Shown here: positions 1 to 33,253 of the stretch, piece after piece | Layout: each line of letters opens with the position of its first letter | Numbering within the stretch: the stretch's first letter is position 1 | NCBI GenBank assembly: GCA_016703885.1 | Contig: JADJBD010000047.1 | Location: 1 to 33,253 of the forward strand | Source: Leptospiraceae bacterium | Lineage (GTDB): Bacteria; Spirochaetota; Leptospiria; Leptospirales; Leptospiraceae | DNA length: 33,253 bases | Reading direction: 5' to 3' | Position numbers and translations under genes: made by a program | The notes under the pieces: generated by a model | What the model saw: the letters and a program-made list of their open reading frames with translations, nothing else | The model's database searches: none | Told to the model about the DNA's origin: nothing

Positions 1-2871
1 ATTTCAACACTCTAAAGAATAACCTCAATTTGGCGATCAATGCGATTAACCAACAAGCAGAGGCAGCAGTTGCCATTTCTGAAGGAAATCTCTCCGTCAA
101 AGTAAATGTTCGCTCTGAAAATGATTTACTCTCAAAGAGTTTAATCACTGTTATGCAAGTCTTGCAAGCCTTACAAAAAGAATTACTTCGTCTTACAGAA
201 GCCTCTAAAGCAGGTATGTTAGATGAAAGAGGAAAACCAGAACAATTCAAAGGTGCCTATGCAGATGTTTTAATTGGCGTAAACACAATGCTCGATGCGA
301 TTCTAATTCCAATAGGGGAAGGAAATAGAGTATTAAGACTTATTAGAGGCGGAAATCTTCGCGAAAGAATGGAGATTGAATGTCGTGGTGATCATCAAAA
401 GATGAAAGATGCAGTGAACGGGGTTCATTTGTGGCTAACAGATCTTGTAGCCTATGTAAATAAGATATCTAACGGTGATTTGACTGCAACAATGAACAAA
501 GCTTCCGAACAAGATCAAATTCATGAGTGGTTGATGCTAATGAAGAATAACATTGGCAACCTCGTCTCTGATGCTGGTATGCTTTCAAAAGCAGTAGAAG
601 GTAAGCTTGCAACACGTGCTGATGCTACTAAACACCAAGGTGACTATCGTAGAATTGTAGAAGGGGTTAATCAGACGTTAGACTCGGTAATCGGTCCTCT
701 TAACGTTGCTGCTGATTATGTTGATAAAATTTCTCGTGGAGCAATTCCTGCTAAGATTTCCGATACTTACAATGGTGACTTCAATGTTATCAAGAACAAC
801 TTAAACAATGCGATTGATAATGTAAACCCACTTGTGGCTGATGCTGGTATGCTCGCGAAAGCGGCTATTGAAGGTAAGCTCGCAACCCGTGCGGATGCAA
901 CTAAACACCAAGGCGACTATCGTAAGATTGTGGAAGGGGTTAATCAGACGTTAGACTCTGTGATTGGTCCTCTCAATGTTGCCGCGGATTATGTAGATAA
1001 AATTTCCCGTGGTGCTATTCCTGCTAAGATTACCGACACTTACAACGGTGACTTCAACGTTCTAAAGAACAACTTAAACAATGCAATTGATAATGTAAAC
1101 GCACTTGTGGCTGATGCCGGTATGCTTGCGAAAGCAGCAGTAGAAGGTAAACTTGCAACTCGTGCTGATGCTACTAAACACCAAGGCGACTATCGTAAGA
1201 TTGTAGAAGGGGTTAATCAGACGTTAGACTCTGTTATCAATCCTCTCAACGTTGCCGCTGATTATGTAGATAAAATTTCCCGCGGGGCTATTCCGACTAA
1301 GATTACGGATACTTACAATGGAGACTTCAACATACTAAAGAACAGCAAACAACGCAATTGATAATGTAAACGCTCTTGTGGCTGACGCTGGAATGCTTGC
1401 GAAAGCGGCTAGTGAAGGTAAGCTTGCAACACGTGCTGATGCAACCAAACACCAGGGAGACTATCGTAAGATCGTGGAAGGGGTTAATCAGACGTTAGAC
1501 TCTGTGATTGGTCCTCTCAATGTTGCGGCAGATTATGTAGATAGAATTTCTCGCGGTGCAATTCCAAATCAAATTACGGATACTTATAATGGGGATTTTA
1601 ACACTCTAAAGAACAACCTTAATCGTTGTATTGAAAACGTAAACGCACTTGTGGCTGATGCCGGTATGCTTGCGAAAGCGGCTATTGACGGTAAGCTTGC
1701 AACACGTGCCGATGCAACTAAACACCAAGGAGATTTCCGTAAGATTGTAGATGGGGTTAACAACACATTAGACGCTGTTATCCTTCCAGTGCAAGAAGCT
1801 TCCGCAGTGTTGCTAGAATTGTCTAAAGGAAACTTAAAAGCTAGAATGCTCGGTGATTACAAGGGAGATCATGCTACTATTAAGACTGCTCTTAATACAA
1901 GTCTGGTAACGTTAAACGATTATGTGGGGGAAATTTCGCGTATCCTCTCTTCTATGTCAGCAGGTGACTTAACTGTTGAAGTAACAAAAGACTTTATGGG
2001 AGATTTTGCTGAAATTAAAAAAGCGTTCACTCTCATCGTTGATTCCTTCAATGAACTCATTGGTGAAATCATCAACGCTTCGGATCAAATCCTCATTAGC
2101 TCTAGACAAGTGGCTGACTCCAGTCAATCTCTCTCGCAAGGATCAAACGAACAAGCTAGTAGCGTAGAAGAGATTACTTCAACGCTAGCAGTAATCGAAC
2201 TCAAAGCTAAGGATAATGCGAAGAATGCGAAGGACGCAAGTGACCAAGCTATGAACGTGAAAGAGCAAGCAGTCTCTAGTAATAACGAAATGAAGGGAAT
2301 GCTCAAAGCGATGGAAGAAATCAGTGAAACATCTGAAAACATTGCGAAGATTATAAAAGAAATAGATGCAATCGCATTCCAAACAAACATACTCGCATTA
2401 AATGCTGCAGTGGAAGCTGCCCGTGCAGGTCAACATGGAAAAGGCTTTAACGTGGTTGCCGAAGAAGTTCGTAACCTTGCTTCTCGTAGCGCGAATGCAG
2501 CGAAAGAAACCACTAAGATGATTGAAGGCTCGATTAAAACAGTTCGTTCTGGTATGGACATTGCGGGAAGAACTGCAAACGAATTGAATAAGATGACAGC
2601 TGGTGTTGTAGATGTTACAGATCTCGTGAAAGACATTGCGAGTGCATCGATTGAGCAGTCTTCGTCGGTAGTAGAGACTACAACCGGTATCAATCAGATT
2701 TCACAGGTGACAATGAGTGCAGCAGCTACAGCAGAAGAAAGCTCAGCAGCTAGTCTTGAGTTGTCTAGCCAAGCAGAAGCGTTCCAGGCAATGGTGAAGA
2801 GATTTCAAATTAAGAAATCAAAAGATGATAAAAGAAGAGACCAACAATCATGGCGGAAAGAAAAAAATTGA
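1..2871 (+). CDS. mcp: Methyl-accepting chemotaxis protein with poly-HAMP array, 5'-partial (continues upstream of the window). Frame is broken near 1341-1356, giving fragments 1..1361 and 1378..2871
   Basis: The frame is open from nt 3 ([10 protein letters not shown]...). Repeated ~90-aa HAMP-pair units ([86 protein letters not shown]). C-terminal MCP signalling domain [47 protein letters not shown]. In unit 3, the sequence aacaacttaaacaatgc found in sister units reads aacagcaaacaacgc, a net -2 nt, which gives a stop at 1359-1361. Confidence 0.8.
561..1790 (+). repeat. Tandem 270-273 bp coding repeats (HAMP-pair units) inside the MCP gene. Unit starts are at about 561, 831, 1104, 1375 and 1648, with more diverged units upstream
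   Basis: Direct comparison of the units shows roughly 85-90% nt identity and near-identical protein. Periods are 270, 273, 271 (the frameshifted unit) and 273 nt. Confidence 0.85.
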
Positions 2872-2893
2872 TTTGAAGTAAGGAGTAAAGTGT

Positions 2894-3382
2894 ATGGCAA
2901 CGACATTTGAAGAAGAACAATTAGAAGAATCTGAAGATACTATGGAGGATCTCTATATCATCTTTTTCATCGATGGAAGAGAGTATGGTATAGAGATTCG
3001 TTACTTGATTGAAATCATTGCGTTTCAACCTGTGACTTTTGTTCCAAACTTACCAGAATATGTTAAGGGAGTAATCAACCTTCGAGGGAAGATTATTCCC
3101 GTCATTGATGTGCGGCTAAGATTCGGTTTACCCAAGATAGACTATACCGAATTCACCTGCATATTGATTATGAATTTTAACAATCTAAGTGCAGGGCTTA
3201 TCGTCGATGGAGTCAAAGAAGTTTTAAAAATTCCAAAAGATTGTATTGAGCCCTCACCAGGATTTGAAGAAGCAAATATGGAGCGATTCGTCGATTCCAT
3301 TGGAAAGTCAGGCGATACATTGAAAATATTGATCGACCTGAATAAGTTTATTCATGAGAAAGATGTAAAAGGAATTGCTTAG
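2894..3382 (+). CDS. cheW: Chemotaxis coupling protein CheW
   Basis: 162 aa with a GGAG RBS 8 nt upstream. The CheW-like domain is recognisable (FFIDGREYGIEIRYLIEII, VINLRGKIIPVIDVR). It sits between the MCP and cheA. Confidence 0.85.
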   Translation: MATTFEEEQLEESEDTMEDLYIIFFIDGREYGIEIRYLIEIIAFQPVTFVPNLPEYVKGVINLRGKIIPVIDVRLRFGLPKIDYTEFTCILIMNFNNLSAGLIVDGVKEVLKIPKDCIEPSPGFEEANMERFVDSIGKSGDTLKILIDLNKFIHEKDVKGIA

Positions 3383-3390
3383 GTTCTACA

Positions 3391-5273
3391 ATGCTTGGAG
3401 AAAATGAACTTTCAGACCTTGTGCTTGATTCACAAGAGATATTGGATAAAGCAGAAGCAATTCTGATCCAATTAGAAAAAAGTTTATCCGAATCAGCGGT
3501 TGACGCAGATAAGGTAAATTCATTATTCCGCTATTTCCATACGCTCAAAGGAAATGCGGGATTTTTCAATTTCAATGTGATAGTAAACCTATCGCATTCA
3601 GCAGAATCATTATTAGAGATTGTAAGAAATGACAATTCTCTTCTTGATCAAAAAATGATTCAGCTCTTCATGGAAGCAAGAGATACTCTATACGAAATAT
3701 TCACAAATTTAAACGAAAACAAAACAGATACAATGTATAAAGAGAAGGCGGATACTTTAATCCCCCGACTCTTCTATATAAAAGAAAATCTAAAAGCAGA
3801 GTCTTCAGAGCCAAAGAAAGAAGAGCCTAGGTTTGGAATCTTTAAAAAGAAAATTGTGCTTTCTGATACTCCAATAACAGAAGAGGATAATAAAAGGAGT
3901 TGCCAGTTTCGAATGAACCTGCCCCTACTCCGGAAAATTCAGAAACAGATAAGCCTGAAAAACCTTTTACAGAGAAAATCACTCAGGAAAATCCTGTTTT
4001 AGAAAAAAAGATTCAAAATACTATAGAGGCAAATAACGGTAATTCGAATGGACAAGCTACAGTAAAAAGAGACATTCGAATCGAAACAGAGAAATTAGAT
4101 TACCTACTAGACATGATTGGTGAGCTAGTGATAGCTGAATCTCTTGTAACTCAAAATCCAGACATCAAAGAACTAGATCTTCCGAACTTTTCTATTCAAT
4201 CTTCCTATTTACGTAAAGTAGTCCGTAATCTACAAGAAGTATCCTTGCAGCTAAGGATGATTACCCTCGAAGGTTTGTTTAATAAAATGGAACGACTTGT
4301 TCGAGACTTAGCACAAAAAACAGGAAAGAAAGTGGGTCTTCAAGTTACGGGAAAAGAAACAGAAATTGATAAGAATGCCCTTGAAATATTAACAGATCCA
4401 CTAGTTCATATTATCCGCAACTGTATCGATCATGGACTGGAAACAGGCAAAGAGAGATTAGCCAAGGGCAAAGCAGAATCCGGACATATCAAGATTGAAG
4501 CAATGCATTCAGGAAATGAAGTATGGATTATAATTTCTGATGATGGTGCTGGTTTAGATAGAGATAGAATTTTGAAAAAAGCAATGGCTCGCGGATTAAT
4601 CAAAGAAGGAGAAGACGAAAATCTAAAAGACGAAAGAATTTGGGATTTTATTTTTCAACCTGGATTCTCGACTAGTGATAGAGTAACTGATATTTCAGGA
4701 CGCGGAGTAGGACTTGATATAGTTCGCAGAAATATAGCAAAGATCAACGGCGATGTTGAAATCAAGACGAAGAAAGACCAGGGAGCATCCTTCATTCTAA
4801 AGCTACCTCTTACAATTGCTATCATTGAAGGTATGGTGGTAATCTACAACGGGGTATTCTATATTATCCCCACAATAGACGTAAAAGAAACACTGAATTT
4901 GGCAGAATCGAAAATCGACTATATCGATCAGGACAAAAAAGTAATTCGCTTCCGAGAGCAGCTAATACCCGTTGTCTCCGTAGAGAGATTACTCAATCAC
5001 GATTCAAGTGACAAGGACTCTAACTACGAAAATTCTTTATATGTAATTATTGTGGAGTATAAGAATAATTCGCTAGCCCTAGTATTTGATGGAATTGTAG
5101 GAAATCAATCGGTTGTAATTAAACCAATTCCAGATTATTTAAAAGGAACAAAGGGCTTTTCAGGTTGCACAATCCTGGGAAGTGGGAATATTGGAATGAT
5201 TCTAGACATTAGATTCTTTATTAATAATTACTACAAGGAAAACAAAGAATCCGAAGCAGCACATGGACAATAA
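3391..5273 (+). CDS. cheA: Chemotaxis histidine kinase CheA, interrupted by a 1-nt frameshift in an A-run near 3889-3900 (fragments 3391..4002 Hpt, 3900..5273 dimerisation/HATPase/CheW-like)
   Basis: Hpt/P1 motif FHTLKGNAGFF. Dimerisation region IRIETEKLDYLLDMIGELVIAES. N-box HIIRNCIDHGLE, G1 DDGAGLDRDRI, G2 GRGVGLDIV, and a C-terminal CheW-like domain. The two ORFs overlap around ...aataaaaggagttgcc... Confidence 0.8.
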
Positions 5274-6342
5274 CAAAAAAATTAAAGTATTTATTGTGGA
5301 CGACCAAAGAGTCGTTCGAAATGTTATTCGAAAAATGATAACGACCGATCCGCGCATTGAAGTGGTAGGAGAAGCTTCAAATCCTTTTGAAGCAAGCGAG
5401 CTGATTCCAGAAAAAGAGCCCGATGTTTTAACTCTAGATGTAGAAATGCCTCGCATGGATGGAGTGGAATTTTTGCGAAAGCTTATGCCTCAGTATCCAA
5501 TCCCTGTGATCATGGTAAGTAGCACAACTGAGGAAGGATCAGAGAAAGCAATTTTAGCAATGCAATATGGTGCAGTTGACTTTGTCACAAAGCCAGATGG
5601 TGGAGCGATTACTCTCGAATCAACGCAAGCAGAATTAATTCAAAAGATTAAAACAGCATCTACGATCAATATTGATAGATGGCTCAAGCAATTAAAATAT
5701 AAATCCATGCCACTCATGAATAATCCTATGGCAGGTAAAAATGGAAAGAGTAAATACAATCTTATTGCTATTGGTGCATCAACTGGTGGAGTGACTGCAA
5801 TACGTCAGGTGCTATCTACAGTGCCTAGAGATTTTCCATGCATTGTGATTACTCAGCATATGCCGCCAGGATTTACGGCTACTTTTTCAAAGGGAGTTTC
5901 TAAAGATTTCGGACTTGATGTGCGAGAAGCAAAAGATCAAGATATAATTCAGACAGGAAGAATTTACGTTGCACCAGGAGACTTTCATTTAGTGGTAAAT
6001 AAAAGAAATGGAATTAATCACACGGTTGGCTTAACTCGTGCCGAAAAAGTTAACGGACATAGACCATCGGTGGATGTTCTATTTCATTCCATTGTTGATA
6101 ATAAACTTGCCAGTGAGACAATTGGCGTTATTTTGACAGGCATGGGAATGGACGGAGCAAAAGGGTTACTAGCAATGCGAGAAGCTGGATCGAGAACCAT
6201 TGGCGAAAGTGAACAGTCGGCACTCATATACGGAATGCCGAAAGTTGCTTACGAAATCGGCGGTGTGGAAGAGCAACTTCCCCTTTCTCAAATGGTGAAT
6301 AAGATAAAAAATTATTTAAACTACTCGGGCCAATATGTCTGA
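5263..6342 (+). CDS. cheB: Chemotaxis response regulator protein-glutamate methylesterase CheB
   Basis: N-terminal receiver (KVFIVDDQRVVRN...LTLDVEMPRMDG). Methylesterase domain (IAIGASTGGVTAI, HMPPGFT, GMGMDGAKG). Confidence 0.9.
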   Translation: MDNNKKIKVFIVDDQRVVRNVIRKMITTDPRIEVVGEASNPFEASELIPEKEPDVLTLDVEMPRMDGVEFLRKLMPQYPIPVIMVSSTTEEGSEKAILAMQYGAVDFVTKPDGGAITLESTQAELIQKIKTASTINIDRWLKQLKYKSMPLMNNPMAGKNGKSKYNLIAIGASTGGVTAIRQVLSTVPRDFPCIVITQHMPPGFTATFSKGVSKDFGLDVREAKDQDIIQTGRIYVAPGDFHLVVNKRNGINHTVGLTRAEKVNGHRPSVDVLFHSIVDNKLASETIGVILTGMGMDGAKGLLAMREAGSRTIGESEQSALIYGMPKVAYEIGGVEEQLPLSQMVNKIKNYLNYSGQYV

Positions 6343-6574
6343 TAAAATATTACTCTATACTCAAAACAAAGAAATAACAGAGCAGGTGAAAACCTACGTT
6401 GATGATCTTACTTACGCTTTCAATGTAGCGGATAATATGGATAATCTCACAAATTATCTTAAATCAGATGACACATGGCTCCTTATTTATGATTTTCTTG
6501 ATACGAGTAGTGAAAATCAAAAAAATCTTGGAAATATTCTTTCAGAATATCCATTCAATTGGTTATTCTATTAA
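6335..6574 (+). CDS. Small ORF with a degenerate receiver-like N-terminal half. Probably the N-terminal part of the next gene, separated by a frameshift or overlap at 6559-6574
   Basis: 79 aa. A beta-alpha pattern with a conserved Asp (WLLIYDF) but no acidic pair at beta1. The REC-like fold appears to continue into ORF 6559..7581 (ILLINREEGDKFLQMMENYHVYDIISYP). Confidence 0.4.
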   Translation: MSDKILLYTQNKEITEQVKTYVDDLTYAFNVADNMDNLTNYLKSDDTWLLIYDFLDTSSENQKNLGNILSEYPFNWLFY

Positions 6575-7581
6575 TCAATCGAGAGGAAGGAGACAAGTTT
6601 CTACAAATGATGGAAAACTATCATGTGTATGATATTATCTCCTACCCAATTTATAAATTCAATTTTCATTTTGCGATAACAAAGGCTATCACCTACGGAA
6701 AGGTGATGTCCAAGATTTCTGATTTTAAATCAAACGAGAAACAAGTTTTCGAATCAATGATTAAAGTATTTGATTGGAGAAAAGAACTTGATACTAGAAA
6801 AGTCGAATCTCTTGCAAATGAATTAATACACCAAATCAATATTAGCTTCTTCCATGGAAGTGGTCTCGGATCACTTATTAGCACACTGAGTATTTTATTT
6901 TCAAAAGCTAAATTAGATGAAGAGAAAAAAGTTTACTTAGTTCATGAAAAAATTTATCACCTATTAAAAGACAACTACGACGAAATTCTAAAACTAAGTG
7001 ATAGTTTAACTAAAACACAAGCCATATTAGCGGAAAAGGATTTTTATATAGGGAAATTAACCCTGAAAGATTTCTATGCTGCATTAACCGAAATGGTAAA
7101 AGGTATGAAACCAGTTGCTGGAATTAAAAATCAGAAGATAGTCATGGGTGATTTTCCTAGAGACCTAGCCGGAAGATCAATTACTGCCAGCCCAGAAAAT
7201 TTGAAGCTAGTCTTTGATGAATTACTAACAAATGCAATTAAATACTCGGAAGATGGAGATACAATCTATATTCTATTTTCACATGATAAAACGGATTTTG
7301 GAATCAGAATCCTGAATCCCGCCTACAAGAATTCAGACGGAACAGTGGGGATAACGGAGAGTAATGCGCATAAAATCTTTGAACCATTTTTTCGATTGAC
7401 TAATGTTGTAGATGATAGATTCATGCAGGAAACATTTCGATTTGGTCTGGGTTTGACAGTTGTAAATAAAATTATTGATTTACACAAAGGGAGTATTTCG
7501 TTTTATACAACAGACAATAATATGAGACGAGAAAACAATATGAAAGATGTATGCGTTTGGGTTCGATTTCCAATTTTATAA
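6559..7581 (+). CDS. Histidine-kinase-like ATPase (HATPase_c) protein, possibly an atypical REC-HK hybrid embedded in the che operon
   Basis: N-box LVFDELLTNAIKYSEDGDTIYI, F-box IFEPFFR, G2 GLGLGLTVVNKIIDLHKGSISF. Possible H-box FFHGSGLGSLISTL. TTG start. Confidence 0.65.
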   Translation: MVILLINREEGDKFLQMMENYHVYDIISYPIYKFNFHFAITKAITYGKVMSKISDFKSNEKQVFESMIKVFDWRKELDTRKVESLANELIHQINISFFHGSGLGSLISTLSILFSKAKLDEEKKVYLVHEKIYHLLKDNYDEILKLSDSLTKTQAILAEKDFYIGKLTLKDFYAALTEMVKGMKPVAGIKNQKIVMGDFPRDLAGRSITASPENLKLVFDELLTNAIKYSEDGDTIYILFSHDKTDFGIRILNPAYKNSDGTVGITESNAHKIFEPFFRLTNVVDDRFMQETFRFGLGLTVVNKIIDLHKGSISFYTTDNNMRRENNMKDVCVWVRFPIL

Positions 7582-7599
7582 AAAAGGCAAGGAAGTATT

Positions 7600-7959
7600 A
7601 TGAAAAAAGTTCTTATAGTTGATGATTCTCCAATGGTTTTGAATATAATTGAGACTGCCCTAAGCCTCGAAGATTATGATGTAGTTAGAGCGTCTAATGC
7701 CGATGAGGCGCTAAAAAAAATTGAAGAAGGAAAATTCGATTTTGGAATATTCGACGTAAATATGCCTGGAAAAACTGGAATCGAACTTGTCCCACTAGTT
7801 TTAAAACATCCCAATGGCAAATCAATGAAGATTGTAATTCTGACCACCGAATCTAGTGCCGAAATTCGTAAAAAAGGAGAAGACGCAGGAGCATCTGCCT
7901 GGATGGTAAAACCATTTAAAAATGCTGAAATGATTGACCTGCTAAAACAATTAGAGTAG
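7600..7959 (+). CDS. cheY: Chemotaxis response regulator CheY (single receiver domain)
   Basis: 119 aa. Motifs KVLIVDDSPMV, FDVNMPGKTG, KIVILTTES and a C-terminal K(109) in MVKPF. Confidence 0.85.
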   Translation: MKKVLIVDDSPMVLNIIETALSLEDYDVVRASNADEALKKIEEGKFDFGIFDVNMPGKTGIELVPLVLKHPNGKSMKIVILTTESSAEIRKKGEDAGASAWMVKPFKNAEMIDLLKQLE

Positions 7960-8055
7960 TCACTCAAAGTAAAAAATAAAACGAATATTTTTCTACTTGC
8001 TTGTTCTATTATTCAAATTAAGATTTGCAGAATAAACTATTAGCAGGAGATTTTT

Positions 8056-17314: not shown

Positions 17315-19699
17315 ATGACGAAAGAACTTTTTCAAAAAATTGCAAAGCTTGCTAAAGGCGAGAAAGACACTGAAGTCTTAATGCAAACTCTGATTGACTG
17401 TGAAGCAGAGATTAATAATAAATTTGCACAAAAAGAATATCTTCTTTCTCATGCTCTTAAAATTGGTAAGATTGCTACTTTCAATCTAGATGTCGCTTCC
17501 AAAAAAATTGAATGGTCTTCTGAAATTTATCAAATTCTAGAAAGAAATGAAAATGAGTTTTCTTCTAGCGTAGGGGCATATCTAAGTTTTGTGCACAAAG
17601 ATGATTTGACTGGAGTGCGCAAGAAATTGAGAGAAGCCATAAAATTAAAAAGAATTTTTTCCATTGAATATAGACTCATCATGCCCGATGAAAAAATTAA
17701 ATATGTATTAAGTGAAGGCAGCATAGAGTATAATAACAATAAGCCGATAAGATTCCTTGGATTAACCCAAGACATTACAGAGCGAAAAAATCGAGAAGAA
17801 GAATTAAAAATCTATAAGCATATTCTCAAAAACAATTGGGAAGCAGTTGTATTTGCAGACATGCAGGGAATAGTGCGTTATGCGAATACTTCTGCTTATG
17901 CGCTTTACGGATATGAAGAGCCCGAATTAATAGGACTTAATGTAGACATTTTCAATTCTCGTGATACAATCCAAACGCCTGAGATTATTGATTCAATCCT
18001 AAACAAAGGTGGTTGGTCAGGAGAATTGATACAAAGAAAAAAAGATGGAAGTAATATTCAGACACTTCTGACAGTTTCACTCATAACAAACGACCAGGGC
18101 GAGCCAATCGGTTATTCTTCTAATAGCAAAGACATTAGTGAAAAAAAATACTATGAACAAAGACTTTTAGGAGTTAGAAATTTTTTAGATAGCATCATCA
18201 ATGCAATCGCTAGTCCCGTCTTTGTGAAAGATATACTACATAATTGGATTTTATTAAATGATGCATTTTGTAGCTTCGTCGGATTCAAACGGGAAGAATT
18301 GCTGGGCAAATCAGATTATGATTTCTTTCCAAAAGAAGAGGCTGAAATTTTTTGGTTCAATGATAATAAAGTCCTCATTGACGAAGAAGATGCTGTAAAT
18401 GAAGAGTCGTTCACAGATTCCTTTCATCAAAGAAAAACTATTCTCACTCGAAAACGTCTTTACGTAGATGAGGCTGGAGACAAATACATAGTAGGTGTAA
18501 TAACAGACATTACCCGCACAAAAGAATTCGAGAATGAATTGATAAAAGCAAAAGAGCACGCTGAGATTGCAACATTAGCAAAGAGTGAATTTCTAGCTGA
18601 TATGACTCACGAAATAAGAACCCCGATGAATGCAATCCTTGGATTTTCTGAGCTATTGAAGAATGAAATCAAAGAGGGAAAAGCACGGAGGTATCTAGAT
18701 GGAATCATGAGCAGCGGCAAAAACCTATTAAACCTCATCAATGATATTTTAGATTTATCAAAAATTGAAGCAGGGAAGATGGAAATCAAAAATTCTCCTG
18801 TATTGATGCATAGTGTTCTGAGTGAATTACAAGAAATTTTTAATTTAAAATCTACTGAAAAAAATGTTGAATTAATATTTGTAATCTCCGGAAATTTCCA
18901 AAAGATAATTTTGGTAGATGAACTTCGTCTTAGGCAAATTCTTTCCAATCTTATCGGAAATGCAATTAAGTTTACAGAGTCGGGATCTGTAACTGTAAAA
19001 GTGAATTCTGTGTTTAATCGCAATAATCCCAACAAGATGGATTTGATGATAGCTATAGAAGACACTGGAATTGGAATAACGGACGCGGAACAAGAAAAAA
19101 TTTTTGAGGCTTTCTACCAACAATTAGATCAGAATATAAGCAAGTTCGGAGGAACAGGACTAGGACTTACTATTTCGTGTAAATTAGCTGAGATGATGAA
19201 AGGAAAGATTGATTTGCAAAGTAAAGTGGGAGTTGGCACAACGTTTACTCTTCATTTGCCGGACATTCAGATAATGAATGAAAATTTAAAAGAAGAAGAT
19301 ATAAATAATGCTAGTTTAGGATTGCCAAAATTTTCTCTTCTAATTGCAGATGATGTGGATTACAACCGTAATCTGGTAAAAGATTTTTTAAGCGAATATG
19401 AAATTGAATTCTTTGAAGCTTCGGACGGAAAAAGAGCATTTGAACTTGCTCGTGATTTAAAGCCAGATATCATACTAATGGATATTCGAATGCCAATTTT
19501 AGATGGACTAGATGCAAGTCGAATGATCAAAGAAGAGGAAAACTTAAAAGACATTCCAATTATAGCACTCACTGCTTATGTGATGAAAGACGCAGAAGAA
19601 GAAATTAAAAAATACTGCAACGGATTCATTCGAAAACCTATGAGCAAAAGAGATTTACTGACCGAAATCATTAAAATACTACCAACTCGTATATTGTAG
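17315..19699 (+). CDS. Cytoplasmic multi-PAS sensor hybrid histidine kinase (PAS x3, HisKA, HATPase, receiver)
   Basis: No TM segments. H-box ADMTHEIRTPMNAILGFSELL. N-box LIGNAIKFT, G-boxes DTGIGIT and GTGLGLTIS. Receiver LLIADDVDYN...ILMDIRMPILDG. Confidence 0.85.
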   Translation: MTKELFQKIAKLAKGEKDTEVLMQTLIDCEAEINNKFAQKEYLLSHALKIGKIATFNLDVASKKIEWSSEIYQILERNENEFSSSVGAYLSFVHKDDLTGVRKKLREAIKLKRIFSIEYRLIMPDEKIKYVLSEGSIEYNNNKPIRFLGLTQDITERKNREEELKIYKHILKNNWEAVVFADMQGIVRYANTSAYALYGYEEPELIGLNVDIFNSRDTIQTPEIIDSILNKGGWSGELIQRKKDGSNIQTLLTVSLITNDQGEPIGYSSNSKDISEKKYYEQRLLGVRNFLDSIINAIASPVFVKDILHNWILLNDAFCSFVGFKREELLGKSDYDFFPKEEAEIFWFNDNKVLIDEEDAVNEESFTDSFHQRKTILTRKRLYVDEAGDKYIVGVITDITRTKEFENELIKAKEHAEIATLAKSEFLADMTHEIRTPMNAILGFSELLKNEIKEGKARRYLDGIMSSGKNLLNLINDILDLSKIEAGKMEIKNSPVLMHSVLSELQEIFNLKSTEKNVELIFVISGNFQKIILVDELRLRQILSNLIGNAIKFTESGSVTVKVNSVFNRNNPNKMDLMIAIEDTGIGITDAEQEKIFEAFYQQLDQNISKFGGTGLGLTISCKLAEMMKGKIDLQSKVGVGTTFTLHLPDIQIMNENLKEEDINNASLGLPKFSLLIADDVDYNRNLVKDFLSEYEIEFFEASDGKRAFELARDLKPDIILMDIRMPILDGLDASRMIKEEENLKDIPIIALTAYVMKDAEEEIKKYCNGFIRKPMSKRDLLTEIIKILPTRIL

Positions 19700-19804
19700 T
19701 TGCAAATTGCATATTGTTTTAAGTCAAAAAAATAAACTCTCTCAGACAATAAAATCTAAAAGTGAATGACACGATCTTAAAACAATATAGAATGCGTTTA
19801 CTTT

Positions 19805-20488
19805 ATGGAATTCGACGAAATTTTCAAACACCTACTAGACGTGAACAAGGATGCACCGGATAGTCGTATTCTGAAATTGGAATGTCCAATACCGCAAAAA
19901 TATGAAATTGCGATGAATGAATTCTTAGAGAAATTTTTTGTAAACGATCCATTTGAAATTAAGCCACAAGACTTAGAGACGTTTAGCACTCCGACTGGAA
20001 AAATAAAAAAATTAAAATTTGATAGAAGACCTTCTACATTTTTAAGCATTCTTAGATTTTTAGAATTATATAGACAACAGTTAAAAAAAATTCAAGGCAA
20101 TTTGAGTATACTTGCGAGTTGCTACAAAAAATTTGAATCTAACGATCTATTTGATCCTGTGAATTCAGTATTGAAGAACGAAATTTTTTCTCATTTGTTA
20201 TCCGCCGGTCGGCTTTTAAAAAAATGGAATCCTCAAGTGGAACAACTATACAAGATTACTCTGACTAATATCAATTTGGCGATAACCGAGTCAGAAGCCA
20301 TCAATGGTCGCGGAAAAGGATTTGTAAACATTCGAAAAATTCACAGCGAAGGATATTTAAACTTAACCTTTCATCCTTATTACGAAAACATGATTAACTT
20401 CTGTATCATGTGCATAGCTTTCTCTGCAAAATTTGAAACTATGACAGTCGATTATAGTGCAAAAGCAAAAGCAGCACTTAACTTATAA
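19805..20488 (+). CDS. Hypothetical protein (227 aa)
   Basis: Long ORF in coding-like composition. No motif recognised. Confidence 0.5.
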   Translation: MEFDEIFKHLLDVNKDAPDSRILKLECPIPQKYEIAMNEFLEKFFVNDPFEIKPQDLETFSTPTGKIKKLKFDRRPSTFLSILRFLELYRQQLKKIQGNLSILASCYKKFESNDLFDPVNSVLKNEIFSHLLSAGRLLKKWNPQVEQLYKITLTNINLAITESEAINGRGKGFVNIRKIHSEGYLNLTFHPYYENMINFCIMCIAFSAKFETMTVDYSAKAKAALNL

Positions 20489-20492
20489 AACA

Positions 20493-21299
20493 TTAACTCT
20501 TTTCTGTTGGTTTTAAAAATGGAATTCGTAGCATCCAGTCAAGTCTCAAATACTTTGAATCTCTAAAAACAGGAAGCCCGAGCGTTAAACTTCCCTTAGC
20601 CTCATTTCTTAAAGTTCCAAGAAGTCTATCCCAAATGGAAAGATTAAATCCATAATTCATATTGTATTCAGAAACCAAGACGGAATGATGAATTCTATGA
20701 AGTGAAGGGGTAATCACTATATACCGTAAAACTCTATCGAGCGCAGCAGGAATAAAAATATTACTGTGATTAAACATAGCCATTCCATTTAGAATCACTT
20801 CAAATAGAAGAACAGTAAATGGAGAAACTCCTGAAAGTAAAATGGCAGACCATTTAATCAACATAGAAATAATAATTTCAATCGGATGAAACCGAGTTCC
20901 ACTGGTAACATCTAACTCCAAATCAGCATGGTGCATTTGGTGAAGCTTCCACAAAACAGGAATGGCGTGAAACAAAACATGTTGAAGATAGATTACAAAA
21001 TCTAAAAAGACTAAACCAACAAGAATATACACCCAGTCTCCCGGGTTTAGAAGTCTTAAAAATCCAAACTGTCTAGTAGCGGCAAACTCTGCTAAGCCGA
21101 TGGCGGTTACAGGAAATAAAACTCGAACGATTAAATTGTTTAATAAGACAAGACCCAGATTCGAACTCCATCTAGTCGTCTTAGAATACGGAGACTTGTG
21201 ATCTGGAAATATAACTTCCCAGAGGGCAAAGAGTAAAAATAATCCAAAGAAAATTCCGAGTCTAAAATAAACTTCTTTTTGTAGTATCCAAGTTTCCAT
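20493..21299 (-). CDS. Fatty acid hydroxylase superfamily / sterol desaturase family membrane protein
   Basis: Histidine boxes HVLFH, HQMHH, HRIHH in a multi-TM protein. Confidence 0.8.
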   Translation of the reverse strand: METWILQKEVYFRLGIFFGLFLLFALWEVIFPDHKSPYSKTTRWSSNLGLVLLNNLIVRVLFPVTAIGLAEFAATRQFGFLRLLNPGDWVYILVGLVFLDFVIYLQHVLFHAIPVLWKLHQMHHADLELDVTSGTRFHPIEIIISMLIKWSAILLSGVSPFTVLLFEVILNGMAMFNHSNIFIPAALDRVLRYIVITPSLHRIHHSVLVSEYNMNYGFNLSIWDRLLGTLRNEAKGSLTLGLPVFRDSKYLRLDWMLRIPFLKPTEKS

Positions 21300-21300
21300 T

Positions 21301-21537
21301 TTATTTTACTTCCACTTTGTTCTTAGAATAATAAAACTTTAATCCAATGATAAAGAGAGGACTCAAATGAAAAAGTAAATCAAAGATATCAATTGGTTTT
21401 GTAAGCTCACCTTTGACTAAGAGTAAAATTTTCTCAATCGAATGAGGCATTGGAACAAAAGGTGCGAGTCCCATGAGAACTGCTCCAATGATAAGGTTTG
21501 TATACGTTATTTTGTCTAAGAACGATAGATATTTCAT
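21301..21537 (-). CDS. Small membrane protein (78 aa), hypothetical, cotranscribed with the hydroxylase
   Basis: Two hydrophobic helices. Only 1 nt separates it from the downstream hydroxylase. Confidence 0.45.
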   Translation of the reverse strand: MKYLSFLDKITYTNLIIGAVLMGLAPFVPMPHSIEKILLLVKGELTKPIDIFDLLFHLSPLFIIGLKFYYSKNKVEVK

Positions 21538-21721
21538 TCAAATCTCCTATTGCCTAACTTAAAAAGAATCTTTTCTTTGTCAAGCCTTATACGGTAGGGG
21601 GTATACTATATCTTCTTTCGTATATCGGATATATCAAATTGCAGTCCTTGTTGCTACTGAAGCATAGAGGTGGGATTGTAATTGACAATCTAATTAATTA
21701 TTCCATAATTATATGATACTC

Positions 21722-21760
21722 ATGCATCTAAATTTCTCATGGGATCATAAAGGAGAGTAA
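21722..21760 (+). pseudogene. Possible 12-codon remnant of a BrnT (DUF497) toxin gene: MHLNFSWDHKGE, then tandem stops
   Basis: The F.WD..K pattern resembles the BrnT N-terminus (M.FEWDE.K). It sits 5 nt upstream of a BrnA-family antitoxin gene, where brnT normally lies. Very short, so weak. Confidence 0.2.
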
Positions 21761-21765
21761 TAAAT

Positions 21766-21975
21766 ATGAGAAAAGAATATGATTTTACTAACTCAAAAAA
21801 GAATCCTTACGCAAGTAAATTAAAAAAACAAATTACTATTAGAATTGATGAGAATACAATTAAGTATTTTAAAGAAGTAGCTGGAGATACAGGAATTCCT
21901 TATCAAAATCTTATAAATTTGTATTTATACGAATGCGCCACAAGTAAAAAGAAATTAGAATTAAAATGGAGTTAA
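21766..21975 (+). CDS. brnA: BrnA-family (CopG/RHH-like) type II antitoxin, apparently orphan
   Basis: GGAGAG RBS. KKQITIRIDENTIKYFKEVAGDTGIPYQNLINLYLYECA matches the BrnA_antitoxin consensus (vtlRld.dvl..fka.a...G.gYQTlIN..LR). Confidence 0.6.
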   Translation: MRKEYDFTNSKKNPYASKLKKQITIRIDENTIKYFKEVAGDTGIPYQNLINLYLYECATSKKKLELKWS

Positions 21976-22059
21976 ACTTATTCTATATCTTTAGGAGAAC
22001 TCGTTTAAAAAATTCTTTTTTTACTTGAGTTTTTCTAATTAGAAGGAAAAACTATTCTC

Positions 22060-22290
22060 ATGAAGACGATTACAGTTTCCATTTCCGAAAATGAATTCGA
22101 GCGATTTGGTATCAATTCAGAGAAAATTGATTTCAAAGAATTACTAGACAAAATAAGCATTGAATTAGCCAGACAGGCTGCTTATCAGTGTCATGAAATA
22201 GCAAAAAGAGTCGGACTATCAACAATGACGATGGACGAAATTAGCGCAGAAGTTAAAGCAGTGAGAATGAATGTAAAAAAACGTTCTTGA
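22060..22290 (+). CDS. Hypothetical small protein (76 aa)
   Basis: AAGGAA RBS. No recognised domain. Confidence 0.45.
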   Translation: MKTITVSISENEFERFGINSEKIDFKELLDKISIELARQAAYQCHEIAKRVGLSTMTMDEISAEVKAVRMNVKKRS

Positions 22291-22380
22291 TACAAATATT
22301 CAGAGTGACTTACTCTAATTAGCCTCATTATCATTTAGTGAAAAATTTGAGAGGTATCTCGACGTTATTCGGAGGATTGT

Positions 22381-23061
22381 TTGAAAAATAAATTACTTTT
22401 AGGGCTAATCGTTGTTTTGCTTCAATGTAGTTCCCCGCAATCGTTTTCATATACTCCCACAGATCATCCAGAGCCTAAAGTTAAACTGGGAAAGAGTATC
22501 GGAATTTTGCCGTTTAAGGATTTGCGTCCATTCGAAGATCGTAATAGATTAATTTTCCCATTTGCTATTATTCCCCTAATTCTCTGGCAAACAATAGAAA
22601 ATGAGCGACCAATTAAATATGAGAATGCTGAAATATTTGAGTTTGAATCAAAATTAAGGCATGCTATTCAAAATGAACTAGAGTCTAGAAAAGTTTTAAA
22701 AGAAGTTTTCTTAGATTTTCCTCCTATTGCGAAACCGATTGATTATAAGGTTGAAATTGAACTTTATTCGACAAAAGAAAAACGAATTATTACTATGTAT
22801 GGATTAAGTTTCTTGGGAATATACATTTCATATTTAGGTATACCCTCCGCAAAGGTCGAAAATACACTAATCTTGAACGTAAACTTGATTGATACAAAAA
22901 CGAATCAAAGCCTATTTCAAAAAAAATATAACGAAATGCAAAATCGTTTTTTTTCAAGGCACAATTATGATAGCAAAAAGTTCCAAAATGAAATTGATAT
23001 CGTTCAAAGAATGTTTCCTGAAATTGCAAACGATATCGTAAATGCGATTGCAAAAAAGTAA
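22381..23061 (+). CDS. Putative lipoprotein (226 aa)
   Basis: TTG start. Signal plus lipobox MKNKLLLGLIVVLLQC. Confidence 0.55.
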   Translation: MKNKLLLGLIVVLLQCSSPQSFSYTPTDHPEPKVKLGKSIGILPFKDLRPFEDRNRLIFPFAIIPLILWQTIENERPIKYENAEIFEFESKLRHAIQNELESRKVLKEVFLDFPPIAKPIDYKVEIELYSTKEKRIITMYGLSFLGIYISYLGIPSAKVENTLILNVNLIDTKTNQSLFQKKYNEMQNRFFSRHNYDSKKFQNEIDIVQRMFPEIANDIVNAIAKK

Positions 23062-23519
23062 AGCGCATAACAAGAATTACCCTTAAAACTCCAAAGCCTC
23101 GGGTTAGGGATGGAAGCGGCGTCAATAATTTGCTTATGAATAAAAAACCTATCCAGCGACATTAAGAGTCGCAAATTATTGACGAGAGCGAGAGCCGGCG
23201 ACAAAGAAAACACAAGTTTAAAACTCTTCCCGGCGTCTAGTTCCTCTGTGGCAAAACATCCTACGCAACCGCTCAAGTATAAAGCCGACGGGAACCCCCA
23301 AACAAATCAAATCCAAAAAAGTTTTTTTGTCTAGACGTAATACTAAAACTATAAAAAAGTCAAATTAAGAAAAAAGAAATACGAAGACTTTGAATGAGAC
23401 AAATATTTAAAGCAGAACACAAGAACCTCCAATCTCTGTGTCTCCGTGACTCTGTGGCAAAAATTCTTCATTAGTCAACTAACGATGTTTATTATTAATT
23501 AAAATTCCAAGGAAACAAA

Positions 23520-25223
23520 ATGAAACTCTTAAACCCTAAGAAAGAAAAGTATGAGCATCTAGACGAAAAGTCTAGAAACCTAATGTTAAAGACAATTGAG
23601 TTTTTTGAGACTAAAGGCAAACTCAAAGTTCTAGACGATGATCACAAAAAAGTTTGGTATGCAGACTTTTTAGAGTTTGTGAAAAAAGAAAAAGCATTTT
23701 CCATTCTCATGACTCCGAAAGGATATGGTGCGAATGATTCTCGTTGGGACTCCAATCGTATTATGGCGTTCAATGAAATTCTAGGTTTTTACGGTTTGTG
23801 TTATTGGTATACATGGCAAGTTTCTATGCTTGGTCTTGGTCCGATTTGGCTTTCTAAAAATGAAGGCATTAAAAACAAAGCCGCAAAACTTTTAGAAGAA
23901 GGCGAAATCTTTGCTTTTGGTTTATCTGAAAAAGAGCACGGTGCTGATTTAATCGGTAGTGATATGATGCTTATCCCCAACGGTGATGGAACATATAAAG
24001 CAAGTGGAGACAAATTCTACATCGGTAATGGAAACAAAGCGGCTATCGTTTCTACTTTTGGTAAAGTAAAAGATAGCGGCGAATTTGTGTTCTTCGGTGT
24101 AAATTCACAACATCCAAAATATGAATTGAAACCAAACATCGTTACCTCCCAAAACTATGTAGCCGAGTATGAGTTACACGATTATCCAATCACAAAAGAT
24201 GATATTATCTCGATTGGTCGTGAAGCCTGGGATGCATCTCTTGCAACTATCGCATTTTGTAAATTCAATTTAGGTTGGGGATCTGTTGGTATTGCGACTC
24301 ACGCATTTTATGAGTCTATCAACCACGCTGCACATAGAAGACTATTCAATCAATACGTAACTGACTTTGCTCATATCAAACAACTTTTCATGGAAAGCTA
24401 TACTCGTCTTGCTGCTATGAGAATGTTTTCTTTCCGTGCAACTGATTATATGAGAACAGCTTCTGCGACTGACAGACGTTATCTCCTATTTAACCCAATG
24501 GAAAAAATGAAAGTCACCATGCAAGGTGAAGAAGTAGTAACTGCTCTTTGGAATATCATTGCTGCTAAGGGTTTAAACAAAGATGCTTATTTTGAATTGG
24601 CAATTCGTGATATCCAAATGCTTCCAAGACTTGAAGGAACTGTGCATGTGAACATGATCCTGATTATGCGCTTTATGCAAAATTATTTCTTCAAGCCAGA
24701 TGCGTCTCTTCCTGTCATTCCAAGAGTTCATACTTTAACAGATGATACCTTCCTTTTCAATCAAGGTGCTACTACAAAAGGTTTCGATAAGGTTGTTTTC
24801 CATGATTATAACATTGCGTATAACAGCTATAATCTCCCGAACCTCACTATCTTCAAAGAACAAATCGCAGTCTTCAAAGAACTACTCGACAAAGCAGCTC
24901 CAGACAAAGCGCAAAAAGTAGACATCGACTTTATGCTCACTCTTGGAGAAATGTTTACTCTTGTGGCTTACGGTCAGTTGGTGCTCGAGCAAGCAAAACT
25001 CACTAACGAAGAAGAAGCTTTAATCGACCAAATCTTTGACTTCATGGTTCGTGATTTCTCCCGTTATGCGACACAGTTGTATTCAAAACCTACTAGCACA
25101 AAAGAACAACAAGACTATGCTATGAAGATTTTGCGTAAACCTGTTTTAAATCAAGAAAGATTCGATCATATCTACAAAGACCATATCATGGCTCTTGTGG
25201 ATACTTATGAGATGAATCGATAA
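23520..25223 (+). CDS. Acyl-CoA dehydrogenase family protein (long, 567 aa)
   Basis: ACAD-like core (FGLSEKEHGADL, YIGNGNKAAI). Preceded by a 458-bp structured intergenic region. Confidence 0.75.
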   Translation: MKLLNPKKEKYEHLDEKSRNLMLKTIEFFETKGKLKVLDDDHKKVWYADFLEFVKKEKAFSILMTPKGYGANDSRWDSNRIMAFNEILGFYGLCYWYTWQVSMLGLGPIWLSKNEGIKNKAAKLLEEGEIFAFGLSEKEHGADLIGSDMMLIPNGDGTYKASGDKFYIGNGNKAAIVSTFGKVKDSGEFVFFGVNSQHPKYELKPNIVTSQNYVAEYELHDYPITKDDIISIGREAWDASLATIAFCKFNLGWGSVGIATHAFYESINHAAHRRLFNQYVTDFAHIKQLFMESYTRLAAMRMFSFRATDYMRTASATDRRYLLFNPMEKMKVTMQGEEVVTALWNIIAAKGLNKDAYFELAIRDIQMLPRLEGTVHVNMILIMRFMQNYFFKPDASLPVIPRVHTLTDDTFLFNQGATTKGFDKVVFHDYNIAYNSYNLPNLTIFKEQIAVFKELLDKAAPDKAQKVDIDFMLTLGEMFTLVAYGQLVLEQAKLTNEEEALIDQIFDFMVRDFSRYATQLYSKPTSTKEQQDYAMKILRKPVLNQERFDHIYKDHIMALVDTYEMNR

Positions 25224-25311
25224 TTGATTATTATCCACTGTAGGTTATGCATATATGCATAACCTACAAGTGATATCGCGAAATTGTGTTTTTTGTTAAA
25301 CGTAGAGACAG

Positions 25312-25357
25312 GTTTCAAACAGCGTAAGCGTGTCTCTACTCCTTTTAAAATTTTTTT
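25312..25357 (+). terminator. Rho-independent terminator after the ACAD-like gene
   Basis: 9-bp stem GTAGAGACA / TGTCTCTAC with a 10-nt loop, followed by TCCTTTTAAAATTTTTTT. Confidence 0.55.
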
Positions 25358-25446
25358 CATTCTATCTTCTTCCTCTCGTAAAAATCAAACACTTCTTTTT
25401 TAATAATGTTGTTTGACATTATTAAATAAAACGAGACTTTAATCCC

Positions 25447-25860
25447 ATGAACAAAAAATTACTCTTACGAATTGCGGCGGGCTTGGTTCTATTTACCTGC
25501 ATTGGACATACGTTTGGAACGTTTATGCCGATTCCAAAAGAAGAAGTTGAAGTGATGAATACTACGAACATTATGAAGGAAACGTTAGTCTCCATGCCTA
25601 TTGGTAAAGGTAAAAGTTATTTCGATATTTTTCTTGGGAATAATATTTGTGTGATTGTTTATCTTTTTGTTACAGGACTCAGTTTTATTTCCTTTTCCTC
25701 TTCTGATAATACAGATACAAGCAATCGTAGAATGTTACTTCTACATAGTCTTGGATTAATTGCAGTTGCTATTGTGAGTGGACTTTACTTTTTCCCTCTG
25801 CCTGCTTTTTGCACCGGTGCCGCAGGAGTCTTAGGCTTGGTTGTTTATTTACGTAAATAA
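25447..25860 (+). CDS. Hypothetical membrane protein (137 aa)
   Basis: N-terminal and C-terminal hydrophobic helices. A 9-bp inverted repeat overlaps a TTGACA box about 35 nt upstream. Confidence 0.5.
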   Translation: MNKKLLLRIAAGLVLFTCIGHTFGTFMPIPKEEVEVMNTTNIMKETLVSMPIGKGKSYFDIFLGNNICVIVYLFVTGLSFISFSSSDNTDTSNRRMLLLHSLGLIAVAIVSGLYFFPLPAFCTGAAGVLGLVVYLRK

Positions 25861-25963
25861 AGCTGACACAATAAAATTTCTTTCAAGTAACTCAAATTAC
25901 TAAAAAAATATTTCTTTACCGCACAAAGGAAGATAATTTACAGTCTAAACTTCACAAGTAAAT

Positions 25964-26310
25964 GGGGACGATTTGGTTTCGACTGTTGTAGACCTGGGTA
26001 CTGTGGCATGTAGAGGTGAGAGGCCGCCTTTAAAAACTCTCAAAAAACAAACGCTAACAACGAATTAGCTTTAGCAGCTTAATCTAAGCCGCTACGAGAA
26101 ACTGCTCTAACTTTCCGGTGGGCAGCGTATCGACTCTAAACGGAAAGTTGCACAAGTCGTTCTCCGACTTGGATTTGTGCAGAACCAAAGTTGGATAGGA
26201 GTGAATCACCTGTTTGTAGGTCAAGGCACTTCGAGATTTATTTACAAACTAAACATGTAGAGGCTTTACTTATGTGCAATAGGACCCGGGTTCGACCCCC
26301 GGCGTCTCCA
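25964..26310 (+). ncRNA. ssrA: tmRNA (SsrA), tag peptide reading frame 26053..26082 encoding ANNELALAA-stop
   Basis: 5' GGGGACGATTTGGTTTCGAC. 3' T-arm GGGTTCGACCCCC. Acceptor CGTCTCCA pairs with the 5' GGGGACG. Tag ORF GCT AAC AAC GAA TTA GCT TTA GCA GCT TAA. Confidence 0.9.
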
Positions 26311-26326
26311 TTTTCTACTTTCAAGT

Positions 26327-26390
26327 TAAACACGTAGCAGTTTTACTTCTGTGCAATAGACCAGGGTGCAACCCCCGGCGTCTCCATTTT
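26327..26390 (+). repeat. Degenerate direct duplicate of the tmRNA 3' end (about 80% identity, with an identical 20-bp core ACCCCCGGCGTCTCCATTTT)
   Basis: TAAACACGTAGCAGTTTTACTTCTGTGCAATAGACCAGGGTGCAACCCCCGGCGTCTCCATTTT matches tmRNA 26250-26314. The T-loop is mutated (GGGTTCGAC becomes GGGTGCAAC). Confidence 0.8.
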
Positions 26391-26433
26391 TTGTGCAATA
26401 AACAAACCTTACACCGACCGTATTCTTTACTCT

Positions 26434-27045
26434 TTATAAACTAATCGATTGAATAAAATGACTTATAACATCTGGCATTAAGATAGCTGTAATCACCATA
26501 CCGGCTACTGCTCCATAAAAATGAGCTTCGTGGTTGATGTTGTCGTATTGATTTTCTGCGGAATAATAAGAGTATGCGAGATATAGAAATCCAAACACAA
26601 AGGCAGGAACTCCAATTGGAATAAACATGATACCGATCTTAGCCATTGGTTGAAATAGAATGAAACTAAAAATTACACCCGATACGCCGCCTGACGCACC
26701 GAGACTGCGATACACAGGATTCGTTTTATTTTTAAGAATACAGGTATACACGCTCGCCACTATAGAGCCAAAATAGACTAGAAAGAATTTGGAAGAACCA
26801 AGATAGCTTTCTAAGACAAAGGCAAACGAATAAAAAGAAAACATATTAAAAAGCAAATGCCACATATCCGCATGGATGAACGCATGAGAGAAAATACGAT
26901 AGTATTCTTTTTTGCGAATCATCCCATACGGATGAAGGATGAATCTTTCAATTAAAGATTCATCCTTGTAGAGAGCCCAGAGGCTAATTCCTATTGTCCC
27001 TATTAGGATAAAAGAAGCGACCGGGAATAGAATGAGATATCTCAA
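26434..27045 (-). CDS. Rhomboid family intramembrane serine protease
   Basis: Six TM helices. GASGGVSG (GxSG) and a downstream His in AHFYGAVAG. Confidence 0.8.
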   Translation of the reverse strand: MRYLILFPVASFILIGTIGISLWALYKDESLIERFILHPYGMIRKKEYYRIFSHAFIHADMWHLLFNMFSFYSFAFVLESYLGSSKFFLVYFGSIVASVYTCILKNKTNPVYRSLGASGGVSGVIFSFILFQPMAKIGIMFIPIGVPAFVFGFLYLAYSYYSAENQYDNINHEAHFYGAVAGMVITAILMPDVISHFIQSISL

Positions 27046-28202
27046 GCTTTAGACCTTTTACTAAAATATGCATCCATTTCAGCTATGAACGGATTGATGT
27101 TTTGTTCGTAAGCTAAGATTGCTTGAATTGCTTTTTCGTATACACTCATTACAAGAGCTTGCGCTGCATCACACATTTGTTCTTTACGGAAAGATTCTTC
27201 GTGTAAAGTTTCAGTGATAGAGCCGTCTGCTTTGAATGGAAGACAACCAAGTAGATTTTGCATTACAATCTTATCATCCCCCGCAACATGAGATGGATCA
27301 AAAATAGTAGGCAGTATTGTTTTTTTCTTAGCGTGTGTGATAACGTTAAAGTCAGGAGTATTACGGCAGTAACCTTCTTTGATGAATAGCGTCTTAACAC
27401 CGCGCTCGCAGAGGATAATATTGAGATTCCCCTGATTGGCAATGTATTCTGCTGCCGAGAACCACTCTTCTGCTTCGTTACCAAAACCACGTTTTAGAAT
27501 TACAGGTTTCATCGTCTTACCCACAGCTTCGAGTAATTCAAAGTCTTGAGCGTTTCGAGTTCCGATTTGAATCATGTCTGCATGTTTTGCAACTTCTTCT
27601 GCCATGGTATGATCCATAACTTCGGTTACGTATGGTAAGCCGGTCTCTTCTCTGACTCGGTCAAGCATTTTGATTCCTTCCCATCCAAGTCCACGCCAAT
27701 CAGTTGGTCTTGTTCTTGGTTTGAAGGCGCCACCACGAATAATCATTCTATCTAAGATTCCATATTTTTCACCGAGAGCTTTGGCTTGTTTTGCAATAGT
27801 AAGAGTTTGTTCCAGCGTTTGAGGAGAATCAGGTCCTACGATAAATACATGTTTGCCGTTTCCAATTTTACGAACGAAACCATCAGGACCTTTTACTTCT
27901 ACAATTCTATCTGGTCTATGAACGACTTCGCCTGCTTTTCCAGCGGCTACTCTAGCAATATTTTTATAAGGTGCCGATACATTCCAGATGCGGCTAACAC
28001 CTGCTAGTTCCTTTACGTAACCTGATTTTTCAGAGATTTTTCTTGTGTCTCCAATGAAATGAATGGTATCGCTTACTCCACCACCACGAATAATTTCTAC
28101 ATCATTGCCACACTCTGCGGCTAATTTCTTTATCTTTTCTTCTGTCTCGGAAAATCCCTTTTCTAATTCTACTATGTCCAATTTTTTACCCTCGAAATAC
28201 AA
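27042..28202 (-). CDS. 3-deoxy-7-phosphoheptulonate (DAHP) synthase, class I-beta, with N-terminal regulatory domain
   Basis: GAFKPRTRPTDWRGLG, IQIGTRNAQDFELLEAVGKTMKPVILKRG, ILCERG, DPSH. Note that VGPDS occupies the usual GPCS position. Confidence 0.8.
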   Translation of the reverse strand: MYFEGKKLDIVELEKGFSETEEKIKKLAAECGNDVEIIRGGGVSDTIHFIGDTRKISEKSGYVKELAGVSRIWNVSAPYKNIARVAAGKAGEVVHRPDRIVEVKGPDGFVRKIGNGKHVFIVGPDSPQTLEQTLTIAKQAKALGEKYGILDRMIIRGGAFKPRTRPTDWRGLGWEGIKMLDRVREETGLPYVTEVMDHTMAEEVAKHADMIQIGTRNAQDFELLEAVGKTMKPVILKRGFGNEAEEWFSAAEYIANQGNLNIILCERGVKTLFIKEGYCRNTPDFNVITHAKKKTILPTIFDPSHVAGDDKIVMQNLLGCLPFKADGSITETLHEESFRKEQMCDAAQALVMSVYEKAIQAILAYEQNINPFIAEMDAYFSKRSKA

Positions 28203-28257
28203 AGTCCTATCGAACGAGTAAAAGTCAAGAAATACTAGTAACTCACCTTTCAGAAGA

Positions 28258-28441
28258 TGAGTTTGGGGGTCTACCTTTGTTGAGTAGGTAAAGTTTTACC
28301 AACAAATTACAAAATCCTGTGAATCTTGTTAATCCTGTCCAAAAACGCTTCTAGACATGATTAACAAGATGGACAGTTTATAATTCATATTATTACAACA
28401 CTTAATTTTACCTACTTCTAACAGGTAGACCCTGAGTTTGG
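28258..28441. mobile_element. MITE-like insertion: 166-bp element (28267..28432) with 26-bp terminal inverted repeats, flanked by 9-bp direct repeats TGAGTTTGG
   Basis: TIR-L GGGTCTACCTTTGTTGAGTAGGTAAA. The reverse complement of TIR-R is GGGTCTACCTGTTAGAAGTAGGTAAA (21/26 match). TSDs at 28258-28266 and 28433-28441. An internal 12-bp hairpin (ATCTTGTTAATC / GATTAACAAGAT). No ORF. Confidence 0.55.
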
Positions 28442-28452
28442 ATTTAGGTGGA

Positions 28453-29583
28453 CTAAAGCCCGATGCTACGAGCGATAATTTCTTTCATGATTTCTGTTGT
28501 GCCGGCGTAGATAGTTTGGACTCTTGCATCTAGGTAAGCACGGGCGATTGGATATTCCATCATATATCCGTAGCCACCGAAGAATTGGAGGCAATCGTCT
28601 GTATGTCGCTTTTGCATTTCAGTAGAATACCATTTAGCCATAGAAGCTTCGCTTGTAGTAAGCTCACCCGCCATAATAGCATTAACCGCTTGGTCACAAA
28701 AAGAACGACAGACTTCAAGTTCTGTTTTCATCTCTGCCATCTTAAAACGAATGTGTTGGAAACTACCAATCTTTTTACCAAATGCTTCGCGCTCTTTGAG
28801 ATAACGAAGTGTAATCTCATGCACTGCTGCTGTTGCCTCTGTTGCGCCAACTGCAAGCACAAGTCTTTCCTTAGCAAGTTTAGTCATTAGGTAACGAAAG
28901 CCCTGCCCTTTTTTCCCGATTAGATTTTCTTTGGGAACTTTTACATCTACAAAGTGCAACTCAGATGTATCCTGGGCTTTTAATCCTATCTTTTCGAGAC
29001 GTCTGCCTCTTTCAAATCCAGGCATACCACGCTCTACCATTAAAAGACTCATCGCGTCATCGCTTGTCTTTGCGGCTACTATCACGTAATCTGCGAGTTG
29101 TCCGTTGCTGATAAAAGTCTTGGAGCCATTTAGAAGGAAGTGATCGTCTTTTTCAATTGCGGTGGTTCGAATTGCTTTTAAGTCAGATCCTGTTCCTGGC
29201 TCTGTCATAGCAATCGCTAGAATCTTTTCGCCAGACACACATCCGGGAAGCCATCTTTTCTTTTGCTCTTCGTTCGCGTATTCTGAGATATACGGCGCGA
29301 TAATATCATTGTGAAGAGAAACAAAAAAGCCACTGTTTCCAGCGCGAGAAGATTCTTCGATGATAATGAGGTTGTATAAAAAGTCTGCTCCACTCCCACC
29401 ATATTCCTCTGCGACATCAGGACAGAGTAAACCTGCCTCGCCTGCCTTACGCCAAATCTCCCTTGGAACGATTCCTACTTTTTCCCATTCTTCGTGGAAT
29501 GGCTTCACCTCAGTCTCAAAGAATTTGCGAGTAGTTTCTCTGAAACTGTTGTGCTCTTCTGTGAAAGGAAGACTTCGTTTCAC
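28453..29583 (-). CDS. Acyl-CoA dehydrogenase
   Basis: AMTEPGTGSDL, YLMTKLAKERL, and a C-terminal catalytic region ending EYPIARAYLDARVQTIYAGTTEIM. Confidence 0.85.
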   Translation of the reverse strand: MKRSLPFTEEHNSFRETTRKFFETEVKPFHEEWEKVGIVPREIWRKAGEAGLLCPDVAEEYGGSGADFLYNLIIIEESSRAGNSGFFVSLHNDIIAPYISEYANEEQKKRWLPGCVSGEKILAIAMTEPGTGSDLKAIRTTAIEKDDHFLLNGSKTFISNGQLADYVIVAAKTSDDAMSLLMVERGMPGFERGRRLEKIGLKAQDTSELHFVDVKVPKENLIGKKGQGFRYLMTKLAKERLVLAVGATEATAAVHEITLRYLKEREAFGKKIGSFQHIRFKMAEMKTELEVCRSFCDQAVNAIMAGELTTSEASMAKWYSTEMQKRHTDDCLQFFGGYGYMMEYPIARAYLDARVQTIYAGTTEIMKEIIARSIGL

Positions 29584-29586
29584 TGT

Positions 29587-29901
29587 TTACTGATGCCTTT
29601 CGATGAAGTTTTTGATTTGGTTCTTTGGCAATGCTCCGATTGCTTTATCAACCAATGCTCCGTCTTTGTATAACAAAAGAGTTGGAATAGACTGAATTCC
29701 TAAGTCTTGCGCTGTCTTTTGGTTATCATCTACGTTTAATTTCTTGATGGAAACTTTAGCTCCGTATTCTTTAGATAATTCTTCTAGAACAGGTCCAACC
29801 ATTCTACAAGGACCACACCATTCTGCCCAACAATCTACCAATACTAAACCGGAACCGGTTTCTTGCTTATAAGTTGAATCTGTAATTTCTGCCAATGCCA
29901 T
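29587..29901 (-). CDS. trxA: Thioredoxin
   Basis: 104 aa. Active site WAEWCGPCR. Confidence 0.9.
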   Translation of the reverse strand: MALAEITDSTYKQETGSGLVLVDCWAEWCGPCRMVGPVLEELSKEYGAKVSIKKLNVDDNQKTAQDLGIQSIPTLLLYKDGALVDKAIGALPKNQIKNFIERHQ

Positions 29902-30305
29902 AAAAAACTCCTTTTAAGTGCTTCTTATTATTAGATAGTTAAATATCTAACGATTTCCTTTTTTTATCTAATTCAATAGATATTTTTCGTCTGACTTTGT
30001 CAAGCTTCACAATTAATTGCAGGGAAAAGAATCCTATATTTTCAGCGATCCGATTAGCCATAGCCAACGATACACTAGATTTACAGAGTAATTCTCGCAA
30101 GTGACTGCTTAGAAAATCGATTTTGACTGTTTGAAAATCCAACGGTAAACAGTCAAAATCTATCGGCAAAGTTTACCGACGCGCCGTTAAACTTTAAAGA
30201 TTGTTTAGCTAAACTTTAACGCCACGTTTTTAAACTTAGACAGAAGCCTCGGCAAACACTGCGCAAGCTTTTGCAAACAGGGACAGAGAAAAGTCAGTGA
30301 AACTT

Positions 30306-31844
30306 CTACTCACTCCCAAATTTCTCAAGAATATATTCCCCGATATTACGATCTTTGAACTCAACTCCGACTAGATAAATATCTTTGCCTTTGTTTAAAT
30401 ACTTTTCGTAATACTTCTTGGTTTTGATTTGGGCAAGGGCTTCTTCTTTTGTGCCGCTTAGTTTGAATTCAAAAATATAAATGGAATTGCTTTCGACTAC
30501 TGCATCTACTCGACCAAGATTTGTTTTCACTTCCGTTCGTATCTTAAATCCCAACAAGGTGAATGTAAGATAGAATAGAGTTTGGTAGTATTTCTCTTGC
30601 GGTATATGAAGATCATATTCTATCTTAACAAATATTTTTCGTAAATAGGAAATGCAGGCTTCTAGATCATCGACTGCCAATGCATCTAAAATTTCATAAA
30701 GTATAGAATCAGAAAAATCCTTGTTTCCAAGCTTGCGAGTGAAGTATCCAAGAAAAGCATTCTTAACTTCATAATTCGGAAAATCTAATGTAAAAAGTTT
30801 TCTCTCTGCATTGTAATCCTTGATTGTCAAATACCCTGTCTGAACCAAAAGAGGCGTTAGGCTTAAGTCATCCACTTCATAACTTGAAAAGTTTAAGGCA
30901 TCTGTTTTAATTGGAATTTCTATGATGTCATAGTTATTTTTTAAAATTAATTTAACAAGAAACTCAGGTGTGCCTGTCTCAAACCAATGGTGTTCAAAAC
31001 TTTTCTTTTCAAATGTAAGTAATGTGGAAAAAGGATTGTAAACAGAAATCCCTTTAGGAGAGAAACGATAGCCGTTATACCACAGCCGAATTTTTTCCAA
31101 GAGGTTAACTTCACTTACACCTTCTTCCTTTGCAAATGCTGAAATATAATCTGGAAAATAATTAGTTAATTCTTGTTCTGTAATCCCAATTAAATCAGAA
31201 TAAGCATTATCGAGGGTAATATCAATTAGGTGATTCAAATTGCTAAATACTCCCGCCTTCGAAAACTTACTAACTCCTGTCAGAAGCAGGAATCGAATAT
31301 ACTCATCATTACCCTTTAATACGGTGAAAAATCCTTTCATCACCTCGCGCATTTGAAGCGCAAGCTCTGTATCTTCTAGATGATCGATGATCGGTTTGTC
31401 GTATTCGTCAATTAGGATAACAACTTTTTCTGTCGCTCCTAGTTTCATGATCAGTTCTTCAAATCGTTCAAAGTATTCCTTCTTGCTTAACTGAATAGAA
31501 TGCGCTTCTGCAATATAATCCAATTGATTATTAATAAATCCTATCAAAACCTTTGGCTCATTTGCTTTCTGTTTGCTGAAATCAAATCGTATGACTGGAT
31601 GCTTCTTCCATTTGTATTCCGAATTGTAAATCCAAAGTCCCTGAAAGAGTTCTTTGTTTCCAAGAAAAATTTCTTCGAGTGTAGAAAGAGTAAGACTCTT
31701 TCCAAATCTGCGCGGGCGAGATAGAAAGTAAGCTCCGGCAGGATTTTTGATCATCTGATATATATTTTGTGTTTTGTCTATGTATAGATAATTTCCCTCT
31801 ATGAGTTTTCGGAAAGTTTGAATTCCTATCGGAAGCGGTTTCAT
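30306..31844 (-). CDS. AAA-ATPase-like domain (PF09820-type) protein with C-terminal PD-(D/E)xK nuclease-like domain (DUF1703-type)
   Basis: Characteristic N-terminus LPIGIQTFRKLIEGNYLYIDKT...FLSRPRRFGKSLTLSTLEEIF. Walker B ILIDEYD. C-terminal GRVDAVVE...YIFEFK (D..E.K). Confidence 0.75.
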   Translation of the reverse strand: MKPLPIGIQTFRKLIEGNYLYIDKTQNIYQMIKNPAGAYFLSRPRRFGKSLTLSTLEEIFLGNKELFQGLWIYNSEYKWKKHPVIRFDFSKQKANEPKVLIGFINNQLDYIAEAHSIQLSKKEYFERFEELIMKLGATEKVVILIDEYDKPIIDHLEDTELALQMREVMKGFFTVLKGNDEYIRFLLLTGVSKFSKAGVFSNLNHLIDITLDNAYSDLIGITEQELTNYFPDYISAFAKEEGVSEVNLLEKIRLWYNGYRFSPKGISVYNPFSTLLTFEKKSFEHHWFETGTPEFLVKLILKNNYDIIEIPIKTDALNFSSYEVDDLSLTPLLVQTGYLTIKDYNAERKLFTLDFPNYEVKNAFLGYFTRKLGNKDFSDSILYEILDALAVDDLEACISYLRKIFVKIEYDLHIPQEKYYQTLFYLTFTLLGFKIRTEVKTNLGRVDAVVESNSIYIFEFKLSGTKEEALAQIKTKKYYEKYLNKGKDIYLVGVEFKDRNIGEYILEKFGSE

Positions 31845-31977
31845 AGTTACACTATTGCATTGGATTTTTGGGAGTCAAGGAAATCTAGATTCTGTGTATT
31901 TGCCCAAGAGCGTGGATTAACCCACGCCCTTGGGAAAATACGAATAAGCCCCCATTCAAAATTCTCAAATAACCAAA

Positions 31978-32673
31978 CTACGGTCCAGACACACAACGCA
32001 CATATTTACTAGTACCCTTCGTGTTGCTGTCCACACGGCTATCCAAGAAATCGACAAACCACGCGTCGCTAGTAGGCGACGCAGTAGTAGAACTCGAATA
32101 CTTGGTGGCAACTGTATTCGGAAATAAAGTATTAATGGAAGGACTTGGAGAGCCTCCACAATCTGCTCCATCGTTTGGCATTGTTGTTGTAGTGTTGCAT
32201 TCAATTAGCAATTTTAATTCATTTTTAGTAGGAACCCGCCAGTTGGTTTTACCGTAAGTCCCTGCACCTGCGTTTAAACCATTGCAAGCTGTATACGCAC
32301 TACTTGTGCCAGTCCCATTTAGGAGACCAGTTCCTGCATCATTGCAAGATTGGTCACCTATATTACAGTATTGAACTGTAGTTGCTCCGTAAGCTGTTGC
32401 AGTGCCAGTTCCTGTGCAATCATTCGTGGATGATTTCCATGTTTGTCCATGACTACATTTCATCCAAGTCAGAGTCTGTGCCGTGTAGGTTTGTCCGCCA
32501 AACGTTCCAGCAGTGACTGCCAATTGAACAGTTCCATTATTATTATCACTAAAGACTCCCCAATTTCGCGTTATTGGAACGCTACATACCAAAGTTACAT
32601 TTGTTACATTTGCAGTTGCGGTTCCTATGCCACTTGTCACTGTGCAAATTAATCCAGTTGGTTGTGTTTTCAC
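31978..32673 (-). CDS. DUF1566 (Lcl C-terminal domain) family protein. This is the intact 3' portion of a longer gene whose upstream part is frame-disrupted
   Basis: C-terminal ...SSSTTASPTSDAWFVDFLDSRVDSNTKGTSKYVRCVSGP, typical of DUF1566. The domain-boundary motif KTQPTGLICTVTSGIGTATANVTNVTLVC. The ORF-track start is a GTG immediately after an in-frame stop. Confidence 0.7.
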   Translation of the reverse strand: MKTQPTGLICTVTSGIGTATANVTNVTLVCSVPITRNWGVFSDNNNGTVQLAVTAGTFGGQTYTAQTLTWMKCSHGQTWKSSTNDCTGTGTATAYGATTVQYCNIGDQSCNDAGTGLLNGTGTSSAYTACNGLNAGAGTYGKTNWRVPTKNELKLLIECNTTTTMPNDGADCGGSPSPSINTLFPNTVATKYSSSTTASPTSDAWFVDFLDSRVDSNTKGTSKYVRCVSGP

Positions 32674-33253
32674 GGTTACTGATACGCGCGTTCAGTTGCT
32701 ATCGAAATACTAAATGTGAAGGGATTGTCCGCACCGCTGCTACTGTCGAATCGTTACTGCATTGTTTTGCAATACCAAAAGCCCGTTGCTGTGGTCCGTG
32801 ATCCGTTCCACCGGATTGTAAATGCGACTGCAGCACAGGTAGTATCTGGAGTTATCCGCGTTTCTGGTTGCCGTCCCTGTTCACGCTGAGGCGTGCGGGT
32901 TAATCCACGGTTGGTTGTGTTTTCGCGGTTACTGCATGGGCTGTTCCTGTTGCTATCGCTGGCCGCTAAATGTGAAGCTGAGTCTCACCGCGCTACTGTT
33001 AAATCGTTACCTGCGTTGTTTTGCAATACCGAGCCCGTTGCTGTGAGTCCCGTAATCGTTCCACCGATTGTATAGGTTGCTGCTGTTCCTGTGCCGCCGG
33101 TTGCCGTTGCCTTTGTTGTTGTTCCACTTCTCTGGAGGCAAGGTGCTGCCGCCGCAGACAGGAGGTTTTATCATCCTTTTTTCTCCTGACAATTTACAAA
33201 TGTCAAAGTCGCAACTAGTGTGATTACCGTAAGACCCATTCCATCCATAGACT
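32674..33253 (-). pseudogene. Frameshifted, GC-rich 5' portion of the DUF1566-family gene. It contains two ~250-bp tandem repeat units (about 32655-32820 and 32905-33070) encoding Thr/Gly/Ala-rich domains (..TYTIGGTITGLTATGSVLQNNAGNDLTV..)
   Basis: The best protein-like frame switches at least three times. The two repeat units differ by single-nt indels. A start with an AGGAG RBS lies at about 33189 on the minus strand (ATGATAAAACCT), but the frame is also open to the window end. Confidence 0.35.

Follow-up and report, generated by a model that had tools for sequence, protein, structure and literature searches.

The first 2.9 kb of the 33,253-nucleotide stretch of DNA analysed here (the window) encode a receptor of tandemly repeated HAMP-pair modules whose reading frame is broken in one module, which raises the question of whether this receptor has been lost, is switched on and off, or is intact in the cell and broken only in the assembled sequence. 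The initial annotation had proposed a poly-HAMP chemoreceptor built from modules of about 90 residues, and this identification was borne out by Pfam HAMP and MCPsignal matches and by a repeat period of 273. Window positions 1–2871 cover the 3′-terminal two-thirds of the gene for a transmembrane poly-HAMP methyl-accepting chemotaxis protein (MCP) of an uncultured Leptospiraceae bacterium, and this receptor gene heads a cheW-cheA-cheB-kinase-receiver operon. The gene begins upstream of the window, such that sensor, membrane segments and some of the array fall outside it. The reading frames of the operon are as follows.

3–1361, + strand: 5′ piece of the receptor (frame 3), open from window base 3 and ended by TGA at 1359–1361 through a 2-nt loss
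1378–2871, + strand: 3′ reading frame of the receptor (frame 1), with modules 4 and 5, the terminal HAMPs and the MCP signalling domain (about 2239–2712)
2894–3382, + strand: cheW, 162 aa, protein identical to that on many metagenome contigs
3391–5273, + strand: cheA, split into an Hpt piece (3391–4002) and a dimerisation/ATPase/CheW-like piece (3900–5273)
5263–6342, + strand: cheB, intact, 359 aa
6335–7581, + strand: kinase-like gene (HATPase_c), split here, 415 aa in relatives
7600–7959, + strand: receiver-domain gene (CheY-like), intact

Pfam analysis of the 5′ part showed four matched stretches of HAMP_2 (PF18947; E 1.9e-112) and that of the 3′ part three more (E 6.1e-66), with MCPsignal (E 5.1e-45) matched after the last HAMPs at residues 288–445 of the 3′ frame. 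This signalling domain, together with the adjoining cheW and cheA, identifies the gene as the MCP of a che operon. Full-length orthologues (1215–1477 aa), found on contigs with identical CheW, carry 4HB_MCP_1, a membrane segment, a first HAMP, HAMP_2 and MCPsignal; they also match TarH weakly, and a hydrophobic segment precedes their first HAMP. No PAS domain was matched by Pfam in the receptor or its orthologues. One uninterrupted frame from sensor to signalling domain was present in all ten related contigs and absent in the window, where the open stretch of frame 1 spans about 1345–2871; likewise, cheA is whole (625–626 aa) in all relatives. No Shine-Dalgarno-like sequence was found before the GTG at 1378, and promoter-like sites were no commoner than in shuffled sequences. 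Antisense open reading frames in 1–2871 were all of 88 aa or less and lay within the conserved sense frame, and were treated as chance occurrences.

Tandem Repeats Finder resolved one tandem array at 568–1782 (period 273, 4.5 copies, 85% matches, score 1672), and a repeat search placed five copies in register at spacings of 273, 273, 271 and 273 nt, the 273-nt unit corresponding to one 91-aa di-HAMP module. Five or more units, with diverged ones upstream, had been counted initially; the diverged HAMP modules upstream are indeed there, but only four units are full modules and the fifth is canonical in its first half only.

3–575, + strand: two blocks of diverged HAMP modules, each about 91 aa, found in relatives with the 'long' receptor (L001, L005) but not in L003 or L006
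576–845, + strand: di-HAMP module 1, 90 aa (one codon fewer), unit HMM score 186.5
846–1118, + strand: di-HAMP module 2, 91 aa, unit HMM score 193.4
1119–1389, + strand: di-HAMP module 3, 271 nt, holding the frame break
1390–1662, + strand: di-HAMP module 4, the sole module whose positional orthologue in relatives is clear (93–95% identical)
1663–1926, + strand: module 5, first HAMP canonical and second diverged, unit HMM score 93.1

The four full modules had unit HMM scores of 186–193, module 3 having been scored on sequence repaired with 2 nt, and module 1 showed an in-frame 3-nt gap at 595–597 in comparison to relatives. The diverged region at 3–575 differs from that of L001 at only 4 aa over about 180 aa, with DNA about 86% identical. 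In pairwise comparisons the four full modules were 76–88% identical as DNA and 84–95% as protein, with exact runs of 17–53 nt common to modules; the 85–90% nucleotide identity first reported was too high, 85% being the identity to the Tandem Repeats Finder consensus. Glycines G10, G23, G31, G56 and G68 were invariant in our alignment A2 (its own column numbers), in which the GDY/GDF motif ends in F or Y and the VIGPLN glycine is G in most modules and N or L in some.

Recent amplification had been read from this apparently near-identical DNA, a view that the substitution rates do not support, as dS between modules was 0.54–0.98 (dN/dS 0.04–0.10) in comparison to a dS of 0.02 between this genome and its nearest relative (cheW and cheB against L006; about 0.14–0.15 against L001). 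The module DNA differs by 12–24%, nearly all of it synonymous; the modules are not recent copies but old duplicates kept alike as protein by selection. The accompanying proposal of a variable-length stalk, to be followed by comparing repeat number among related strains, held up. The last block contains three full modules in L001, L002, L004, L005, L007, L008 and L009, four in the window and six in L003 and L006, these relatives' counts coming from metagenome assemblies with possible repeat misjoins, albeit with the three-module form recurring in several independent samples; in addition, relatives differ in whether they have a diverged 182-aa block. Nearly every 16-mer of the window array was found in some relative's module, while no module matched at more than 91%. 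A module-by-module positional orthology across strains was attempted and was clear for the last full module only, the inner modules being mosaics, so that the 'extra' module cannot be named. Unequal recombination between modules probably adds, removes and mixes them, always in frame, and in this way leaves close strains with stalks of different length.

The 2-nt loss and its stop codon lie exactly where the initial annotation had located them. Module 3 reads AAGAACAGC--AAACAACGC, in comparison to AAGAACAACTTAAACAA[T/C]GC in the sister modules and all relatives, and this net deletion of 2 nt at the 1346/1347 junction leads to the stop at 1359–1361, directly followed by a second stop (TAA, 1362–1364). 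The site around the break reads AAGAACAGCAAACAACGC and is without a run or a short-unit repeat. This frame break is private to the window, occurring in none of ten related contigs (93–97% identical), with none of about 60 module junctions out of frame. It is accompanied by further private changes, among them 2 nt (AA) gained in cheA at 3892–3895, beside a position that varies among strain types, and 1 nt lost in the kinase gene at 6554–6556, exactly where strain types vary between TTT and TTC. The remaining regions of interest are listed below.

1328–1361, + strand: private stretch at 1328–1346 (3 substitutions), the 2-nt loss and then the stops, from comparison with relatives
2829–2881, + strand: receptor tail with a private substitution cluster, net −2 nt at 2852–2858
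32683–33253, − strand: 5′ part of a DUF1566/Lcl_C lipoprotein gene, in the last 570 bases of the window

The receptor C-terminus consequently reads SWRKEKN* in the window versus SSSNKKKIDLK* in all relatives (their stop being TAA at 2879–2881), and this tail change (2829–2858), which keeps the tail charged through K/R and D/E swaps, may be a real, tolerated variant. The last 570 bases showed about ten indels of 1–2 nt against an intact homologue, several of them in short same-base runs, in comparison to none in the adjoining 700 bases. Genes from 7.6 to 31.9 kb had the lengths seen in relatives and no private frame break; suspected broken genes at 21.3–22.4 and 25.9–26.4 kb proved to be two complete antitoxin-like small open reading frames and a tmRNA. 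Window-private substitutions (synonymous/non-synonymous) numbered 25/4 in the MCP, 4/0 in cheB, 4/0 in the kinase gene and 6/1 in the receiver gene, and this predominance of synonymous change indicates genes that were under selection until almost the present.

On balance we favour, with moderate confidence, the reading that the frame break was introduced as a consensus error in an error-prone assembly of mixed strains and is not biology, and that the receptor gene is probably intact in the living cell. The loss at 1346/1347 would then be one of several small-indel errors in an assembly that resembles a long-read or mixed-strain consensus. This reading is favoured because the break is private and stands together with the private cheA (+2), kinase (−1) and tail (net −2) changes. 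The position of the kinase indel on a strain-variable site, and of the cheA indel beside one, is the pattern expected of a mixed-strain consensus, and the indel-rich last 570 bases indicate that the assembly does contain errors like those of raw reads. The exact CheB and the exact product of the 3′ reading frame were absent from the protein/contig index, as were a 37-mer across the break and a private 32-mer (1897–1928) from metagenome contigs, and the genome collection returned only relatives with 87–90% CheW identity. Neither reads nor a second assembly of the window strain was found, so that a consensus error is not shown directly.

Alternatively, and as the main rival, the breaks may be real, the whole chemosensory operon having been inactivated very recently and now starting to decay, with receptor, cheA and kinase each hit and the receptor reduced to a membrane-anchored sensor and HAMP stub without an output domain; we regard this as unlikely, although several observations speak for it. 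The three disruptive indels (1347, 3892 and 6554) all fall within the first 6.6 kb in one functionally coherent operon, with about 25 kb of neighbouring genes intact, and this counts against error, as uniform error would not confine indels to one operon and relaxed selection on the operon would. Two of these indels, moreover, are 2 nt long and lie outside long homopolymers; long-read errors are most often of another type, and this likewise counts against it. The first 1346 bases are clean and their protein is strongly conserved, indicating that the left part of the window is not of raw-read quality, and the sequence near the breaks is otherwise clean. Private changes from cheW to the receiver gene amount to about 30 scattered substitutions and 2 indels, and an indel:substitution ratio near 1:10 or lower is by itself normal for bacterial mutation. 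Against decay, the overwhelmingly synonymous private substitutions imply that at most a handful postdate any loss of selection, and three to four indels against so few neutral substitutions exceed the usual ratio (rough estimate, chance below about 0.1). Also against decay, the kinase indel lies exactly on a between-strain polymorphism and the cheA indel beside one, the same assembly has an end ridden with indels, and none of these alleles was present on any other contig in the searched collections. A combined interpretation, in which the di-HAMP array is a recombination hot spot in one activated-sludge Leptospiraceae population (stalk length and module order varying between co-occurring strains, with mosaic modules) and the receptor, cheA and kinase frame breaks are real, catching this strain just as it begins to lose the pathway, seems to us quite doubtful.

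An assembly collapse in the repeat had also been put forward initially, and of this proposal the artefact survives as the best reading while the collapse does not. In a repeat misassembly, two 273-nt modules, or alleles from co-occurring strains, would have been wrongly joined or collapsed, leaving module 3 and the module count chimeric. Assemblers do struggle here, as many short-read contigs of relatives (L005–L008, L010) start inside the array, and module 3 closely resembles no module of the relatives (90% at best), its break is preceded by 19 private nt, and the window has one module more than relatives of the L005 type. However, the modules are in phase (273 = 91 × 3), so that a collapse or inter-module join would keep the frame; a graph assembler does not produce a 2-nt loss at a join; and the cheA and kinase breaks lie outside repeats, where a repeat-specific cause fails to account for the set. 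We therefore consider misassembly of the repeat highly improbable. The phase-variable locus of the initial annotation, or a programmed +1 ribosomal frameshift yielding the full receptor, is barely conceivable, since its sole support is that a +1 shift near 1347–1358 would restore the downstream frame in a gene that contains repeats, whereas the site (AACAGCAAACAACGC) holds no homopolymer, short-unit tract or recognised slippery or stall motif for slipped-strand or recoding events, the 273-nt modules change length in frame and so could not act as an on/off switch, the frameshift is not conserved in any relative or junction surveyed, and the three other private frame changes nearby are of different kinds (among them +2 and −1 in neighbouring genes) that no single recoding mechanism explains.

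Under the preferred reading of a consensus error, the intact protein would, as in relatives, possess a four-helix-bundle sensor in the periplasm and a HAMP next to the membrane, then a rod of some 15–21 concatenated HAMP domains organised as 91-aa di-HAMP modules and finally the kinase-control (MCP signalling) domain, which binds CheW/CheA. Each module would pair two types of HAMP that successively invert the signal, as suggested by the family, and with such pairing any whole number of modules could pass the sensor signal down the rod. Relay of the signal along the rod in whole modules is, by this analogy, most likely.

It is important to note that, unless reads confirm the breaks, the split receptor, cheA and kinase genes should be annotated neither as pseudogenes nor as a phase-variable locus. 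The contig end shows indel errors in this assembly. The biological gain is modest, namely poly-HAMP stalks of differing module number in close strains with identical CheW, in which the module DNA has drifted far apart while the protein was held almost constant. Such strains provide a natural series for asking whether the rod signals equally at any whole di-HAMP number, as the alternating-rotation model predicts, and they illustrate that likeness among modules need not imply recent amplification.

The receptor is of a kind already known, the chemoreceptor-associated poly-HAMP array (Dunin-Horkawicz & Lupas 2010; Coles et al. 2026, PMC13446029; exemplar WP_274427672), for which arrays of nearly identical di-HAMP modules and an alternating-rotation relay along dimeric parallel four-helix bundles have been described (PMC13446029). 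As in those arrays, di-HAMP modules of about 90 aa are directly concatenated, near-identical as protein within the array and placed immediately upstream of a methyl-accepting signalling domain, and they match Pfam HAMP_2; glycines close to the points where HAMPs join, and F or Y in the GDF/GDY motifs, appear to be shared as well. Those arrays are described as soluble, whereas the orthologues here possess a periplasmic 4HB_MCP_1 sensor and a membrane-spanning segment; in addition, diverged blocks break up the array of the long form, strains with identical CheW differ in the number and order of their modules, and the window copy holds a frame break. Aer2 of Pseudomonas aeruginosa similarly ends in an MCP signalling domain, but is a soluble protein whose five HAMPs are diverse and separated by a haem-PAS sensor, and it lacks a long array of similar modules, such that the present receptor, with many like modules and PAS absent, falls outside the Aer2 type. 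The module profile matched the Aer2 chain (3vol) at E 5.6e-4 over 82 residues, which we take to be a di-HAMP. Tandem HAMP-pair repeats of about 90 aa are also a feature of the fungal group III hybrid histidine kinases (Nik1/Os-1/TcsC), likened here by description. The repeats of these eukaryotic proteins form a rod with a kinase output and are fixed at a small number. Our best solved-structure match was the poly-HAMP AskA of Myxococcus xanthus (PDB 9trk, 9trj), with 9trk matched at E 2.9e-11 by the array and 3.8e-8 by the module profile in an alignment that spans the full di-HAMP module including the G-K-L...G-x-W/Y/F...N motifs; the AskA array, in contrast, feeds a GAF domain and histidine kinase module and not an MCP signalling domain. 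Kinase and chemoreceptor arrays have been assigned to different HAMP groups of independent origins (PMC13446029, which also cites the fungal group III kinases).

The gene at window positions 1–2871 is a genuine poly-HAMP chemoreceptor of an already known kind, and was correctly recognised as such in the initial annotation, with the Pfam family HAMP_2 matched repeatedly in both receptor pieces (E 1.9e-112 and 6.1e-66) and, in the 3' piece, the MCP signalling domain as well (E 5.1e-45). The window begins within this gene and the sensor is absent from it. The annotated tandem array was also recovered: Tandem Repeats Finder reported a single array at 568–1782 (period 273, 4.5 copies, 85% matches, score 1672), and a repeat search of the window placed five copies in register at spacings of 273, 273, 271 and 273. 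Two HAMP-like halves make up each 91-aa module, module 5 being canonical in its first half only. The repeats themselves were real, while the 85–90% DNA identity originally assigned to them was not, as the four full modules are 76–88% identical in pairwise comparison.

The receptor heads a chemosensory operon that continues as follows:
2894–3382: cheW, downstream of the receptor
3391–5273: cheA, after cheW, split at 3892–3895
5263–6342: cheB, after cheA
6335–7581: kinase-like gene, after cheB, split at 6554–6556
7600–7959: receiver gene, after the kinase-like gene

The CheW protein was identical on many metagenome contigs, ten of which (L001–L010) were fetched with flanks as the comparison set and showed 93–97% DNA identity to the window. 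The nearest relative was the NCBI metagenome-assembled genome GCA_018057905.1; Leptospiraceae genomes were closest in a scan of species-representative genomes (CheW identity 87–90%), and the window's own genome had no match in any collection searched. The receptor of the relatives is a single uninterrupted frame of 1215–1477 aa, ordered as 4HB_MCP_1 sensor, membrane segment, first HAMP, HAMP_2 array and MCPsignal. Directly upstream of it, 93%-type strains (L001, positions 1–5246; also L002 and L009) carry two more MCP genes that contain HAMP_2 (931 and 916 aa; weak PAS matches in one) and a second cheW, where L003 has unrelated genes. In every fetched relative reaching that position the operon adjoins a gene for a bacterial protein related to the eukaryotic major vault protein, which in the window is an 830-aa protein at 8056–10548 with matches to MVP_shoulder (Pfam, E 6.3e-24), Vault_3 (1.7e-08) and Band_7.

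In the window, frame 3 runs without a stop from base 3 to a TGA at 1359–1361, and frame 1 does so from approximately 1345 to 2871. Module 3 ends AAGAACAGC--AAACAACGC where its sister modules have AAGAACAACTTAAACAATGC, confirming the 2-nt loss and stop first noticed there. This break at 1346/1347 was private to the window: all ten relatives keep the frame here, and none of about 60 module junctions in related loci was out of frame. Three other private frame changes were found against the same relatives. A net loss of 2 nt with clustered substitutions at 2829–2858 rewrites the receptor's last residues, a gain of 2 nt (AA) at 3892–3895 splits cheA (one gene of 625–626 aa in 10/10 relatives), separating its Hpt part from its kinase part, and a loss of 1 nt at 6554–6556 splits the kinase-like gene (415 aa in relatives). 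Genes from 7.6 to 31.9 kb had no private frame breaks. The cheA linker at 3945–3986 also holds 13 window-private substitutions in 42 nt, 10 of them non-synonymous; either the linker is hypervariable or a short tract was imported here. Further along, 21766–22290 is an island of variable content flanked by fatty-acid hydroxylase and acyl-CoA dehydrogenase genes: the window has two small complete antitoxin-like ORFs here, and at the same spot the further loci L091–L098 differ in their cargo, which includes nucleotidyltransferase pairs, transposases, a ParE toxin pair, Mrr nuclease and AbiC/HEPN genes; a tmRNA gene (tag peptide ANNELALAA) lies at 25964–26310.

We consider the receptor frame break rather likely to be an error in the assembly sequence, in which raw-read-like indels can be demonstrated at the window end:
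32683–33253, minus strand: DUF1566/Lcl_C lipoprotein gene, 5' part, the last 570 bases of the window

This part, which includes the second copy of an approximately 80-aa repeat domain, carries about 10 indels of 1–2 nt relative to an intact homologue (L099/P0001), several of them in short single-base runs, while the remaining ~700 bases of the gene (31981–32682) have no indel and high identity. The abrupt change in quality at 32683 looks like an unpolished long-read contig end and not natural decay. Another homologue, P0007 (139 aa; IPH52_18640 of an NCBI Leptospiraceae genome), ends ...KWGVYSLQWFKRRCRD, an out-of-frame reading of the conserved ...SSAYTACNGLNAGAG, so that a gene of this lipoprotein family has a frameshift in another public Leptospiraceae genome as well.

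Error is also supported by position, as the kinase indel coincides exactly with a TTT/TTC site at which the strain types differ and the one in cheA adjoins an A/G site, where a mixed-strain consensus tends to fail. A real and very recent decay of the operon is possible, though we regard it as distinctly the less probable. It would account for three disruptive indels confined to one operon, two of them 2 nt long and outside long runs, and for the clean first 1346 bases of the window; the change in the receptor tail, which preserves the charge pattern, may be real. However, most private substitutions in the operon are synonymous (synonymous/non-synonymous: MCP 25/4, cheB 4/0, kinase 4/0, receiver 6/1), indicating that hardly any neutral time has elapsed, yet 3–4 indels would be needed within it. 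A misjoin between repeats is very improbable, since modules are multiples of three and the frame would be kept, and the cheA and kinase breaks would be left unexplained. Phase variation or programmed frameshifting is scarcely credible, with neither a simple-sequence tract nor a slippery motif at the break, no conservation of it in relatives and no Shine-Dalgarno-like sequence that could serve a restart at 1378. The earlier pseudogene or phase-variation reading depends on a loss of 2 nt, which is probably artefactual.

Recent amplification of the modules, also proposed initially, was not upheld. Between window modules dS was 0.54–0.98, dN/dS 0.04–0.10 and protein identity 84–95%. For cheW and cheB between strains, dS is by contrast 0.02 to the nearest relative and approximately 0.14–0.15 to 93%-type relatives. 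The modules are much older than the strain splits, and selection at the protein level keeps them alike. The proposed variable-length stalk held, within the limited reliability of the metagenome assemblies on which the relatives' module counts rest: stalk length varies between strains, with three full modules in the last block of L001, L002, L004, L005, L007, L008 and L009 (several independent samples), against four for the window and six for both L003 and L006. A diverged 182-aa block is present in the window (3–575), L001 and L005 and absent from L003 and L006, and in L012, a Leptospiraceae genome at a greater distance, the canonical modules number only one or two.

A clear positional orthologue in relatives (93–95%) exists for the last full module alone. 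The inner modules show the pattern of mosaics from recombination or conversion among modules: their best match to any module of relatives is at most 91%, although almost every 16-mer in them can be found in one module or another. Exact runs of 17–53 nt are common to modules and offer enough shared sequence for homologous recombination. Divergence of the receptor signalling part (1927–2850) from L006, the nearest relative, points the same way: dS was 0.43 there in comparison to 0.02 for the adjoining cheW and cheB (within 2894–6342), so that the receptor gene's history differs from that of its neighbours through recombination, and this part is nearer to the L001 type than to L006.

The array matched the crystal structure 9trk, the poly-HAMP of AskA, a Myxococcus kinase (E 2.9e-11), and so did the module profile (E 3.8e-8), which also matched an Aer2 chain, 3vol (E 5.6e-4). 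Poly-HAMP arrays composed of closely similar di-HAMP modules are described in PMC13446029 (2026), in whose model two HAMP types rotate oppositely and each module therefore relays the signal unchanged. The main difference is that the chemoreceptor poly-HAMP family described there is soluble and the receptor here is membrane-bound; this membrane-bound form, together with module variation between strains, gives the system mild interest.

Follow-up and report, generated by a model that had tools for sequence, protein, structure and literature searches.

A strain-polymorphic foldback, probably a low-copy MITE-type element, upstream of the DAHP synthase gene in uncultured Leptospiraceae

A short foldback separates an acyl-CoA dehydrogenase (ACAD) gene from a DAHP synthase gene in an uncultured Leptospiraceae bacterium (assembly GCA_016703885.1, contig JADJBD010000047.1; the whole stretch of 33,253 nucleotides that was analyzed is called the window below). 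We consider it probably a low-copy and non-autonomous transposable element of the MITE type, which is probably inactive. The best reading as a low-copy or relic MITE-like element follows from the duplication at its edges, its terminal repeats, the sharing of its ends by elements with free interiors, its polymorphism, its foldback structure and its MITE-like dimensions taken together. Leptospirales have been reported as unusually rich in MITEs, among the most MITE-rich orders (PMC11602168), and the element is a sparse addition to an already known kind of MITE-like foldback. Its significance is modest: it would be a clear, population-polymorphic case of a small foldback transposon relic in uncultured Leptospiraceae from activated sludge.

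Structure of the foldback and its direct repeats

Both neighbouring genes lie on the minus strand, in the order ACAD, element, DAHP synthase (Table 1), and further on follow a rhomboid protease gene and then a tmRNA on the plus strand. The ACAD stop codon occupies 28453-28455, and 11 nt separate it from the nearer direct repeat. Although the longest DAHP synthase ORF begins at 28202, the start at 28181 is backed by gene calls, by the GAGGG that precedes it as a ribosome-binding site and by other strains, which have ATG at the position where the window has TTG. From this supported start to the direct repeat we count 76 nt, and not the 65 bp upstream of DAHP synthase given in a first-pass annotation of this DNA. 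A 1-nt indel at the DAHP synthase start codon also distinguishes the compared alleles.

Table 1. Features of the ACAD-DAHP synthase region (positions are those of the window)
Feature	Position	Strand	Basis or remark
DAHP synthase, type I-beta, 379 aa, TTG start in the window	27042..28181	-	downstream neighbour of the element
DAHP synthase leader (TTCTTGACT...GAGGGTAAAAAA), outside the element	28182..28234	-	identity to sister species
Small 10-bp hairpin AACTCATCTT-CTGA-AAGGTGAGTT, overlapping the DAHP-proximal direct repeat	28240..28263	-	pair I6
Strain-variable block, 211 nt: 11 nt/direct repeat/element/direct repeat/16 nt	28242..28452	-	
Direct repeat TGAGTTTGG, DAHP-proximal copy, putative target-site duplication	28258..28266	.	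family D4
MITE-like element body, 166-nt ORF-less foldback	28267..28432	.	folding and repeat analysis
Terminal inverted repeat, DAHP side: GGGTCTACCTTTGTTGAGTAGGTAAAGTT	28267..28295	+	pair I1
Central hairpin, 28-nt arms and 4-nt loop	28317..28376	.	pair I2 and fold
Terminal inverted repeat, ACAD side: GGGTCTACCTGTTAGAAGTAGGTAAAATT	28404..28432	-	pair I1
Direct repeat TGAGTTTGG, ACAD-proximal copy	28433..28441	.	family D4
Acyl-CoA dehydrogenase (ACAD), 376 aa	28453..29583	-	upstream neighbour of the element

The element is AT-rich and intergenic, and no ORF of at least 20 aa lies wholly within 28267-28432. The two copies of TGAGTTTGG (28258-28266 and 28433-28441) are 100% identical over their 9 nt and abut both of its edges. 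Its terminal inverted repeats pair at 21 of 26 positions and extend to 29 nt with 79% complementarity; the outer 10 nt, GGGTCTACCT, are perfectly inverted, and the repeat on the DAHP side forms a small stem-loop of its own (TACCT...AGGTA). In the central hairpin, the arms at 28317-28344 and 28349-28376 are 82% complementary, with a perfect 12-bp core (ATCTTGTTAATC/GATTAACAAGAT) at their centre. Over their full length, the two halves of the element are inverted copies of one another, which form a single long imperfect foldback. The direct repeats, the ORF-less 166-bp body, the 26-bp inverted ends with 21 matches, the internal 12-bp hairpin and the same-strand position between the ACAD stop and the DAHP synthase start had all been described in the first-pass annotation, and each was recovered here.

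The foldback is much more stable than expected from its composition. Folded as RNA, the region of 221 nt reaches -79.8 kcal/mol, compared to -43.8 +/- 4.4 kcal/mol for its dinucleotide shuffles (z = -8.24), none of the 200 shuffles folding as well; the 166 nt of the element alone fold at -64.5 kcal/mol. The small hairpin at the DAHP-proximal repeat, read from 28263 to 28240 on the minus strand, is weakly terminator-like and lies within the block that some strains lack (see below).

We assessed how often inverted and direct repeats would combine in this way by chance, using 300 first-order Markov resamples of the window and considering perfect 10-mer inverted pairs 50-400 nt apart. The window has 42 such pairs, and only the pair of this element is abutted by a 9-nt direct repeat. 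Abutting repeats of at least 8 nt occurred in none of the 300 resampled windows, where the longest was 7 nt, found once among 7,990 pairs. The combination of inverted and direct repeats is therefore real. A perfect 9-bp duplication directly next to inverted ends is what insertion by a DDE transposase leaves behind.

In its dimensions the element matches described bacterial MITEs. Its 166 non-coding nt fall within the size range of ~50-800 bp (PMC11602168), its terminal inverted repeats are longer than the minimum of 10-15 bp, its perfect 9-bp duplication abuts both ends and lies within the range of 2-10 bp, and its AT-rich, intergenic sequence would give a stable stem-loop transcript. A close counterpart in size class, with no sequence relationship claimed, is QMITE2 of Coxiella burnetii, whose direct repeats measure 7-9 bp, its terminal repeats 23-29 bp and its core 113-145 bp; both elements are non-coding, AT-rich and intergenic, their dimensions match, and the transcript of each folds into a single long hairpin of high stability (PMC10969869). 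Unlike QMITE2, which is multi-copy in its host, the present element was seen once in the host species, with two related termini in public data.

Spacer alleles within the species and in related lineages

Using exact-protein look-ups, we collected further contigs of this locus from uncultured Leptospiraceae MAGs and from wastewater and activated-sludge metagenomes (sources include GCA_016720625.1, GCA_016708435.1 and several ENA and Logan contigs), all 95-99% identical to the window, and measured the spacer from the ACAD stop codon to the conserved TTACTAGT. Nine distinct contigs have the element (window, L001=L009, L003, L004=L011, L005, L008, L012, L013 and L014), counting as filled L012 and L014, which begin inside it, and three distinct contigs are empty (L002=L010, L007 and L015). 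The filled spacer measures 211 nt in the window, 219 nt (8 nt more) in L003, L004/L011, L005, L008 and L013, and 177 nt in L001/L009, where the ACAD-proximal arm is scrambled. The empty spacer measures 17 nt in L002/L010, L007 and L015. Orientation of the element was the same in 9 of the 9 filled contigs.

The 219-nt spacer carries a 174-nt form of the element that is more symmetric than the window copy and folds at -67.6 kcal/mol, compared to -64.5 kcal/mol; this indicates that the window copy bears an 8-nt deletion in its ACAD-proximal arm. The scrambled-arm allele of L001/L009 folds at merely -30.6 kcal/mol, and may reflect either real decay or an assembly error in the hairpin region.

Since contigs of the same species exist without it, the element is dispensable and polymorphic. 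A native structured UTR, which the first-pass annotation had kept as the alternative to an insertion, is thus ruled out in the form of a fixed UTR by L002/L010, L007 and L015. The same annotation predicted that a relative without the insertion would have a single TGAGTTTGG at the empty site, and here the prediction failed. Reading from the ACAD stop, the filled allele is TAG-TCCACCTAAAT-CCAAACTCA-[element]-CCAAACTCA-TCTTCTGAAAGGTGAG-TTACTAGT, and the empty allele is TAG-TTGACGTCGGTTCTAAT-TTACTAGT. The three empty contigs therefore have 17 unrelated nt (TTGACGTCGGTTCTAAT) in place of the whole 211-nt block, that is, the element with both copies of the direct repeat and 27 further nt, and no relative showed an empty site with one copy of the target.

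We searched for the pre-insertion allele through ACAD homologues in related lineages, and recovered none. In lineages with an ACAD gene 96%, 94% and 87% identical, homology ends exactly at the stop codon, which makes the allele unrecoverable from them; the next gene varies by lineage, being a PNP_UDP_1 gene, an RND adaptor, a WG_beta_rep protein or a chemoreceptor. On the other side, in the sister species (UBA2033, L006; Logan contig L017), the genes ahead of DAHP synthase are instead Uma2, hydrolase and galT. The differing neighbours of ACAD and of DAHP synthase identify the junction between the two genes as a species-specific rearrangement point. Within the species, the TTG-start and ATG-start haplotypes of DAHP synthase, which differ ~60 nt away, were each seen with a filled and with an empty spacer, suggesting that the spacer alleles have been shuffled by recombination within the population.

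These observations give some weight to an origin without any mobile element. The 211-nt block could be one of two old, non-homologous spacer alleles at the rearrangement junction, exchanged by homologous recombination in the flanking genes, with the palindrome and the direct repeat as by-products of a local inverted duplication or of repair. The empty and filled alleles indeed differ by more than an element and its duplication (17 versus 211 nt), both occur on both start-codon haplotypes, the ACAD stop is a breakpoint of synteny with different genes behind it in the three ACAD lineages, other genes precede the DAHP synthase in the sister species, and the window and the fetched loci gave no other copy in the host species. 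Nevertheless, we regard such an origin as unlikely. A local duplication would leave unexplained why 28 of the 29 nt of a terminus recur at an unrelated locus in another species, why a second foldback has the same terminus around an unrelated interior, and why a perfect 9-nt repeat borders the inverted repeats so exactly on their outer sides.

For a MITE-type element, the history of the locus might be as follows. A DDE-type transposase supplied in trans would have recognized termini of the form GGGTCTACCT-N6-AGTAGGTAAA, a mechanism suggested by the structure of the ends, and a foldback of ~170 nt would have inserted into the short spacer behind the ACAD gene in one lineage of this Leptospiraceae species, producing a 9-bp target duplication (CCAAACTCA, coding strand). 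Homologous recombination would afterwards have shuffled the filled allele among strains together with an older empty allele of unrelated spacer sequence, while the window copy, with the 8-nt deletion in one arm, would be starting to decay.

Occurrence of the termini at other loci

We searched for further copies with the terminal pattern GGGTCTACCTNTNNNNAGTAGGTAAA, which has 20 specified bases. Within the window it matches just the two ends of this element. One match was found among representative genomes of 185,579 species, one genome per species (Leptospiraceae bacterium UBA2033, L006), one in JGI metagenomes (Ga0137439_1002339, L016) and 0 in viral contigs, for a chance expectation of ~1 match per large collection; these numbers reveal no multi-copy family. 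Allowing 3-4 mismatches in fetched loci that total ~330 kb and are largely redundant with one another gave no further copy besides L006 and L016, and in the host species no other copy was found in the 33-kb window and the fetched loci. A blastn search of the 211-nt block against PLSDB plasmids returned a 38-nt chance match in Spirosoma as its sole match, and a literature search for the terminal sequence returned only unrelated eukaryotic primers.

The UBA2033 copy matches the ACAD-side terminus at 28 of 29 nt, counting also the positions that the pattern leaves unspecified, and its locus, ~380 nt downstream of galT, is unrelated. Its contig (DDBL01000193.1) ends 56 nt into the element, at ...TAAGAGGAAAAGAAAA, just after a GAGGA-like motif, and these last bases resemble a ribosome-binding site. 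Because the contig is cut at this point, a complete IS may continue beyond it, with this copy as its end; that it is one end of an autonomous element is a lead only, which might give access to the partner of the element described here. We looked for a filled and an empty allele at this second locus through the neighbouring galT gene, and obtained no such pair: the closest galT contig (L017) has a tmRNA downstream and no element, and more distant galT contigs have other neighbours.

In L016, the match is the right end of a second foldback, of ~175 nt, which is split by a group II intron (RT ORF 589-1974; 55.5 bits to the Rfam model Intron_gpII). The foldback arms, left 50-157 and right ~2095-2161, have in common GGAACGCG(G)CGCCA(A/G)GGCTAT, and with the intron removed the foldback folds at -65 to -69 kcal/mol. 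Its flanks show no clean target duplication (TGTAAAACT versus AATGTAAGT). Introns of this type were considered as guides to more copies of the element and rejected, since the 91%-identical relatives of the L016 intron sit in a different palindromic repeat (TTGCCACAGAGGCAC...GTGCCTCTG|TGGCAA), indicating that such introns seek hairpins generally and not this family.

The interiors of the three elements (window, UBA2033 and L016) are unrelated, and their common part is the ~27-nt terminus. Conserved ends with variable interiors are the pattern of a family recognized by a transposase, and recurrence at a few unrelated loci suggests that the termini define a real but very sparse family. In published MITE families, the copy number can be as low as one per genome (PMC10969869). 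We found no transposase gene in the window and no IS with the ends of the element in the window or the fetched loci, where the only IS was an IS66 with unrelated ends (GTAATCGC). The first-pass annotation had called the element a non-autonomous transposon insertion. That reading gains from the MITE structure, from the absence of the element in same-species contigs and from the termini at L006 and L016, but it has its weak points, in that the empty alleles offer no clean site, the host showed the element only once in the sequences searched, and neither a transposase nor a partner IS was found.

The termini also bear on two other classes of mobile DNA. Each terminus is a small stem-loop (TACCT-N-AGGTA, or CTAC...GTAG), two of which in inverted orientation make up the long hairpin in intergenic DNA, and conservation is confined to this motif of 26-29 nt while the interiors differ. 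The element could accordingly be a REPIN-like doublet of two inverted REP-type stem-loops with GTAG/CTAC, which would owe its spread to a RAYT (Y1 HUH) transposase, or to a comparable enzyme that recognizes hairpins, instead of a DDE transposase. REP sequences and REPINs occur in tens to hundreds of copies and without target duplication. The present element, in contrast, is abutted by a perfect 9-bp direct repeat, its motif is very rare in public collections, and no RAYT or other Y1 transposase gene was found in the window; none of the marks of a REPIN (many copies, no target duplication, an associated RAYT gene) was seen, and we judge this reading quite improbable.

A miniature element of the Tn3 family (TIME) would have its ends 2 bases further out (CAGGGTCT and GGGGGTCT). 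The DAHP-side end then reads GGGGGTCTACC, which resembles the GGGGTC start of Tn3-family inverted repeats, and with both boundaries shifted by 2 nt a 5-bp direct repeat, AAACT, remains as an allowed alternative duplication. In the Tn3 family, the terminal repeats are ~38 bp long and start with GGGG, with a conserved inner ACGYTAAG motif and a duplication of 5 bp. Here, the GGGG start of this consensus is present at one end only, the other end reading CAGGGTCT; similarity between the repeats fades after ~29 nt instead of 38, the inner motif is absent, and the 4 extra matching bases of the 9-nt repeat would have to be coincidence (~1 in 256). A Tn3-derived element with a 5-bp duplication is therefore formally possible, fits worse than the MITE reading, and is in our estimate very improbable.

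Possible effects on the DAHP synthase gene

The DAHP synthase leader, the ~53 nt before the start codon, is 100% identical in the sister species, where the whole region from DAHP synthase to the rhomboid gene is 87% identical. The variable block starts just upstream of this leader, which is intact in filled and empty alleles alike. We found no promoter-like site in a scan in and around the element. Among Rfam models, the region 28150-28500 matched only generic microRNA-precursor hairpins, at 16-20 bits against thresholds of 39-230, and in the whole window the tmRNA alone reached its gathering score, so that no curated covariance model of a structured RNA matches the element. The suggestion of the first-pass annotation, by which the element may be a source of promoter or attenuator signals for DAHP synthase or may disrupt them, thus found no support, and knowledge of the regulation of this gene is unchanged by the element.

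The same results make it very unlikely that the foldback is a native regulatory structure, be it an invertible promoter switch, an attenuator or riboswitch for aromatic amino acids, or the intrinsic terminator of ACAD: its location between co-oriented genes directly upstream of DAHP synthase, its very stable RNA hairpin and the weak terminator-like hairpin at 28263-28240 on the minus strand would suit such a role, but strains of the same species with an identical DAHP synthase protein do without it, the DAHP leader conserved across species lies outside it, no promoter-like site and no Rfam family above noise were found, and of the two features expected of an inverton, a second orientation was seen in none of the nine filled contigs and a recombinase nearby was not found in the window.

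An effect on transcripts that pass through the element is a different matter. If ACAD and DAHP synthase are co-transcribed, an RNA hairpin of ~80 bp and the small terminator-like hairpin would stand between them; by analogy with other intergenic palindromes, these hairpins could weaken or process read-through, as opposed to supplying a promoter. The closest functional parallels for such a role are the Correia elements of Neisseria and the enterobacterial ERIC sequences, which likewise are imperfect palindromes of ~100-170 nt between co-transcribed genes, polymorphic among strains, and whose RNA hairpins can be cleaved by RNase III or by RNase E or can alter the abundance of transcripts (PMC10969869). 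Unlike them, this element has no detected outward promoter. Correia elements duplicate TA, a 9-bp duplication is absent from ERIC sequences, and copy numbers of tens to hundreds are found for both.

Going further, the GGGTCTACCT-N6-AGTAGGTAAA stem-loop could mark an undescribed Leptospiraceae family of foldbacks of ~170 nt, whose ends would be recognized by some enzyme and into whose long hairpins group II introns with a preference for such structures would insert, as in L016; the element upstream of DAHP synthase would then act as a segregating insulator or processing site that alters how much of the enzyme is made from upstream read-through. We offer this as a speculative proposal with a small chance of being correct.

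The filled and empty contigs provide a natural pair of alleles, with and without a hairpin of ~80 bp that separates a dehydrogenase gene from the first gene of the aromatic amino-acid pathway, and these alleles could be used in polarity tests. The element is also useful as a strain marker, it explains assembly breaks at this locus, and it offers a lead to a putative IS with the ends GGGTCTACCT...

Group II introns and palindromic repeats

In the JGI contig Ga0137439_1002339 (L016 in the table), a group II intron interrupts a roughly 175-nt foldback that shares its termini with the MITE-like window element. Multi-copy introns with a 91%-identical reverse transcriptase (RT) were found in at least 52 contigs. 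In the contigs bearing the RT protein P0242 (L040, L041, L044 and L046-L048), the introns are located within the 3' arm of a palindromic repeat unlike that of L016, TTGCCACAGAGGCAC...GTGCCTCTG|TGGCAA, and we therefore conclude that these introns home to long hairpins. A second palindromic repeat family thus exists in the metagenomes that yielded the P0242 contigs.

Coordinates of the features described in the window and in related contigs
Feature	Sequence	Position	Strand	Details
Foldback with intron	L016	50-2161
Group II intron start	L016	158		begins GTGCGCC
Intron RT ORF	L016	589-1974
Intron domain V/VI	L016	2015-2091
PDDEXK_2 gene	L001	1300-1812		Rpn/YhgA-like putative transposase family
AAA-ATPase/PD-(D/E)XK (PDDEXK_9) gene, predicted	window	30306-31844	-	adjoins thioredoxin-ACAD pair
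DAHP synthase leader	window	28182-28234	-	TTCTTGACTTTTACTCGTTCGATAGGACTTTGTATTTCGAGGGTAAAAAA
DAHP synthase start codon	window	28179-28181		TTG
56-nt mini-palindrome	window	14268-14335		CGTAACTACTCA...TGAGTAGTTACG; spacer of two divergent genes
tmRNA gene	window	25964-26313	+	Rfam 158.8 bits; tag peptide ANNELALAA
Repeat of tmRNA 3' end	window	26359-26390		91% identity to tmRNA 3' terminal 32 nt
830-aa ORF	window	8056-10548	+	Major Vault Protein (MVP) shoulder domain PF11978, E = 6e-24; vault repeat domain PF17795
Two segments holding HAMP_2 repeats	window	30-1361, 1378-2871	+	region 30-2871
Five tandem repeats	window	530-1919		~273 nt each, 63-85% identical; encode repeated HAMP_2 domains
Two repeat pairs	window	32657-33030		20-25 nt, 95-96% identical, ~254 nt apart
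Lcl_C-domain ORF	window	31978-32673		repeat pairs inside and upstream

The acyl-CoA dehydrogenase-DAHP synthase locus

The pair formed by the thioredoxin and acyl-CoA dehydrogenase (ACAD) genes is kept across related lineages (loci L026-L039), and the DNA directly past the ACAD stop codon (position 28453 in the window) is different in every one of them. The divergence downstream of the stop codon is seen even between contigs that have one and the same 96%-identical ACAD protein. The ACAD stop codon is a recurrent synteny breakpoint. The predicted PDDEXK_9 gene adjoins the thioredoxin-ACAD pair, and in the same-species contig L001 a PDDEXK_2 gene is found farther upstream of this locus; the neighbourhoods of both genes vary from strain to strain.

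Assemblies tend to break at the ACAD-DAHP synthase locus. The same-species contig L003 (GCA_020049755.1, JAHZTO010009344.1) has a scaffold gap (a run of N) directly past the element, at about 2880-3000, accompanied by a duplicated DAHP synthase 5' region, and the first bases of two Logan contigs (L012 and L014) lie inside the terminal repeat of the element.

Between the window and the sister species (Leptospiraceae bacterium UBA2033), the DAHP synthase leader shows 100% identity, against 87% for the DAHP synthase-rhomboid region overall, which suggests that the leader contains a conserved promoter or operator. The leader was not called by a simple sigma-70 scan. The TTG start codon of the window strain belongs to a haplotype with three differences, including a 1-nt indel; the start codon was read in the window and in contigs L004, L008 and L015. 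Other strains, like the sister species, have an ATG start, so that TTG is the derived allele.

Other repeats and genes in the window

Apart from the window element, the mini-palindrome alone among the inverted pairs of the window is directly flanked by a repeat of at least 5 nt, in this case the 6-nt direct repeat TCTTTC. An abutting repeat of at least 6 nt arose in 4 of 300 first-order Markov resamples of the window, and the mini-palindrome with its repeat could be due to chance.

The second copy of the 3' terminal 32 nt of the tmRNA is found 76 nt downstream and resembles what is left of an att site after the loss of an element formerly integrated at the tmRNA. Unlike in the window, the tmRNA gene is preceded by galT in the sister species contig L017; the tmRNA region has therefore been rearranged.

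The product of the 830-aa ORF, which adjoins chemotaxis and histidine-kinase genes, is by its predicted domains a bacterial MVP-like protein. The two segments holding the HAMP_2 repeats look like two halves of one poly-HAMP chemoreceptor. The repeat pairs in the Lcl_C-domain ORF and upstream of it are found in the terminal part of the window, which has a higher GC content (46%).
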